DNA of 64,000 bases, from assembly GCA_965207885.1 (NCBI GenBank), contig OZ242311.1, forward strand, positions 2,464,001 through 2,528,000. The letters run 5' to 3'. The translations under genes were made by a program, and so were the position numbers. This document shows, in pieces, positions 1 through 64,000 of this stretch. The stretch is from Candidatus Latescibacterota bacterium (GTDB lineage: Bacteria > Latescibacterota > UBA2968). Below the pieces are notes generated by a model. It was not told the origin of the DNA and did not search any database. It saw only the letters and a program-made list of their open reading frames with translations. How positions within the stretch are numbered: the stretch's first letter is position 1; every line of letters starts with the position of its first letter.

Positions 1-35
1 ATTCTCATTTAATAATCATTTTTCCGGGATGTGCT

Positions 36-1553
36 ATGGCTAAACACCACCAAAATCAATCGCTATACAGGTTCGCGGGGTATGCGGCACTGATTGAACA
101 GTATGACCTCGACGTCATCCCGAATTGGCACACGTCTATGGTGATTATTAGAGGAACCCACAGGATTGATTCCCTTGGGGGGATCATCAAAGAAGTCTAT
201 CCATCCCGGTACTGGCCCGGGGAGACATTGGGCGACCATCTGGAATTTGCACTCAAATACGATGGGACGAATCTCGCAATTCTCGCCAGCTTGTTCGAGA
301 AAGTATCAGAGGATGATTTCCTCGACTATGTCTGCTCGAAACCGACCGGTAAGTATGCCAGGCGACTGTGGTTTTTCTATGAGTTCCTGACCGGGAAGCT
401 ACTCCCGCTGGATGACCTGAACCGGGGAAATTACATCGATCTCCTCGAATCAGATGCCTATTATACGGTCGGGCCTGCCCGCAAGGTTCGCCGTCAGCGG
501 ATCAACAATAATCTGCCTGGTGAACGCCGATTCTGTCCCACAATTCGTCGCACCGATATTCTTCGAGACTTTGAAACGAAAGCGTTGCATACCAGATGCC
601 AACAAGTCGTGTCTCGATACGCGCCAGAATTGTTGAAACGCGCGCTCAGCTACCTGTACACCAAGGAAACGAAATCGTCTTATGAAATCGAACGCATCAC
701 CCCTTCCTCAACCCGAACCGAACGCTTCATAGCACTGCTCCAACTGGCCGAGCAAGAGGATTTTTGTCGAAAACCGCGGTTGATTGACTTACAGAACCGC
801 ATCGTTGACGCCCGGTTCCAGGATCCCGATTATCGAATGACCCAAAATTACGTCGGACAAACTGTGGCTTGGCAAAGAGAACATATTCACTTTGTGGCCC
901 CAAAGCCCGACGATTTAGCTGGTCTTATGGAAGGTCTCATAGCCACCCACAAACGCATGGAAGCCGGTGGTGTTCCACCCGTGATTCAAGCTGCTGCCAT
1001 TGCCTATGGATTCGTCTTTCTACACCCTTTTGAGGATGGCAATGGTCGTATCCACCGCTTCTTGATCCACAATATTCTCGCTCGGCGAGGCTTTACACCC
1101 GAAAGCGTTATGTTTCCCATATCGGCGGTCATGCTGAAGAATCCATCCGACTACGACGCTTCGCTGGATGCGTTCTCCCGACAACTCATGCCTCTGGTGG
1201 AATACACCCTGGAACAGGATGGACGCTTGACTGTGCATAACGATACCGCGATATGGTACCGCTATATCGACCTGACCCCCCAGGCAGAGGCTCTGTTTCG
1301 GTTTATCGACCAGACCATTGATACCGAACTCGCCGACGAACTGGCCTTCCTGGCCAACTACGATGCGGCCAAACAAGCGATCCAAAATACCGTAGATATG
1401 CCCGACAGACAGATTGATCTTTTCATTCGCTTCTGTCTCCAAAACAACGGCCGCCTGTCCGCACGAAAACGCGCAAGCCACTTTGATTATCTGACAGATG
1501 AAGAAATTGATACTATGGAACAGGCTGTGCAATTTTCTGAGAGGTCTTCTTGA
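36..1553 (+). CDS. Fic family protein (adenylyltransferase fold)
   Basis: Canonical Fic motif HPFEDGNGRIHR; N-terminal SSYEIE resembles the (S/T)xxxE inhibitory motif. Confidence 0.9.
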   Translation: MAKHHQNQSLYRFAGYAALIEQYDLDVIPNWHTSMVIIRGTHRIDSLGGIIKEVYPSRYWPGETLGDHLEFALKYDGTNLAILASLFEKVSEDDFLDYVCSKPTGKYARRLWFFYEFLTGKLLPLDDLNRGNYIDLLESDAYYTVGPARKVRRQRINNNLPGERRFCPTIRRTDILRDFETKALHTRCQQVVSRYAPELLKRALSYLYTKETKSSYEIERITPSSTRTERFIALLQLAEQEDFCRKPRLIDLQNRIVDARFQDPDYRMTQNYVGQTVAWQREHIHFVAPKPDDLAGLMEGLIATHKRMEAGGVPPVIQAAAIAYGFVFLHPFEDGNGRIHRFLIHNILARRGFTPESVMFPISAVMLKNPSDYDASLDAFSRQLMPLVEYTLEQDGRLTVHNDTAIWYRYIDLTPQAEALFRFIDQTIDTELADELAFLANYDAAKQAIQNTVDMPDRQIDLFIRFCLQNNGRLSARKRASHFDYLTDEEIDTMEQAVQFSERSS

Positions 1554-1696
1554 CGATGATCAAGCAATATCGCGGACGATGCTTCAAAGAATCGCGATCG
1601 CATTGAATCAAAGGGGCGAGATTAATTTTGTACCAGTGGAAGGGCAACAAGAGGTCGTGTAAAAGTAGCGGGATGAATAGCGGAATCTGTCCGTAG

Positions 1697-1757
1697 AAAC
1701 GGGGTAACTCCACTCTCGTGTTGGGTTGGATTTACCCCGTTTGGATTTACCCCGTTT
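1697..1757. repeat. 15-16 bp motif TGGATTTACCCCGTTT: two tandem copies plus one inverted copy
   Basis: TTGGATTTACCCCGT at 1726-1740 and 1741-1755; AAACGGGGTAACTCCA at 1697-1712 is the reverse complement with 1 mismatch. Confidence 0.85.
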
Positions 1758-1919
1758 TTAGTGTATAATTTAGAAGGTTCACCTCAATCATCCTGTGCCA
1801 TCAGTTTTTCATAGGTGATGGGTAATTGAAATGTTATACATCAAATCGGGTCAAGTCCATGTTGATAGACTTTGACCTTTGGATAGGTGGAGCAACAAAT
1901 TTTTGACTGGAGGCAGAAC

Positions 1920-2111
1920 GTGAAATTTTCAGTGAATTTATCTGAAAATGAGGTCAAACGCCTACAGGCGACCGCTAAGCGACTGAATGTTCCTGTGGAG
2001 AAATTGGCTAAGGCAGCATTAACCGACCTTTTACATTCGGATGTAGATTTTGAGCACGCTGCGGAGCATGTTCTAAAGAAGAATCGGGAACTCTATCGAA
2101 GGTTGAGTTGA
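1920..2111 (+). CDS. Small DNA-binding antitoxin (RHH-like), partner of Doc
   Basis: GTG start after GGAGG; C-terminal KNRELYRRLS is typical of Doc-associated antitoxins; TGATG overlap with the toxin gene. Confidence 0.75.
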   Translation: MKFSVNLSENEVKRLQATAKRLNVPVEKLAKAALTDLLHSDVDFEHAAEHVLKKNRELYRRLS

Positions 2112-2497
2112 TGCGTTATATCAGTCTGAGTGAAGTGTTAGAACTTCATCGGCGTATTATTGAAGAAAGTGGCGGATCGACGGGGTTGCGTGACCTCGGC
2201 GGATTGGAATCAGCCATCACCCAGCCCCGTATGACGTTTGGAGGTCGTGATCTTTACCCGACTCTGATTGAAAAAGCAGCCGCATTGTGTTTTTCTCTGG
2301 TTCAAAATCACCCGTTCATTGATGGAAACAAGCGAGTAGGGCATGCCGCTATGGAAGTCATGCTAATTCTGAATGGGTATGAAATTTATGCTCCCGTAGA
2401 TGATCAGGAACAGGTCATTTTAGAACTTGCTTCAGGGGATGTTTCTCGTGATAAACTGATCGAATGGTTGACAGATCCTATTGATGAAGTGAGATAA
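2111..2497 (+). CDS. doc: Type II TA death-on-curing (Doc) family toxin
   Basis: HPFIDGNKRVG Doc motif; GLRDLGGLESA and LYPTLIEKAAAL segments. Confidence 0.9.
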   Translation: MRYISLSEVLELHRRIIEESGGSTGLRDLGGLESAITQPRMTFGGRDLYPTLIEKAAALCFSLVQNHPFIDGNKRVGHAAMEVMLILNGYEIYAPVDDQEQVILELASGDVSRDKLIEWLTDPIDEVR

Positions 2498-3189
2498 TGG
2501 CAAAACAAAAGGCCGTAAGTGTTGCTTTGTGGGAGCAAAAACTCACGACCTTTGAAGAATTATATAATGAAGCCACACCAGAGGAACGGAAAGACCTCTT
2601 AAGACTGCATATCAACCACCTGGTCTATACCCCTGACGGGATTCAACTCGCCTTATTTGATCCCAGTAACGAAGCAGATAGGCCCAAAGTTCAGCGAGAT
2701 GGCACGTCTGGCTCCCCAACCATTCCATCGACTGAACTTTTCTGTGTGTGGGATCACTTCCCCATCCATCACTTCCGCAGGAACAAGAAGCCCATCATCG
2801 CAATCGGTCATAAGCCACAAAAACAATTCGTTACTCAAAAACTGCACCATCCCAACTATCTCAAAAGAGCCACGTATTATCACGAACTTCTTGATAAGGG
2901 CTATGTTCAATCTCAGACCGAACTTGCCAAACAGGTGGGAATTTCGAGGACCAAAACCCGATTGATTCTACGGTTGCTCAAACTGGATGAGGAAATTAAA
3001 GACTTTATCCTGAGCTTGGATGATTCAGACCCAAGGCTGAGTGCTGTGGCTGTCTATCGGTTACAACCATTACTCCAGCTTAAAAGCAAGGAGAGACAAA
3101 GAAGGAAATTTTGGCAGATGATCGAGGACCAATATCCAGGGCAAAGCACCTGCTATGAGAAGATTGCGCTATCAAGATTTGATAGCTAA
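2497..3189 (+). CDS. Probable large serine recombinase C-terminal remnant fused to an HTH domain
   Basis: N-terminal EATPEERKDLLRLHINHLVYTPDGIQLAL resembles LSR C-termini; later LLDKGYVQSQTELAKQVGISRTKTRLILRLLKL is an HTH of the type found beside LSRs; TAATG coupling to doc. Confidence 0.5.
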   Translation: MAKQKAVSVALWEQKLTTFEELYNEATPEERKDLLRLHINHLVYTPDGIQLALFDPSNEADRPKVQRDGTSGSPTIPSTELFCVWDHFPIHHFRRNKKPIIAIGHKPQKQFVTQKLHHPNYLKRATYYHELLDKGYVQSQTELAKQVGISRTKTRLILRLLKLDEEIKDFILSLDDSDPRLSAVAVYRLQPLLQLKSKERQRRKFWQMIEDQYPGQSTCYEKIALSRFDS

Positions 3190-3285
3190 ATAAAATAGGC
3201 GATAATTTCTCTGTAACCTTAGACTCGATTCGTTTTGGTTTATAACAGCATAAAGGGTGCTTTCTGCACTATCCACGAAAACGGG

Positions 3286-3606
3286 TCAATTCCACCACCT
3301 TTGAAAATCATCTATCCGCTTATCCATCTGCTTTACTTCTCCTTTTGTTTCAGCCATTTCATTCGCCCCTTCCACCAGCCTTTTAGCAAACTCTCTGATT
3401 TCTGGCTTATTGGTGTCCTGGAATATTTTAAGGATTTCAGATGTTTGTGTTATATGTGTGAAATTGTTATTTATTTCTTCTATCTGCCCTTTTAGGAGGT
3501 CATTTTGTTCTCGCAGGAGATTAACTGTTTCATCATTCTTTTCATTTATTTGCCGAGATAGTGCAATAAATTCCTCAATGGCTTCGTCTAATCCTTCTTT
3601 GTCCAT
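3286..3606 (-). CDS. Hypothetical coiled-coil protein (106 aa, MDKEGLDEAIEEF...)
   Basis: Heptad-rich ORF directly downstream of the structured RNA leader; ATG at 3606. Confidence 0.6.
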   Translation of the reverse strand: MDKEGLDEAIEEFIALSRQINEKNDETVNLLREQNDLLKGQIEEINNNFTHITQTSEILKIFQDTNKPEIREFAKRLVEGANEMAETKGEVKQMDKRIDDFQRWWN

Positions 3607-3629
3607 ATTGTCACGTCTTTCTAAATTTA

Positions 3630-3850
3630 TGTGAATCGTGTGAAAAAGACAGGCGAAAAAAAACGCAGTTATCTTTGCGTGGTGGTGACACCTTGCAACC
3701 GCAAGGTGTCGGGCAGAGGTTACCACTCGCGCAGAGATACTGCGGGAAATCCCACGTATTTACCAGAGATCGGGTAGCTAATCCGTTCTTATATCTGGTT
3801 CTTGTATTTGGCGGGCTACCCGACCTATCGGGCTGCCCAAGTGGTAACCG
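3630..3850 (-). ncRNA. Putative structured RNA/attenuator, unit 2
   Basis: Stems 3718-3727/3840-3849, 3770-3778/3815-3823, 3687-3696/3701-3710 (perfect 10 bp); terminator-like 3663-3680 followed by a U-run. Confidence 0.5.
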
Positions 3851-3856
3851 TATTCG

Positions 3857-3991
3857 TGTGAATCGTGTGAAAATAAAAAAGCCCTGACGGTATCCAGTCA
3901 ACATGCCGAATACCATGAGGGTATTCAGGGTTGTCCGCCAGGGCTAAAAAGTATATTCGTATGTCGATGCAATCGGCTGTTGACTGAATAC
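3857..3991 (-). ncRNA. Putative c4/CI-like structured RNA, unit 1
   Basis: 3890-3903 pairs with 3978-3991; the competing stem 3880-3890/3935-3945 is followed by a U-run; internal hairpin 3908-3926; begins right after a sigma70 promoter. Confidence 0.55.
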
Positions 3992-3995
3992 GCAA

Positions 3996-4024
3996 AATTT
4001 AATGTATCCAACATCGAAGGTCAA
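3996..4024 (-). promoter_or_regulatory. sigma70 promoter TTGACC-N17-TAAATT
   Basis: -35 at 4019-4024, -10 at 3996-4001; predicted start site ~3990 coincides with the first RNA stem. Confidence 0.65.
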
Positions 4025-4070
4025 TATCTTTTACACTTCTTTACAAACTACCCGCCTTTATTGCCACGGG

Positions 4071-4098
4071 AGTATAAAACAAATGCCGCGTATGTCAA
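4071..4098 (-). promoter_or_regulatory. sigma70 promoter TTGACA-N16-TATACT
   Basis: Near-consensus hexamers with a 16-nt spacer, upstream of the previous promoter. Confidence 0.55.
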
Positions 4099-4118
4099 AT
4101 GAGAGACAGACATCTTTG

Positions 4119-4445
4119 TTACAAAAGTTTTATGATGCCAGTTATTAGGGCAGAGGCGCCAAGAATTGCCATCACAATTTTAAATGTAAAATCTCGCCTA
4201 TCTCTGGTTTCTTCTTTTACCTTTTTCTCATAATTTTCAATGGCTTCTTCTGCTGTTTTAATATCCCTGACGGTGTTTGTCACTCCATCAAGGTTTTCTT
4301 CTATACCATCAAGCCTACTGTCAAGTTTGCGCAACCACTCCGTAACCATCCAAAATGTCTGTTCGTTGTCTTCAAATCCGGCTCCGGGAAACGAAGGTTG
4401 TTCACCGGGGGTTGTGGAGCCGCCGAGGTTTTTTCTATTTGTCAT
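4119..4445 (-). CDS. Hypothetical coiled-coil protein with a C-terminal transmembrane helix
   Basis: Coiled coil followed by FTFKIVMAILGASALITGIIKLL; ATGA overlap with the upstream stop. Confidence 0.7.
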   Translation of the reverse strand: MTNRKNLGGSTTPGEQPSFPGAGFEDNEQTFWMVTEWLRKLDSRLDGIEENLDGVTNTVRDIKTAEEAIENYEKKVKEETRDRRDFTFKIVMAILGASALITGIIKLL

Positions 4446-4756
4446 TGTTGAACCCCCAGCCACTCCCAAAGGTCTCGGCTGGCATAGCCATAATATCCCC
4501 CACTAACGCGCACAATGAACCCTGATCCTATATCGCTACCGTCTCCATATCCAAGTTCTTCGCTTAACTCCCGCGCAGTTCCTGAGTATGTGACAAAATA
4601 AATGTCTGGCGCATGTACATCACACACCTGCACAGGGGGCGAAGGGGCCATGCTCTTGCCATTTTGACTCACCAGATTCTGAATCTTTGTTTGCAATGCC
4701 AGAGCTTCATCGTCGTCAATTTGCAATGGGACGATAGCGTACACCATATTAATCAC
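4442..4756 (-). CDS. Hypothetical small alpha/beta protein (possibly ferredoxin-like fold)
   Basis: Conserved-looking C-terminus GYYGYASRDLWEWL; GTGA and ATGA overlaps on both sides. Confidence 0.65.
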   Translation of the reverse strand: MINMVYAIVPLQIDDDEALALQTKIQNLVSQNGKSMAPSPPVQVCDVHAPDIYFVTYSGTARELSEELGYGDGSDIGSGFIVRVSGGYYGYASRDLWEWLGVQQ

Positions 4757-5295
4757 CTCTCCTCGCGAATAGGGTAATTTATTTTATCTATTTTATCCCA
4801 ATATTTTTGTATCCCTTTACACCTGGTTTTGATTGTTTCGGACGCCATTTCTGTAATTCCGCTGTTGTAAGGCATGATCTGTTCTTGGAGTTGTGCTAAA
4901 TGCTTTTTTAGTCGATCTAAGTTTTTTTTAAATTCTTGCCGGATTTCTTCTGCATCCATTTCCAGCGAATAAACCATAACGATTTCGCTTCTTACAACTG
5001 TCCCTTGCGGTGGGTTGGGAGACAGGACGTCTGGTTGCATTTGAAGTACGTATCGGTTACCTGTAAACGGCACATAAAATTTCACATGATCACCAGTTGG
5101 TGATATTGAAATACTCGATTCATCAATTCGAGGAATATCTATTGTATATATTGCTTTGATTTCTTTCAACAGGTCCTTCTGTTGATCACGCACAATATAT
5201 TCATCTTGCGCGTATATACTATTATGGATGCTGGTTGATCGGGATTCGAGGTAGTCTTCAAGACGTTGGCTATGTTCGTTGAATAAATCATTCAC
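4753..5295 (-). CDS. Hypothetical protein (180 aa)
   Basis: AGAGGA RBS, GTG start; FYVPFTGN...PNPP segment; first gene of a coupled three-gene operon. Confidence 0.65.
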   Translation of the reverse strand: MNDLFNEHSQRLEDYLESRSTSIHNSIYAQDEYIVRDQQKDLLKEIKAIYTIDIPRIDESSISISPTGDHVKFYVPFTGNRYVLQMQPDVLSPNPPQGTVVRSEIVMVYSLEMDAEEIRQEFKKNLDRLKKHLAQLQEQIMPYNSGITEMASETIKTRCKGIQKYWDKIDKINYPIREER

Positions 5296-5370
5296 ATCTA
5301 AATCCTCTTTGGTTTGTGTGTTTACGCTGTGTCAAGTAAAAATAAACGTAATACGCCTAAACCGCAACCC

Positions 5371-5412
5371 CAAAAATAGCCCGGTTTCGGGAGGGAAACC
5401 GGGCTATTTTTG
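5371..5412. terminator. Perfect 18-bp hairpin with A/T tails (bidirectional terminator-like)
   Basis: CAAAAATAGCCCGGTTTC-GGGAGG-GAAACCGGGCTATTTTTG. Confidence 0.7.
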
Positions 5413-5541
5413 TGCCCTATAAGTGCTGGCAGGTACTGTTTGCCGAAGTACTCGCCCGAGTTGTTTTTAATTCAAAAAGAAGTACATTAGGTACTTGACT
5501 GTGCCAGCAATTCATTTGGTCACTATCCTACATAATCTCCT

Positions 5542-5573
5542 AAAAAAAAGCCCCCTTTGAGGAGGCTTTTTTT
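5542..5573. terminator. Intrinsic terminator downstream of tRNA-Asn
   Basis: AAAAAAAAGCCCCC-TTTGA-GGAGGCTTTTTTT. Confidence 0.75.
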
Positions 5574-5665
5574 CATCTCGTTGTTATCTTCTACTTTTCT
5601 GTTTGGTTCGGTTAACCAAATGAAAACTTTTGAAGATAGATCAAATTTTAGCGAGAAGATATTCT

Positions 5666-5741
5666 TGGCTCCGGCGGTAGGACTCGAACCTACGACCCAG
5701 TGGTTAACAGCCACTTGCTCTGCCGACTGAGCTACGCCGGA
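5666..5741 (-). tRNA. tRNA-Asn(GTT)
   Basis: 76-nt cloverleaf TCCGGCG...CGCCGGAGCCA; anticodon loop CT-GTT-AA; GGTTCGAGTCC T-arm. Confidence 0.97.
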
Positions 5742-5765
5742 ACGTCATATTTCCAATAGCGATGA

Positions 5766-5794
5766 AATCTACTGGAAGTGAATAGTAGTGTCAA
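5766..5794 (-). promoter_or_regulatory. tRNA-Asn promoter TTGACA-N17-TAGATT
   Basis: Consensus -35 with a 17-nt spacer. Confidence 0.6.
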
Positions 5795-5847
5795 GCGCAA
5801 TTTTTGACCCGTTGATTTTGCGGCGTCTGAATATCAGGGCATTCCTC

Positions 5848-5876
5848 TTGACATCCCTCTGGTGAACATCTATGTT
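5848..5876 (+). promoter_or_regulatory. sigma70 promoter TTGACA-N17-TATGTT for rpiB
   Basis: Consensus -35 with a 17-nt spacer. Confidence 0.6.
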
Positions 5877-5932
5877 TCCAGAGGTTAGCCCAACCACCCA
5901 ACCTACCAGCCCTCAGTCCCAGCCCCTTGCTT

Positions 5933-6655
5933 ATGTCAGATGAAAAGTTGATACAGAGGATTGTTGCCGAAGTTGTGCGGCGGTTGAAGGCGTTGGAGGG
6001 GGGCGCGGTATCTGCGCCGGTTGACCCGCCGGTGAGTTTGGTGACAGAGGATCTGGTCAAATCTGCGATAAGTCGTGGTGGTGATGCGGTTTATGTGACG
6101 CCCAATGCGATTGTGACGCCGTTGGCGCGGGATTTGATACGGCAGCAGAAAGTGCGTCTGGTCGTGGCTGATGATGAGGCAGTGATTCAAGAGCCGCAGA
6201 AATCGAGTGTATTAGCTATTGGTGCAGACCACAAGGGATTTGAACTGAAGAAACAGATTGTGCTTATGTTGCAAGATGCCGGGCGAGAGGTGATGGATTG
6301 TGGTGTGCATAGCCCGCAAGAGACCTCTTATGTTGGTGTGGCAAAAACGGTGGCCGACGTTGTTCTGGAGAAGAATTTGATGACGGGTATTGTGGTTGAT
6401 GGGGGAGGTACGGGGGCTGCTCTCGTTGCGAATAAGGTAAAGGGGATCCGCGCTGTTTCGTGTCACGATGTGACGTCGGCCAAATTTGCCCGCGCCCATG
6501 TGGATGCCAATATTCTGTGTCTCGGTGTGGGCGTGGTGGGCGATACCGTGGCCCAAGAGATTGTTGCGACGTGGCTGAGTACCCCTTTTGAGGGGGATCA
6601 ATATGCGGCGCGTGTTCGAGAAATTGATGCGGTGGAGGATCAGAATCGGGATTGA
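5933..6655 (+). CDS. rpiB: RpiB/LacA/LacB sugar-phosphate isomerase with an N-terminal microcompartment-type extension
   Basis: AIGADHKGFELK, ANKVKGIRA, HVDANILCLG; N-terminal LIQRIVAEVVRRL amphipathic helix. Confidence 0.85.
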   Translation: MSDEKLIQRIVAEVVRRLKALEGGAVSAPVDPPVSLVTEDLVKSAISRGGDAVYVTPNAIVTPLARDLIRQQKVRLVVADDEAVIQEPQKSSVLAIGADHKGFELKKQIVLMLQDAGREVMDCGVHSPQETSYVGVAKTVADVVLEKNLMTGIVVDGGGTGAALVANKVKGIRAVSCHDVTSAKFARAHVDANILCLGVGVVGDTVAQEIVATWLSTPFEGDQYAARVREIDAVEDQNRD

Positions 6656-6679
6656 TCTGAATGCTCTTTTAATCAGGAG

Positions 6680-7456
6680 ATGACTATGCTTTCACAGGAG
6701 CAACTGGCGCAATATGACCGGGATGGGTATGTGTTGGTGTCGGGCTTGATTCCAGAAGAGACAATTGCCAATGCGGAAGCTGCGATGTGGTCTGTGCTCG
6801 GGATGGATCGGGATGATCCGGCTTCGTGGTCTCCTTTTCCAGACGAAACAGATGGGGTGAATACAATCGCCCGCCAGGGAGTGATTGAGCATTTTGGGGT
6901 TCGTGATCCCGCTTTGCTGGCTTGTTGTACGCCCGCATTTTACGAGGCGCAGAGCCAACTGGTTCGGGAGAATGCAGATGCCTTTCACTGTCGGAAACCA
7001 CGGCCCGAGGCTGTGTGGGCACGCAGTGTATTTCCGGTTTCGAAAGGCTGGAATTATCTCAGTGGGCATGTCGATGGCGGACATCGACCTTTTGATGTTT
7101 TCCCCGGGTCATTTCGGGTTTCCTCTCTGACTTATCTCGATTCTGGTGTTGCGCAGGGCGGTGGGACCGCGGTCTGGCCTGGGACACATCGGATGTTCAG
7201 CGAGATGGCAGTGCAGGATCCTGACCGGTTTCGAATGCTGTCGGATTTTGCGAAACCGCAACAAAGGTTCGGGCTGGGAGAGCCGATTGAGTTGAGGCCG
7301 TCCCGAGGCGATGTCATGTTTTTTCATTATTTGTTAGTACACTGTGGATCTCTCAATACAAGCAATAAACCGCGTTTTGCCCTCCGGTGGATGTGTGCCT
7401 GTGATGCATGTCGCGTCTGGGAAAAACACGGCGAGTGGAATATCTGGATGCCCTGA
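6680..7456 (+). CDS. Phytanoyl-CoA dioxygenase (PhyH) family protein
   Basis: QYDRDGYVLV, HVD, GGTAVWPGTH, GDVMFFHYLLVHCG. Confidence 0.85.
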   Translation: MTMLSQEQLAQYDRDGYVLVSGLIPEETIANAEAAMWSVLGMDRDDPASWSPFPDETDGVNTIARQGVIEHFGVRDPALLACCTPAFYEAQSQLVRENADAFHCRKPRPEAVWARSVFPVSKGWNYLSGHVDGGHRPFDVFPGSFRVSSLTYLDSGVAQGGGTAVWPGTHRMFSEMAVQDPDRFRMLSDFAKPQQRFGLGEPIELRPSRGDVMFFHYLLVHCGSLNTSNKPRFALRWMCACDACRVWEKHGEWNIWMP

Positions 7457-7532
7457 TGTTGATGGTTGACTCGCTGTGGGGAAACCCGTATATTTTTTTC
7501 TTTATGACCTGTGTTGTTTCCTCGGGGTATTT

Positions 7533-7991
7533 GTGCTGGATAATGACCTGACAGGCATGAAATTTGCGCTCGAAGAAGCCCGCGTGGCAGCGAGCGAGCA
7601 GGAAGTGCCTATTGGCGCTGTTGTGATGCACAATGGTGAGGTAATCGCACGAGATCACAATCGCATTGTCCAACTTAATGATCCCACTGCGCATGCCGAA
7701 ATGCTCGTTATTGGGCAGGCGACAAAAAAGTTGGGCGTTCGGTGGCTAAATAACTGCACACTTTACGCAACGCTGGAGCCCTGTGCGATGTGTGCAGGGG
7801 CTATGGTGCTTGCCCGATTGTCCCGGTTGGTTTTTGGGGCTTGTGATCCCAAAACCGGGGCTTGTGGATCCCTGAGAAATATTGTGGAAGATACACGTCT
7901 GAATCATCGCCTATATGTGCGCCGAGGCGTTTTAGAAGATGCGTGTGGTCAGGTGTTGCGGGCGTTTTTTCAAACTTTGCGCGAAAAATAA
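7533..7991 (+). CDS. tadA: tRNA adenosine(34) deaminase
   Basis: EVPIGAV, PTAHAE, TLEPCAMCAGA. Confidence 0.93.
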   Translation: MLDNDLTGMKFALEEARVAASEQEVPIGAVVMHNGEVIARDHNRIVQLNDPTAHAEMLVIGQATKKLGVRWLNNCTLYATLEPCAMCAGAMVLARLSRLVFGACDPKTGACGSLRNIVEDTRLNHRLYVRRGVLEDACGQVLRAFFQTLREK

Positions 7992-7997
7992 ATATTC

Positions 7998-8087
<90 letters not shown>

Positions 8088-8152
8088 AAAAACAAGCGCT
8101 CAGTCTTTGGCGGTGTATGAGGAAGCCATAGCTGACCGCTTACAGCTATATC

Positions 8153-8242
<90 letters not shown>

Positions 8243-8261
8243 AAAATATCACGAGGTTGTT

Positions 8262-8633
8262 ATGCCGCATCCGATTCGCATTACAGTTGGCGATATTGAA
8301 CTCGACGCCGAGTTAAACGATTCGCAAACAGCAGACAAAGTTCGCGAGGTTTTGCCACTGGATTGTTCGTTTAATACCTGGGGCGATGAGATTTACTTTG
8401 CAATCCCCGTTGAAGCGGGTCCCGAAGATGCATGTGAAACTGTGGCGTTAAACGACCTCGGATATTGGCCGCCGGGTCATGCATTTTGCATTTTTTACGG
8501 TCAGACCCCGGCCAGTCATGGAGATGAAATTCGTCCGGCAAGTCCCGTCAATATTATCGGACGGGTGCTGGGCGATGCCACGGTGCTCAAGTCTGTTTCG
8601 GGAGTGCGAAATATCGTGGTTGAAGCCGTTTAG
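8262..8633 (+). CDS. Cyclophilin-like fold protein (DUF369-like)
   Basis: NTWGDEIYF, GYWPPGHAFCIFYGQTP, EIRPASPVNIIG. Confidence 0.85.
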   Translation: MPHPIRITVGDIELDAELNDSQTADKVREVLPLDCSFNTWGDEIYFAIPVEAGPEDACETVALNDLGYWPPGHAFCIFYGQTPASHGDEIRPASPVNIIGRVLGDATVLKSVSGVRNIVVEAV

Positions 8634-8634
8634 G

Positions 8635-8711
<77 letters not shown>

Positions 8712-8766
8712 AAATATATTGTTAAGAGGCGAGAGGTGAGATACCTCTTGTATCTCACTGTTTTCA

Positions 8767-9039
8767 GGTCGTGCTAGACGGGGAGATAGCGGTGCCCTGT
8801 AGCCCGCAATCCGCTATAGCGGGGTCGAATTCCACGTCTGAGAACCGGTATTTTGGATCGCGGTCGATGAGTAGGCAGCGTTGATCGTCAGGTCCTGCGC
8901 AACGTGCCTATGCCGAACCCCGTCAGGACCGGAAGGTAGCAGCGGTAAGCAAATCGGTGCGTGTGCCGCAGGGGCACCTGGCAGGAGCCAGCGCTCGTTG
9001 AACGCCCCGGGGTAGCGGTTCGAAGCGCGGTGCACGGCC
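8767..9039 (+). ncRNA. ffs: Large (Alu-domain-containing) bacterial SRP RNA
   Basis: 5' GTGCTAGACGGGGAG..AGCGGTGCCCTGTA..CGCAATCCGCTATAGCGGGG; domain IV TCAGGACCGGAAGGTAGCAGC; ends pair GGTCGTGC/GCACGGCC before a U-run; upstream of dnaX. Confidence 0.93.
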
Positions 9040-9087
9040 TTTTTTTCAAGTTGGGGGCTGGGGTTGGAGAGGCCCTTTGGAGTTTTT

Positions 9088-10809
9088 ATGTCTTACACGG
9101 TAATGGCCCGAAAGCGGAGGCCACAGGCATTTGAAACAGTGGTTGCACAAAGCCATGTGACCACCACATTGCAAAACGCCATTCGGCTGGGGCGCGTGGC
9201 GCAGTCTTACCTGTTTTCCGGGCCGCGAGGAACGGGTAAGACCACTACGGCGCGATTGCTCGCCATGGCACTCAATTGCGAGCAGGGGCCAACGGCTGAA
9301 CCGTGTGGGGAATGTGCTTCGTGTGTTGCCATACGCCAGGGCAACAGCATGGATGTGCTGGAGATTGACGGGGCTTCGAACCGCGGGATTGATGAAATCA
9401 GGCAATTGCGCGAAGAGGTGGGGTATGCGGCTTCGCAAGGCAAGCGCAAGGTTTATATCATCGACGAAGTACACATGCTCACGACTGAGGCTTTTAATGC
9501 CTTGCTCAAAACACTCGAAGAACCGCCAGCGCATGTTGTTTTTGTATTTGCAACTACCGAAGCTCACAAAGTGCCTGAAACCATTTTGTCGCGGTGCCAG
9601 CGCTACAATTTTCGGCGCATTCCGCCCGTGTCAATTGTGGAAGAGCTCAAAATGGCTGTAGATGAAGAAGGCGTAACAGCAGAAGAATCCGCTCTGTTTT
9701 TGATCGCGCGAAAAGCCGATGGGGGCATGCGCGATGCCCTGAGTTTGCTGGATCAGGTCATTGCATTCTCAGATGCAGATATTACGGAAGATGCCATACA
9801 AAATTTACTGGGTTTGATTCCTCGAGATGTGTATTTTGACCTGACGCAGGCCATTGTGGATCGGGATGGTGCCCGCGCTTTGGAGATTGTTGACGAACTG
9901 GCACGCGAAGGCAGTGATCTGGGTGAATTTGTGGCGGGGTTGATGGCGCATTTTCGACATTTGCTCGTTGCCTGTGCCGCGGGAGATTTAACAGATGAGA
10001 ATTTGCCAGAAGCTGACCGCGTGCAGTATGCAGAGGTCGCCGCGCAATTCGAAGAGGCAGATCTCGTGCGCATGCTCAACGCTGTGAGTGAACTCGAAAC
10101 GCAGATCGGTCGGGTGACCGAGCCTCGATTCTGGCTCGAATTGACGGTTATGAAGCTGGTGCAGATGACGTCAAGTGTAGATTTACAGGTTTTGATTGGT
10201 CGATTAGAACAACTCGAGCGGGGGTTAAAAAGTCAGGGGACGGCTACTGGAACGCGGCGGCCTTTGTCCAGCCCTCGACCTGCACCAAAGCGGAAAGCGA
10301 CATCATCCCAACCAGACACGCGCGTTAGGGGAGAGAAGTTACCACCGCGGCCAACGGCTTCCAAATCTTCACCGCCGCAACAGAGGGACAATGGTCGGCC
10401 CGTGGCAGAACAGCCACGAGAAGAAATACCGCCAGTGCCAGATATATCCTCAGAAGAGCCGCCAGACTTTTCTGTTATAAAAGATAAGTGGGAACAACTC
10501 GTACAGGCGGTGAAGAATGAGAGAATGTCTTTGGGCACATTTTTGGCCGAAGGCCGTCCACAATCGATGGATGGGCGACATCTGGTGGTGGCTTTTCAAA
10601 AGAACCTCGAATTTCACGCCAATCAGGTGCGACGCGGACGCGCTCAGGTAGAAGAAGTTGCACGCGGTGTTTTTGGTGGTACAGTCACCATTTCGTGTGA
10701 GGTTGTTTACGAGGAGAATAAAGAGCAAATAGTTGAGGAGAAGAGTGCAGAAGAAGATGAGCGCGTGCAGATGGTGATGCAGGTGTTTAGTGGGGAAGTG
10801 ATCAGATAG
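9088..10809 (+). CDS. dnaX: DNA polymerase III subunit gamma/tau
   Basis: GPRGTGKTT, zinc Cys motif, IIDEVHML, SRC motif. Confidence 0.96.
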   Translation: MSYTVMARKRRPQAFETVVAQSHVTTTLQNAIRLGRVAQSYLFSGPRGTGKTTTARLLAMALNCEQGPTAEPCGECASCVAIRQGNSMDVLEIDGASNRGIDEIRQLREEVGYAASQGKRKVYIIDEVHMLTTEAFNALLKTLEEPPAHVVFVFATTEAHKVPETILSRCQRYNFRRIPPVSIVEELKMAVDEEGVTAEESALFLIARKADGGMRDALSLLDQVIAFSDADITEDAIQNLLGLIPRDVYFDLTQAIVDRDGARALEIVDELAREGSDLGEFVAGLMAHFRHLLVACAAGDLTDENLPEADRVQYAEVAAQFEEADLVRMLNAVSELETQIGRVTEPRFWLELTVMKLVQMTSSVDLQVLIGRLEQLERGLKSQGTATGTRRPLSSPRPAPKRKATSSQPDTRVRGEKLPPRPTASKSSPPQQRDNGRPVAEQPREEIPPVPDISSEEPPDFSVIKDKWEQLVQAVKNERMSLGTFLAEGRPQSMDGRHLVVAFQKNLEFHANQVRRGRAQVEEVARGVFGGTVTISCEVVYEENKEQIVEEKSAEEDERVQMVMQVFSGEVIR

Positions 10810-10852
10810 GGATTGCTGCGTTGGGAACATTGCTTTTTGAAGGAGTTAAAGT

Positions 10853-11179
10853 ATGGCAAAAGGTATGGGTGCGATGATGAGGCAGGCTCAAAAGTTGCAA
10901 GCCAAGCTGGCCAGGGTGCAAGAAGAACTGGGTGCAAAAGAGGTAGAGGCAACATCGGGTGGGGGTATGGTGACAGTAAGGGCCAGTGGGCATCAAGATA
11001 TTTTGTCGATAAAAATTGATCCCGAAGTCGTCGATCCCGAAGATGTGGAAATGCTGGAAGACCTCGTGCTGGCGGCGGTTCAGCAAGCGCGTCAAAAAGC
11101 TGCGGACATGGCCGAGGCAGAGATGCAGAAAGCCACAGCGGGCCTCATTCCGCCCGGCATGAATATGCCGGGGTTCTGA
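10853..11179 (+). CDS. ybaB: YbaB/EbfC nucleoid-associated protein
   Basis: SGGGMVTV, DVEMLEDLVLAA; dnaX-ybaB-recR synteny. Confidence 0.95.
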   Translation: MAKGMGAMMRQAQKLQAKLARVQEELGAKEVEATSGGGMVTVRASGHQDILSIKIDPEVVDPEDVEMLEDLVLAAVQQARQKAADMAEAEMQKATAGLIPPGMNMPGF

Positions 11180-11224
11180 GATTGTAAACGCAAAGTCATC
11201 GCGCTGTAGTTTTTGGAGTTTTCC

Positions 11225-11818
11225 ATGGCATCAGAGGCCATTGAAAAATTGATTGTCGCTTTGAATCGATTGCCCGGTATCGGCGCTAAAACAGCACGGC
11301 GTCTCGCGCTGGAGATGTTGACATGGGATACGGAGGAGGTGCGCGGACTCGCCGATTTGATGGTGGATGTCAAGACCCGTGTGCGGCGGTGCTCAATTTG
11401 TTTTAATTTGACTGAGGCTGAGCCGTGTTCTGTGTGCAGCGATACACGCCGAGATCGTTCCAGTGTGATGGTGATTGATTTTATTGGCGATCTTTTGGCA
11501 TTTGAGCGCACCGGGCTTTATCGAGGGCTTTATCACGTACTGGATGGGCGAATTTCGCCCCTGGATGGTATTGGTCCAGAAGACTTGAATATTTCCCAAT
11601 TGCTCCAACGCTTGCGCCAGGGGGAAATTCGAGAAGTAATCCTCGCCAACGGTCCAACCGTAGAGGGAGATGCCACGGCACAATATCTGTCTCAGTGTTT
11701 GGCTCCGTTTGAAGTATCTGTCACACAAATTGCGCGCGGTTTGCCGGTGGGCAGTGATCTCGCCCTGGCAGATCAAGTGACATTGTCTCGCGCGCTGGAA
11801 GGCCGTCGGGAGTATTAA
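11225..11818 (+). CDS. recR: Recombination mediator RecR
   Basis: LPGIGAKTARRLA, C4 zinc finger, Toprim domain. Confidence 0.96.
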   Translation: MASEAIEKLIVALNRLPGIGAKTARRLALEMLTWDTEEVRGLADLMVDVKTRVRRCSICFNLTEAEPCSVCSDTRRDRSSVMVIDFIGDLLAFERTGLYRGLYHVLDGRISPLDGIGPEDLNISQLLQRLRQGEIREVILANGPTVEGDATAQYLSQCLAPFEVSVTQIARGLPVGSDLALADQVTLSRALEGRREY

Positions 11819-12460
11819 ATGCCCCAGGTAAATACCATAGAATCGAATCGCATGACGATGCCTGAGCCGCGTACCCCAAATCGGTTGTGGACAGTGCCCA
11901 ATGTCTTAACTGTGTCGCGTCTGCTGCTTACGCCAGTGTTTTTGCTGTTGATTTTTGCCGCCAACTGGTATTTCAAAATCCTCGCGTTGCTCGTCTTCAC
12001 TGTGGCCTCGTTGACTGATTTCTACGATGGGCGCATTGCGCGGCGCGATGGTACAGTGACCAACTTTGGTCGCTTTATGGATCCGCTGGCCGATAAGTTG
12101 CTGGTATCTGCAGCGTTGATTGCTTTTGTGCGTTTGGGCATGGTTGAAGCATGGCTTATCGGGGCGATGCTCGCGCGCGATGTCGTGATTACGGGATTGC
12201 GCATTTTTGCGATTCGACGAGGCAAACCCGTGGTGACCTCACAACTTGCCAAGTGGAAAACCATGCTGCAATTGGTGCTTGTTTTTGGCATTTTGGTCTT
12301 TATCAATGTGCGCGTGGTCGAAGCCGAGTTAGCCGCCCAACCAATTGTACTCGTAGGCGATATTTCTTATTGGGTTTTGAATGTCCTGGTGGCTGTTGTG
12401 ACCCTCGTTGCTGTTGTTTCAGGCGTTCGGTATTTAATTGAAAATCGCAAGACATTTTAA
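11819..12460 (+). CDS. pgsA: CDP-diacylglycerol--glycerol-3-phosphate 3-phosphatidyltransferase
   Basis: PNVLTVSR and TDFYDGRIARR...FGRFMDPLADK motif. Confidence 0.92.
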   Translation: MPQVNTIESNRMTMPEPRTPNRLWTVPNVLTVSRLLLTPVFLLLIFAANWYFKILALLVFTVASLTDFYDGRIARRDGTVTNFGRFMDPLADKLLVSAALIAFVRLGMVEAWLIGAMLARDVVITGLRIFAIRRGKPVVTSQLAKWKTMLQLVLVFGILVFINVRVVEAELAAQPIVLVGDISYWVLNVLVAVVTLVAVVSGVRYLIENRKTF

Positions 12461-12487
12461 GGCGAGCGAATAGCTGCACCTATAGTT

Positions 12488-12961
12488 ATGACAGATTTTC
12501 GGCCTCCTGAGCCATCGTTTTTTGTCCGGTTGATAGCAACCGGCTTTTTTTCTGGCTATTCGGTTTTTGCCCCGGGAACAGCCGGATCAGGCGTGGCATT
12601 GGCGATTTATTGTCTGTTGCCACCACTGAATTGGTGGTCGTGGGGGGGGCTGCTGATCGGGTTGTTTTTCGTGGGGGTTTACACATCCGGGGCATGCGAA
12701 AAAGCCTGGGGTAAAGATCCCAAATATGTGGTGATCGACGAGTTTGTCGGATTTTTTGTGACAGTAAGTCTGCTTCCGCAGTCGGTGTTGGTGGGTATAG
12801 TTGGCTTTGTCGTGTTTCGCATACTGGATATTATTAAGCCACCGCCCGCCCGACAGGTCGAGGCGTTGCCAGGTGGGTGGGGTATTGTGGCCGACGATGT
12901 GATTGCGGGAATTTATGGACAGATGATACTATGGCTGGCATTCGCACCTTTATCGCTTTAG
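12488..12961 (+). CDS. pgpA: Phosphatidylglycerophosphatase A
   Basis: APGTAGS, KDPKYVVIDE, FRILDIIKP, GIVADDVIAG. Confidence 0.93.
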   Translation: MTDFRPPEPSFFVRLIATGFFSGYSVFAPGTAGSGVALAIYCLLPPLNWWSWGGLLIGLFFVGVYTSGACEKAWGKDPKYVVIDEFVGFFVTVSLLPQSVLVGIVGFVVFRILDIIKPPPARQVEALPGGWGIVADDVIAGIYGQMILWLAFAPLSL

Positions 12962-13527
12962 AAATGCCCGTTGCTGTTAAACGGCAAGTCGTTTTTGTGG
13001 CGCGTCACTTGAGCCATTTGGGCCAGATGCGCTGGGTAAGATCTGAGGGCGTACACCTCACCCTCAAATTTTTAGGTGATGTGGAAGAAAATCGCGTTGC
13101 GGATATTGTTTCAGCCGTGCAGCAGGTCGCTTCCAAATTTCAACCCTTCGCGTTGTCAACTGCGGGATTGGGTGGTTTTCCGCGTCTTGAAAGTGCACGG
13201 GTGTTGTGGTTGGGCGTTGAAGGCGACCTGGAACAGCTAAGGATATTGCAAGGTCGGATTGCGCAGAAGCTCGAAGACCTGGGATTTGAGCGGGAGCGAC
13301 GTCCATTTTTTGCTCATGTGACGGTGGGTAGAGCGCGGCGTAAGCCGGTTCGCGCGATAGCTGAAAATGCAACAAAGTGGCGTGCGGTAAATTTTTCAGT
13401 TGATCGCGTCTCGGTGATGAAAAGCACATTGCGTCCCGAAGGTGCTGTGTACACGCCTTTGGGATACGGGATGTTCGAGGGCAGAGGGAGCGAATATCCC
13501 GGTTCAGATCGCCAAATTGTTTCTTGA
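12931..13527 (+). CDS. thpR: RNA 2',3'-cyclic phosphodiesterase (2H phosphoesterase)
   Basis: IRTFIAL, HLTLKFLG and HVTVGR motifs. Confidence 0.9.
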   Translation: MAGIRTFIALEMPVAVKRQVVFVARHLSHLGQMRWVRSEGVHLTLKFLGDVEENRVADIVSAVQQVASKFQPFALSTAGLGGFPRLESARVLWLGVEGDLEQLRILQGRIAQKLEDLGFERERRPFFAHVTVGRARRKPVRAIAENATKWRAVNFSVDRVSVMKSTLRPEGAVYTPLGYGMFEGRGSEYPGSDRQIVS

Positions 13528-13552
13528 CGTATATACAAATGTTCACTATACT
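13524..13552 (+). promoter_or_regulatory. recA promoter TTGACG-N17-TATACT with a possible LexA box in the spacer
   Basis: -35 at 13524-13529, -10 at 13547-13552; ATAC-AAAT-GTTC at 13533-13544. Confidence 0.65.
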
Positions 13553-13620
13553 TGTGGCACATTGTGCGGTGCAGAATACGAGAGGGGCTGCGCCGTGATC
13601 CCAAACCTTTTGAAGGAGAG

Positions 13621-14688
13621 ATGCAGATGGCCAAACGCAATAGTAAAGGTGCGCAACAAATGGATGGCAAGCAGCAAGCAATAGACAACGCTATTGCCCA
13701 AATCGAAAAGCAATTTGGACAGGGGGCAATTATGCGCCTGGGAGGCGAGGATGGGCAACCCCTGGTAACAGAGATTATTCCAACGGGTTCTCTAAGCCTG
13801 GATGTCGCGTTGGGCGCTGGTGGTGTCCCCCAGGGAAGAGTGGTTGAAATATTTGGTCCTGAAGGATCGGGCAAGACGACCTTGATTTTGCACATTATTG
13901 CCGAGGCGCAAAAGCGCGGTGGGGCAGCGGCGTTTGTCGATGCAGAACACGCATTGAATGTGGAATTGGCCGAGCGTCTGGGCGTAGATATCGAAAATTT
14001 ATTGATCGCTCAGCCCGATACGGGTGAAGAAGCACTCGAAATTACGGATACCCTCGTGCGCAGTGGTGCCTTTGAGGTCGTGGCTTTAGACTCTGTGGCT
14101 GCTCTGGTGCCGCGTGCCGAACTCGAAGGTGAGATGGGTGATTCTCACATGGGCCTGCACGCTCGTTTGATGTCTCAAGCTCTGCGCAAACTCGTCGGAT
14201 CAATCAGCCAGTCTAAAACCTGTGTGATCTTTGCCAATCAGATTCGCATGAAGATCGGCGTGATGTTTGGCAATCCCGAAACGACTACCGGGGGCCGCGC
14301 GCTTCCGTTTTACGCAACGGTGCGTATGGATATTCGGCGCATTGGTTCTATTAAGGACGGGCAGGAGATTGTTGGCAATCGCGTTCGGATTCGCGTGGTA
14401 AAAAACAAGATGGCACCGCCTTTTAAGGAATGTGAAGTCGATCTGATGTTTGGCGAGGGCATTTCCAGAGAGGGCAGTTTGATCGATATGGCCGAATTGC
14501 ACGGGATTATCAAGAAGAGCGGTACCTGGTTCTCTTATGGGGATGATCGGCTTGGGCAAGGACGCGAAAATGTCAAGCGCCATCTGAAAGAGAACACGGA
14601 TTTGTCTGCAAAAATCGAACGCGAGGTGCGCGAGATCGTGGGCCTTCCCGTCGATAAGGCGTTTGAACTCGGGGAAGAACCCGCCTAA
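13621..14688 (+). CDS. recA: Recombinase RecA
   Basis: [26 protein letters not shown]. Confidence 0.98.
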
Positions 14689-14832
14689 GTATGTTGTTGA
14701 CATCTCAATTTTCTCTAATTTAATTTGTTAAATGATGTTACGTATAGTCAAAAGACTGGGAATCTTATCGAGAGTGCTGGTGATAATTCCATTTTTTTTA
14801 TTTTCCCAGGTCATCAGAGAATTTGAGAAAGG

Positions 14833-17799
14833 ATGTCGCAAATGTTTTTGAACAAAGGAATAGCGTTTATCGCTGCCCTTGTGTTGCTGCTCTGCGTGGG
14901 GCAAGCCTCTGCTGCTTCCAATGCGAATAATGCTGCGGCTACTGTTGCGCAGTCTGCAGATGCGGATCTCAACGGCGATGGGATGGTTGGTTTTGCTGAT
15001 TTTTTGATCTTTGCAGGCATGTTTGGGGCAAATCAAGGCGATGATAGGTATGACGCTCGAGCCGATCTGGATGGGGATGGTGCGATAGGTTTTGGCGATT
15101 TTTTGATCTTTGCCAATGCCTTTGGCACATCCGGCTCTGGCGGCGGTGGTAGCCCTGATCTCATTGTTATAGCGCCTTCGGTAAGCGACACCCTGCTGAC
15201 GCCTGGGCAGATGTTCACGCTGAATGTGACAGTGCGCAACCATGGGAATGCACAAGCCGCTGAGACGACGCTGACGTATTACCTCTCGACCGACGCGGCG
15301 ATATCGACGAGTGATACGGAGGTTGGCACGGATGCGGTGGGTGGCCTTGCCGCTTCTGGAACCAGTGATAAATCGATCGGTTTGAATGCCCCATCGAGTG
15401 CTGGCATGTACTATTACGGTGCCTGTGTGGCGAGTGTCAGTGGTGAGAGCAATGCGGATAACAACTGCTCAGGTGGGGTGCGCGTCACGGTCAGCGATGG
15501 TGGAGAGGGTGGTCAAGGCAGTGAGACGTCCTTTGATCTGGATAACAACAGCAATCCGCAGGATATCCTCTATGCCAATGACCGATTCTATGTGCTTGAT
15601 CGGGAGGATGCAAGGGTCTATGGTTACGAGAGTGACGGTCAGCGCGATTCGGGAGTAAGCTTCCGTCTGAATAGCAGTTCTCCGTCGAGTATCACCTATG
15701 CCAACGACCGGTTCTATGTGGTTGATGAAGAGGATGATAAGGTCTATGGGTATGGGAGTGATGGTCAGCGCGATGCGGCAGCAGACTTCGATCTTGGTAT
15801 CAGTGATCCGAGAGGGATCACCTTTGCTAATGACCGATTCTATGTGGTCAATGACGGGGATGATAAGGTTTATGGGTATGGGAGTGATGGTCAGCGCGAT
15901 TCGGATGCAGACTTTGATCTGGGTATCAGCGATCCGAGAGGGATCACCTTTGCCAATGACCGATTCTATGTGGTCAATGACGGGGATGATAGGATCTATG
16001 TGTACACGAATTCTGGTCAGCGCGATGCGGCTGCAGGCTTCCGTTTGTTTACCGGTGATCCGAGGGGTATCACCTTTGCCAATAACCGATTCTATGTGGT
16101 TGATTTCTGGAATGATAAAGTCTATGGACACGGGAGTGACGGGCGGCGTGATACGGGTGCGGACTTCGATCTGCATAGCAACAATTCTCCACAGGCTGTC
16201 ACCTATGCCAACAACCGATTCTATGTGCTCGACGTTGATGATGGAAAGATCTATGGGTATGGGAATGATGGTCAGCGCGATGCGGCTGCAGACTTCGATC
16301 TGGCTAATAGTGATCCGTTTAGTATTACCTATGCCAACGACCGATTCTATGTGCTTGATCCCTCGGATGTAAAGGTCTATGCGTACACGAGTTCTGGTCA
16401 GCGTGTTGAGGATGCAGACTTCGATCTGGCTGGCAACAACAATGATCCGTCGGGTATCACCTATGCCAACGACCAATTCTATGTGCCTGATGCCGAAGAT
16501 GAAAAGGTTTATGTGTACACGATTGCTGGTCAGCGTGTTGCGATTGCAGATTTCGATCTGGCTAATACTTCTCCGTCGGGTATCGCCTATTTCGACAATC
16601 TATTCTATGTGGTTGATGCCGCAGATGAAAAGGTTTATGTGTACACGGGTGCTGGTCAGCGTGTTGGGGCTGCGGACTTTGATGTGGCTATTAGTGATCC
16701 GAGAGGTATCGTCTATGCCAACGATCAATTCTATGTGCTTGAAGTGGAAGGTGCAAAGGTTCATTGGTACGCGATTGCCGACCCCACTCCTGATCTAATT
16801 ATTGTATCACCGTCGGCGAGCAATGACAGCCCGAATACCGGCGAGTCCTTCAGTTTGAGCGTTGCGGTTCGCAACCAGGGTGCGGGTTCTTCGGCTGCGA
16901 CGTCCTTGCGCTACTACCTCTCGACCGATGATTCGATTACAACGAGTGATACAGAGGTTGGCACGGGTGCCATAGGCAATCTCACTGCGGGAGTCGCGAG
17001 TAACCAGTCAATTGACTTGAATGCGCCATCGAGTGTGGGGATATACTACTACGGCGCGTGTGTCCAAAGCGTCAGTGGAGAGAGCAATACCGATAACAAC
17101 TGCTCGAATGGGGTACGTGTCTCGACTGCAAACTTCGCTCTGGATGGCGAAAATACTGATCCGGAAGGTATCGTCTATGCCAATAACCGATTCTATGTGG
17201 TTGATGCCAGGGATGGAAAGGTCTATGCGTACACGAGTGCTGGTCAGCGCGATGCAGCAGCAGACTTTGCTCTGGATAGCAACAACACTGCGCCGGAAGG
17301 TATCACCTATGCCGACAACCGATTCTATGTGATTGATCGGGGAAATGTGTCTGATCGGGGAGATGAAAAGGTCTATGCGTACACGAGTGCTGGTCAGCGC
17401 GATGCGGCAGCAGACTTCACTCTGGATAGCGACAACAGTGCGCCAGCGACTATTACCTATGCCAACGACCGATTCTATGTGGCTGATTTTTCGACTGTAA
17501 AGGTCTATGCGTACACGGTTTCTGGTCAGCGTGTTGCGGATGCAGACTTCGATCTGGCTGAGGACAACATTGATCCGTTTGGTATTGCCTATGCCAATGA
17601 CCGATTCTATGTGGCTAATAACTCTGATAGCGAGACTAATAAGGTCTATGCGTACACAGTTTCTGGTCAGCGTGATGAGGATGCGGACTTCGATCTGGTC
17701 AGCAGTGATCCGTTTGGTATCATCTATGCCAGCGACCGATTCTATGTGGTTGATGGCGGGGATAATGCGGTCTATGCGTACACGAGTGCTGGACAATAA
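14833..17799 (+). CDS. Secreted repeat protein: signal peptide, dockerin/EF-hand-like pair, two CARDB-like Ig domains, 10+5 beta-propeller-type repeats
   Basis: ADLNGDGMVGFADFLIFA twice; PDLIV...NNCS twice; ~42-aa repeat DFDL..SDP.GITYANDRFYVVD..D.KVYAY...GQR. Confidence 0.8.
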   Translation: MSQMFLNKGIAFIAALVLLLCVGQASAASNANNAAATVAQSADADLNGDGMVGFADFLIFAGMFGANQGDDRYDARADLDGDGAIGFGDFLIFANAFGTSGSGGGGSPDLIVIAPSVSDTLLTPGQMFTLNVTVRNHGNAQAAETTLTYYLSTDAAISTSDTEVGTDAVGGLAASGTSDKSIGLNAPSSAGMYYYGACVASVSGESNADNNCSGGVRVTVSDGGEGGQGSETSFDLDNNSNPQDILYANDRFYVLDREDARVYGYESDGQRDSGVSFRLNSSSPSSITYANDRFYVVDEEDDKVYGYGSDGQRDAAADFDLGISDPRGITFANDRFYVVNDGDDKVYGYGSDGQRDSDADFDLGISDPRGITFANDRFYVVNDGDDRIYVYTNSGQRDAAAGFRLFTGDPRGITFANNRFYVVDFWNDKVYGHGSDGRRDTGADFDLHSNNSPQAVTYANNRFYVLDVDDGKIYGYGNDGQRDAAADFDLANSDPFSITYANDRFYVLDPSDVKVYAYTSSGQRVEDADFDLAGNNNDPSGITYANDQFYVPDAEDEKVYVYTIAGQRVAIADFDLANTSPSGIAYFDNLFYVVDAADEKVYVYTGAGQRVGAADFDVAISDPRGIVYANDQFYVLEVEGAKVHWYAIADPTPDLIIVSPSASNDSPNTGESFSLSVAVRNQGAGSSAATSLRYYLSTDDSITTSDTEVGTGAIGNLTAGVASNQSIDLNAPSSVGIYYYGACVQSVSGESNTDNNCSNGVRVSTANFALDGENTDPEGIVYANNRFYVVDARDGKVYAYTSAGQRDAAADFALDSNNTAPEGITYADNRFYVIDRGNVSDRGDEKVYAYTSAGQRDAAADFTLDSDNSAPATITYANDRFYVADFSTVKVYAYTVSGQRVADADFDLAEDNIDPFGIAYANDRFYVANNSDSETNKVYAYTVSGQRDEDADFDLVSSDPFGIIYASDRFYVVDGGDNAVYAYTSAGQ
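15530..16780 (+). repeat. Ten ~126-bp coding tandem repeats (five more at ~17130-17796)
   Basis: Near-identical units, e.g. 15781-15906 versus 15907 onward; recurring GACCGATTCTATGTG. Confidence 0.85.
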
Positions 17800-17904
17800 C
17801 GCACGGGGAACCTGAGAAAGAAATCGCATTTTAGGCTTTGACAACAGAGTGGGTTTGCCTATTTTAATACCTGCTCTGTTGTTCTTTTTTAGCGAGAAAT
17901 TGTC

Positions 17905-18402
17905 GTGAAATTAGAAACCGATGAAGCCGTTGAAAAAGCCAAGGCGTATGCCCTGCGCTTGCTGAGCAATAGGGCTTATACAAAAAAAGAGATTTGCGAC
18001 AAACTCGCTGGACGGGGTTATGAGCAAGACGCGATTGAACAGACCCTCTCGATGCTCGATCGTCTCAATTTAATTGATGATGTGTTGTTTGCGCGTCAAT
18101 TTGTCGAGCAACGGTTGCGATTGCGGCCTTCTGGACGGGTGGCACTTGTGCGCGATCTTGTGCATCGGGGTGTTCCGACTGAGATAATCAATCGCGTTGT
18201 GGACGATGTTTTGGCAGATGTTGATATTGAAGATGTCGCACTCAATTTGTTGATGGGCAGGGCAAATCGCTACCGGGGATTATCTCGTGAGAAAGCGCTC
18301 GGGCGGATGTACGGTTTTTTGGGGCGCAGGGGATTTGAGGTTTCGGTTGCGCGAGATGTCGCTCAAAAAGTGTGGTCTAAAATAGAAAATGAAGAGGTTT
18401 GA
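17905..18402 (+). CDS. recX: Regulatory protein RecX
   Basis: ALRLLSNRAYTKKEI, LIDDVLFA, FLGRRGF; position after recA and before alaS. Confidence 0.9.
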   Translation: MKLETDEAVEKAKAYALRLLSNRAYTKKEICDKLAGRGYEQDAIEQTLSMLDRLNLIDDVLFARQFVEQRLRLRPSGRVALVRDLVHRGVPTEIINRVVDDVLADVDIEDVALNLLMGRANRYRGLSREKALGRMYGFLGRRGFEVSVARDVAQKVWSKIENEEV

Positions 18403-18409
18403 ATAAAAG

Positions 18410-21025
18410 ATGAAGACTGCTGTACAAATTCGTGAAGAGTTTCAGGCATTTTTTGAATCCAAAGGCCATACGCGGGTTCAAAGTGCTCCTCTATTGCCGC
18501 AAGACGATCCCACCCTGTTGTTTACCAATGCGGGTATGAATCAGTTTAAGGATGTGTTTTTGGGCACCGGGCGTCGGCCTTATTCACGGGCAGTTGATAC
18601 GCAGAAGTGTTTGCGGGTTTCGGGCAAGCACAACGATCTGGAGGAAGTGGGATTCAGTCCCAACCATCACACGTTTTTTGAGATGTTGGGCAACTGGTCT
18701 TTTGGCGACTACTTTAAAGAAGAAGCCATAGCATGGGCGTGGGAGTTGCTCACAGATGTGTGGCAGTTGCCAAAAGATCGCATGTGGGCAACGGTGTTTG
18801 GCGGCGACGAAAAGGATGGCCTGGAGGCCGATGTAGAGGCTGAAAAACTCTGGACGCGTGTGACGGATTTGCCCGCCAATCGCGTGTTGCGTCTGGGCAA
18901 GAAAGATAATTTCTGGGAGATGGGGAGTACTGGTCCTTGTGGCCCGTGTTCTGAGATACACTTTTATCTCGGCGATGACCCGACTCAACAGGATGCCGTG
19001 CCGGATGTAGATGCTGAGGATTATGTCGAAATCTGGAATCTGGTTTTTATTCAGTACAATCGCGGTGCCGATGGCATATTGCAGCCTTTGCCAGATCAGC
19101 ACGTGGATACGGGGATGGGGTTTGAGCGGATTTGTTCGATTTTGCAGGGTGTACAAACCACTTATGATACGGATGTGTTTGTGCCAATTATTGGGGCGAT
19201 CAGTGAGATTACCCGAAAGCCCTATAATAAAGACCATCAGGTACCCATGCGCGTGATTGCCGATCATGTGCGTACACTCTCATTTGCAATCGCAGATGGG
19301 GTGCTGCCGTCCAATGAAGGGCGAGGCTATGTTTTGCGGCGGATTTTGCGCCGCGCCGCGCGGTTTGGACGTTCGCTGGGGATGCATGAGCCGTTTATTT
19401 TTCGACTGGTAGAGACAGTTGTCAGTGAAATGGGTGTTGTTTTTCCCGAGGTGGCAGAAAAACGCGATCATATTACGCGGGTGATTCGGTCTGAGGAAGA
19501 GGGATTTGGCAAAACACTGGATCGCGGGCTGGAAATTTTCGACGCGATGCAGGCGAAAGGGCGTATTTCAGGGGCAGATGCTTTCCAGTTGTACGATACC
19601 TATGGCTTTCCCATTGATTTGACGCGGTTGATGGCAGCCGAAAAAGGCGTTGAGGTGGATGAGGAGGGCTTTGAAGCGCAGATGGCAGCGCAACAGGAGA
19701 GGTCTCGTTTGGCGGCTTCTTTTACAGCAGGAGTTCCAGAATTTAATGCCGAACTATCTATAGAACATTCGGAATTTGTGGGATACGAAACACTTGTATC
19801 CGATTCGCGCATTGTCGCCTGTCAACCCGCACAGGATGAGATGCTGGATCTCTATCTGGATATAACGCCATTTTATGCCGAGTCTGGCGGGCAGGTTGGG
19901 GATAAGGGTGAACTTGTAGGCGAAGGTGTGCGCTTTAAGGTAGCGACTACATTTAAGGCGGGAGAAGCAATTGTTCATCGCGGTCGTCTGTGCAATGGGC
20001 AGGCCGAAGGGCTGGTGGGGATGGATGTGAAGGCGCATGTCGATGCTGAAACCCGTTTGAATACAGCGCGCAATCACACGGCCACGCATCTGATGCATCG
20101 CGCTTTGCGGCAGGTATTGGGCGACCATGTACACCAGGCTGGCTCGCTGGTTGCCCCGGATAGGTTGCGCTTTGATTTTACGCATTTTGAAGGCGTAACA
20201 CCTGCGCAATTAGACGATATTGTGGGCATTGTCAATGACGCGGTCAGGCGGGATTGGGCTGTTGATATTTCTTTTGATACGTTGGATCGCGCCGTGGAAA
20301 TGGGTGCGATGATGTTGTTTAGCGAAAAATATGGCGATGAGGTGCGCATGGTGCAGGTGGGGGATTTTAGTCTGGAGTTGTGCGGTGGCACGCATGTGCA
20401 AAGCACCGGGCAAATTGGGCTGTTTCAGCTCACGCAAGAGACGGGTACTGCAGCCGGTGTGCGGCGCATTGAGGCGGTCACCGGGCCGGGTGCAGAAGCC
20501 ATCGTGCGCGAGCAAAAGGAAATTTTGGCCGATCTCTCGTCGCAACTGAGTGCGTCAACATCGGAATTGTCGGATAAGGTCGCGCACCTGCTTGCGCACA
20601 ATCGCGAACTCGAGCGCGAGTTGCAGAGCTTGCGGCGGGAGCAGACCGGTTCAGAGATGGATATGCTGGTGAGCAGTGCTCTGAATGTAAATGGTGTGCG
20701 CGTTGTGGCCGCGGAGGTCTCGCCGCCCGATATGGAAGGGTTTCGCACAATGGGTGACGGTTTGCGCGATGCCTTGGGTACAGAGGGCGTTGGCGTGATT
20801 GGCGCGAATTTAAATGGCAAGGCATCGCTTCTCGCTGTGGTGACGGACGATCTGATCGGTCAGGGTGTGCAGGCTGGCAATGTTGTCAAAGCCATCGCAC
20901 AGATTGTGGGTGGTGGTGGCGGTGGTCGCCCCCATCTGGCGCAGGCCGGTGGCAAGTTTCCCGAAAAGATCGGAGAGGCTCTGGCACGAGTGCCCGACAT
21001 CATTCGGGCACAGGTGGGAGGGTAA
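18410..21025 (+). CDS. alaS: Alanine--tRNA ligase
   Basis: LLFTNAGMNQFK, HHTFFEMLGNWSFGDYFK, ELCGGTH, GGGGGRP. Confidence 0.98.
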   Translation: MKTAVQIREEFQAFFESKGHTRVQSAPLLPQDDPTLLFTNAGMNQFKDVFLGTGRRPYSRAVDTQKCLRVSGKHNDLEEVGFSPNHHTFFEMLGNWSFGDYFKEEAIAWAWELLTDVWQLPKDRMWATVFGGDEKDGLEADVEAEKLWTRVTDLPANRVLRLGKKDNFWEMGSTGPCGPCSEIHFYLGDDPTQQDAVPDVDAEDYVEIWNLVFIQYNRGADGILQPLPDQHVDTGMGFERICSILQGVQTTYDTDVFVPIIGAISEITRKPYNKDHQVPMRVIADHVRTLSFAIADGVLPSNEGRGYVLRRILRRAARFGRSLGMHEPFIFRLVETVVSEMGVVFPEVAEKRDHITRVIRSEEEGFGKTLDRGLEIFDAMQAKGRISGADAFQLYDTYGFPIDLTRLMAAEKGVEVDEEGFEAQMAAQQERSRLAASFTAGVPEFNAELSIEHSEFVGYETLVSDSRIVACQPAQDEMLDLYLDITPFYAESGGQVGDKGELVGEGVRFKVATTFKAGEAIVHRGRLCNGQAEGLVGMDVKAHVDAETRLNTARNHTATHLMHRALRQVLGDHVHQAGSLVAPDRLRFDFTHFEGVTPAQLDDIVGIVNDAVRRDWAVDISFDTLDRAVEMGAMMLFSEKYGDEVRMVQVGDFSLELCGGTHVQSTGQIGLFQLTQETGTAAGVRRIEAVTGPGAEAIVREQKEILADLSSQLSASTSELSDKVAHLLAHNRELERELQSLRREQTGSEMDMLVSSALNVNGVRVVAAEVSPPDMEGFRTMGDGLRDALGTEGVGVIGANLNGKASLLAVVTDDLIGQGVQAGNVVKAIAQIVGGGGGGRPHLAQAGGKFPEKIGEALARVPDIIRAQVGG

Positions 21026-21033
21026 GTGCCTCA

Positions 21034-21783
21034 ATGTCGATATTCGAACAGTTGGTGGCTATTCGCAATCGCCGCGGGGCGGGGTTTTTGCCCTATCTGG
21101 ATCCCGACAGGCTCGACAAGAAAGATCTGGGGCGCACGGCCTCTCTTTGTGAAGCGCAGGGAGCAGACGCCATTTTGATTGGCGGCAGTTTTTTGTTATC
21201 CACCAATTTTGATCGCATGGTGAGCGAGGTTGTACGCGCTGTAGATATTCCGGTGATTATATTTCCCGGCGATACCAACCAGATCTCAGCGGCTGCCGAT
21301 GCGATTATGTTTTTGTCGCTTATCAGTGGTCGCAATCCCGAATTGCTGATCGGGCAACACGTCAAGGCTGCGCCAATTTTGAAAGCACACGGCTTAGAGG
21401 CCATTGCAACCGGCTACGCGCTCGTGGATACAGGGCAGCTCACCACAGCCGAATATGTGAGCAACACACGTCCCTTGCCGCGCGACAAACCCGAGATTGC
21501 AATGGCGCACGCTCTTGCCGCTGAGTATTTGGGTATGCAATGCGTGTATTTGGATGCCGGTAGCGGGCCAGAGTTGATGGTACCCGAAGAAATAGTACAG
21601 GCAGTCTGTAGTTATGTGTCGATCCCAATAATTGTCGGTGGTGGTATTCGCGATCCCAAAGCTGCGGCAGAACGGGTCGCATTGGGTGCATCTTTTGTGG
21701 TGGTTGGTAGCATTTTTGAAGAAACGGGCTGGGATGCCGCGCTGATTGGCGCGTTTGCTTCTGCCATTCACTGTCTCGACTGA
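21034..21783 (+). CDS. Geranylgeranylglyceryl phosphate synthase family protein (group II type)
   Basis: DAILIGGS, FLSLISGRNPELLIGQHV, YLDAGSG, IIVGGGIR. Confidence 0.88.
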   Translation: MSIFEQLVAIRNRRGAGFLPYLDPDRLDKKDLGRTASLCEAQGADAILIGGSFLLSTNFDRMVSEVVRAVDIPVIIFPGDTNQISAAADAIMFLSLISGRNPELLIGQHVKAAPILKAHGLEAIATGYALVDTGQLTTAEYVSNTRPLPRDKPEIAMAHALAAEYLGMQCVYLDAGSGPELMVPEEIVQAVCSYVSIPIIVGGGIRDPKAAAERVALGASFVVVGSIFEETGWDAALIGAFASAIHCLD

Positions 21784-21855
21784 GTCCATTTTTTTGACAA
21801 TTGGGGATGGTCGTTACCGTCTTTGCGGACGGTTTTTTTATGTGAGCGTATTGTT

Positions 21856-22746
21856 ATGTCTATTTCTTCTGGCGCAGTGTTGTGTTACGGTGTACTGGGT
21901 ATTGATCAAATCGTGCAAGTGGCCTGGTTTCCCGAGCGCAATGGACACACGCGCGCGTTTCGAGACGAGGAATTTGCTGGTGGAGAAGCGACCAATACGG
22001 CGGTGACGTTGAGCGGATTGGGAGTTGACGTGCGGTTGATGGGGTGTGCATTGGGAGACGATCGCAGGGGTGCACTTTTTTTGCGCACGATGCGTCAATT
22101 TGACGTGGATATTCGCAGGCTCGATATAGATCCCAGCGTTCGCACCGGGCATGCCGTTATCCTGTCTGATGTCAACGGTGGACGAACAATTTGTGGACAT
22201 TTCCCCGATGTGCGCAGCAGGCCGCTAACTGAGGCGGACCTCGATGGTGTCACCCTGTTGTCGGTCGATCCCTTTTTGGGTGAAAATGCAATCCGGGCAG
22301 CTCAAATTGCACGAGAGCATGATATAACTGTGTTTGCTATTGAACTGTCCCCCGATCATCCGCTTGCAAAATTCTGTGATGTGGTGATCAATTCTGACGG
22401 TTTTATGCGCCGACACAGAATGGGTATGCCCTCGGATGTGGCGGTTGGGCTTTTAAAGGCCGGTATAGAAACTGTGGTGATTACCAGGGGAAAACAGGGC
22501 TGTCAGGTTTTTCAGGAAAATGGCAATAGTTTTGAACAGCCCGCATACCAGGTCACTGCGCGCGATACAACAGGAGCGGGAGACGCATTTCGAGCCGGTC
22601 TTATTTACGGATATTTGCAGGGATGGACGCTGACGCGCAGTGTGCAATTTGCCAGCGGAAGCGCGGCATTAACATGTGCCAGGGCTGGTGGTGCAGGCCA
22701 TATTCACGGGGAAGAACAGGTCTTGCAACTGATCGCTGAAGATTGA
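21856..22746 (+). CDS. PfkB family carbohydrate kinase
   Basis: AGGEATNTA and DTTGAGDAFRAG. Confidence 0.9.
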   Translation: MSISSGAVLCYGVLGIDQIVQVAWFPERNGHTRAFRDEEFAGGEATNTAVTLSGLGVDVRLMGCALGDDRRGALFLRTMRQFDVDIRRLDIDPSVRTGHAVILSDVNGGRTICGHFPDVRSRPLTEADLDGVTLLSVDPFLGENAIRAAQIAREHDITVFAIELSPDHPLAKFCDVVINSDGFMRRHRMGMPSDVAVGLLKAGIETVVITRGKQGCQVFQENGNSFEQPAYQVTARDTTGAGDAFRAGLIYGYLQGWTLTRSVQFASGSAALTCARAGGAGHIHGEEQVLQLIAED

Positions 22747-22781
22747 ATTCCAAATGTTTTTGATTATGGGTGATATACACG

Positions 22782-23042
22782 ATGCTGGAACAACGGGCTA
22801 CGGTAAAAAATAAACTGGGCATTCACGCGAGACCTGCGGCTTTGCTGGTACAGGCGGCGGCTAAATTTACTTCTGAAATTACACTGGAAAAAGATGGTCT
22901 GGCAATCAATGGCAAAAGCATTATGGGCGTGATGATGTTGGCGGCGGAAGTGGATTCTGTGATCACGGTGCGGGTTGAAGGTGAAGATGCCTGCACCGCA
23001 CTGGATCATATCGTCGAAATGATTGAATCAAAGTTTGACTGA
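22782..23042 (+). CDS. ptsH: HPr phosphocarrier protein
   Basis: GIHARPA (His15) and NGKSIMGVMML (Ser46). Confidence 0.95.
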   Translation: MLEQRATVKNKLGIHARPAALLVQAAAKFTSEITLEKDGLAINGKSIMGVMMLAAEVDSVITVRVEGEDACTALDHIVEMIESKFD

Positions 23043-23045
23043 GCT

Positions 23046-24830
23046 ATGAAATATCTCAAAGGCATACAGGCGTCTCCGGGCATTGCGATTGCATCGGTGT
23101 ATTTATACGATCCAGAAGAGTTTCCCGTGGATCAACGCCGGATAGATCCTCGCGATATTCCCGCAGAAAAGGCGAGACTACAAGAGGCAATCAAAGCAGT
23201 GTCTGAGGATTTCGCAGCTACGCGGGCGCATGTCGAGGACATACTGGGCAAAGAGCACGCGCAGATATTCGACGCGCATCTGCTCATGTTGCAAGACCCC
23301 ATGCTTCTCGAGCTTACATATCCACACATAGAAAAATATAATGCCGAATACGCTTTCTGGACGACTTTCCAGAATTTGAGTCGTCAATTTGAAGCGTTTC
23401 AAGATGATTATTTGAGAGAACGCGGTGCCGATTTATTGGGCATTGCAAAGCGGGTGTTAGCCAAATTGGGGAATTGGGAAAAAGCGGGATTAGACCGATT
23501 GCCCGACAAATCGATTGTCGTTGCGCGCGATTTAATGCCCGACGATATGGCACACTTGCAACCCGACCGGGTTTTGGGGCTTGTAACAGAGGTCGGTGGT
23601 CCCACGTCTCACGCAATTATTCTGGCGCGTGGATTAGAGATCCCAGCTGTTGTCAGTGTTGCCAATGCGCTATCTGATGCGCGTATTGGCGATGTGGCAA
23701 TAGTAGATGGTCGCCGCGGACATTTTATTCTCAACCCGGATGATAAAACACTCGCGCAGTATCGGGATCTGGCTGAAAAACTGAGAAGGCGAAAAGCCGG
23801 GTTGGTCGATTCCCGAGATTTGCCCGCCCAGACTGAGGACGGTGTTCGGGTCGCGTTGCAGGCCAATGTGGAATTGCCCAGCGAGGTGCATTCTGCGATG
23901 GACTACGGCGCTGAGGGCGTCGGGTTGTATCGCACGGAATATCTCTATCTCGCCAGCGATATTTTGCCCGATGAGGCCTCGCAGGTTACCGCATATTCGC
24001 AAATGGCCAGGCGCATTGCGCCACACCCCCTCGTGATTCGCACCCTGGATTTGGGGGGGGATAAAATGTCGCATGTGCTCAATACACAGACAGAAATGAA
24101 TCCCTTTTTGGGGTTGCGTTCCATCCGGCTGACGCTGAGACACCGCGATCTTTTTAAAATACAGCTTCGGGCGATCTTAAAAGCGAGCGCCGTTGGCAAT
24201 GTGAAGTTGATGTTGCCCCTGATTTCGGGGATCGACGAATTGCGCGAAGCTCTTGCTGTACTCAATGAGGTGCGCGAAGAATTGACGCGAGAAGGCGTAC
24301 CTTTTGATCCTCAGTGTCCTGTTGGGGTCATGATCGAAGTCCCTTCTGCTGCGCTGATAGCCGATCAATTGGCGCGGGAAGTCGATTTTTTCAGCATTGG
24401 CACCAATGACCTGATCCAGTACACGCTTGCTGTTGATCGCGGTAATGATCTCGTCTCGTATTTATTTGAGCCGTTTCACCCTGCGGTCTTGCGATTGATC
24501 AAGGGCGTGGTTGATGCAGCGCATGCGGAAAATATACCGGTGACTGTTTGCGGTGAGATTGCGGGAGATCCGCATTCTGGATTGTTGCTAGTGGGCATGG
24601 GGGTTGATAAGCTGTCGATGACGCCTTCGGCATTGCCCGAGGTCAAACGCGCAATTCGCAATACATCCTTTAAGCAGCTTCAGGCACTTGGCGAAGATGT
24701 GCTCAATATGCAGGAGATCGCAAATATTCGGGCGCGCGTAAACGCCACTTTATCCGATGAGGATGACGAGACGTTCGTTGGCGGGGAAAGTGGTGAGACG
24801 ACACTACAAATGAGATTGTCATTGTTCTGA
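23046..24830 (+). CDS. ptsI: PEP-protein phosphotransferase (Enzyme I)
   Basis: GGPTSHAIILAR, GLYRTE, FSIGTNDLIQY. Confidence 0.96.
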   Translation: MKYLKGIQASPGIAIASVYLYDPEEFPVDQRRIDPRDIPAEKARLQEAIKAVSEDFAATRAHVEDILGKEHAQIFDAHLLMLQDPMLLELTYPHIEKYNAEYAFWTTFQNLSRQFEAFQDDYLRERGADLLGIAKRVLAKLGNWEKAGLDRLPDKSIVVARDLMPDDMAHLQPDRVLGLVTEVGGPTSHAIILARGLEIPAVVSVANALSDARIGDVAIVDGRRGHFILNPDDKTLAQYRDLAEKLRRRKAGLVDSRDLPAQTEDGVRVALQANVELPSEVHSAMDYGAEGVGLYRTEYLYLASDILPDEASQVTAYSQMARRIAPHPLVIRTLDLGGDKMSHVLNTQTEMNPFLGLRSIRLTLRHRDLFKIQLRAILKASAVGNVKLMLPLISGIDELREALAVLNEVREELTREGVPFDPQCPVGVMIEVPSAALIADQLAREVDFFSIGTNDLIQYTLAVDRGNDLVSYLFEPFHPAVLRLIKGVVDAAHAENIPVTVCGEIAGDPHSGLLLVGMGVDKLSMTPSALPEVKRAIRNTSFKQLQALGEDVLNMQEIANIRARVNATLSDEDDETFVGGESGETTLQMRLSLF

Positions 24831-24851
24831 TTTTTTATAGGAGTGGGCTTT

Positions 24852-26006
24852 ATGGGCCGTTTGTTTACGTCGGAATCAGTTTCTGAAGGGCATCCAGATA
24901 AGGTGGCGGATCAAATTTCGGATGCGGTGCTCGATGCCATGTTGAAGCAAGATCCCAAATCCAGGGTGGCTTGTGAAACGCTGGTGACAACCGGGCTTGT
25001 GGTAGTCGCAGGGGAAGTGACGAGCGAGGCTACCGTGGATCTTCAGTCGCTGGTGCGCGGCGTGATTAAAGATATTGGCTATACGGATTCGAGCTATGGA
25101 TTTGATTACAAAAGTTGTGAGATACTGGTGAAATTAGATCCCCAATCGCCCAATATTTCGCAGGGGGTAACGGAGGGAGAGGGATTGCACAAAGAGCCGG
25201 GGGCGGGCGATCAGGGGATGATGTTTGGATATGCGTGTCGAGAAACACCAGAATTGATGCCGTTGCCCATTATCCTGTCTCACAAATTGGTAGCAGAACT
25301 CGCGCAAATTCGGAAAGATAAAGGGCTTTCGTATTTGCGTCCCGATAGCAAATCGCAGGTGACAGTGGAATACGATGGGGACGAGCCGGTTCGCGTTCAC
25401 ACGGTGGTGGTTTCGACACAGCACGATGAAGACGTATCGCACGAGCAGATTGTAAAGGATGTGAAAGAGAAGGTGATCCGCGAGGTGGTGCCCACGCATC
25501 TTTTGGATGGGGATACGATTTATCACGTCAACCCAACCGGAGAATTTGTGGTGGGTGGGCCATATGGCGATTGCGGATTGACCGGGCGAAAAATTATTGT
25601 GGATACGTACGGTGGGATGGGGCGTCACGGCGGCGGGGCGTTTTCCGGCAAAGATCCGACCAAGGTGGATCGCAGCGGGCATTATGCGGCGCGCTGGGTC
25701 GCTAAAAATGTCGTTGCAGCGGGCCTCGCGTCTCAATGCGAAGTGCAACTGGCTTACGCTATTGGGGTGGCAAAACCCGTTTCGGTCGCCGTAGATACGT
25801 TTGGCACGGGCAAGATTGAGGAATCAAAGATCGTTGATCTGATTGACGATCACTTTGATCTGACGCCCTCTGGCATTATTGCAGCACTCGATTTGACCAG
25901 GCCTGTGTATCGTTCTACAGCCGCTTATGGTCATTTTGGACGCGGAGAATTTACATGGGAGCAGACGGGTAAAGCCAGTGTGATAAAAAAAGCCGCGGGG
26001 CTGTAA
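24852..26006 (+). CDS. metK: Methionine adenosyltransferase
   Basis: [28 protein letters not shown]. Confidence 0.98.
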
Positions 26007-26038
26007 TATTTTCAATATCATCCTGCCAATTCTTTTTT

Positions 26039-26067
26039 AGCGCGGAATTCACTTCCGCGCTTTTTTT
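26039..26067. terminator. Intrinsic terminator between convergent metK and the response regulator gene
   Basis: AGCGCGGAA-TTCAC-TTCCGCGCT followed by a T-run. Confidence 0.8.
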
Positions 26068-26087
26068 ATTTCGCGTAAATAGCGTTC

Positions 26088-27449
26088 TCATCTTTCAAGA
26101 TCGTATTGTTTTATTTTTTTGTGCAAGTTGGTGCGTTCGATGCCCAGGGCATTGGATGCGCGTGTGACATTGCCTTTGTGTCGCTCCAGTGCTTCGGCAA
26201 TGTAGTGCCGCTCAACGGCCTCCCGCACCTGACGAAGTGTTTTTCCCGTGCCGAAATCCGGGAAAGAACCGGGTTGTCTTGGAATGGACATACCATCTAA
26301 AGTGGGCAGGTCTTCGGGGTATATGGTGTCTCCTGAAACCATAATTGAGAGGCGTTCAACCAGATTTTTCAGTTCGCGGATGTTGCCGGGCCAGTCGTAT
26401 TGCAAGAGTAGATCCCGCGCTTCTGCCGATAGTGCTTTGGGTAAAAATCCATTTTCTTCGGCATAGGCGTTGAGGAAGTGTTCGGCCAGCGCGGGGATGT
26501 CTTCGCGGCGCTCCCGCAAGGGCGGCGCTGTCAATGGTATCACATTCAGACGAAAGTAGAGGTCTTCTCGAAATTTGCCCTGTTCGACTTCGGCGTGCAA
26601 GTTTTTGTTTGTCGCAGCGATGACGCGCACATCTACCCGAAAGGTTTTGGCGCCGCCTACCCGTTCAAATTCACCCTGCTCAAGCGCGCGTAAAACCTTG
26701 GCCTGTACCGACAGACTCATGTCGCCGATTTCATCGAGAAATAATGTCCCTCTATCGGCCTGGAGGAATTTGCCATCGCGCGTTTTGACTGCGCCGGTAA
26801 ATGCGCCTCGATCACTTCCAAACAATTCGCTTTCAATGAGTTCTTCGGGAATGGCAGCACAGTTTACTTTAATAAAGGAATTTTTCGCTCTGTGACTCAT
26901 TTTGTGAACAGCGCGGGCAATGAGTTCTTTGCCTGTGCCGCTTTCTCCGAGGATGAGGACGCGCCCATTGGTGGGGGCAACGCGCGCGATCTGGTTGCGA
27001 ATTTCAGTCAGGGCAGGACTTTGCCCCACCATTTCGTAGCGTCCCTCAATTTGTTGCTTGAGGTGGCGATTTTCCGCGGCGAGTTCCCGCGTTTGAAGGG
27101 CGCGAGAAATCGCCAGGAGCACTTTGTCGCGATCGAGCGGTTTTTCCAGGAAATCATAAGCTCCTCGTTTGATGGCGAGAACTGCGTTTTGCACATTGCC
27201 GTGTCCCGAAATCATGATGACTGCCAGATTGGGGCGTACTTCGAGGAGTTTGGGCAACAGGTCAAGTCCGTTGATTTCTGGCATAACAATGTCGAGCAAG
27301 ACCAGGTGAATGCGTTCTTTTTGGAGTATGTCAAGACCCGCTTTTGCCGAGGCACAGGTGAAGACCTGATAGCCTTCACCCGATAGTATCATGTCTAAGG
27401 TTCGACGGATATTTCTTTCGTCGTCAATAATGAGAATATTTTGGTTCAT
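26088..27449 (-). CDS. Sigma54-dependent response regulator (NtrC/NtrX family)
   Basis: Receiver domain, GESGTGKE, GAFTGA, Fis-type HTH. Confidence 0.93.
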   Translation of the reverse strand: MNQNILIIDDERNIRRTLDMILSGEGYQVFTCASAKAGLDILQKERIHLVLLDIVMPEINGLDLLPKLLEVRPNLAVIMISGHGNVQNAVLAIKRGAYDFLEKPLDRDKVLLAISRALQTRELAAENRHLKQQIEGRYEMVGQSPALTEIRNQIARVAPTNGRVLILGESGTGKELIARAVHKMSHRAKNSFIKVNCAAIPEELIESELFGSDRGAFTGAVKTRDGKFLQADRGTLFLDEIGDMSLSVQAKVLRALEQGEFERVGGAKTFRVDVRVIAATNKNLHAEVEQGKFREDLYFRLNVIPLTAPPLRERREDIPALAEHFLNAYAEENGFLPKALSAEARDLLLQYDWPGNIRELKNLVERLSIMVSGDTIYPEDLPTLDGMSIPRQPGSFPDFGTGKTLRQVREAVERHYIAEALERHKGNVTRASNALGIERTNLHKKIKQYDLER

Positions 27450-28888
27450 CGCTGTTCCTCCGGTTGCGCTATGGCTCGGTCGGGAATGGGGAGTTGAAGG
27501 TCGAATTGCGCGCCCCCCATAGGGGCATCTTTGACCGAGATGTGTCCTCCGTGATCTTCAATGATGTTGTGTACTACGGCAAGGCCCAGGCCCATACCGC
27601 TTTCTTTTGTGGAAACATAAGGTTGGAAGATGCGCACGCGGTCTTTTAAGGGCACGCCCGGTCCGCTGTCAATTACGGACAGTGTAGCCGTGTCGTCAGA
27701 CGTGCGCGTGCGTATCTCGATCTGGCCGTTTTTGCCAGAGGCGTCAAGACTATTTTCTATAAGATTAATCAGCACCCGACGCATCTGCTCGGTGTCTAGT
27801 TCGAGCGCGGGCGGATTTTCCTCCAGGTCGAGGTGAATGCGAGCATCCGGGTAGAGGCGAACGACATTGTGTACACACTCATTGAGGTCGCTGGAGGACA
27901 GAGAGAGAGATGGCATGCGGGCAAAGTTGGCAAATTCTTGAACCAGAGATCTGAGATTTTCGACTTCTTCTGTGACGATTTCCGTGCAGTTGGTTACAAA
28001 TTGTTGATACGCGGGATCATTGCCAGAATATTTGTCGCGCATTTGCTGCACGGCAAGTTGAATGGGCGTTAACGGATTTTTTATTTCGTGAGCCAGGCGC
28101 CGAGCAATTTCTCGCCAGGCTGCAATTTGCTCGGCTTCGAGTCGTTTGCGTCTGTTTTCTACAAGGTCTTGCGCCATCTGGTTAAAGGATTCGATGAGTA
28201 AGCCGATCTCGTCATTTCTGCCTTTGGGGATGCGGTATTGCAGGTTGTCGCGTCCCATTTCTCGCGTGCCTTTAAGCAGTGCGTTAAGCGGGCGCGTGAT
28301 CCCAAAGCCAATGCGAACGCCAATCACAGATGCCAGAAGGACAACGCCTGCTGCGGCGACGAGAAAGGCGAGTAGAAATGCAGTGCGCAGATCGCCTTCC
28401 GCCATTTCAATATGTTTGTACGTATGTACGGCATTTTTGACACTGATGAGCGCCTCGAGTGATAGCAGGGCAGTTAGTGCGCGTTGCGAATCGGGAAGTG
28501 CGAGTACCAGTTGAAGCTGGTCGTTTTCTACTTTGGAGACCGCGGGACCTTGCGAAAGGTCTGTGTCAATCTGTTCGAGAGGCGAAACACGCAGGGTTAG
28601 ATTGTCGAGACCGGCATCTGCAAACGCGGCGTGTAAGGCATTGAGGTCGCGGTGAGGCGGTGCAGACAAAAGCTGTCCAATGTCCTGAAGTTGTCGTTTT
28701 TTGGCGTCGTAGTTCTCTTTTGCCAGAGCAAGCGCACTGGTCAGCGCACTGCCCATCTCGAGATTGACGTTGGTCTGAAGGCTCAGCGCCAAAAAGTGTC
28801 GTGCGAGTAGCGCGAGTATGAGCGTGGTGCCCAATGCCAGACCAATCAGGGAGGCGATGATGCGCCAGCGCAAGGGAATAGATCTCAT
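27446..28888 (-). CDS. HAMP sensor histidine kinase (NtrY-like)
   Basis: Two TM helices, HAMP domain, WREIARRLAHEIKNPLTPIQL, GMGLGL. Confidence 0.92.
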   Translation of the reverse strand: MRSIPLRWRIIASLIGLALGTTLILALLARHFLALSLQTNVNLEMGSALTSALALAKENYDAKKRQLQDIGQLLSAPPHRDLNALHAAFADAGLDNLTLRVSPLEQIDTDLSQGPAVSKVENDQLQLVLALPDSQRALTALLSLEALISVKNAVHTYKHIEMAEGDLRTAFLLAFLVAAAGVVLLASVIGVRIGFGITRPLNALLKGTREMGRDNLQYRIPKGRNDEIGLLIESFNQMAQDLVENRRKRLEAEQIAAWREIARRLAHEIKNPLTPIQLAVQQMRDKYSGNDPAYQQFVTNCTEIVTEEVENLRSLVQEFANFARMPSLSLSSSDLNECVHNVVRLYPDARIHLDLEENPPALELDTEQMRRVLINLIENSLDASGKNGQIEIRTRTSDDTATLSVIDSGPGVPLKDRVRIFQPYVSTKESGMGLGLAVVHNIIEDHGGHISVKDAPMGGAQFDLQLPIPDRAIAQPEEQR

Positions 28889-28914
28889 GGTTGTGTCTCC
28901 AGGCAGAATGTTAT

Positions 28915-29523
28915 TCAGTCAAGAAGATATGGGAGCGCGCTGGGGCGAAATCTGAACAGGTCAATCCATTCAGGAGATGTGGATCTGTCCAGGGTGAAAA
29001 AGAATTCGAGAAAGCTGCCTTTTTCGATTATCTTGAGCCATTGTCGCGTGCGTTCTCGTTGCTCGGGCGAGATCGGGTTTACGTCTATCCGCACCTGCAA
29101 AGTGATAGGCTCGTCGGGAAAGGGAAGCTGAGCCAGTGCGACGCCCTGAAGGTCAGAACACGCGTGTCGAATGTCTTCAAAATGAGACGTAATCTGCGTG
29201 TCTGGTCGTGCGGATTGCCGGATGAGGCGATATTGCCCTTCCCAGATGTCGTGTTCCAAACGCCTGAGCAAGCTGCTTTGTCCCAGATTATCTCCGCGGC
29301 CTGTCCGCAGGCGAAATTGCACGGCGATAGATGTCGTCATGCCCGATTCAATGGCGTCAATGGCCCGTTTTGAAAAGAGAGAATCGATGGTTGCATCGAG
29401 GCGCAGGGTGTCGGCTTGTACATAAATATAAAGACTGTCTTGCGGTATGTGTTGTGCAAGTACGGGTTGCATGCTGGCAAGCGTGCAAACTGTGAGTGTC
29501 TGGATGATGAAGAACCGGGCCAT
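28915..29523 (-). CDS. DUF4390-like periplasmic protein
   Basis: Signal peptide; LEHDIWEGQYRL; position upstream of an NtrY-like kinase. Confidence 0.65.
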   Translation of the reverse strand: MARFFIIQTLTVCTLASMQPVLAQHIPQDSLYIYVQADTLRLDATIDSLFSKRAIDAIESGMTTSIAVQFRLRTGRGDNLGQSSLLRRLEHDIWEGQYRLIRQSARPDTQITSHFEDIRHACSDLQGVALAQLPFPDEPITLQVRIDVNPISPEQRERTRQWLKIIEKGSFLEFFFTLDRSTSPEWIDLFRFRPSALPYLLD

Positions 29524-29530
29524 CTCGTCC

Positions 29531-30799
29531 TCACAGACCAATTTTGACGCCGGCAAAGCGATGTGATTTTACGATGAGTGTTCCCGTGCTGATTCCATAG
29601 CTGATATCTACGCGGTTAAAGAGCAGCATGCCCACGCCAAAAGCGAAGTCGGCATCTCGCCGACTTTTGCTATTTACAGAGCGATGTACACCGCCGCTTT
29701 CGGCAAAGGCATATACCCGCCCCAGGGTTTTGAGATCGATGGCATAGAGGGCTTCAGCCGCAAAAAACAAGGTGCCGCCTTCTGGCCCAATAACGCGGCG
29801 TTCTATACCTCTGAGTTGATTATTCCCATCGAGATAAAAGCGTTCGTAAAAGGGCGGACTTCCCCAGGTGCCCCCTGTTTTGACGCCGAGTGAGAAGATG
29901 TGTCCTGCGGTAACTTGCTGGTGCCGATAGAGTTCCGTGCGAAGTTTGATATAATTTGCAACTGATCCCAAAAGTTTGGAAGATAGTGTAAGTCGGGCGT
30001 TAAAATCCGTGCCTTGTCTCCAGATTGCGCTCACGGGTTGTTTGAACAGGTTAAAAGAAAGTGTGGAGAGAGCTTCCCGCCCTACGGCAGCTTTAATTTC
30101 ATTGGCGAAGATCCCACCGCCCGTGGGGATGGAAGGGTGTTGAAAGTCGCCGATTTGTATGGCTTCAAAAGCGTATTTTAAGACGAAATGGTAGGCGCGC
30201 AGGGGAGAGGGTTGACCAAAACCCATGGCAAATCCGATGCGTTCGAGATCGTAGCGCCCTCTGATATCGGGGTTTCGATCGCGAAAGATGTCGCGGTCTG
30301 CAGAAGACCCCGTTACTTGAATGTGAAATGCCTGATTGGTTTTGAGAAAGAGCGGATCGCTATAGTGAAACCCCCAGTATTTGAAGCGTTCTCCCAAACC
30401 GTATTCTACGCCGACTAATTTTCCTTCGCCACGCAGATTGGCATAATGCGCATTTGCGGACGCGCCAAAGCCATCGAGTTCGGAATATTCAAGGCTCATG
30501 CCCAGGTCGCCGAAACGCTTTTCCTGTACATAGACCACGAGAATGGCTTTGCCTTTTTCTGCACCGGGCTTGACATTGACATATGCAGTTCGGAAAAGTA
30601 GCAATCGCTCGAGGATTACGCGGCAGCGGTCGATGTCCCCTTCGTGCAGGTTATCCCCCACTTTTATGGGTAAGACCCGGCGAATGATTTCAACACGGGT
30701 TTTTTCATTGCCGCGCACTTCAATCTTTTCTATTTCATGCCCAATTTGTCCCAGGGCAGGGGTGGCAAACAGGCAGAGCAGGATGAGGTATTTGTACAT
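29531..30799 (-). CDS. Omp85/BamA-TamA family outer-membrane protein with one POTRA domain
   Basis: Signal peptide, IEVRGNEKTR POTRA, FYLDGNNQLRG barrel motif. Confidence 0.8.
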   Translation of the reverse strand: MYKYLILLCLFATPALGQIGHEIEKIEVRGNEKTRVEIIRRVLPIKVGDNLHEGDIDRCRVILERLLLFRTAYVNVKPGAEKGKAILVVYVQEKRFGDLGMSLEYSELDGFGASANAHYANLRGEGKLVGVEYGLGERFKYWGFHYSDPLFLKTNQAFHIQVTGSSADRDIFRDRNPDIRGRYDLERIGFAMGFGQPSPLRAYHFVLKYAFEAIQIGDFQHPSIPTGGGIFANEIKAAVGREALSTLSFNLFKQPVSAIWRQGTDFNARLTLSSKLLGSVANYIKLRTELYRHQQVTAGHIFSLGVKTGGTWGSPPFYERFYLDGNNQLRGIERRVIGPEGGTLFFAAEALYAIDLKTLGRVYAFAESGGVHRSVNSKSRRDADFAFGVGMLLFNRVDISYGISTGTLIVKSHRFAGVKIGL

Positions 30800-30834
30800 G
30801 ATGGTAGCACTCGTGTGGTTTTTAGATACAAGTA

Positions 30835-30850
30835 TGCAAAAACCGTGCCC
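30835..30850 (-). promoter_or_regulatory. sigma54 promoter (-24/-12) GGGCACGGTTTTTGCA
   Basis: GG-N10-GC spacing, close to the TGGCACG-N4-TTGC consensus, 35 nt upstream of the ATG. Confidence 0.7.
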
Positions 30851-31006
30851 GTTTCGTGAAACTTTTCGGTATAGAAATAAAATTTGGAAAAATAAGAAGT
30901 TGTGCGTATATCTAATGTCTGAAACCCGATATGCGTTGTGTGAAACAATACGACATGTGTATCTTTTTTGCAACAGGATTGCGGAATAACATTCTGGAGG
31001 GTGTAA

Positions 31007-31855
31007 ATGATGTCGGTTTCTCGTATTCTCGAAAAACTCAAGCGCGATGGGTTTTACGTGGTTGGAAATGTGATTCCCGAAGATGAGGTGGATACCGTGC
31101 GGCAAGCCATAGTGGCAGCACAGGCGCAAAAACACGCAGAGTCAGAGGCGGCACTGGCAGCAACCCGGGCGAAGGGACATCGCGTTGGCGCAGAGGGTGT
31201 GGCGAGTTTGCGGCAGGTGATTAATGAGACGCAGATTTTCGCACCTTATCTGGCAAGTCGAAAGATGATGGATGTGGTGGATGCGCTGTTTGGACCTTAT
31301 GCGCGCGTTTCTTGCACGGATTGTGTGATCAATTATCCGGGCAATGAAAGGGGGTACTGGCACGCGGATTGGCCGTATAATGCGACCAATGCGTCGCATG
31401 TTCCCGCGCCGTATCCCGATGCATTATTGCATTTGTCGTCTATCTGGATGTTGACGGCGTTTAATGAGGAAAATGGCGGGACATTTCTCGTGCCGGGCAG
31501 TCATCGATGGCTCGATAACCCGGCGGCAGGTGGGATGGACGATGTGGATCAGGATGCGCCGTATCCCTCCGAGATGCAGGTGAAGGGCGCAGCGGGCAGT
31601 GTGCTGATTTACGATAGTCGATTGTGGCATGCAGTGGCATCAAATCAGAGTGACCAACCGCGCGTGGCTTTGATTGTGCGCTATGCCCCGTGGTGGTTGA
31701 ATTTGAATCCGTCGCATATTGGCAAACCCGAGCACGAGATGATGGTGGTGGAGACAGGTGGCAAGAATTACGAATCTATACCATTGCAAAAGGAGGTGTA
31801 CGACGGGTTGCCGGAAGATGTGAAGCCTTTGTACCGTCACTGGGTTGAACAATAG
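31007..31855 (+). CDS. PhyH family dioxygenase
   Basis: WHADWP, NGGTFLVPGSH, DSRLWHA. Confidence 0.88.
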   Translation: MMSVSRILEKLKRDGFYVVGNVIPEDEVDTVRQAIVAAQAQKHAESEAALAATRAKGHRVGAEGVASLRQVINETQIFAPYLASRKMMDVVDALFGPYARVSCTDCVINYPGNERGYWHADWPYNATNASHVPAPYPDALLHLSSIWMLTAFNEENGGTFLVPGSHRWLDNPAAGGMDDVDQDAPYPSEMQVKGAAGSVLIYDSRLWHAVASNQSDQPRVALIVRYAPWWLNLNPSHIGKPEHEMMVVETGGKNYESIPLQKEVYDGLPEDVKPLYRHWVEQ

Positions 31856-31883
31856 TTTGAAGTTACAGTAATGGAGACTCGAT

Positions 31884-32717
31884 ATGACGCCAGAGCAAAA
31901 GTATTTCTTCGATTTGACGGGATATTTGCACTTAGAGGGCGTGGTGACAGGAGATGCGTTGGCACAAGCGCAAGCAGCGGCTGATCGGTATATGCAAGTG
32001 TCGGATGAGGATTTGCCGCCAGGTTTTCACGTAAATCGCTTGCGAAATCATTTTATCTGGTACCTTTACGGTTTTGCGTTTGACCGCGTACTGGAGGCTT
32101 TGACGCAACATCCCAAAGTGTGGCCGATTGTGAAAGCGCTGATGAATGATCGCCCGCGTTTGACGAGTGGCAATTTGATGGTGAATAATCACACGCACGA
32201 ATTTCATCCCCTGCATTCGGCGCGGGAGAGTCCCAGCAAAGGACCTGAAGCACCGTACTATCTGGCTCGGGACGGAAAATGCCTGTGCGATCATCTGGTG
32301 GTGTTTTTTTATTTGACAGATGTGTATGAAGGCGATGGTGGTTTGATTATTTTGCCGGGTTCACACAAGAGCGCGTTTGATCGGCCAGAGGGGTTTTTTT
32401 ATCCGGGCAACCGGACGCCCGAAGGTGGGTATAATCCGGATTATGTTTCCTATGATGTTCCGCCAGGGGTATTAAACGTGCTTCCCAAAGCGGGCGATGT
32501 GGTGATGATTTCAGAGATGGTGACACACGGTGCGCTGAGTTGGAAGCCGAGGGATCGAGACCGAAGATTTTTGACACTGCGGTACATGCCGCAGTTTGTG
32601 ATGCCGCTCAATGAATTTCCCGATGAAATTGTCGAGCGATTGTTGCCCGAGACACAGGAGCTAATTGCGACAGCATCCTATTCGCAGATTAAGGAAATCG
32701 TGCAAACTGAAAATTAA
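31884..32717 (+). CDS. PhyH family dioxygenase-like protein
   Basis: FFDLTGYL, DGGLIILPGSHK, AGDVVMISEMVTHG. Confidence 0.85.
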   Translation: MTPEQKYFFDLTGYLHLEGVVTGDALAQAQAAADRYMQVSDEDLPPGFHVNRLRNHFIWYLYGFAFDRVLEALTQHPKVWPIVKALMNDRPRLTSGNLMVNNHTHEFHPLHSARESPSKGPEAPYYLARDGKCLCDHLVVFFYLTDVYEGDGGLIILPGSHKSAFDRPEGFFYPGNRTPEGGYNPDYVSYDVPPGVLNVLPKAGDVVMISEMVTHGALSWKPRDRDRRFLTLRYMPQFVMPLNEFPDEIVERLLPETQELIATASYSQIKEIVQTEN

Positions 32718-32728
32718 GGGAGAAGACT

Positions 32729-34051
32729 ATGTCAGAGTTACAGCTTGAGTCTATTGAACCCTGGGCGCCACATCCGACCGCCGCGCCGTTGACAGAGCGC
32801 AGTGGGGATACACTGGCAATTGCTGCAAACGGGACGCGCACCTGTATTGGCGGATGGCAGATCGCGTATTCGGATGTTGAGGCCGGCAAAATATATGAGA
32901 TTGTTGCCCAGTCGCAGTTTCAAGATGTGGATACGGCACGCGATGTGTTGCGCTGTGAGGCGTATTGGGGCCATCTGGATCGGGACAGTGGGCGGCGCGG
33001 CGAAGTTTTGTCCTGGGATTATCTCCTTCCCGAGTGGAACGGCGATACCGTGCAATTTTCGCGGCGTCTCACTGCTCCGGAAGATGCCGAACATCTGACC
33101 GTGCGCTATACGTTTCGCTGGTCGGTTGTGGGATCATCCGAATGGCAATTGCCCAGAGTGATCGCGACAGACGTGGGAGAATCATACAAACCCGTGAAAA
33201 TTTGTGTCGCGACGGGACGGCGAGAAGATCGTGACCGGCGGTTTGAGTCAATTCAGGACAATGTCGATCTTTATTTGTCTTTGTGCGAGGAGATATGTGA
33301 AAAAGAAAAACCCGATTTGATTGTGTTGCCCGAGATCGCATTGCAATACGGGATTAAAGGGAGTCCGTTGGAACTGGCAGTGCCTGTGCCGGGACCCGAG
33401 GCGGAGCCGTTTGCGGATGTTGCGCGCGATTATGGCGTATATGTGCTGTTGGGTGTGCTTGAACGGGATGGCGATGCCGTTCACAATACAGCCGTGTTGT
33501 ACGCACCCGATGGCGGCGTGGATGGCAAATATCGCAAGGTGCATCTGGCGGTGGGTGGCGAGATGGATTCGGGTATTTTGCCGGGTGATGATTTTCCTGT
33601 ATTTGATACAGAGATCGGACGGATTGGGTGCAATATTTGTATGGATTCTTCGGCGGCTGAGTCTTCGCGGATGATCGGGTTAAACGGCGCGGACTTTTTG
33701 TTGTTGCCAATTATGGGCGATCACCGCGCGTGGCATCCAGAAGATCATACGTGGGATCCCGAACGCTTTCGCGGGATTATGCAGACTCGAGCGCTGGACA
33801 ATCAGTTGTGTATGGTGGTGGCGGTAAATCGCGCGGAGGGCAGTTGTATTATTGACCGCACCGGACATGTGCTGGCATGGAATGATGGCAGTGAGCCGTT
33901 TGTGACCGCAGAGGTAAATCTCGTGGATGGATTCAGTCCAAAGAGTCGCGGGTGCTTTCGCGGGATCAACTGGATGCAGCGACGACCACATACCTATCGC
34001 GCTTTTGTCGATGAAAAGAACGCGGGGACCTTGAAAACTGAGGCGTATTGA
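32729..34051 (+). CDS. Carbon-nitrogen hydrolase with an extra N-terminal domain
   Basis: E-K-C triad: LPE, YRKVHL, NICMD. Confidence 0.85.
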   Translation: MSELQLESIEPWAPHPTAAPLTERSGDTLAIAANGTRTCIGGWQIAYSDVEAGKIYEIVAQSQFQDVDTARDVLRCEAYWGHLDRDSGRRGEVLSWDYLLPEWNGDTVQFSRRLTAPEDAEHLTVRYTFRWSVVGSSEWQLPRVIATDVGESYKPVKICVATGRREDRDRRFESIQDNVDLYLSLCEEICEKEKPDLIVLPEIALQYGIKGSPLELAVPVPGPEAEPFADVARDYGVYVLLGVLERDGDAVHNTAVLYAPDGGVDGKYRKVHLAVGGEMDSGILPGDDFPVFDTEIGRIGCNICMDSSAAESSRMIGLNGADFLLLPIMGDHRAWHPEDHTWDPERFRGIMQTRALDNQLCMVVAVNRAEGSCIIDRTGHVLAWNDGSEPFVTAEVNLVDGFSPKSRGCFRGINWMQRRPHTYRAFVDEKNAGTLKTEAY

Positions 34052-34054
34052 GGA

Positions 34055-35602
34055 TTATATGCCGAGCGCGATTTGCTCGCATTCGGCGTATTTTTTAACC
34101 AGTTCGTCATACACTGCGGTGTTGGTGGGCTTAAAGGCGGAGCCGGATATGGGTTCGGCGATGTTCTCGCAGATGTCTTCCCAGGTGGTGTTGAGGTGCG
34201 CGTGCGCTGCGCGGAGAGCCGCGCCGAGGGCTGCGCTGTTGGTGACTTCAAATTGGTGAATGGGGCAGTTTTGCACGTCGGCCATGATTTGAAGGATTTC
34301 GGGATTGACCGATGCCCCGCCTGTGACGTAGATGGCTGATGGACGCACGCCCATCCATTCTGAGTGACTGCGCATGGACATCATTTGTGCCTCGACAACC
34401 GCGCGGCAATTGCCAGCGGCGTCCTGTTCGTGGAGGTCAAAGCGGTGTACGCCGGGAGCGAGGACATTGGGTACGATTTCGGGTTCAAAATAGGGAAGCA
34501 GGATTTTTCCATTATTGCCCGGGGGGGTGGATTGGAGTGCATGGGAAAAACCATTCCAGTCCAGACCATGAGATTGGCGTACGGCTTCGCGGGCGAGGGA
34601 GCCGTTTTTGAAACAGATGAGGGTCATGTAGTCGCCAGTGGGTGAGACAAAGACGTGACCTTCGCCGCGCGGGTCGGTCTGGCAATTTTTCATTGTGCCA
34701 AAGTAGGTGTCGCTGGTGCCGAGCGAGATGGCGACGAGTCCCTCGCGGATTAGACCGAGGCCGATGACGCTGTTGGGATTGTCACCCGACCAGACGAGCG
34801 CCTGTGCATTGGGGTTGACGCCGTATTTATCGACAAAGTAGGGGTTCACAGTGCCGATAATTGCGCGGGATTCTGCAAGTGGAGGCAGGCGATGGGATAG
34901 ATCAGGGGCTGTGGCGGCGCATGCGGCAGCATGATAGGTTCGGGTCTGAATGTCCATCAGGTTCATGCCCGCGCCATCGCCGTGATCGATGGGGGCTGCT
35001 TTGCCCGCGATCAGAGAGGCCATGAAGGAAGAGACGAGCATGATGTGTGCGGTGTTGTTATAAGCATCGGGTTGTGTTTTGTAAAATTTGCGGATCTGTG
35101 GTCCCGTGAAGCGCTCAAAGGTGGTGGATCCCGTGGCGCTGGCTGTGGCTTGAAGACCGCCGAGGGCGTCGCAAATTTCATCGCATTCGGCGCGGGTAGA
35201 GGAGTCCATCCAGATGGGAGATGTGTCGCGAGAGAATATACCGCTGAGGTTTTCTACGAGGGATTTTGATGGGTTGAGATTGGATAAGATATCCGCATTT
35301 TTGAGATAGACAGAGCCGTGTTGTTGCCCCGAGCCAGAGATGGCTCGGATATTGCCGAGGGTTATGCCCTCGGTTTTCATTTTGCCAAAAAGCACATCGA
35401 GAGCTTCGGCCCACATGAGAGGTGGCGAGTGAACAATTTGGGGGTCGGGATGGTCGAGAACGCCATTTTGAGTGCCATAATGCGGTAGCGTTTCGTCGTA
35501 GTTCAGTGAAACATCGTACACGACTTTGCGGGTGTCGATGTCTATGATAATAGCACTCAAGCTCTGCGTGCTGGCGTCAAGCCCGAGATATAGGTTGCTC
35601 AT
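34055..35602 (-). CDS. FGGY family kinase (xylulokinase-like)
   Basis: LGLDASTQS, SGSGQQHGSV, ERFTGPQIRK, GDNPNS, ISLGTSDT. Confidence 0.88.
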   Translation of the reverse strand: MSNLYLGLDASTQSLSAIIIDIDTRKVVYDVSLNYDETLPHYGTQNGVLDHPDPQIVHSPPLMWAEALDVLFGKMKTEGITLGNIRAISGSGQQHGSVYLKNADILSNLNPSKSLVENLSGIFSRDTSPIWMDSSTRAECDEICDALGGLQATASATGSTTFERFTGPQIRKFYKTQPDAYNNTAHIMLVSSFMASLIAGKAAPIDHGDGAGMNLMDIQTRTYHAAACAATAPDLSHRLPPLAESRAIIGTVNPYFVDKYGVNPNAQALVWSGDNPNSVIGLGLIREGLVAISLGTSDTYFGTMKNCQTDPRGEGHVFVSPTGDYMTLICFKNGSLAREAVRQSHGLDWNGFSHALQSTPPGNNGKILLPYFEPEIVPNVLAPGVHRFDLHEQDAAGNCRAVVEAQMMSMRSHSEWMGVRPSAIYVTGGASVNPEILQIMADVQNCPIHQFEVTNSAALGAALRAAHAHLNTTWEDICENIAEPISGSAFKPTNTAVYDELVKKYAECEQIALGI

Positions 35603-35675
35603 GGATACTCCTCAGGATTCATAAATAACGCAAAAACCATCTTTTTGATATTGTTCCGAAAAGGTCAGGATGTCC

Positions 35676-36287
35676 TCACGCTACATGTCGCCGCGATACT
35701 TGCAAAAATCTCACAGCGCGCTGTCCCAGCCGTTTTAACAGATCCAGGTCTTGCCGCGCTTTGGCCAGTATCAAAATGCCTTCGTAATACGCCCACAATG
35801 CCAGAGCTGTTTCCCGCGTATCCATGGGGGATAGATCACTGGCTTCTACCGCCTCGTCGAGTGTTCTTTGTAACCGACCGATTACATCCTCAAAGATGCG
35901 ATCAATTTTATGGCGGATCAGCGGCTCGTGCGCGCTCATCTCCACGGCGAGGTTGCCAAACGGGCATCCGCAAAGCTGTTTGTGCTGCTCGTAAAATTGG
36001 CAATTTTGCTCATAGACCAGTTCAAAAAAACGCGAAATCCGCTCCAGCGGTGGTCGTTCTGATGAAAAAGCCCGCTCCCAGGCGGTCTCTCGTGTAATCT
36101 CCCACCATCTATCTAATGAAGCCAGCACCAGGTCTTGTTTGGTCTCAAAAAAATGGTAAAAACTCCCCTTTTTTACTGCGGCAGCTTTGCACAATTCCTG
36201 TACACCCACGTCGGTATAACTGCGCGTTAAGAACAAGTCCATAGCAGCCTGTATCAGCCGCTCTTTTGCATCGCTCGTGCGTCCCAT
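35676..36287 (-). CDS. TetR/AcrR family regulator (NemR-like)
   Basis: VKKGSFYHFFETKQDL HTH; GCPFGNLAVE. Confidence 0.92.
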   Translation of the reverse strand: MGRTSDAKERLIQAAMDLFLTRSYTDVGVQELCKAAAVKKGSFYHFFETKQDLVLASLDRWWEITRETAWERAFSSERPPLERISRFFELVYEQNCQFYEQHKQLCGCPFGNLAVEMSAHEPLIRHKIDRIFEDVIGRLQRTLDEAVEASDLSPMDTRETALALWAYYEGILILAKARQDLDLLKRLGQRAVRFLQVSRRHVA

Positions 36288-36422
36288 GATGTGCCTTTTA
36301 CGATAGATTCGATAAGTCCGCGTCGTTTTTTGTTTTGCTTTAAATTTTGTAAATTGATAATATGGGCTGTTCTGAAACTAAATATAGTCTATCTAAACCG
36401 ACTTTTCAACAAGGAGCTTCAC

Positions 36423-37052
36423 ATGCGCGTCATTGCAATTGGTACAGAATACACGGGTAAAACTACGCTGGTTCAAGCCATCCAAAAATGGGGCATGGAG
36501 CGCGGTATTCGCCATCACATGGACGATCACTTTTCCATTCCCGATCAGCAAACCCTTACAAATCCCGCAGATCAAAAGGCTATGAACGAAGTGCCATCGC
36601 CCATCAAAGAGCGTTTTCAGCGTTTTCAGATCGCTTATCACGTGCGTCTGGTACACAACTACCAGCATGTCTTGCTCACGGGTTTTCACATTGAGGAAAT
36701 GGTCTATGGCCAACGCTATTATTATCCCGATCTTGCGCGCCCGGTCGAAAATCCCCAGGCATGGGAAAAAGACATGCCCAAAGATATTATTCTGGTGCAT
36801 CTCACAGCCAGTCCTGAGGTCATCAAACAGCGCATGAAAGACGATCCACACGATTATCCCATTGTACCCGAATCGGATATCGAAGAGGTCCAGGAGGCAT
36901 TTCACGAAGAATTTCGCAAGTCATTTTTTAAACAAAAATTTCAGATCGATACATCAGACCTGAATGCAGACACACTTCTCAAAGCCTTTCTCGACGAATC
37001 GTTTCCCTATCTCACCGCCGCTGATCACGCCATTCGGTTGGCGAGACCGTAG
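36423..37052 (+). CDS. P-loop NTPase/kinase-like protein of unknown function
   Basis: RVIAIGTEYTGKTTL Walker A; LVHLTASPEVIKQRM lid as in nucleotide kinases. Confidence 0.7.
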   Translation: MRVIAIGTEYTGKTTLVQAIQKWGMERGIRHHMDDHFSIPDQQTLTNPADQKAMNEVPSPIKERFQRFQIAYHVRLVHNYQHVLLTGFHIEEMVYGQRYYYPDLARPVENPQAWEKDMPKDIILVHLTASPEVIKQRMKDDPHDYPIVPESDIEEVQEAFHEEFRKSFFKQKFQIDTSDLNADTLLKAFLDESFPYLTAADHAIRLARP

Positions 37053-37117
37053 TTAAAGATGAGGGACTGGGGATAGGTTCTCACCTCCTGCCAGTCCAAT
37101 CCTCCGAGGTACTGATC

Positions 37118-38518
37118 TTGCCATCCCCATCTCCTGACATACGCCTCGTGTTCGACGATGGCACGCTCGTTCTTATGGATCCGCCAGCGGACTATGAACC
37201 GCCATCTCCATTTGTATGGGATAGCCGCGTGGGACGCTGGCGTGCTCAGGCGCATCGGTATCGCAATATTGTCGAAGTGTTGCGAGCGCAGGATGTCAAA
37301 ATAAAAAATGTGGTCCCGCGCTACAATCGCCTCAAACTCAATTTTAACCGAGAACACACCCCACATCCGCATCAGGCTGAGGCCTTTGATGCCTGGCAAT
37401 CAAATCAATATCGCGGCGTGGTTGTTCTGCCCACGGGGTCGGGCAAGTCGCTTCTGGCGCTGATGGGTATTGCTGAAGTTGCCCGGAGTACTCTTGTTGT
37501 CGCGCCTACGATTGATCTTATGAATCAGTGGTATGACTTGCTCAAAGATGCCTTTTCATGCGATATCGGCATCCTGGGTGGGGGCTATCACGAGCTTGAA
37601 GATCTCACTGTAACGACCTACGACAGTGCGTATATGCACATGGACCGCTACGGCAATCGCTTTGGTTTTCTGGTTTTTGACGAGGTCCATCACCTGCCCG
37701 GCGAATCCTATTCCCACGGTGCGGAACTTTCTATTGCTCCTTATCGCCTGGGGCTTACAGCCACGCTCGAACGTCCCGATGGTCGCCATCTTATGCTGCG
37801 CGATCTCGTGGGGCCAACTGTTTATGAAAAGGGTATCCGCGACCTGTCTGGCGATTATCTCTCCGAGTACAATACAGAGCGCATAGAAGTCGATATGGTG
37901 GCCGAAGAGCGCGCTGAATACGAAACTGCGCGTTCGCAATTTAGCGCTTTTCTGGAATCCAAGAATCTGCGGTTGGGCAGTGCTTCTGGATGGCAAAATT
38001 TTGTGCGTCTTTCGGCGCGTTCCAGCGATGGCCGAAGGGCGATGCTCGCCTATCGTCGCTATCGAAAAGTCGCGCTGGGCACAACCGCTAAGTTGCGCGT
38101 GCTGGAAGACTTGCTGAAAAAACACCCGCGTGACCGCATGTTGATTTTTACCAACGACAATGAAACTGTTTATACGATTTCAGAGCAATTTCTCATTCCC
38201 GCCATTACGCACCAGACCCGCACAAAGGAGCGCAGGGAAATCCTCAAAGCTTTTAATCAGGGAGATATTCTCGCGCTTGTCACTTCTCGCGTGCTCAACG
38301 AAGGGGTCAACGTGCCCGAGGCCAATGTTGCGGTTGTGCTTTCGGGGACGAGTACGATCCGCGAGCACGTCCAGAGATTGGGGCGCATTTTGCGCCGCCG
38401 CGAAGGCAAACACGCCATTCTCTACGAAGTGATCTCCCGCAATACGGTTGAAGACCGCATTTCTCGCCGCCGCAGGCAACACGATGCGTACGATGGGAAG
38501 CAACGAGAGATGTTTTAG
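37118..38518 (+). CDS. XPB/Ssl2-like DEAD/DEAH-box helicase
   Basis: LPTGSGKS, VFDEVHH, LGLTAT, QRLGRILR. Confidence 0.9.
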   Translation: MPSPSPDIRLVFDDGTLVLMDPPADYEPPSPFVWDSRVGRWRAQAHRYRNIVEVLRAQDVKIKNVVPRYNRLKLNFNREHTPHPHQAEAFDAWQSNQYRGVVVLPTGSGKSLLALMGIAEVARSTLVVAPTIDLMNQWYDLLKDAFSCDIGILGGGYHELEDLTVTTYDSAYMHMDRYGNRFGFLVFDEVHHLPGESYSHGAELSIAPYRLGLTATLERPDGRHLMLRDLVGPTVYEKGIRDLSGDYLSEYNTERIEVDMVAEERAEYETARSQFSAFLESKNLRLGSASGWQNFVRLSARSSDGRRAMLAYRRYRKVALGTTAKLRVLEDLLKKHPRDRMLIFTNDNETVYTISEQFLIPAITHQTRTKERREILKAFNQGDILALVTSRVLNEGVNVPEANVAVVLSGTSTIREHVQRLGRILRRREGKHAILYEVISRNTVEDRISRRRRQHDAYDGKQREMF

Positions 38519-38532
38519 AAGAAGGAGACGCT

Positions 38533-39150
38533 GTGCATATTGAAGATCTCTTTACGCCAGCCCAACGAGTGCTTGTCGCCCGTCTGCACAGCCGAGACCA
38601 GGAGGAACGTCGAGCTGGCTCTAACGATCCGCTGCGCCTCAAGGCCGCCAGCCCAGAGGTGGCACAGTATCTGTGTCTCACCGCGGTTCACCAGCGGGCG
38701 AGAACGCTGGTCGAATTTGGCACGTCGCACGGCTATTCCACTTTGCATCTGGCCGCGGCAGCGCAGCACACGGGAGGCCGCGTTTTTACCCTGGATCAGA
38801 TGCCCAAAAAAACTGCGGCGGCCCGAAGCAATTTGCGAGCCGCAGGGCTGGATCATCTGGTGGAATGCCATACAAGTACCGATGATGTTTTTATCGCTGC
38901 TCTTCCCGATTGTGTGGATTTCGTTTTTGTTGATTTTGGCCTGCACGCATTCGCGCCTATGTTCGATATGCTGGAAAGCCGCCTGGTGCCAGGGGCTTTC
39001 ATCTTTGTCGATGGCTGGTCTGCGGTTGAGCAATGGTACATGGATCCGGATTGGGCCGCTTTTAAGCGTCGCCTGGATGAGGCTCCCGATTATATGACCT
39101 GTATTTTACCCCTGCAAAAGTCGCACCTTATTGCCATTAAGCTATCTTGA
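38533..39150 (+). CDS. Class I SAM-dependent O-methyltransferase-like protein
   Basis: LVEFGTSHGYSTLHLA, DFVFVD, LVPGAFIFVD. Confidence 0.82.
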   Translation: MHIEDLFTPAQRVLVARLHSRDQEERRAGSNDPLRLKAASPEVAQYLCLTAVHQRARTLVEFGTSHGYSTLHLAAAAQHTGGRVFTLDQMPKKTAAARSNLRAAGLDHLVECHTSTDDVFIAALPDCVDFVFVDFGLHAFAPMFDMLESRLVPGAFIFVDGWSAVEQWYMDPDWAAFKRRLDEAPDYMTCILPLQKSHLIAIKLS

Positions 39151-39260
39151 GTGATTCAAGAGAGACGTTGGCGTCTCTGCTGTTGCAATTGGGATAGTAC
39201 AAGGGTATATTCTACCTCATTCATTAAAAAATATAACCCCAAAAAATAGAAAGGCATACC

Positions 39261-40115
39261 ATGGATATGACGAAACAACCGCCTCGCCGGCCGACCAATA
39301 CTTCAATGCTCGGCATTGTATCGCTTGCGCGTTTGACCGACAAAGCGCGGGCGCACCGGGCAAATACGATTGGCGACCATCTCTATGGCGAGAACTCGGG
39401 GTTGGACAAGATAGTACTCGATTTTCTCGGCGTCTCGCACGATGATTTTGCCGATGCAGCCCAGCGGATGAGCGACGCGGAATTGTGCGATTGGTTGCGC
39501 GAAAATTACCCTAAAACTGAAGACGAGGTTCAGGCGTACAACAACGAGCTTCTCACCTGGGAACCCTTTGATGATGCGAGTCGCCAGCGCTTAAAAGATC
39601 GTCTTGAAAAATTCAATGCCGATCCCGATAAGGTGAAAACGATGCTCCAATCTATGGAACTCGACGACTGGGGGTGTTTTCGGGATACCGATTTGACCCA
39701 ACATCCACCGCGCTCGCCGTATAACAGCGATGTTGCCGGTATTTACGGCGGATCGCGCATGGGCGATAAAGCACGCGCGGCAAAGGCGGGCAAGCTCAAC
39801 GATTATATCTATAATTGCCCCATCGATGAGGTTATTCTCGATTTTCTCAATATATCTGCCGAAGATTTTCAGGATGCGGCCTATCACAATGTCAACGATA
39901 TCGAACTCGGCGATTGGGTGCTCGAACACACGGATCGCACTCAGGATGAAATCTCGCGCCTGAACGAGGCTCTCTCTCAGAAGGGGCCCGAGAATGACGA
40001 GCAAGTGGCGATTTTCAACATAACGCTCGAGCGCATAGCACCCGGTCGCACCGATGTCACCACATGGTTTGACCTGCTTGACCTCGACGATGCACACGCC
40101 TACAACTTGGAATAA
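39261..40115 (+). CDS. Tandem DUF5069-like domain protein
   Basis: Two internal repeats D(M/L)TxxPPR..R..DKARA...LDFL. Confidence 0.75.
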   Translation: MDMTKQPPRRPTNTSMLGIVSLARLTDKARAHRANTIGDHLYGENSGLDKIVLDFLGVSHDDFADAAQRMSDAELCDWLRENYPKTEDEVQAYNNELLTWEPFDDASRQRLKDRLEKFNADPDKVKTMLQSMELDDWGCFRDTDLTQHPPRSPYNSDVAGIYGGSRMGDKARAAKAGKLNDYIYNCPIDEVILDFLNISAEDFQDAAYHNVNDIELGDWVLEHTDRTQDEISRLNEALSQKGPENDEQVAIFNITLERIAPGRTDVTTWFDLLDLDDAHAYNLE

Positions 40116-40125
40116 GAGTGGGGAT

Positions 40126-40398
40126 ATGCCCGAACCCGTTGAACTTCCAATTGATGGCGAACTCGATCTGCACCACTTTCATCCGGATGATGTCAAGGCT
40201 CTCGTGCCCGATTATCTCGATGAGTGCAAACTGCGCGGTATTTCCGACGTGCGTATTATTCATGGCAAAGGCACGGGTGTTCTCCGCGAAATCGTCCACA
40301 CCATTTTAAAACGCCGGCCCGATGTCATCGCATATCATCTCACCGATCACAACTGGGGTTCGACCTCTGTTGTTCTCAACCTGAAGACGCAATCGTGA
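40126..40398 (+). CDS. Stand-alone Smr/MutS2 domain protein
   Basis: LDLHHF, VRIIHGKGTGVLR, NWGST. Confidence 0.88.
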   Translation: MPEPVELPIDGELDLHHFHPDDVKALVPDYLDECKLRGISDVRIIHGKGTGVLREIVHTILKRRPDVIAYHLTDHNWGSTSVVLNLKTQS

Positions 40399-41159
40399 CG
40401 CCCAATTTAGAACTCGTCGAATATATCCAAAATGCCGAGCGCATTCTTATCTTCACGGGTGCAGGTGTTTCCACCGCGAGTGGCATACCCGACTTTCGCG
40501 GTCCCGATGGCGTGTGGAAAACCCGACGGCCGGTTTATTATCGGGATTTTATGACCTCTGAAGAAGCGCGTATTGAAGCGTGGGATCAAAAACTCGAGGG
40601 TTGGGCTGCCTTTGAAAATGCCCGTCCCAATACCGTTCACGAGGCTGTTGTGAAGCTCGAGCGAGCAGATAAAGTCGAATGCGTCATCACGCAAAATATC
40701 GATGGTCTGCATACCCGAGCAGGCACTTCACCTGAGCGTTTGATTGAATTGCACGGTACCAATGCGGAAGTCGAATGCCAGACCTGCGGCAAACGCAGCG
40801 ATCCCGAACGCCACTACGCTGCCTTTCGCCGCACAAAAAGACCTCCCATGTGCGAATGCGGAGGTTATCTCAAATCGGCGACCATCAGCTTTGGTCAACT
40901 GCTCATTGAAGCGGACTTGCACCAAGCAGCAAAAGTAGCAGCCAATGCCGACCTGGCGATATCTCTGGGTTCTACTCTATCCGTCTATCCCGCCGCGAGC
41001 TTTCCATTGATGGCAGCAGAGCGCGGTGCGCCCTATGTGATTATCAATAAGGGCAAAACTGATCACGACAATTATGCACATCTCGCATTGCGCCTTGAAG
41101 GCGATGTAACAGAAATTTTTCCACTATCTGTAGAAGAAGCACTTGAGCCTGTCCTGTAA
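40395..41159 (+). CDS. cobB: NAD-dependent deacylase, sirtuin (CobB-type)
   Basis: TGAGVSTASGIPDFRG, TQNIDGLH, ELHG, zinc CxxC...CxC; GTGA overlap with the Smr gene. Confidence 0.88.
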   Translation: MTPNLELVEYIQNAERILIFTGAGVSTASGIPDFRGPDGVWKTRRPVYYRDFMTSEEARIEAWDQKLEGWAAFENARPNTVHEAVVKLERADKVECVITQNIDGLHTRAGTSPERLIELHGTNAEVECQTCGKRSDPERHYAAFRRTKRPPMCECGGYLKSATISFGQLLIEADLHQAAKVAANADLAISLGSTLSVYPAASFPLMAAERGAPYVIINKGKTDHDNYAHLALRLEGDVTEIFPLSVEEALEPVL

Positions 41160-41184
41160 CAGGCGTTTCAAGTCTTACCGCTTT

Positions 41185-42417
41185 ATGCTCACTTCCGACC
41201 TTTTACTCGTGCGCCGTCGCGGGCCTTATATCGAGCCTCGCTATGTGGATACTGCAGCGCCCAATATTATCGGGCTGGCAGAGGATATTATCGATATTTT
41301 CACGGATCATCAGGGCAAGTCGCGCGGTGAATTACACAGTGCTCTAGACATGCGTGCAGCCGAGGCAACGGATTATCGCGTTCAACGCGGTCTGACGAAA
41401 TTGCTCGAAGACGATCGCTGTGAGTTTCGCATTGACAGTATTGTTGAACCCGAAGAAATTCGCACACAGGTTTTTGGCCTCAGCCGAGAGAATCACCCCG
41501 TTGTCCGCGAACCCGATCTTCTCTATCCCGTCACACGCGAACACATTCTCGACCAAGTCGCGCTCAAATATCAGACCTCGGCGGAAAATATCGCGCATAG
41601 CCTCTACGCAGACCTTCCCGTCAATCACTATCTCGATTGCTTTGACGCGCCCGATCCCGCGTGGTTGCTCAACCGCTACAATGTCGCACTCGCGCAGGCT
41701 ATGTTCTATCGCTGCACGCGCATGCGACTCTCGGTGCATCGCAACTTGCCCGTGCGCTACAAACAGCTCTTTAAGTTTATCAAATTTTATCGCTTGATTC
41801 ACGACATCCGCGGCGACCGGGATGCGGGATACGAAATTGTCCTCGACGGTCCCGTAAGCCTGTTTCGCCTCTCGCAAAAATACGGTATTCAGATGGCTGT
41901 TTTTCTGCCTGCGTTGCTCTTGTGTACCCGCTGGAAAATGGAAGCGACGGTCAAACTCAAAGATGGCCGCGAAGGCGATTTTGTCCTGGACGATAACCAC
42001 AATTTGATTTCGCACTACAAAGATCAGACCATGTACGATTCTCTTCTCGAAGAGACCTTTGCTACGCGCTTTGAAAAAGCCAAAACCGACTGGGAGCTCG
42101 AACGCGAAACCGAAATTGTGAATCTCAAGAATACGGTTTTCATTCCCGATTTTGCATTCCGCCATCCCGACGGCCGCACGGCGCTGCTCGAGATCGTCGG
42201 TTTCTGGCATCCCGATTATCTGAGGCGTAAACTCGACAAGCTCCGCCGCGCCAATCGCAAAGACCTCGTCGTCGCCGTATCCCGCGATCTCAATGTCCAG
42301 GAAGAAGATTTCGAGGATGTGCCCGGGCATGTTTTCTTTTTTAAAACCCGAATCCAACCCCAGGATGTCGCCCGACGCCTCAATCAAATTCGCATGGAAG
42401 ACTGCGTAAATGATTGA
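41185..42417 (+). CDS. DUF790 family (Bax1-like) endonuclease
   Basis: MLTSDLL start, RYNVALAQ, FIPDFAF...LLEIVGFWHPDYLRRK PD-(D/E)xK-type core. Confidence 0.85.
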   Translation: MLTSDLLLVRRRGPYIEPRYVDTAAPNIIGLAEDIIDIFTDHQGKSRGELHSALDMRAAEATDYRVQRGLTKLLEDDRCEFRIDSIVEPEEIRTQVFGLSRENHPVVREPDLLYPVTREHILDQVALKYQTSAENIAHSLYADLPVNHYLDCFDAPDPAWLLNRYNVALAQAMFYRCTRMRLSVHRNLPVRYKQLFKFIKFYRLIHDIRGDRDAGYEIVLDGPVSLFRLSQKYGIQMAVFLPALLLCTRWKMEATVKLKDGREGDFVLDDNHNLISHYKDQTMYDSLLEETFATRFEKAKTDWELERETEIVNLKNTVFIPDFAFRHPDGRTALLEIVGFWHPDYLRRKLDKLRRANRKDLVVAVSRDLNVQEEDFEDVPGHVFFFKTRIQPQDVARRLNQIRMEDCVND

Positions 42418-42526
42418 ACATTGCGCGGGGAAATGGTATATTTGAAACTTCTGTCCTGTTCACAGCATCCCAAAATAGACAGACCTGCAAAATTCACAAC
42501 TCGGTTCACTTTCAAAGGAGTGCATT

Positions 42527-45424
42527 ATGCATAGATTATTCGCTCTTACACTTTTCACCCTTACACTGATCGCCTCGCCTGTATTCGCCGGGTTTACGCG
42601 CGTTAATGCGCCCAATCCCGACGATCCGATGAATGTACATATTTACAAACTCGACAATGGTCTCACCGTTTATCTCACTGAAAACCACGAGGAACCGCGG
42701 TTTTATGCCGAAATCCCCGTGCGGGCGGGAAGCAAACACGATCCCGCCGAATCTACGGGTCTGGCGCATTATTTGGAACACATGCTTTTTAAGGGCACGC
42801 AAAATATCGGGACATTGGATTATAAAAAAGAAAAAATGCACATTGACCGCATTATTGCGCTCTATGAAGATCACTTCCGCGAAACCGATCCCGAAAAACG
42901 CAAGGCCATTTACGCAGAGATCAACAAAGCATCTCAACAGGCCGCACAATACGCTATACCCAATGAGCTGGACAAGCTCTACAAAGCTATGGGCGAGAGT
43001 GGCTTGAATGCGCACACCTGGCACGAAGAAACCGTGTACAAAGTGGGGTTGCCCAGCAATTATCTCAAACACTGGGCAAAAATTGAGTCTGAACGGTTTC
43101 AAAATCCCGTGTTTCGTTTGTTCCAACCCGAACTCGAAGTGGTATATGAAGAAAAGAATCGCACTTTGGACAACAAAGGCTGGCTCATCAGCGAGGCTGT
43201 GAATAAACATCTATACAAAAATCATCCCTACGGCCAGCAAACCACGATCGGCGAGGTTGAGCATCTCAAAAACCCCTCGCTCAAAAATATGTACCAGTTT
43301 TACGACACTTATTACGTACCCAACAATATGGCGATTTGTATTTCGGGCGATATTGACATCGACGCGACGATTCAACTGATTGACGAACATTTTTCAGCAT
43401 GGAAAGCCAAAGATATTCCCGCGCTCCAAACATGGGAAGAACCGGCGATTAAAGGTGCTGAGCGCGTCACGGTTAAATTTCAGGGCGAAGAATACGTACT
43501 TCTGGCCTTTCGCACAAACCACCGCAGCCACCAAGACGCCGAAGCTCTAAAGCTGATTGATATGATTCTGGACAATCGCACTGCGGGGCTTATCAATCTC
43601 AATCTCGTGCAGCAGCAGAAAGTACGACGCGCGGGAAGCTATCCCTATTTACTCAATGATTACGGCACGCAATATCTGTGGGGTATTCCAAAAAGAGATC
43701 AAACACTTGCAGATGTTGAGCAACTTCTGCTGGATCAAATTGCTATGATCAAACGCGGGGAATTTGACGAAAGCCTGCTGTCTGCGATTGTCACGGATTT
43801 CAAAAAGAACCAAAAACGGGGTTTGGAATCCAATCGCAGTCGGGTCAGACAAATGACCAGTGCGTTTCTGGGATTTGCCGAATGGGATCAAGAGGTTGCT
43901 GAAATTGCTCGTATGGAAAAAATCACCCGAGAAGATGTTATTCGCGTAGCCAATCATTATTTTGGCGAGGACTATGTTGCTGGCTATCGCATTGACGAAC
44001 AACACGAATTGCCCAAGATCGAGAAGCCCAAAATTGACAAAATTGATATTGATCCTACGCGGCAATCCGAATTTGCAAAAGATGTGCTGGCTATGTCTGC
44101 CGATAAACTTGCTCCCATTTTTGTCACCGACAAAGACTATACCATTACACAGGTGCGAGACGGTGTAAAACTCTACTATGTGAAAAATCCGGTTAATGAT
44201 CTCTTCACTTTTACACTGAGCGTGGATATGGGGACGTATCAGGATAATCGACTCAGCACAGCCAGATCGCTCCTGGACAAATCCGGTGCTGGCGATCTGG
44301 CTCCCGATGCGCTGAAGAGAGAATGGTACAAACTGGGTACGGATTTCAATATTGGCGTGTCAGATAATGAGACCAATATCAGGATTTCCGGCTTAGATGA
44401 AAATTTTGAGGCATCTCTTTCGCTGATGATGAAATATATTCAGAATCCGACTGCGGATCAGGCCACGCTCGATGAACTCGTCAAAATTACCCTCGCGCAA
44501 CGCGAAGATCAAAAAAAGGATCCCCGTTCTCTGCGCAATGCCCTGCGTTTGTACAGTCGTTATGGCGACAATTCGTCGTACAAACGCCGCATTTCTTCTG
44601 AGGCATTGCAAAATCTCACGGTTTCAGAATTACACGGTTTAATATCCAGCCTGCCGACCTATGAACATGCTTTGATTTACGGTGGTTCCAGGCCGCTGGA
44701 CGAGGTTCTTGCGACTATCAAAGAGCATTTTCCCAACAGTGGTGACTTAAGAACGCCTCCTGCTTATGAACGTCTCATAGTTCACGCGCCAGACAAAACC
44801 GAAATCCGATTCTTTCACAAAGAAACAGCGCAGTCTCAGGTCTTTGTCGAGTCTGGAGGCGTAGTGTTCGATGCTGCACTCCGTCCGGCTATTGATCTCT
44901 ACAATGATTATTTTGCCGGAGGTATGTCGGGTATTGTTTTTCAGGAATTGCGCGAAGCCCGCGCACTGGCGTATTCTACATTTGCGCGGTATGACCTCGG
45001 TGATCGCAGCAATGATCAGAATGTCATGTGGGGATATATTGGCTGCCAGGTGGACAAAACCCCGGAGGCTGTTGCTGCACTGGTCGAGCTGATTGACGAT
45101 TTGCCCGAATCTCCCGAGCGTTTTTCAGAAGCCAAAAATTCTGTGGTCAATCGCTATCGCGTTGCCAAGATCAAATACCGGGAGTTGCCCGGCGTGTTGC
45201 GTATTTGGGAACGCCGCAACCAGACGCCCGATCCGAGAAAAGAGCGGTTCGGTCACATTCTCCAGGCCGAGATGCCGAGTGTGCTCGATTTCCACAAGCA
45301 ACATATTGCCAAACGCCCCAAACTTATCTCTATTATGGGCGACACGACCAAATTTGATCTCAATAGTCTGAGCACTCTCGGCACGATTACGCCTGTGACG
45401 CTGGATGATTTGTTTGTGGATTAG
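42527..45424 (+). CDS. M16 family zinc peptidase (insulinase), secreted
   Basis: Signal peptide, GLAHYLEHMLFKG (HxxEH), ELREARALAY. Confidence 0.92.
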   Translation: MHRLFALTLFTLTLIASPVFAGFTRVNAPNPDDPMNVHIYKLDNGLTVYLTENHEEPRFYAEIPVRAGSKHDPAESTGLAHYLEHMLFKGTQNIGTLDYKKEKMHIDRIIALYEDHFRETDPEKRKAIYAEINKASQQAAQYAIPNELDKLYKAMGESGLNAHTWHEETVYKVGLPSNYLKHWAKIESERFQNPVFRLFQPELEVVYEEKNRTLDNKGWLISEAVNKHLYKNHPYGQQTTIGEVEHLKNPSLKNMYQFYDTYYVPNNMAICISGDIDIDATIQLIDEHFSAWKAKDIPALQTWEEPAIKGAERVTVKFQGEEYVLLAFRTNHRSHQDAEALKLIDMILDNRTAGLINLNLVQQQKVRRAGSYPYLLNDYGTQYLWGIPKRDQTLADVEQLLLDQIAMIKRGEFDESLLSAIVTDFKKNQKRGLESNRSRVRQMTSAFLGFAEWDQEVAEIARMEKITREDVIRVANHYFGEDYVAGYRIDEQHELPKIEKPKIDKIDIDPTRQSEFAKDVLAMSADKLAPIFVTDKDYTITQVRDGVKLYYVKNPVNDLFTFTLSVDMGTYQDNRLSTARSLLDKSGAGDLAPDALKREWYKLGTDFNIGVSDNETNIRISGLDENFEASLSLMMKYIQNPTADQATLDELVKITLAQREDQKKDPRSLRNALRLYSRYGDNSSYKRRISSEALQNLTVSELHGLISSLPTYEHALIYGGSRPLDEVLATIKEHFPNSGDLRTPPAYERLIVHAPDKTEIRFFHKETAQSQVFVESGGVVFDAALRPAIDLYNDYFAGGMSGIVFQELREARALAYSTFARYDLGDRSNDQNVMWGYIGCQVDKTPEAVAALVELIDDLPESPERFSEAKNSVVNRYRVAKIKYRELPGVLRIWERRNQTPDPRKERFGHILQAEMPSVLDFHKQHIAKRPKLISIMGDTTKFDLNSLSTLGTITPVTLDDLFVD

Positions 45425-45434
45425 GAGTGATCAG

Positions 45435-46526
45435 ATGAAGATTACCGAGGTAAAAACATATCATTTGCGATATCCCTTGCGAGAGAAGTTCGCGATTTCG
45501 AGGGGATGGTCCACGAGCCGACAGGCACAAGTTGTGGAGATCGCTACAGATAATGGTCTGATTGGGTGGGGTGAGGGGACAGGCGAAGTCCATCGATCTG
45601 CGATTGACGCGCATATTATGGGGCGCAATCCGTTTGATTGCGGCGCGATCTATCAGGCGTTGTCCGATGATGGGGTAAGTCCTCAGGCGATCAGTGGGAT
45701 AGATATTGCGCTGTGGGATTTGATGGGCAAGGCGCTTGAGATGCCGGTGTATCAACTATTGGGGGGAAAGGTGAGAGACAAAATTCTCGCGTATGCCACC
45801 GGGTTATTTCGCATAGACCGCCCCGATGTGACACAGGCACTCGTCGATGAGGCAAAAGGGTATGTCGATATGGGTTTTTCTGCGATGAAAATGAAGATCG
45901 GATTTGGCGAGGCTTACGATACGAAAAACGCAGGGGCAATTCGGCAGGCGATAGGTCCCGATGTGTTGTTTGCCGTGGATGCCAATTGCGGATATGATGT
46001 GGGTACTGCCATCGATGTGGGTCACAAGATCGCACACAATGATTTGTTCTGGTATGAAGAGCCGCTGCCAACGGATGATGTGCGCGGGTATTTGCAGGTG
46101 AAAGGCGCGTTGCCTATACGCATTGCAGGCGCGGAAGGGCTGGGTGGGCGTTGGGCATTCCGCGAGTTGATTCAGCAGCGGGCACTTGATATCGTGCAGC
46201 CCGATATCAGCATTGCAGGTGGGTTTAGCGAATGTCGCATTATTGCGGCGATGGCGAGTGCAAATTATGTGCGGGTTTTGCCGCATATGTGGGGCAGTCA
46301 TATTCGACTGGCGGCGACTGTCCACTGGCAGGCTACTATTCCCGATGCGCCGGATGCGTTGAACCCAATTCCATCTCTGTTTGAATACGATATGACTGAG
46401 AATGGATTGCGAACGGAGTTGGCTGTGAATCCGATCCAGGCGGTGGATGGCGAAGTGCCCGTGCCCGATGCGCCGGGATTGGGCATTGAGATTGATCGAG
46501 GTGTGTTGGAAAAATATGCTGTTTGA
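45435..46526 (+). CDS. Mandelate racemase/muconate lactonizing enzyme family protein
   Basis: GIDIALWDLMGK, KMKIG, VDAN, WYEEP, QPDI. Confidence 0.9.
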   Translation: MKITEVKTYHLRYPLREKFAISRGWSTSRQAQVVEIATDNGLIGWGEGTGEVHRSAIDAHIMGRNPFDCGAIYQALSDDGVSPQAISGIDIALWDLMGKALEMPVYQLLGGKVRDKILAYATGLFRIDRPDVTQALVDEAKGYVDMGFSAMKMKIGFGEAYDTKNAGAIRQAIGPDVLFAVDANCGYDVGTAIDVGHKIAHNDLFWYEEPLPTDDVRGYLQVKGALPIRIAGAEGLGGRWAFRELIQQRALDIVQPDISIAGGFSECRIIAAMASANYVRVLPHMWGSHIRLAATVHWQATIPDAPDALNPIPSLFEYDMTENGLRTELAVNPIQAVDGEVPVPDAPGLGIEIDRGVLEKYAV

Positions 46527-46561
46527 GTTGGCATTGGATAACACAAACACAAGGAACAGAG

Positions 46562-47728
46562 ATGAAAATTCACGAATATCAGGCTAAAGAAGTTCTCAGG
46601 GCCTTTGGTGTGCCTGTGCCAAATGGTGCCGTTGCTCGTACGCCCGAAGAGGCCGAAGCGATTGCCAAAGACCTCGGTGGGGCAGTGGTCGTCAAGGCGC
46701 AGATCCACGCAGGTGGTCGCGGGAAAGGGGGCGGTATTAAACTCGCATCCAATCCTGCCGAAGCCAGAGAAGTAGCATCCGAAATTATTGGCATGCAACT
46801 CGTTACCCCGCAGACGGGTACTGAAGGGCAAAAAGTCAAATCCGTTTGGGTGGAAAATGCGACGGATATTGACCGCGAATTATACCTGGGTATTGTGCTG
46901 GACCGCGCGCAGTCGCGTCTGGTCGTTATGGCTTCCAGTGAGGGTGGGATGGATATTGAAGAGGTGGCTGCGACGACGCCGGAAAAAATCCTCAAAGAGG
47001 TCGTTCATCCCGGTGTTGGTCTCCAGCCTTTTCAGGCACGGCATCTCGCACTCGGTCTGGGGCTTGAAGGCGATCAACTCAAGCAGGGGGTCGTTTTTAT
47101 AACTGCTCTTTACAAAGCATATATAGAGACCGATTGTTCGCTCGCAGAAATCAATCCTCTCGTTGTGTCCAAAAGTGGTGAGGTTCTGGCTCTGGATGCC
47201 AAGATGAACTTTGATGATAGTGCGATGTATCGCCATTCTGATATCTATGAATTGCGCGATGTTGACGAGGAAGATCCGCTCGAGGTCGAAGCCTCAAAAT
47301 ACGATCTCAATTATATCAAACTCGACGGGGAAGTCGGCTGTATGGTCAATGGCGCAGGTCTGGCAATGGCTACAATGGATATTGTCAAATACGCGGGGTC
47401 GTCACCGGCAAATTTTCTCGATGTTGGCGGGGGAACCAATGTCGAGCGCGTCAAGAATGCGATGCGTATTCTCACGTCCGACGAATCGGTCAAAGCTGTG
47501 CTGATCAATATTTTTGGCGGTATTGTGCGTTGTGACCGCGTGGCAGAAGGCGTTGTTGCCGCGCTTGAAGATATCGAGATCAATGTGCCGCTCGTGGTGC
47601 GGCTGCAGGGGACGAATGCTGAAGAGGGCGCGCAAATTCTCGAAAATTCGGGTCTTGAATTTACCGTTGCCCGCAAGCTTCAGGAAGCCGCCGAGGCTGT
47701 TGTTGCGGCGGTTCAAAATGCCGCATAG
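46562..47728 (+). CDS. sucC: Succinyl-CoA synthetase beta subunit
   Basis: MKIHEYQAKE, GGRGKGGG, MVNGAGLAMATMD, NIFGGIVRCD. Confidence 0.96.
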   Translation: MKIHEYQAKEVLRAFGVPVPNGAVARTPEEAEAIAKDLGGAVVVKAQIHAGGRGKGGGIKLASNPAEAREVASEIIGMQLVTPQTGTEGQKVKSVWVENATDIDRELYLGIVLDRAQSRLVVMASSEGGMDIEEVAATTPEKILKEVVHPGVGLQPFQARHLALGLGLEGDQLKQGVVFITALYKAYIETDCSLAEINPLVVSKSGEVLALDAKMNFDDSAMYRHSDIYELRDVDEEDPLEVEASKYDLNYIKLDGEVGCMVNGAGLAMATMDIVKYAGSSPANFLDVGGGTNVERVKNAMRILTSDESVKAVLINIFGGIVRCDRVAEGVVAALEDIEINVPLVVRLQGTNAEEGAQILENSGLEFTVARKLQEAAEAVVAAVQNAA

Positions 47729-47801
47729 ACCCGGGTTCAGGGCGAAAAATGAAAAGGGGCGCAGGATGCCAGGGCGCTCCTTATTTATTGTGTCTTGTAT
47801 T

Positions 47802-47834
47802 GACAATATGGCAATAATTCAGACAATATGGCAA
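47802..47834. repeat. 13-bp direct repeat GACAATATGGCAA with a 20-bp period
   Basis: Copies at 47802-47814 and 47822-47834 in an AT-rich intergenic region. Confidence 0.7.
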
Positions 47835-47973
47835 ATTTTTCAAAATCATATAAATCTCAAGCTGAGAATAAATAGTTGTTCTATATTAAATTACAATTTT
47901 TCGGTCTTTATGGTATATTTATTGCTTTATAAAATGAATGTTTATTCCATCAATCCAAATTAGAGGGTCTGTT

Positions 47974-48279
47974 ATGCCGACTTATGAATATGCGTGTACT
48001 GCATGCGAGCACGAATTTGAAGCTTTTCACTCCATCACCGCCGATCCCATTCGCCTGTGTCCCGAATGCGGCGAGCAAAAGGTCGAGCGTCTCATTAGTG
48101 GCGGCGCGGGGTTGATCTTTAAGGGATCGGGTTTTTACATCACCGATTATCGAAGTGAAGGATACAAGGAAGCAGCTAAAAAGGATAAAGAAGCAGCCAG
48201 CGGCAAAAAATCTGACAAAAAGAAATCAGAAACCAAAAAGACTTCTGAGTCAAAGAGTTCGGACTCTAAAGCCGCGTAA
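47974..48279 (+). CDS. FmdB family zinc-ribbon protein
   Basis: MPTYEYACTAC...CPECG, FKGSGFYITDY. Confidence 0.92.
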   Translation: MPTYEYACTACEHEFEAFHSITADPIRLCPECGEQKVERLISGGAGLIFKGSGFYITDYRSEGYKEAAKKDKEAASGKKSDKKKSETKKTSESKSSDSKAA

Positions 48280-48323
48280 AAGAATGGAAATTATATGCCT
48301 TTGACAGATAGGGCGCAAAATTC

Positions 48324-49391
48324 ATGAATGCAACGTACAGAGACACTATCGCCCATCTAATCGAGATGTCGCCCTTTGAGATTGAGCCTGATGTCCAAAT
48401 AACCAGTCGCCCGCCTACTATGGCGAGTTCTATGTTTCTTACGAACAAAGAGCAGGGCGACTGGGCAGAAGAGATTGTTCTCAATGCAATCAATGAAAAC
48501 TCTCAGGAATATTGTGCTATAAAGTACGGTCGTGCGGATTCTCTGTCAGCCGGTGATCCCGGGTTTGCCGACTTTTATGCTTCTTATATCAATGAGTTGA
48601 ACACAATTGGGAAGAAACCCGATCTTCTCGTCTATAAGCGGGAGGACGTTCCGGAGCATTATAACCTGGATGATGATGCGTTTATCCGGAAGGCAGTAGC
48701 GGCTATTGAGGTTCGTTCGAGTAGTTTTCTCGCGAACAGATATTCATCATTCATGGATAATAGAACGCGCGAAGCTGAGTCTGCCATTCAACAAATTCAA
48801 CAGGAAATTCTCTCAGAACCCTACGCGAGCCTGCTTGGAGAAAAAAGTCCCGCACTTCATGAAATGATACAAAACGCAACCATCGATACGTTTCGAGAAT
48901 TGAATTTCAGGCGGAGGGGCTGGTATTCGACGGAGCCTTTGCGAGAGTTGAGTGAGCTTTTGAAATCTCTCAAAGAACAGATGCAAATCCTTCAAAAACG
49001 GGACTATCTCAGCATTACACCCAAGATCGAAGATCTGGCGCTTGTCAACCGCTGGATTCAGCATTTCGGGGTGAGGCACTGCTATTTGCAGGTGTTTTTT
49101 GATAAAGCATACGTTATTCCGTTTCAGGATATTCTGGAAATAACCTCCGATCCGAAAAATGAAGGTGTGGTGTTCTCCATAGAGCGAGATGTCAAAAATC
49201 AGGGCAAGACAACTATCAAGATCAATGTTCAGGTTGGAAAAGAGATTCTGGGCAGGATTGATATGCCGCAACACCGCTCTGCTCTGAAAGAATTGGAACG
49301 CGGGCATCTTCTGTTTTATGTCACTTTCCACGGGGGGCGTGGCTACCTCGATCCGGCTGTCTTCTCTCAGGAGATATTAGATGCAGGTTAA
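48324..49391 (+). CDS. Type II restriction endonuclease, AccI family
   Basis: SSMFLTNKEQGDWAE, IGKKPDLL, AIEVRSS, YLSITPKIEDL; overlaps the methyltransferase gene. Confidence 0.8.
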   Translation: MNATYRDTIAHLIEMSPFEIEPDVQITSRPPTMASSMFLTNKEQGDWAEEIVLNAINENSQEYCAIKYGRADSLSAGDPGFADFYASYINELNTIGKKPDLLVYKREDVPEHYNLDDDAFIRKAVAAIEVRSSSFLANRYSSFMDNRTREAESAIQQIQQEILSEPYASLLGEKSPALHEMIQNATIDTFRELNFRRRGWYSTEPLRELSELLKSLKEQMQILQKRDYLSITPKIEDLALVNRWIQHFGVRHCYLQVFFDKAYVIPFQDILEITSDPKNEGVVFSIERDVKNQGKTTIKINVQVGKEILGRIDMPQHRSALKELERGHLLFYVTFHGGRGYLDPAVFSQEILDAG

Positions 49392-50913
49392 TCAAGCCGA
49401 ATACCTGCGGAGCGTTGGCGAGAAGCATCGCAAGAGATACGGGCAGTTCTTCACTCGTCCTGAAGTAGCCGAGTTTATGGTGCGGTGGGTCTTGAAATCC
49501 GGGCAGAGGACGCTTTTTGACCCCAGCTTTGGTCTGGGTGCTTTTTTCGATTCCGTTGCCGATGACCCGAGTATTGTGTTCGCCGGAAGTGAGAAAGATC
49601 CCAAAATTCTCGATTTCTGGACAGGCGAGGCAGGGAGGCAGAAAGTGGAGATTGAGCATGAAGACTATCTGCTCTCCTGGGGGAAATCGCACACCAATAT
49701 CGTCTGTAATCCGCCTTACATGCGCTTCCAGAAGTTTATTGGCAGAGACTCTGTGTTCAAGGCGTTTGTTGATAATCTGGGCTTGAGATTGTCGGGATAC
49801 ACGAACACGGCATCCGCATTCCTGCTGAAGTCGCTCTCCGAACTGAATGGATCGGGACGGCTTGCGTATATCCTGCCTCTTGAGTTTCTCAACACTGGAT
49901 ATGGGACTATTGTTAAGAAACGCCTTATCGAGAGTGGCCATCTTGTCTCTATCATCAATCTTAAATGTGAGAAAGATATATTCCCCGATGCAATAACCTC
50001 AGTGGGAATACTCTTGTATGATGCCTGTCGTCAATATTCCCATGTTGATTTCCATATCGCTGATTCTATTTCTTCACTGGAAAACATCCTTGAAAGCGAG
50101 CCAACCACCAGGGTCGCATTGGAGCGACTCAATCCCGAGTCGAAGTGGTTGTCATATTTCCAGAAAAATACCTTCGCTATCAATCATCAAATAGCCGTAC
50201 CGCTGAACTATTATGGTCATTTCAGCAGGGGCATTGCCACCGGAGCCAACGAGTTTTTTGTTTTGAAACCATCTCGGGTCAAAACACTGGGAATCAATGG
50301 ATCGGAGGTCGTTCCCTGCATTACAAAAAGCTCTCAAATTCAACAATCCGTATTTGGGCGTGCAGACTACGATGATTTAGTCAGAGACGACGCTCCTGTT
50401 CTGTTATTTAGCGTCAGTAAGACGCACTCGAAATACGCGGCAGATTATATTCGGAGTGGGGAGCAAAGGGGGTATAACACGCGCTTTTTAACTAAAAACC
50501 GAAATCCCTGGTACAAGACGGAAAGGAGAGAACCTGCACCGCTTCTTCTTGGCGTCTTTTCACGCGGAGGTTACAAGATTATTCGCAACAGAAGTGAGGT
50601 GTTGAATTTGACGTGTTTTCACGGTTTTCGACCAAATATTTTTGGCATGACATATCTCGATCATCTGTTTCTCTATCTGGCATCCTTGTCGGGACGAGAT
50701 ATAATTTCACTGTCTGTTCGGAGATACGGCGACGCGCTGGATAAGTTCGAGCCAAACGACTTGAACAACGCGCTTGTCCCAAGTCAGCAGGTGTTTGATG
50801 AACTTTCGGCTAAGGAGGTCGCTAAAGCTGTTCGCTATACGGAAAGGACCGGAAAGACGCCCGACTGGATAGACGCTTTCTTTGAGAGGTTGAAAATACC
50901 AGCGGGCAGTTAG
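49381..50913 (+). CDS. N6-adenine DNA methyltransferase (gamma class)
   Basis: GQFFT, FDPSFGLGAF (motif I) followed by NPPY (motif IV). Confidence 0.9.
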   Translation: MQVNQAEYLRSVGEKHRKRYGQFFTRPEVAEFMVRWVLKSGQRTLFDPSFGLGAFFDSVADDPSIVFAGSEKDPKILDFWTGEAGRQKVEIEHEDYLLSWGKSHTNIVCNPPYMRFQKFIGRDSVFKAFVDNLGLRLSGYTNTASAFLLKSLSELNGSGRLAYILPLEFLNTGYGTIVKKRLIESGHLVSIINLKCEKDIFPDAITSVGILLYDACRQYSHVDFHIADSISSLENILESEPTTRVALERLNPESKWLSYFQKNTFAINHQIAVPLNYYGHFSRGIATGANEFFVLKPSRVKTLGINGSEVVPCITKSSQIQQSVFGRADYDDLVRDDAPVLLFSVSKTHSKYAADYIRSGEQRGYNTRFLTKNRNPWYKTERREPAPLLLGVFSRGGYKIIRNRSEVLNLTCFHGFRPNIFGMTYLDHLFLYLASLSGRDIISLSVRRYGDALDKFEPNDLNNALVPSQQVFDELSAKEVAKAVRYTERTGKTPDWIDAFFERLKIPAGS

Positions 50914-50990
50914 CGTCCTTTTACACTTCTATTTAAAAGTTTTATCACCATATAGGGAAAAAATTTATCACTACACAAAGGAGATTTAAC

Positions 50991-52916
50991 ATGAGCAACG
51001 TAATAGGCATTGATCTGGGAACGACCAACTCTTGTGTCGCTGTGATGGAAGGCGGCGACCCGGTTGTTGTTCCAAATTCAGAAGGGGGACGGACCACGCC
51101 CTCTGTCGTTGCATTCGCACAAGATGGGGAGCGCCTCATTGGTGAGGTTGCCAAAAGGCAGGCTGTGACCAATCCGACCAAGACCATTTATTCTATCAAG
51201 CGGTTTATGGGGCGTCGCCGAGAAGAGGTGAGCACTGAGATTTCCGAAGTGCCTTACACGGTCACGAGTGACGCCAATGGGCTGGCATCTGTACAGCTCG
51301 ACGACAAGACATATACCCCGCCTGAAATTTCGGCGATGGTGCTTCAAAAGATGAAGCAAACCGCTGAAGATTATCTCGGTGAAACCATCACGCAGGCCGT
51401 GGTCACAGTTCCCGCATATTTTAATGATGCACAGCGACAGGCCACCAAAGATGCTGGCAAAATTGCTGGCCTCGACGTGTTGCGCATTGTCAATGAACCA
51501 ACGGCTGCATCACTGGCTTATGGGCTGGACAAAAAGAGCGATGAAAAAATCGCGGTTTTCGATCTCGGTGGCGGCACATTTGATATTTCCATTCTCGAAC
51601 TGGGCGATGGCGTTTTTGAAGTCAAATCCACCAATGGCGATACCCATTTGGGTGGAGATGACTTTGATCAGCGCGTTATTGACTTTCTGGCTGAGGAATT
51701 TTTAAAAGAAAATAGCGTGGATTTGCGCCAGGATCCCATGGCGCTGCAACGCCTGAAAGAAGCGGCAGAAAAAGCCAAGTGCGAACTATCGACTTCCGCA
51801 TCTACCGACATCAATCTGCCGTTTATCACAGCCGATGCATCTGGACCCAAGCATCTCAATGTCAACCTGTCACGCGCGCGATTTGAGCAACTCGTCGATG
51901 ACCTCGTCCAGCGCACGAAAGGGCCTTGTGAACAGGCTATTCGGGATGCCGGTCTTTCGGCTTCTGATATTGACGAAGTGATTCTGGTGGGCGGTTCAAC
52001 GCGCATCCCCAAAGTACAGGAAATTGTGCAGGAAGTTTTTGGCAAAGAGCCTAACAGGGGGGTAAATCCCGATGAAGTTGTCGCCATTGGTGCGGCTATT
52101 CAAGCGGGTGTGCTCTCTGGAGATGTGACCGATGTGCTATTGCTCGATGTGACGCCGCTCTCGCTGGGTATTGAAACGCTCGGCGGCGTGATGACGCGCC
52201 TTATTGATCGCAACACCACAATTCCATCGAAAAAGGCCGAAGTGTTTTCAACTGCTGCCGACAGCCAGCCTTCGGTGGAAATTCACGTCTTGCAGGGCGA
52301 GCGCGATATGTCAGTAGATAATCGCACCATTGGTCGGTTCCATCTCGATGGTATTCCGCCCGCGCCGCGCGGTGTGCCGCAAATTGAGGTCACATTTGAC
52401 ATCGATGCAAATGGTATTCTCAATGTTTCGGCTAAAGACAAGGGCACGGGCAAAGAGCAGAATATTCGCATCGAAGCCTCGTCGGGGTTGTCAGACGCGG
52501 AAATTGATAAAATGGTCAATGACGCACAGGCGAATGCCGCCGAAGATAAGCAGAAACGCGAGGCTGTGGAGATCAAAAATGCGGCCGAGCAGCAGGTGCA
52601 TCAGACCGAAAAACAGATGGAAGAGATGGGTGACAAGGTCAGCGCTGAGACGAAGGCCAAAGTGACAGAGGCCGTTGACAAGGTCAAAGACGCCCTCAAG
52701 GGAGATAATGTCGATGCGATTAAATCGGCGAATGAAAATCTCACCCAGGTCTGGCATCAGGTTGCGAGTGAACTCTATCAGCAAGCCTCAGCAGAGGAGG
52801 GGCCCCAGGGTGCACCAGGAGAACCTCCGCCAGGTGGTGCAGAAGGTCCCAAACAAAGCGATGATGGGGCTGTTGATGCTGAATATGAAGAAGTTGTGGA
52901 TGATAAGAAGAAGTAA
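50991..52916 (+). CDS. dnaK: Chaperone DnaK
   Basis: [26 protein letters not shown]. Confidence 0.98.
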
Positions 52917-52933
52917 AGGTTGGATATCACAAT

Positions 52934-52967
52934 AAAACGCCGAGGGCAAAAAGTCCTCGGCGTTTTT
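52934..52967. terminator. Bidirectional terminator after dnaK
   Basis: AAAACGCCGAGG-GCAAAAAGT-CCTCGGCGTTTTT. Confidence 0.85.
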
Positions 52968-52988
52968 GTTTGCGTAGGGGAGCGCTAA

Positions 52989-53822
52989 TTACGACGCTTT
53001 TTCAATTGTCACGCGAATTGCACTCAGGGGTTTGATAAAGCGGAACCGTACGGTTTTGCTGCGCGTGTCAAATCCGCCTGTGCCAACATCCTGGCTCGAC
53101 AATTCTTGCAAGAAATTTGCGACCCAGACTGTGTCGCGTTGCCATTGCGGTACGGCATTTCGGATAAACAAGCGCACGAGGTCTGCATTGCGGTTCAAGT
53201 CGGCATCTGATATATCGAGCACGGTTACCATAATTTCGGATCGCAACAAATCGGCTTCTGGACCCCAGAACTCCAGTACGACTTGTCCGCTCCCCGTTGC
53301 GCCAAAATGACGTGGCTGACCCTCGAGGGGATCCACTTCTTCCAGTATCATATCATCGGGCATTCCCGCAATCATGCCATCAATGGATAGGGCGCCGGGA
53401 GATGGTGGCGTTGCTTGAGGTTCTTGTGTCGCTTGCTGTTCAGTTGCAGGCTGAGTTGGGCGCACTACAGGGCGCTTTTTCCGCGTGCTTGAAGAACGAC
53501 GCGCGAGGTCTTTTTGCAAAGCTGCACGCACGGCTGCGGCGTCTCCGACATAATTGCCGTGTACCCATCCCTCAGTTTTTCCATCTGCGCGTACACGTAA
53601 CCAGGGATTGGCTTTTTCAAAAATCTCCAGTTCACGACCGCGCTGCAAGCGCTCAACGACCTGCGATTTTGTGGTTGGCTTTTCGCGCAAATTCAGAATT
53701 GCGACGGTGACATAGACTGTTTCTTTCGGTAATAGATAATCACAACCGCTTAAACTCGCCATGAGTACACAAAAAAGGCCGACAAAAAATCGGTCGGCCA
53801 AAAACTTAGACCTCACCATCAA
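52989..53822 (-). CDS. SH3 domain-containing lipoprotein
   Basis: Lipobox LSGC; LNLREKP...WLRV...EGWVHGNYV. Confidence 0.78.
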   Translation of the reverse strand: MMVRSKFLADRFFVGLFCVLMASLSGCDYLLPKETVYVTVAILNLREKPTTKSQVVERLQRGRELEIFEKANPWLRVRADGKTEGWVHGNYVGDAAAVRAALQKDLARRSSSTRKKRPVVRPTQPATEQQATQEPQATPPSPGALSIDGMIAGMPDDMILEEVDPLEGQPRHFGATGSGQVVLEFWGPEADLLRSEIMVTVLDISDADLNRNADLVRLFIRNAVPQWQRDTVWVANFLQELSSQDVGTGGFDTRSKTVRFRFIKPLSAIRVTIEKAS

Positions 53823-53909
53823 TCATCCCTCCTCAAAACCCTCTGTGGATATTTTTTCTGGATTGAAAATATCGGAAATGCGATTGCGGTCAAGGATTAA
53901 ATTACATTT

Positions 53910-55337
53910 TCAATCCAAATACGTCATCTGTGAAGTTTGAGGCCACTTGCATTGTTCGGGGGCATTTGTCACGCTTGCCCATTCCCGAATGACTTCCAGA
54001 TCCCTTCTTTTTTCCAGCATCTTTTCTACAACCCACTCCGGGTCCCAGCCATCCAGTACTTTTGCTGTTAGTTCTTTTCGAATTGCCTGACAATCTTCGT
54101 CATTCGCCCGATTGTGCAATTCCTCTGGATCTTCGGATAGATTGAATAATTGCGGATCATAGCCGTGATAGTAAATCAGTTTCCAATCGCCCTGTCGAAT
54201 CATGCGCTGGTAATGGCCTTCGTAGATACAGTATTCTGAAAAGGCAATATCTTCCCATGTATCCACTTCACCGCGAAGCAATGGCAACAGGCTGCGCCCG
54301 CGCGAATGGGGCAATTCGGGTGTTCCCAATGCGTCGAGCATGGTTGCATTTAAGTCCAATGCGCTGATGACACAGTTATTGACCTGTCCTTTGGGCAGCG
54401 CATCGGGCCATGAAATAATTGCCGGTACTCGAACGGACTCTTCGTAAAATGTTCGCTTCATCCACAATGCTTTTTCGCCCACATGTTCGCCGTGGTCTGA
54501 TGAATATACGATCATTGTGTTCTGTGTAAATCCATTCCTTTCTAATGCCTCCAAAAGTTGTCCGATCATGCGGTCCATCGCCGTGACCAGTGCCCAGTAA
54601 GCTGCGCGGGCGCGCGTGGTGTCGGTATCTTCAATTTCCAAAAAACGGTTTCGGTTTCGCCACCATTGGAAAAAGGGATGTGACTCATCGCCTGTTGGTT
54701 TGGGATATTTTGGTGGTGTAATCACGTCGATGTACTGATCGTAATCTGCTTTTCGCGCAATATAAGGTGAGTGCGGTAGCATATATCCCACGTGCAAACA
54801 AAAGGGGATATCCGTTTGTCCGCTGCGTTTTCTTATGCCTTCTCGATTGATAAAATCAACTGCTGAAGCTGTCACATCTTCATCGTGTACTTCGTAACTG
54901 CTCTGGCCTGCACCTGATTTTTGAACCGATTGGATTAAGTTGCTGGGGGCATCGCCTGTGCCCGGGTAATTCGAAGAATGATCTCCAATGGGACGATCCA
55001 CATACCCGTGCAACTGATCTGTGCCCAGGGCGTGCATGCGGCCTATGAGCACGGGGTGGTAGCCAGCCGCGCCCATTGCATGCGCGAGGGTTGGCCGTCC
55101 CGAATCCAGAATATGATGGTTGGTCCACACTTCATTTTCATAAGGATACCGTCCCGTTAACATCGACATCCGCGATGGCGTGCATACAGGCGATGGACAA
55201 TAGGCATTGTTAAATCTCACCCCCTGTGCTGCGAGGGCATCCAGATGGGGTGTTTGAACGAGTGAATCGCCATAACAGCCGAGTACTTTTGGGCTGTGCT
55301 GGTCTGAGTGGATGTAGAGCAAGTTCGGTCGGTTCAT
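53910..55337 (-). CDS. S1 family sulfatase (choline-sulfatase-like)
   Basis: CTPSR formylglycine motif, SSDHGE, FYEESVRVP. Confidence 0.9.
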   Translation of the reverse strand: MNRPNLLYIHSDQHSPKVLGCYGDSLVQTPHLDALAAQGVRFNNAYCPSPVCTPSRMSMLTGRYPYENEVWTNHHILDSGRPTLAHAMGAAGYHPVLIGRMHALGTDQLHGYVDRPIGDHSSNYPGTGDAPSNLIQSVQKSGAGQSSYEVHDEDVTASAVDFINREGIRKRSGQTDIPFCLHVGYMLPHSPYIARKADYDQYIDVITPPKYPKPTGDESHPFFQWWRNRNRFLEIEDTDTTRARAAYWALVTAMDRMIGQLLEALERNGFTQNTMIVYSSDHGEHVGEKALWMKRTFYEESVRVPAIISWPDALPKGQVNNCVISALDLNATMLDALGTPELPHSRGRSLLPLLRGEVDTWEDIAFSEYCIYEGHYQRMIRQGDWKLIYYHGYDPQLFNLSEDPEELHNRANDEDCQAIRKELTAKVLDGWDPEWVVEKMLEKRRDLEVIREWASVTNAPEQCKWPQTSQMTYLD

Positions 55338-55421
55338 GTTTGAGTCCTTTTTACCAGTACACAGAAGGCAGGCAGCGGTTGCCCGTGCCTGCCATTATTT
55401 TTTCAATTAAGAGTGAGACAG

Positions 55422-56384
55422 CTATTTCTCACTCGCAGCCACTGTATTTACCAATCGTCCAATACCCGAGATCTCAATTTCTACCTTGTCACCTGGTTGC
55501 ATATAGGTGCCCGTTGTATCGCCCACGCCCGAAATTGTGCCTGTGCTGATCAGATCGCCCGGTTCGAGTGTGATGATTGCCGAGATGTATTCGATAATTT
55601 TATCTACGGGATACAACATTTGTCCCGTGTTGTTGTGTTGCTTGCGGTCGCCATTCACATACGTGCTGATGTCGAGGGTGTGTGGATCTGTAATTTCGTC
55701 TGAGGTTACAATCCACGGTCCCTGAGGTGCAAAGGTGTCCAGCCATTTGCCGTTTAACCAGTCGAACCATTCATCTCTTGGTCGGCTATCCGTGCGCTTT
55801 TTGATTTGCAACATGCGCTCGGAGACATCGTTCATGACCGTATAACCCGCGACATAATCCAGCGCGTCTTCTGCCTGTACGCCTTTTGCTTCTCGGCCTA
55901 TTACGACGGCCAATTCGCCTTCCCAATCTACGCCTCTTGCGATGGGGGGGATCAAAATTTGATCCCCCGGTCCGATTACTGTCGATGTTGGGGGCTTCAT
56001 AAATACGCGCGGCGTTTCCTTGTCCTGAATTTGCATCTTGGTCGTGCCGCTTTCTTCAATGTGATCCTGATAATTGCCCGCCAGGCAGAATAATTTGCGC
56101 GGATTGGGCATTGGTGCGCTCAATTTGACGTCGCTGACGGCAAAGCTGGTCTCGCCATCCGGTGTGCCATTCAAACGCTTTTCAGCATCAGCCGCCGCCT
56201 GTTGTGCCGCAGACCGTCCTTCTGCTCCGGCTTCGAGAAAGGTCAGCATATCCGTGAAAAAGGGAGGGTTTTCCGATTGGGCTAATGCGCTGTCTGCTGC
56301 GGCGAGATCGACGATAATCGAATCATTTGCGACGACTGCGCCAATGGATTCTGCATCGCCGACTGAATAAGTTGCGAGTTTCAT
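55422..56384 (-). CDS. Fumarylacetoacetate hydrolase family protein
   Basis: VDWEGELAVVIG, NDVSER, LEPGDLISTGT. Confidence 0.92.
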   Translation of the reverse strand: MKLATYSVGDAESIGAVVANDSIIVDLAAADSALAQSENPPFFTDMLTFLEAGAEGRSAAQQAAADAEKRLNGTPDGETSFAVSDVKLSAPMPNPRKLFCLAGNYQDHIEESGTTKMQIQDKETPRVFMKPPTSTVIGPGDQILIPPIARGVDWEGELAVVIGREAKGVQAEDALDYVAGYTVMNDVSERMLQIKKRTDSRPRDEWFDWLNGKWLDTFAPQGPWIVTSDEITDPHTLDISTYVNGDRKQHNNTGQMLYPVDKIIEYISAIITLEPGDLISTGTISGVGDTTGTYMQPGDKVEIEISGIGRLVNTVAASEK

Positions 56385-56405
56385 GTTTTCTCCTTGTGCG
56401 AATGC

Positions 56406-57269
56406 TCAATGACTGGTAAACGACAGTGGAAATGTCGGTTCTTGTGCCTGCTTTTGCGTAGGGGTTTCGATTTTTTGATGATAATATTCTTCGACGAATT
56501 GCGCCAGATTTTTGCTCGCCTCTTCAAAGACTATTTTGCCCTTTTCTGCGGTTGCCTTTTCCGCCTCGCCCATCACGCCCGAATCCGTATATTGACTCGT
56601 CCATTCAATGATTCCCACAGGTCCTCTGCTGAACAGATCGGTCCAGACAAATTTGGATCCTCGCTTGTTGGTCCTGGCGATCTCGCTCTTGATTTTATCC
56701 TTGCGTACGCTTTCTGGAGACAAATGGAGCAACATGGATGTTTCCAATTCGCCCGCATGCGAACATCCGCCGGGAAATACGCTCTCGCGCCATTCTTTGT
56801 CAAAGTCCGGATCGACCTTGAGCAATTGCCACCACGAGCAGAAAGCACAACTCGCGTCTGTTTCTACGATTGTGCGCCGGGCGACCATTTCGACCAGGTT
56901 GTGGTTGGAACCGTGTCCGTTGACGAGGATCATTTTTTTAAAGCCGTGATAGGCAAGGCTTTTGCAGATGTCCAGCAGGTACTGAATGAAGTGTTCGTAG
57001 TGTATATTCAGCGAGCCGGGAAAATCCATGACGTGATGCACGTAACCATAACTCACAGGCGGTAGCACCAGGCTGTATTCCGGTTTTAAGCGCGCGCCTT
57101 CGGTCGCCACGGCATTGGCACATAGATGATCGACTTTCAAGGGCAAGTGATGCCCGTGCTGTTCGACTGCGCCGGTTGGAATAATCGGAATTTTTCCCAT
57201 TTCCACAGCTTCGTTCACTTCGGGCCAGGTCAGTTCGTCAAATTTGTAGATATCTTTTACAGAGGCCAT
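56406..57269 (-). CDS. Creatininase family protein
   Basis: GAVEQHGHHLP..D, VNGHGSN, HAGELETS. Confidence 0.9.
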   Translation of the reverse strand: MASVKDIYKFDELTWPEVNEAVEMGKIPIIPTGAVEQHGHHLPLKVDHLCANAVATEGARLKPEYSLVLPPVSYGYVHHVMDFPGSLNIHYEHFIQYLLDICKSLAYHGFKKMILVNGHGSNHNLVEMVARRTIVETDASCAFCSWWQLLKVDPDFDKEWRESVFPGGCSHAGELETSMLLHLSPESVRKDKIKSEIARTNKRGSKFVWTDLFSRGPVGIIEWTSQYTDSGVMGEAEKATAEKGKIVFEEASKNLAQFVEEYYHQKIETPTQKQAQEPTFPLSFTSH

Positions 57270-57294
57270 TTTTTTCCTTTCTATCTAGTGCAAG

Positions 57295-58408
57295 CTACTT
57301 CACCAGGAATTTCGCAACCATATCTTCATCCAGATCCACGCCCAGTCCGGGTTGATCTGTCAGATGTAACGCGCCATTTCGAAATACCATATCGTGTTGG
57401 GCGAGTTTTTGTGCCAGGGGAGATGGCGCTCGCGTATATTCTGTCAGCGGTTGTTCGCTCGCTGCGGCCCATTGGGCAGACGCTGCCAATAAGACACCAG
57501 TGCCAAATGCGTGGGGCACGGCGCGCGCTCCCGTCTCGTTCGCCAATTTTTCAATCGCCAGGCCGCCCGGTAATCCCGCCTACGCGCCCCAGGTCGGGTT
57601 GTACAAAGTGGAGTTTGCCATTGTGCAACAAGTCGGCGTATTCGCTTACCAGAGTCATTGCTTCGCCACCTGCAATTGGGATGGATGACTGAGTTGAGAG
57701 TTCGCGATATCCCTGCACATCAAACGGGTGCAACGGCTCTTCGAGCCAGAACACATTGTATTTTTCAAATCGCGCCACGCGCTCCAACGCGGTTTCCGCA
57801 TCCCACGCGCGACCGGCATCTACCATCAAATTTACATCTGGTCCCAAAGCCTCTCGTGCCGCTGCGACCAGTGCCTCGTCCAAATCTGCATCTGGTCCCA
57901 TTGGCGCCCAGCCGTATTTTACAGACTGATAGCCCTGTGCCAAAAATGCGCTCGCGGATTCTTTTACCAATTCCGGACGCTCGGGCCACAGGACGCTCGC
58001 ATAAGCGGGCACTGCATCTGCCGCATCTTCTCGCAACAGCTTGCGCACGGCTTTGCCTTCGGCTTTGCCCCAAATATCCCACAGTGCCATGTCAATGCCA
58101 CTCATGGCCTGTCGCGCCACGCCGCCTGGACCATACCATGATACGCCTTCGATCATGGCGTTGTGAATTGCGTCAAAATCCAGCGCGTCCATGCCGGTTA
58201 TAATCGCTGATAGGCCATGGCGAAATGGCGCAGAGCGCGGTGCTTCAATTACTGCTTTGGCTACATAGGAACAGGATACTACTTCACCCAATCCCATTAT
58301 GTCTGCATCGGTATGCACTCGCACGATCAGGCAGTCCTGAGTTCCATCTGCTGCCTCTACAACTTCTGGCAACCGCAGGTGAATGGCTTCAATATGGGTA
58401 ATTTTCAT
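57295..58408 (-). pseudogene. Mandelate racemase/enolase-superfamily gene with a 1-bp frameshift near 57567
   Basis: Removing one G from ACC GGG CGG restores VGGITGGLAIEKLANETG... and joins ORFs 57551-58408 and 57295-57546; a sequencing error is possible. Confidence 0.8.
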
Positions 58409-59099
58409 TTGTTAGCTTTTTTGCAATACCCGCCATCGGTCGTACAATGGACGCATTTCTTTTGGCAAAAATTCGCGCACATTGTCCGCGAGCATCCACG
58501 CCAGACGCGGGTCCACCTCGGAAGGTTTGCTATCTTTAGCGTACATACTCCAGCTTCCGGACAGGGTCAATCGCTCCACATCCTTTTTCATTACTCCGCG
58601 GTGAATTAAATTGCCAGTCCAAAACACGGTTTGCCCTGCTTTGAGGGGCACAGCATATTGGCCCGGAATATCGTCGTGGCGTTCTTCTAACAAGCACCTG
58701 CGCTCGTGGGCGGTGCGATACCTTTTGTGACTGCCGGGCACAATTTGCAGACAATAGTCATCCACCAGGGCGAGATGCCACCTCAAACCTCTTTGGGGAC
58801 GATTCAAAATTTCCATTTCTACCCGATACGATCCGTCGCGTTCCTTACTTCCAAAATCCCGGTGCCAGCCAAAACCGTAATCCGCTTGATATGGATTTGT
58901 GAAGATGAGGGAGCCTCCCAATTGCAACTGCGTGCCCAAAAAAGCGCGCGTGTATTTCATTATGGGTTCTGACATTAGATACTCGGCAAATATCGGCTCG
59001 TTCATTTCGGGGGCAAACAGCCCGCGAATCGCCCAGGGTTCTCCATCCTCCGAGCGGTGGGTGTACAAATCCACGTCATCTGAACGCACCTTTTGCTTA

Positions 59100-60036
59100 G
59101 GTAGTGTCTGAAAAGTCGTAAAGTATGTATTTTAGTTGCAGCATACGCCCTAAACCAAGGAGTATGATATGCAACGGAGATATGAACTGCGCGACGAGGC
59201 TTGGCATCTGATCCAAGACCTGTTCCCACCGCCGAAGAAGATGGGTCGTCCCCGTCGGGATGATCGTACATTATTCAACGGGATCTTCTGGATATTGTGT
59301 TCAGGTGCAGCTTGGCGCGACCTGCCAGAACGATATGGTCCTTGGCAGACAGCCTTTGACCGATTCTGCAAATGGAAACAGGATGGCACCTTTGATCGCA
59401 TTGTAGAAAAGCTACATCTCAAATTGGGTGAAGATGGTCTTTTAGATTATGCGACCTGGATGATGGATGCAACCCATATTCGAGCCACACAAGCCGCGGC
59501 AGGAGCGAAAAAAAAAGGGCAAAAAGGGTGAAGAAGAGCCCCCAGATCACGCTTTAGGACGCTCTCGTGGCGGTTTGACCACGAAAATCCATCTTCTTTG
59601 CGATGCAGTCGGGCATCCTTTAGCAGTGGATCTTCTCCCTGGTAACCAGTCAGAATCCACACAGGCTGAAAGGCTACTGTCAAAGGTATGCATACCCACC
59701 AAACGAGGGCGTCCAAGAAACCGACCCAAGTATCTGGTAGCTGATAAATCTTATGATGTCTCACGCATCAGAGTCTATCTACGCAAACGGGGTATCAAGG
59801 CTGCTATCCCAAACAAGGCGATTCCCAAAGGCAGAAAACGGCGTAAGAGAGGACCACGGCCTAAGTGTGATAAAAGATTATATGCCAAACGCAATATCGT
59901 GGAGCGTCTCTTTGGTTGGCTTAAACACTGCCGACGGATTGTGACCCGATTTGAAAAAAAGGCGACTCATTTTCTCACTATGGTCAAGCTGGCCTGTATC
60001 AGACAACTCTTCAAAGCTTACTTTTCAGACACTACC
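59100..60036 (+). mobile_element. IS5 family insertion sequence (IS427-like), 937 bp
   Basis: Perfect 17-bp terminal IRs GGTAGTGTCTGAAAAGT / ACTTTTCAGACACTACC; TA target duplication at 59098-59099 and 60037-60038. Confidence 0.95.
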
Positions 60037-60039
60037 TAG
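59169..60039 (+). CDS. IS5 family transposase, two ORFs joined by a frameshift at an A9 run (59508-59516)
   Basis: OrfA GAAWRDLPERYGPWQT; OrfB GRSRGGLTTKIH, ADKSYD, RNIVERLFGWLK. Confidence 0.9.
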
Positions 60040-60312
60040 TGCGAATCGCAGCCTCTAACAAGGGTTTTAGCATATCGGGATCGACGGCGTCATTGACAAT
60101 AAAAAACCCCTGTTTTCTGTACTGTCGTTTCTGAATATCGCAAAACATGATCGCCTCCTTTCAGGTACGGCGCAATATAGGTGTGTTGCGCGACAAATAC
60201 AAAAAAAAAGCGCGGGGGTATTGCGCGAGACGGAGCAGAAAACAGTGGCAGGTCAGTGTCGTTGTGATATTTTAAGAGAGGATATTAAGTATTGTGAGTA
60301 CAAGCGATTGAA

Positions 60313-62514
60313 ATGGAGGAAGACATGATTGGACCGCGGTTGAGTGATGAAGCGTTTTTTGAGGCGCTCGATTTGTCGCGTGCGGATATGAGGGCTGTAA
60401 AAAGGGCGGTAGAGGCGCGAGATTGGACGGGTGCGCGGCGTGCGTTTGCAGAACACATTCGCACGCGAGAATATCCGCGATGGTTTTCGGATTGGCGAAA
60501 TCGGTCAGAGCCACAAGACCGGGATGCAGAGGTCGAACTGGTGCGCGTGGGAGATCGCGCGATCAGAGATATCGATCTCGAAAAGGCTGACCGCATTGTG
60601 GCAAATACGCTGGTGAGTTGCGATGTGGAAGAGGTGTTTGGAGATGTGATCAATTGGGAATTGGATCCGATCAATTACAGGGAATGGACGTGGCAGTTGT
60701 CGCGCCACCCATTTTGGGTCACGCTGGGGCAGGCGTATTGGAAAACGGGCGATGAAAAGTATGCCAGAGCATTCGGGAGACAGATGCGGCACTGGATTGA
60801 ACATGTGCTGATGCCTGTGGGGGAGGATGGCAATACCTGGAAAGACGATGCAGAGATGGGTACGGATCGCACGAATTGCTGGCGCACGATTGAATGTGGG
60901 ATTCGGATGGGACAGACGTGGCCCGCGGCGTTTTACTATTTTCTCTCGTCTGAAACATTTGCAGATGACGATGTGTGTTTGATGGTGAAGAGCATGGTCG
61001 AACACGCGCGACATCTCACCCTATGGCCGCGCGGTGGCAACTGGCAGACGATGCAGGCCAATGGGCAATATCACGTTGGGGCATTGTTTCCCGAGTTCAA
61101 AGAAGCCGCAAGCTGGCGCGAGATTGCAATACAGTCGCTGTATCGAGAATTGGATGAGCAGGTTTATCCCGATGGCGCACAGATTGAGTTGTCGAGTGGG
61201 TATCATCAGGTGAGTTTGCGAAATTTTGTGATGGCGCTCGCGATTGCGCGGTTGAATGATTTGTCTCTGCCGGCGGATTATGTCGCAAAATTGGAGCGGA
61301 TGTATCACTACGATTTGTATCTATCTATGCCCAATTTGCGTTTGCCCGCGCTCAATGACGGGGGTCAGACGGATATCGCGTCCTACATGCAGGGTGGGTT
61401 CAGGTTTTTTCCAGAACGGACGGATTTTCAATGGGCGGGTTCCGGACGTGTGGAAGGGACAAAGCCGCAAACCCTGTCTTGTGCTTTTCCCTATGCGGGG
61501 CATTTTGTTATGCGTTCGGGATGGGAACCGGATGATCTCTATCTCTTTTTTGACGGTGGCCCGTTTGGCTATGGACATCAGCACGAAGATAAGCTGAATA
61601 TCATGCTGTACGCACACGGTCGCGTGCATGTGGTGGATCCGGGAAATTATCCTTATGATTCGTCGCAGTGGCGCACTTATGTGCTGTCAACCCGCGCGCA
61701 CAATACGGTGATGGTGGATGGGCTGGAGCAGAATCAGCGCGGGAAGTCAAGAGAGGATTACGTGGTGTCCGAGCCGCTTCCGCATACGTGGATTTCAAAT
61801 GAGAAATGCGATTATGCGTCGGCGAGTTACGATTTGGGATATGGGTCTGAGAGGGATCAGGCGGTTACACATACGCGGTCGATTTTGTTTGTGAAACCCG
61901 AGTTCTGGATTGTGACGGATGTTCTCATGCCCTCGGATGAGGCGTCTCACACGTATGAAGCGATGTTTCATCTGGATGCGGATGATGCCGAGGTGCTGGC
62001 GAATGGGCGCGGTGTTATGACGAGAAACAGTGGGGGAGAGAGCAATCTGGGCATTTATGCCATTTCGACAAAGCCGATAGATGTGCGGATTGTAAGCGGA
62101 CAGGAAGAGCCGACCGTGCAGGGTTGGATTCCCCGGGGAGGACCCTATCAGTGCGAACCCATTCCAACGGCAATTTTCAAAGCAGAGGGCGATGGTCCCG
62201 CGCTGATGTCATACGTTTTATATCCAGTGAAAGCGGGGGAAGTATCTCCTGTAGCACAGGTGGAATATATTCCCGCAGTGGCCGACAATGGGCGGGTTGC
62301 GATGGCAGGGCGGATTGCGTTGCGCGATGACAGGGAGATTTATTTTGTGCAATCAGAAGCTGGCGAAGGTTGGGTACGCGTTTCTGATGGGGAAACCGAT
62401 GCCGAAGCGGGCGCGATGGAGTTGGTTGATGGATTTGTGAATAAAATAGCTCTCGCAAATGGACAAACAGTGCGGGTATATGGGCAGGAGATTCGGGAAG
62501 GGCAGATGGTGTAA
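60313..62514 (+). CDS. Heparinase II/III-like (alginate lyase family) protein
   Basis: YPDGAQIELSSGYH, GHQHEDKL, STRAHNTVMVDG. Confidence 0.85.
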   Translation: MEEDMIGPRLSDEAFFEALDLSRADMRAVKRAVEARDWTGARRAFAEHIRTREYPRWFSDWRNRSEPQDRDAEVELVRVGDRAIRDIDLEKADRIVANTLVSCDVEEVFGDVINWELDPINYREWTWQLSRHPFWVTLGQAYWKTGDEKYARAFGRQMRHWIEHVLMPVGEDGNTWKDDAEMGTDRTNCWRTIECGIRMGQTWPAAFYYFLSSETFADDDVCLMVKSMVEHARHLTLWPRGGNWQTMQANGQYHVGALFPEFKEAASWREIAIQSLYRELDEQVYPDGAQIELSSGYHQVSLRNFVMALAIARLNDLSLPADYVAKLERMYHYDLYLSMPNLRLPALNDGGQTDIASYMQGGFRFFPERTDFQWAGSGRVEGTKPQTLSCAFPYAGHFVMRSGWEPDDLYLFFDGGPFGYGHQHEDKLNIMLYAHGRVHVVDPGNYPYDSSQWRTYVLSTRAHNTVMVDGLEQNQRGKSREDYVVSEPLPHTWISNEKCDYASASYDLGYGSERDQAVTHTRSILFVKPEFWIVTDVLMPSDEASHTYEAMFHLDADDAEVLANGRGVMTRNSGGESNLGIYAISTKPIDVRIVSGQEEPTVQGWIPRGGPYQCEPIPTAIFKAEGDGPALMSYVLYPVKAGEVSPVAQVEYIPAVADNGRVAMAGRIALRDDREIYFVQSEAGEGWVRVSDGETDAEAGAMELVDGFVNKIALANGQTVRVYGQEIREGQMV

Positions 62515-62516
62515 GT

Positions 62517-63347
62517 TTATAGCTGTTTGATGTCGATGCCGCCGTTGAGGGTTTGGAGTTTGATATTCGGGCCATTTCCGCCATTGAGGTTGCCACGGAG
62601 AGACTTGCTAATGCGCCCGCCAACGCGCCCTTTGACTTCAATTGGAAATTCTGTATCAATATGGCCTATCGTACTTTTGGCTTGAATGTGATCTTGAAAG
62701 TCTGAGGGAAGGGACAGTTTCAACCCGCCGTTTACAGTTTCTGCACGAATGTCGTCCTGTATTTGCTCGGCAATTGCGATTTCAATGCTGCCGTTCACGG
62801 TTTCGGCTTTTATACCACCGATAATCTCAGTGAGATTGATTTTGCCGTTCACGGTTTCAACATCGATTGCGCCGCGCGTGCCATTGATTTTGATACTGCC
62901 ATTCACGGTTTCGCTTTTCACATTGCCCGTAGTCGAGGGGATAGAAATACTTCCGTTGACTGTATCGAGGTCCAGGCGCACGTTTTTGGGGACTGTGATT
63001 GTATAGTTTACGCTTATATTCCAGTCCTTAAATAGGTTCCACTTGTTGTCGGGGCGTTGGGTGCGAATCTCGATACCGCTGTCTGTTTCTTCAATTTCGA
63101 TGGTGGTGGTTTCGAGTAGTTCTTCGGCGCCTTCTTCATCGCTCGCTTTTGCTTTTTTTACGGCGCGGACAAAGACCTGATCGCTGGTCCAGGTTTTAAG
63201 CGTGATTCCACCATTGCGGGCATGTATAGAGAGCATTTTGCCAGGGGCAAAATCAAGGGTGTATTCGACGATTTCTTCGCGTTTTTCCGAGGCACTGGCC
63301 GGGAGTGTGAATAATGCGGCAAGAACGAAAATCAGGCGCGAGGTCAT
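62517..63347 (-). CDS. DUF4097 beta-strand repeat (putative adhesin) protein
   Basis: Signal peptide after a GGGAGG RBS; repeated TVNGSI motifs. Confidence 0.85.
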   Translation of the reverse strand: MTSRLIFVLAALFTLPASASEKREEIVEYTLDFAPGKMLSIHARNGGITLKTWTSDQVFVRAVKKAKASDEEGAEELLETTTIEIEETDSGIEIRTQRPDNKWNLFKDWNISVNYTITVPKNVRLDLDTVNGSISIPSTTGNVKSETVNGSIKINGTRGAIDVETVNGKINLTEIIGGIKAETVNGSIEIAIAEQIQDDIRAETVNGGLKLSLPSDFQDHIQAKSTIGHIDTEFPIEVKGRVGGRISKSLRGNLNGGNGPNIKLQTLNGGIDIKQL

Positions 63348-63514
63348 GGCAAGCCTCCCTATAAGTTGTAGGTTGTGAAACGCAACAGTGAGGTAAAGAA
63401 TTAGACTCGTTCTTATATTAAGGGTTTCGGATTTTTGGGATTGAAGTGAAACAATTTTGGGACAGACCCCACTATTTTTTATAAAAAGGATTACATCGAG
63501 TCTTTCGAGGGGAT

Positions 63515-64000
63515 ATGGCTTCAAGCAAGATGCGGCGAATTATCGTAGTGGGCACCTGCGGGTCGGGCAAGACAACTTTAGCGGCTGAGATTGCCCGGCG
63601 ATTGCATGCCCCTCACATTGAGCTGGATGCTCTGCATTGGGGACCAAACTGGACACCTGTCGATCTTGATGTTTTCAGGGCAAAGACAGAAGAAGCACTG
63701 AAGAATGACAGTTGGGCAGTGGACGGAAATTATAGCAAGGTGCGCGATATTGTGTGGCCGCGAGCCGATACAGTGGTGTGGCTGCGGTATTCGCTCTTTG
63801 TCATTTACCGGCAGCTTACGCGGCGTACTTTGAGACGAGTGTGGTGCAAAGAGGTGTTGTGGAGTGGTAACAGGGAAGAGTGGCACAATGTGTTTGCACG
63901 CGATTCCCTGTTTTTGTGGGCAATAACTTCCAATCGCAAACACCGTCGCCGTTATCCGTTATTATTCGAAGAGTACGATCATTTGAAGGTTGTGGTATTG
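63515..64000 (+). CDS. Adenylate kinase-like / FlaR-type P-loop protein (runs off the window)
   Basis: Translated by hand: RIIVVGTCGSGKTTLA...HIELDALHWGPNW...WAVDGNY; no stop in the window, so absent from the ORF track. Confidence 0.85.
   Translation, partial: MASSKMRRIIVVGTCGSGKTTLAAEIARRLHAPHIELDALHWGPNWTPVDLDVFRAKTEEALKNDSWAVDGNYSKVRDIVWPRADTVVWLRYSLFVIYRQLTRRTLRRVWCKEVLWSGNREEWHNVFARDSLFLWAITSNRKHRRRYPLLFEEYDHLKVVVL

Follow-up and report, generated by a model that had tools for sequence, protein, structure and literature searches.

Probable undescribed non-coding RNA region preceding a truncated membrane-protein gene in a Latescibacterota mobile island

The window analyzed here is a 64,000-nt stretch of the genome of a Candidatus Latescibacterota bacterium, and the locus of interest is a 512-nt intergenic gap (4118-3607, minus strand) located within a mobile island. 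Immediately upstream is a three-gene operon on the same strand (4119..5295), in which stop and start codons overlap and which encodes a 180-aa protein with similarity to the N-terminal portion of PADLOC PDC-S54 (5295-4753), a 101-aa protein (4747-4442), and a 108-aa protein with a coiled coil and a membrane helix (4445-4119). This operon has no terminator of its own ahead of the first promoter in the gap. Two candidate relationships of its smaller proteins were considered and rejected. As the missing C-terminal half of PDC-S54, the 101-aa and 108-aa proteins gave an unconvincing best E of 0.008 over 30 residues, and as a paralogue of the ORF family found downstream of the gap, the 108-aa protein yielded no BLASTP alignment and an hhalign probability of just 0.8%. 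The operon is a module separate from the ORF beginning at 3606, and the relatives of the two (P0006 and P0018 in the case of the operon) are found on different contigs. The defence-candidate genes recognized by PADLOC in the island encode a PDC-S24 Fic protein (E 9.8e-185) and the PDC-S54-like protein (E 3.2e-24), and the island also contains a partial recombinase C-terminus that is joined to a ParB helix-turn-helix domain. In a literature search on PDC-S54, the term was absent among the matches listed.

On the other side of the gap, and following the RNA units as the first-pass annotation had described, is a 106-aa ORF (3286..3606, minus strand) with a weak Shine-Dalgarno sequence. Rather than being the orphan that it was taken for, this ORF belongs to a rare family of small coiled-coil proteins that carry a C-terminal membrane helix and share the motif MAETKG..QMDKRID. 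Most of its full-length aligned relatives have the C-terminal hydrophobic helix, whereas the window copy is truncated and stops before it, with homology ending at 3295. Because the ORF is truncated, its regulation is not under selection at present. XhlA (Pfam PF10779) is a membrane protein encoded in the lysis modules of Bacillus prophages, and 5 of the 14 ORF family members matched it weakly (best E 1.1e-5), while it was absent from the 20 families listed for the 106-aa ORF itself at E ≤1. Thus, the family appears to resemble XhlA weakly and not to be a member of it. An AlphaFold2 model of one relative (P0002) places helices at residues 5-57 and 63-127 with a pLDDT of 75, and an Atlas cluster named XhlA was among the nearest named clusters, with a score of 0.84 that is a lead only. 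Nothing under E 0.1 was found when the family profile was compared with PDB sequences, a Foldseek search of the family against BFVD gave 0 matches at E ≤0.001 among 467 listed, and a tblastn search of P0002 against phages and plasmids was also without a match, as was the search of the downstream protein against the PADLOC toxin models. Among the matches listed in a literature search combining XhlA with RNA-motif terms, no paper contained both. The downstream membrane gene would potentially be lethal.

The sequence features of the gap itself are real and far beyond chance. It contains 7 stems of at least 10 bp, compared with a shuffle mean of 1.39, and 0 of 300 shuffles reached 7. Folding z-scores were -6.6 for the whole leader, -3.5 for its first structured segment (unit 1), and -5.9 for its second (unit 2), none of which was equaled by any shuffle. 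In a strand asymmetry test, both strands were found to fold about equally well, each having its own structure with equal energy. Therefore, the strand call relies only upon the first promoter and the T-runs; both terminator-like ends, each a stem followed by a T-run, are seen on the minus strand only. Comparison with known sequences returned nothing for this region. The c4, c4-2, and c4-a1b1 families proposed by the first-pass annotation were absent from the five weak matches listed in an Rfam scan of 3200-4500 on both strands (E up to 10, permissive filters), which found no family of any kind within 3607-4118; the same RNA region was likewise without a match at the Rfam gathering threshold. 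A blastn search of 3600-4100 against plasmids and 50,697 phage records was also without a match, and profile searches of genome contigs using protein alignments of 4 and 14 sequences gave 189 and 29 pattern matches, respectively, with 0 confirmed as related loci in either search. None of the ORFs in the gap resembles a genuine gene, and there are no small hydrophobic toxin ORFs among them. From its one available sequence, we conclude that the gap is probably an undescribed non-coding RNA region ahead of a broken membrane-protein gene.

Two promoter-like sites are present on the minus strand at the positions previously interpreted as tandem promoters, though the first is strong and the second is no better than chance. 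P1 (4098-4071; TTGACA-16-TATACT) is an 11/12 match beginning 20 nt past the stop codon of the 108-aa gene that precedes it. It is the sole site of at least 11/12 on either strand of the 64 kb, and only 6 of 1000 gap shuffles hold such a site. Transcription from P1 would be expected to start near 4064. P2 (4024-3996; TTGACC-17-TAAATT) is a weak, chance-level 9/12 match, given that 81 sites in the window score at least 9/12 and that 99 of 1000 gap shuffles contain a pair of this quality. If P2 were used, the 5’ end of its transcript would be near 3989, where the 5’ arm of the first long helix of unit 1 (S1) is located. No other sigma-70-type site of at least 9/12 occurs on the minus strand between the first terminator and unit 2, and thus unit 2 would be reached by read-through.

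Unit 1 consists of two interleaved helices, which agrees with the non-nested arrangement originally reported for it. The 5’ arm of helix S1 (GUAUUCAGUCAACA; 3978..3991, minus strand) pairs with 3903-3890 at 14 of 14 positions, comprising 13 Watson-Crick pairs and one G-U. The terminator-like element (3880..3945, minus strand) has an 11-bp stem (3945-3935 x 3890-3880) enclosing both a 9-bp inner hairpin (~3933-3906) and the 3’ arm of S1 (3903-3890), and this stem is directly followed by UUUUUUAUUUU (3879-3870). The interior of this terminator is unusually large at 44 nt. S1 is the minimum-free-energy pairing if the transcript stops at 3890, when its 3’ arm is made, while the terminator stem has pair probabilities of 0.83-0.98 in the transcript from P1. 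In a transcript beginning at 4000, slightly upstream of the P2 start, the terminator and S1 forms have energies of -38.3 and -36.2 kcal/mol, a difference of 2.1, whereas the corresponding energies in the transcript from P1 are -56.0 and -51.1 kcal/mol, a difference of 4.9. S1 and the terminator stem have no bases in common, and their coexistence as a pseudoknot is possible. The models thus describe either near-isoenergetic alternatives or a pseudoknot. S1 and the 5’ arm of the terminator both lie in the path of a 29-codon ORF (4014-3925), but this ORF lacks a ribosome-binding site and leader-peptide attenuation was therefore rejected.

Unit 2 is unrelated to unit 1 apart from a common 17-nt repeat. 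Its core (3711..3856, minus strand) is a three-way junction according to both the predicted fold and the pair probabilities. Helix P1 of the junction (3849-3833 x 3734-3718) spans 17 positions, with 15 Watson-Crick pairs, one G-U, and one G-G mismatch, and has pair probabilities of ~1.0. Helix P2 (3826-3815 x 3778-3767) bears an A-rich loop region (3814-3779), and helix P3 is a hairpin at ~3759-3739. The core is followed by a perfect 10-bp hairpin (3687..3710, minus strand; GACACCUUGC-GGUU-GCAAGGUGUC, then ACCACCA) and by terminator 2 (3655..3680, minus strand), which has a weak 5-bp stem (ACGCA/UGCGU, 3680-3663) with an 8-nt loop and pair probabilities of 0.87-1.0, followed by U8. Unit 2 is the best-folding 200-nt window in the 64 kb, occupying ranks 1 and 2 of 2,554 and scoring above a tRNA pair. 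Its GC content is ~0.53, compared with 0.40-0.44 in the surrounding island, and no further copy of unit 2 or any part of it occurs in the 64 kb. The outer and inner stems named by the first-pass annotation were recovered, including the hairpin at 3710-3687, and both units do end in a stem and U-run. However, the non-nested topology claimed to be common to the two units fails for unit 2, as its 6-bp A:A’ pairing is present in the sequence and yet is not predicted to form: it has a probability of 0 in the ensemble, and a penalty of 14.7 kcal/mol applies when it is forced. Even the best alternative fold costs 7.7 kcal/mol. Accordingly modeled, unit 2 is predicted to be a single stable nested fold and not switch-like.

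The exact 17-mer reported to be shared by both units, TTTTCACACGATTCACA, was found on the minus strand at 3873-3857 (copy 1) and 3646-3630 (copy 2, 23 nt ahead of the ATG), and it includes a direct repeat of its own, TTCACA-N3-TTCACA. It is the longest exact direct repeat in the gap, compared with a mean of 8.4 nt and a maximum of 12 nt in 300 shuffles. The first four T of copy 1 are the tail of the terminator 1 U-tract, and the two copies sit past their U-runs by 0 and 8 nt (after U8), respectively. Consequently, terminated RNAs would not carry the 17-mer as a terminal tag, contrary to the first description; it would be present only in read-through RNA or in DNA. It also has unusually little complementarity to the leader, since 194-199 of 200 shuffled tags paired with the leader at least as well, and it would accordingly be left single-stranded. 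Even when 3 mismatches were allowed, the 64 kb contained no inverted copy of it. A possible third, degenerate tag within the ORF (3462-3448) was rejected as chance level (6 matches vs 6.16 expected), and reading the tag as a DnaA box was similarly weak: only copy 2 matches the consensus perfectly, and the window has 11 such sites vs 5.1 expected.

Judged from these features, the best reading of the gap is a double-terminator RNA gate or a small RNA locus ahead of the membrane gene. As a tentative model, which we would place somewhat short of probable, we propose that the gap is transcribed from the minus strand into a non-coding RNA serving as a two-terminator gate before the gene for an XhlA-like, holin-like small membrane protein. 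The model starts from computed results, namely the elements and their statistical excess, the energies, the lack of a known RNA family, and the ORF family with its truncation; from these we infer transcription, termination, read-through gating, and a role for the 17-mers. RNA polymerase would initiate near 4064 from P1, the strong promoter, with P2 as a possible second start. During synthesis of unit 1, the 14-bp long-range S1 helix would form first, and the 11-bp terminator stem would next either replace S1 or stack upon it as a pseudoknot. Most transcripts would then stop at the U-tract near 3873, yielding an RNA of ~190 nt (~115 nt from P2). Those escaping would pass copy 1 of the 17-mer into unit 2, a rigid three-way-junction domain of ~200 nt, and would subsequently encounter the hairpin and weak terminator, such that only RNA passing both terminators would reach copy 2 and the poorly translated ORF. 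The identical 17-mers, single-stranded in the read-through RNA, would be the likeliest docking sites for a factor, either a protein or an RNA encoded elsewhere, that chooses read-through, processing, or decay. The source genome lacks the membrane helix of the gated gene, so the gate would now guard a relic. IsrK of Gifsy-1 is a prophage precedent for a short terminated RNA that also exists as a read-through isoform (PMC4825925), and by analogy it would favor the gate. Several points argue against it, among them the chance level of P2, the equal folding of the two strands, and the truncation of the ORF noted above. Terminator 1 may simply close the upstream operon at its 3’ end, its interior is large, and the stem of terminator 2 is just 5 bp. 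With the operon and the ORF family occurring on separate contigs in relatives, the RNA could belong to either module or neither. Furthermore, unit 2 has no competitive antiterminator and hence is not an obvious sensor, and its elaborate fold is unexplained by the gate idea. Of the leader originally envisaged, what persists is a promoter, two serial structured segments with terminator-like ends, and a small gene, whereas the specifics of c4/CI control and the unit 2 switch do not.

A possible, although rather unlikely, alternative is that the units are stand-alone small RNA genes whose products act in trans or bind protein, that of unit 2 arising through read-through or processing, while the ORF is an unrelated relic. 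Under this reading, the targets would be outside the locus, with an invading phage, the host, and a defence protein as examples. The strong promoter and the terminators with their discrete ends fit such genes, and the rigid, exceptionally stable unit 2 with its large A-rich loop seems more a scaffold or decoy than a sensor. Unlike the broken ORF, the RNA elements have remained intact, as have both 17-mers, and the island has defence-candidate genes. However, unit 2 has no promoter of its own, neither unit has an Rfam match, and among 10 neighboring start regions or segments examined as base-pairing targets for each unit, none reached a z of -2.

It is unlikely that the gap is primarily a DNA-level feature, in which the 210-bp unit 2 and one 17-mer are a segment inserted or recombined between 17-bp direct repeats that look like an attachment core or a duplicated target, or in which the palindromes and TTCACA repeats are origin, single-strand-origin, or transfer-origin relics of a degraded element. 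The exact repeats, which extend to 20/22 with their flanks, do bracket unit 2 precisely, and both its distinct GC content and the equal folding of the two strands, as expected of DNA palindromes, fit this explanation. The same is true of the mosaic and decayed state of the island (the truncated ORF, the recombinase-ParB fusion, and modules that are unlinked in relatives), and removal of unit 2 with one repeat would leave a simple leader of promoter, unit 1, terminator, and ORF. Conversely, usual target duplications are shorter than 17 bp, unit 2 lacks both terminal inverted repeats at its ends and any other copy in the 64 kb, the T-runs after the stems are strand-specific and downstream of the best promoter in the window, and the DnaA-box consensus is matched perfectly in copy 2 only, among the 11 such sites of the window (5.1 expected).

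Still more speculative, and in our estimation quite unlikely, is that units 1 and 2 would be founders of undescribed RNA classes within a defence or abortive-infection module, i.e., RNA-gated cell suicide. Here, unit 1 would be a bistable or pseudoknotted terminator sensing a phage- or stress-derived factor, unit 2 a rigid three-way-junction scaffold or decoy, and the 17-mers docking sites for one RNA-binding protein that licenses read-through into a lethal XhlA-like effector. Antisense immunity of the P1/P7 c4 or P4 CI type, in which a processed leader RNA pairs with repeated targets and blocks translation or terminates transcription, is highly improbable. The gap does precede a small gene in a mobile island, and its direct repeats surround structured RNA in the manner of seqA and seqC around CI in P4 (PMC4825925), but the Rfam and phage searches were negative, the 17-mer has neither a complement in the leader nor an inverted copy in the window, and pairing with the ORF start region was no better than in shuffles (at least as good in 95/100 for unit 1 and 100/100 for unit 2).

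If the RNAs are real, the gap would be an undescribed and unusually elaborate RNA control region, in which a terminator that is either bistable or pseudoknotted is combined with a three-way-junction RNA of 200 nt and a common single-stranded tag. Its setting is an island of defence-candidate genes, before a membrane protein of a kind that is lethal when expressed. It should be noted that the case is a single sequence and that the guarded gene is already broken here, which limits the lessons from this locus alone. If true, the locus would be a further example of a toxic gene gated by terminators in series, and Rfam might gain a new RNA family from it.

Several known systems share some of these characteristics. 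Type III toxin-antitoxin loci (ToxIN-like) have tandem near-identical RNA repeats, a weak terminator, and an endoribonuclease toxin gene; this class was rejected, as only a 17-nt repeat is shared here and the downstream protein is a helical membrane-protein relic. Attenuators and riboswitches pair an intrinsic terminator with a mutually exclusive alternative helix of similar stability. Unit 1 is like these in having interleaved helices near in energy, with the non-terminator helix predicted to form first during transcription, but its helices have no bases in common and may coexist, unit 2 lacks a viable alternative, and there is no recognizable ligand pocket, known aptamer, or leader peptide with a ribosome-binding site. 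In lambdoid late-gene control, promoter PR’ produces a short terminated 6S RNA ending at terminator tR’, ahead of the lysis genes. The gap similarly has a strong, constitutive-looking promoter, a putative short RNA with an intrinsic terminator, and a downstream gene of the lysis membrane-protein kind that would require read-through, while it differs in having two serial terminators with a large three-way-junction RNA between them and a truncated downstream gene. Also unlike the lambdoid case, whose Q antiterminator is described in PMC4825925, no Q-like gene or Q-binding site was found here, and the SRP RNA of the host is large (Bacillus-type).

The same source describes IsrK as having its own terminator, with some transcripts reading through to form a long isoform carrying the downstream genes, and as having processing products and base-pairing in trans with its own long isoform (PMC4825925). 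The gap would be like IsrK as a prophage or island small RNA with a terminator and read-through, though it has no such complementarity and no sequence or Rfam relationship to it. In P4, the seqA and seqC repeats are complementary to sequence inside the processed CI RNA, as described in PMC4825925. Direct repeats likewise lie on either side of a structured leader RNA here and the outcome would again be termination control, but nothing in this leader complements the 17-mer. In P1/P7 c4, the loops have sequences complementary to the ribosome-binding region of the gene that follows (PMC12197685); here, no loop shows such complementarity to the corresponding region of the ORF and the downstream gene is no antirepressor, while the shared feature is a small structured RNA upstream and on the same strand as the gene that it would control. 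Lastly, the downstream ORF family has its own motif, and its window copy lacks the PF10779 match and membrane helix that would liken it to XhlA, whereas the family as a whole is like XhlA in being small and in having an extended helical region at the N-terminus and one membrane helix at the C-terminus.

The 512-nt minus-strand gap (4118-3607) that separates the gene of a 108-aa protein from a 106-aa ORF (3606-3286) is a real, statistically exceptional structured non-coding region without a known family. Reading the minus strand from 4400 to 3000, we found the elements named in the first-pass annotation at the places it gave, and overall its description was mostly borne out. The gap holds seven stems of at least 10 bp (ungapped Watson-Crick, with at most one mismatch), whereas 300 dinucleotide shuffles held a mean of 1.39 and a maximum of 5, with 0/300 reaching seven, and the longest exact direct repeat within it spans 17 nt, while those of the shuffles averaged 8.4 nt and did not exceed 12 nt. 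Folding energies were -39.4 kcal/mol (z -3.5) for unit 1, the first of two successive structured segments, -86.9 kcal/mol (z -5.9) for unit 2 together with its tag, one copy of the 17-nt repeat, and -157.7 kcal/mol (z -6.6) for the whole leader; no shuffle reached the native energy of unit 1, unit 2 or the leader. When all 200-nt windows of the 64 kb were folded on both strands and their energies regressed on GC content, 3651-3850 took ranks 1 and 2 of the 2,554 folded windows, above the tRNA-Ser pair. The host also has a large SRP RNA, adjoining tadA, dnaX and recR. Since the plus and minus strands of the leader fold equally well, its assignment to the minus strand rests upon P1, a promoter-like site, and strand-specific T-runs. 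None of the small ORFs in the gap resembles a genuine gene, and a search of the region with Rfam returned no family at the gathering threshold, nor at E ≤10 with permissive filters. Neither blastn and tblastn searches of phages and plasmids nor a profile search of genome contigs found related DNA, and the region is known from one sequence.

The tandem promoters of the first-pass annotation proved to be one convincing and one merely possible site. P1 (4098-4071, minus strand; TTGACA-16-TATACT) is the sole site matching at least 11/12 positions in the whole window on either strand, and 6 of 1000 gap shuffles hold such a site, while P2 (4024-3996, minus strand) matches 9/12, a chance-level quality shared by 81 sites in the window. 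A terminator-free stretch of 20 nt separates P1 from the 108-aa gene's stop codon, and thus terminator 1, which closes unit 1, may also end the upstream operon. As had been claimed, the 11-bp stem of this terminator (3945-3935 with 3890-3880, minus strand) is interleaved with S1, a long-range helix (3991-3978 with 3903-3890, minus strand) in which 13 of the 14 positions are Watson-Crick pairs and one is G-U. Taken as alternatives, the terminator and S1 forms lie only 2.1 kcal/mol apart (-38.3 vs -36.2) in a transcript that begins at 4000, slightly ahead of the P2 start, and 4.9 kcal/mol apart (-56.0 vs -51.1) in the P1 transcript, where the equilibrium pair probabilities of the terminator stem are 0.83-0.98. 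With the 3' end at 3890, before the 3' arm of the terminator has been made, the minimum-energy fold is S1. The two helices have no bases in common and their connecting loops are 32, 31, and 0 nt, and we infer that they could coexist as a pseudoknot, a fold that the program used cannot represent. Unit 1 could therefore be a switch or a knotted terminator. Several further pairings are possible because the hexamer GUAUUC or its complement, GAAUAC, is present at each of 3991, 3930, 3913, and 3855 and, in nearly exact form, at 3960 and 3895; one example is 3993-3984 with 3928-3919 (10 bp, at most one mismatch).

The non-nested topology said to be shared by both units holds for unit 1 and fails for unit 2, which has a single dominant nested fold. 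Its closing helix of 17 positions (15 Watson-Crick, one G-U, and one mismatch) leads to a three-way junction, one arm of which has 12 bp and an A-rich loop region at its tip; the unit further contains a short hairpin and a perfect 10-bp hairpin whose loop is GGUU, and it ends in the weak terminator 2 (5-bp stem and U8). The proposed A:A' pairing (GGGCAG 3838-3833 with CUGCCC 3716-3711) is present on paper, but it has an ensemble probability of 0 and imposing it carries a penalty of 14.7 kcal/mol; the best antiterminator-like alternative found (3739-3730 with 3679-3670) costs 7.7 kcal/mol. Given these costs, unit 2 is not switch-like. The perfect hairpin (3687-3710, minus strand) has ACCACCA directly 3' of it, and in a post hoc comparison the two together resemble a minihelix with an NCCA tail. 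The resemblance is of note because P4 CI and P1 c4 are RNase P substrates.

The 106-aa ORF downstream had been described as an orphan, whereas we found three close relatives of 128-132 aa (52-58% identity), and a family profile search of 1.84 billion representatives returned 12 proteins at E ≤0.001. Common to the family are the motif MAETKG..QMDKRID and, at the C-terminus, a hydrophobic helix; a model of its full-length member P0002 has two long helices (pLDDT 75), and Pfam XhlA matches 5/14 members weakly (best E 1.1e-5), with no match for the window copy. Because that copy, whose homology stops at 3295, ends before the membrane helix, and because the missing part occurs nowhere else in the window, the ORF is a truncated relic. 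The upstream genes have stronger ribosome-binding sites than this ORF, whose own site is weak.

These upstream genes form an operon (5295-4119, minus strand) of three members whose stop and start codons overlap, encoding proteins of 180, 101, and 108 aa. The 180-aa protein matches the PADLOC candidate PDC-S54 (E 3.2e-24) in its N-terminal part only (profile positions 92-205 of 410), and its distant homologues on plasmids are each encoded as one protein (408 and 453 aa); here the other two proteins seem to take the place of the C-terminal half. The third protein has a coiled coil, a C-terminal membrane helix, and weak PHROG matches to holin (E 7e-4) and hemolysin (E 5e-3), and the operon is possibly a variant with a membrane effector. 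The sole relatives of the 180- and 108-aa proteins (83% and 91% identity) list the same longest contig (63,806 nt), whereas relatives of the 106-aa ORF list others, which argues that the operon and the XhlA-like gene are separate modules. The only weak Rfam match close to the RNA region, a sub-threshold one to Proteo-phage-1 RNA (4488-4418, minus strand; 26.1 bits vs a gathering score of 42, E 0.033-0.11), spans the junction of the 101- and 108-aa genes, including the start codon of the latter, and is probably due to chance.

The low-GC stretch holding the RNA region (0.40-0.45 vs ~0.52 outside) reaches from a tRNA-Asn gene (5741-5666, minus strand), on whose 3' side it starts, to the left end of the window and has the appearance of a mobile or defence island in decay. 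On its plus strand are a 505-aa Fic-domain protein (36-1553) with a full-length match to PADLOC candidate PDC-S24 (E 9.8e-185), a downstream antitoxin/Doc pair (1887-2497), and a 230-aa ORF (2497-3189), whose start overlaps the Doc stop codon and in which a ParB helix-turn-helix domain is joined to a segment similar to the C-terminus of serine recombinases (PHROG integrase and recombinase matches). This ORF ends ~100 nt from the truncated XhlA-like ORF, convergent with it, which suggests that a rearrangement removed the 3' end of the latter. The island's second exact repeat in an intergenic gap is a 15-nt tandem duplication (1726-1740 and 1741-1755, plus strand; locus 1694-1760) of TTGGATTTACCCCGT, either copy of which can pair with 1694-1712 as a terminator-like hairpin 3' of the Fic gene and a short way 5' of TGTATAAT, a sequence resembling a promoter for the antitoxin/Doc operon. 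Between the tRNA-Asn gene and the three-gene operon the minus strand has two strong hairpins that carry T-runs (5371-5436 and 5541-5642); one is bidirectional, and their weak sub-threshold Rfam matches to Thr_leader and Phe_leader most likely reflect only terminator shape. Elsewhere, a 988-aa protein (14833-17799, plus strand) has a partial NCBIfam CIS12 contractile-injection-system match (E 5e-27), far below the cut-off of that family.

The two 17-mer tags, which contain TTCACA-N3-TTCACA, are exact copies as reported; a third copy, degenerate and located within the ORF, is no more than expected by chance. Copy 1 (3873-3857) begins inside the U-tract of terminator 1 and copy 2 (3646-3630) begins 8 nt past the U8 of terminator 2. 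Contrary to the earlier proposal, terminated RNAs would therefore not end in the tag, which would be carried by read-through RNA and the DNA alone. Its complementarity to the remainder of the leader is strikingly low (194-199 of 200 shuffled versions pair at least as well), and thus it would remain unpaired; this fits docking or cleavage there and speaks against an antisense partner of the P4 kind.

Our leading reading, held tentatively, is a serial two-terminator RNA gate, or a small RNA with a read-through isoform, before a now-broken XhlA-like membrane gene, with the 17-mers serving as putative single-stranded recognition sites. That the units are instead stand-alone small RNAs is rather unlikely; their complementarity to the start regions of neighbouring genes shows no excess. 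We regard as improbable a DNA-level insertion or origin relic between the 17-bp repeats. The c4/CI-type control of the first-pass annotation is highly improbable, as it lacks a P4-like antisense partner for the tag, and the locus is not a member of either family. The gate or read-through small RNA would work somewhat like the lambdoid PR'-6S-tR' arrangement and like IsrK of Gifsy-1 (PMC4825925).
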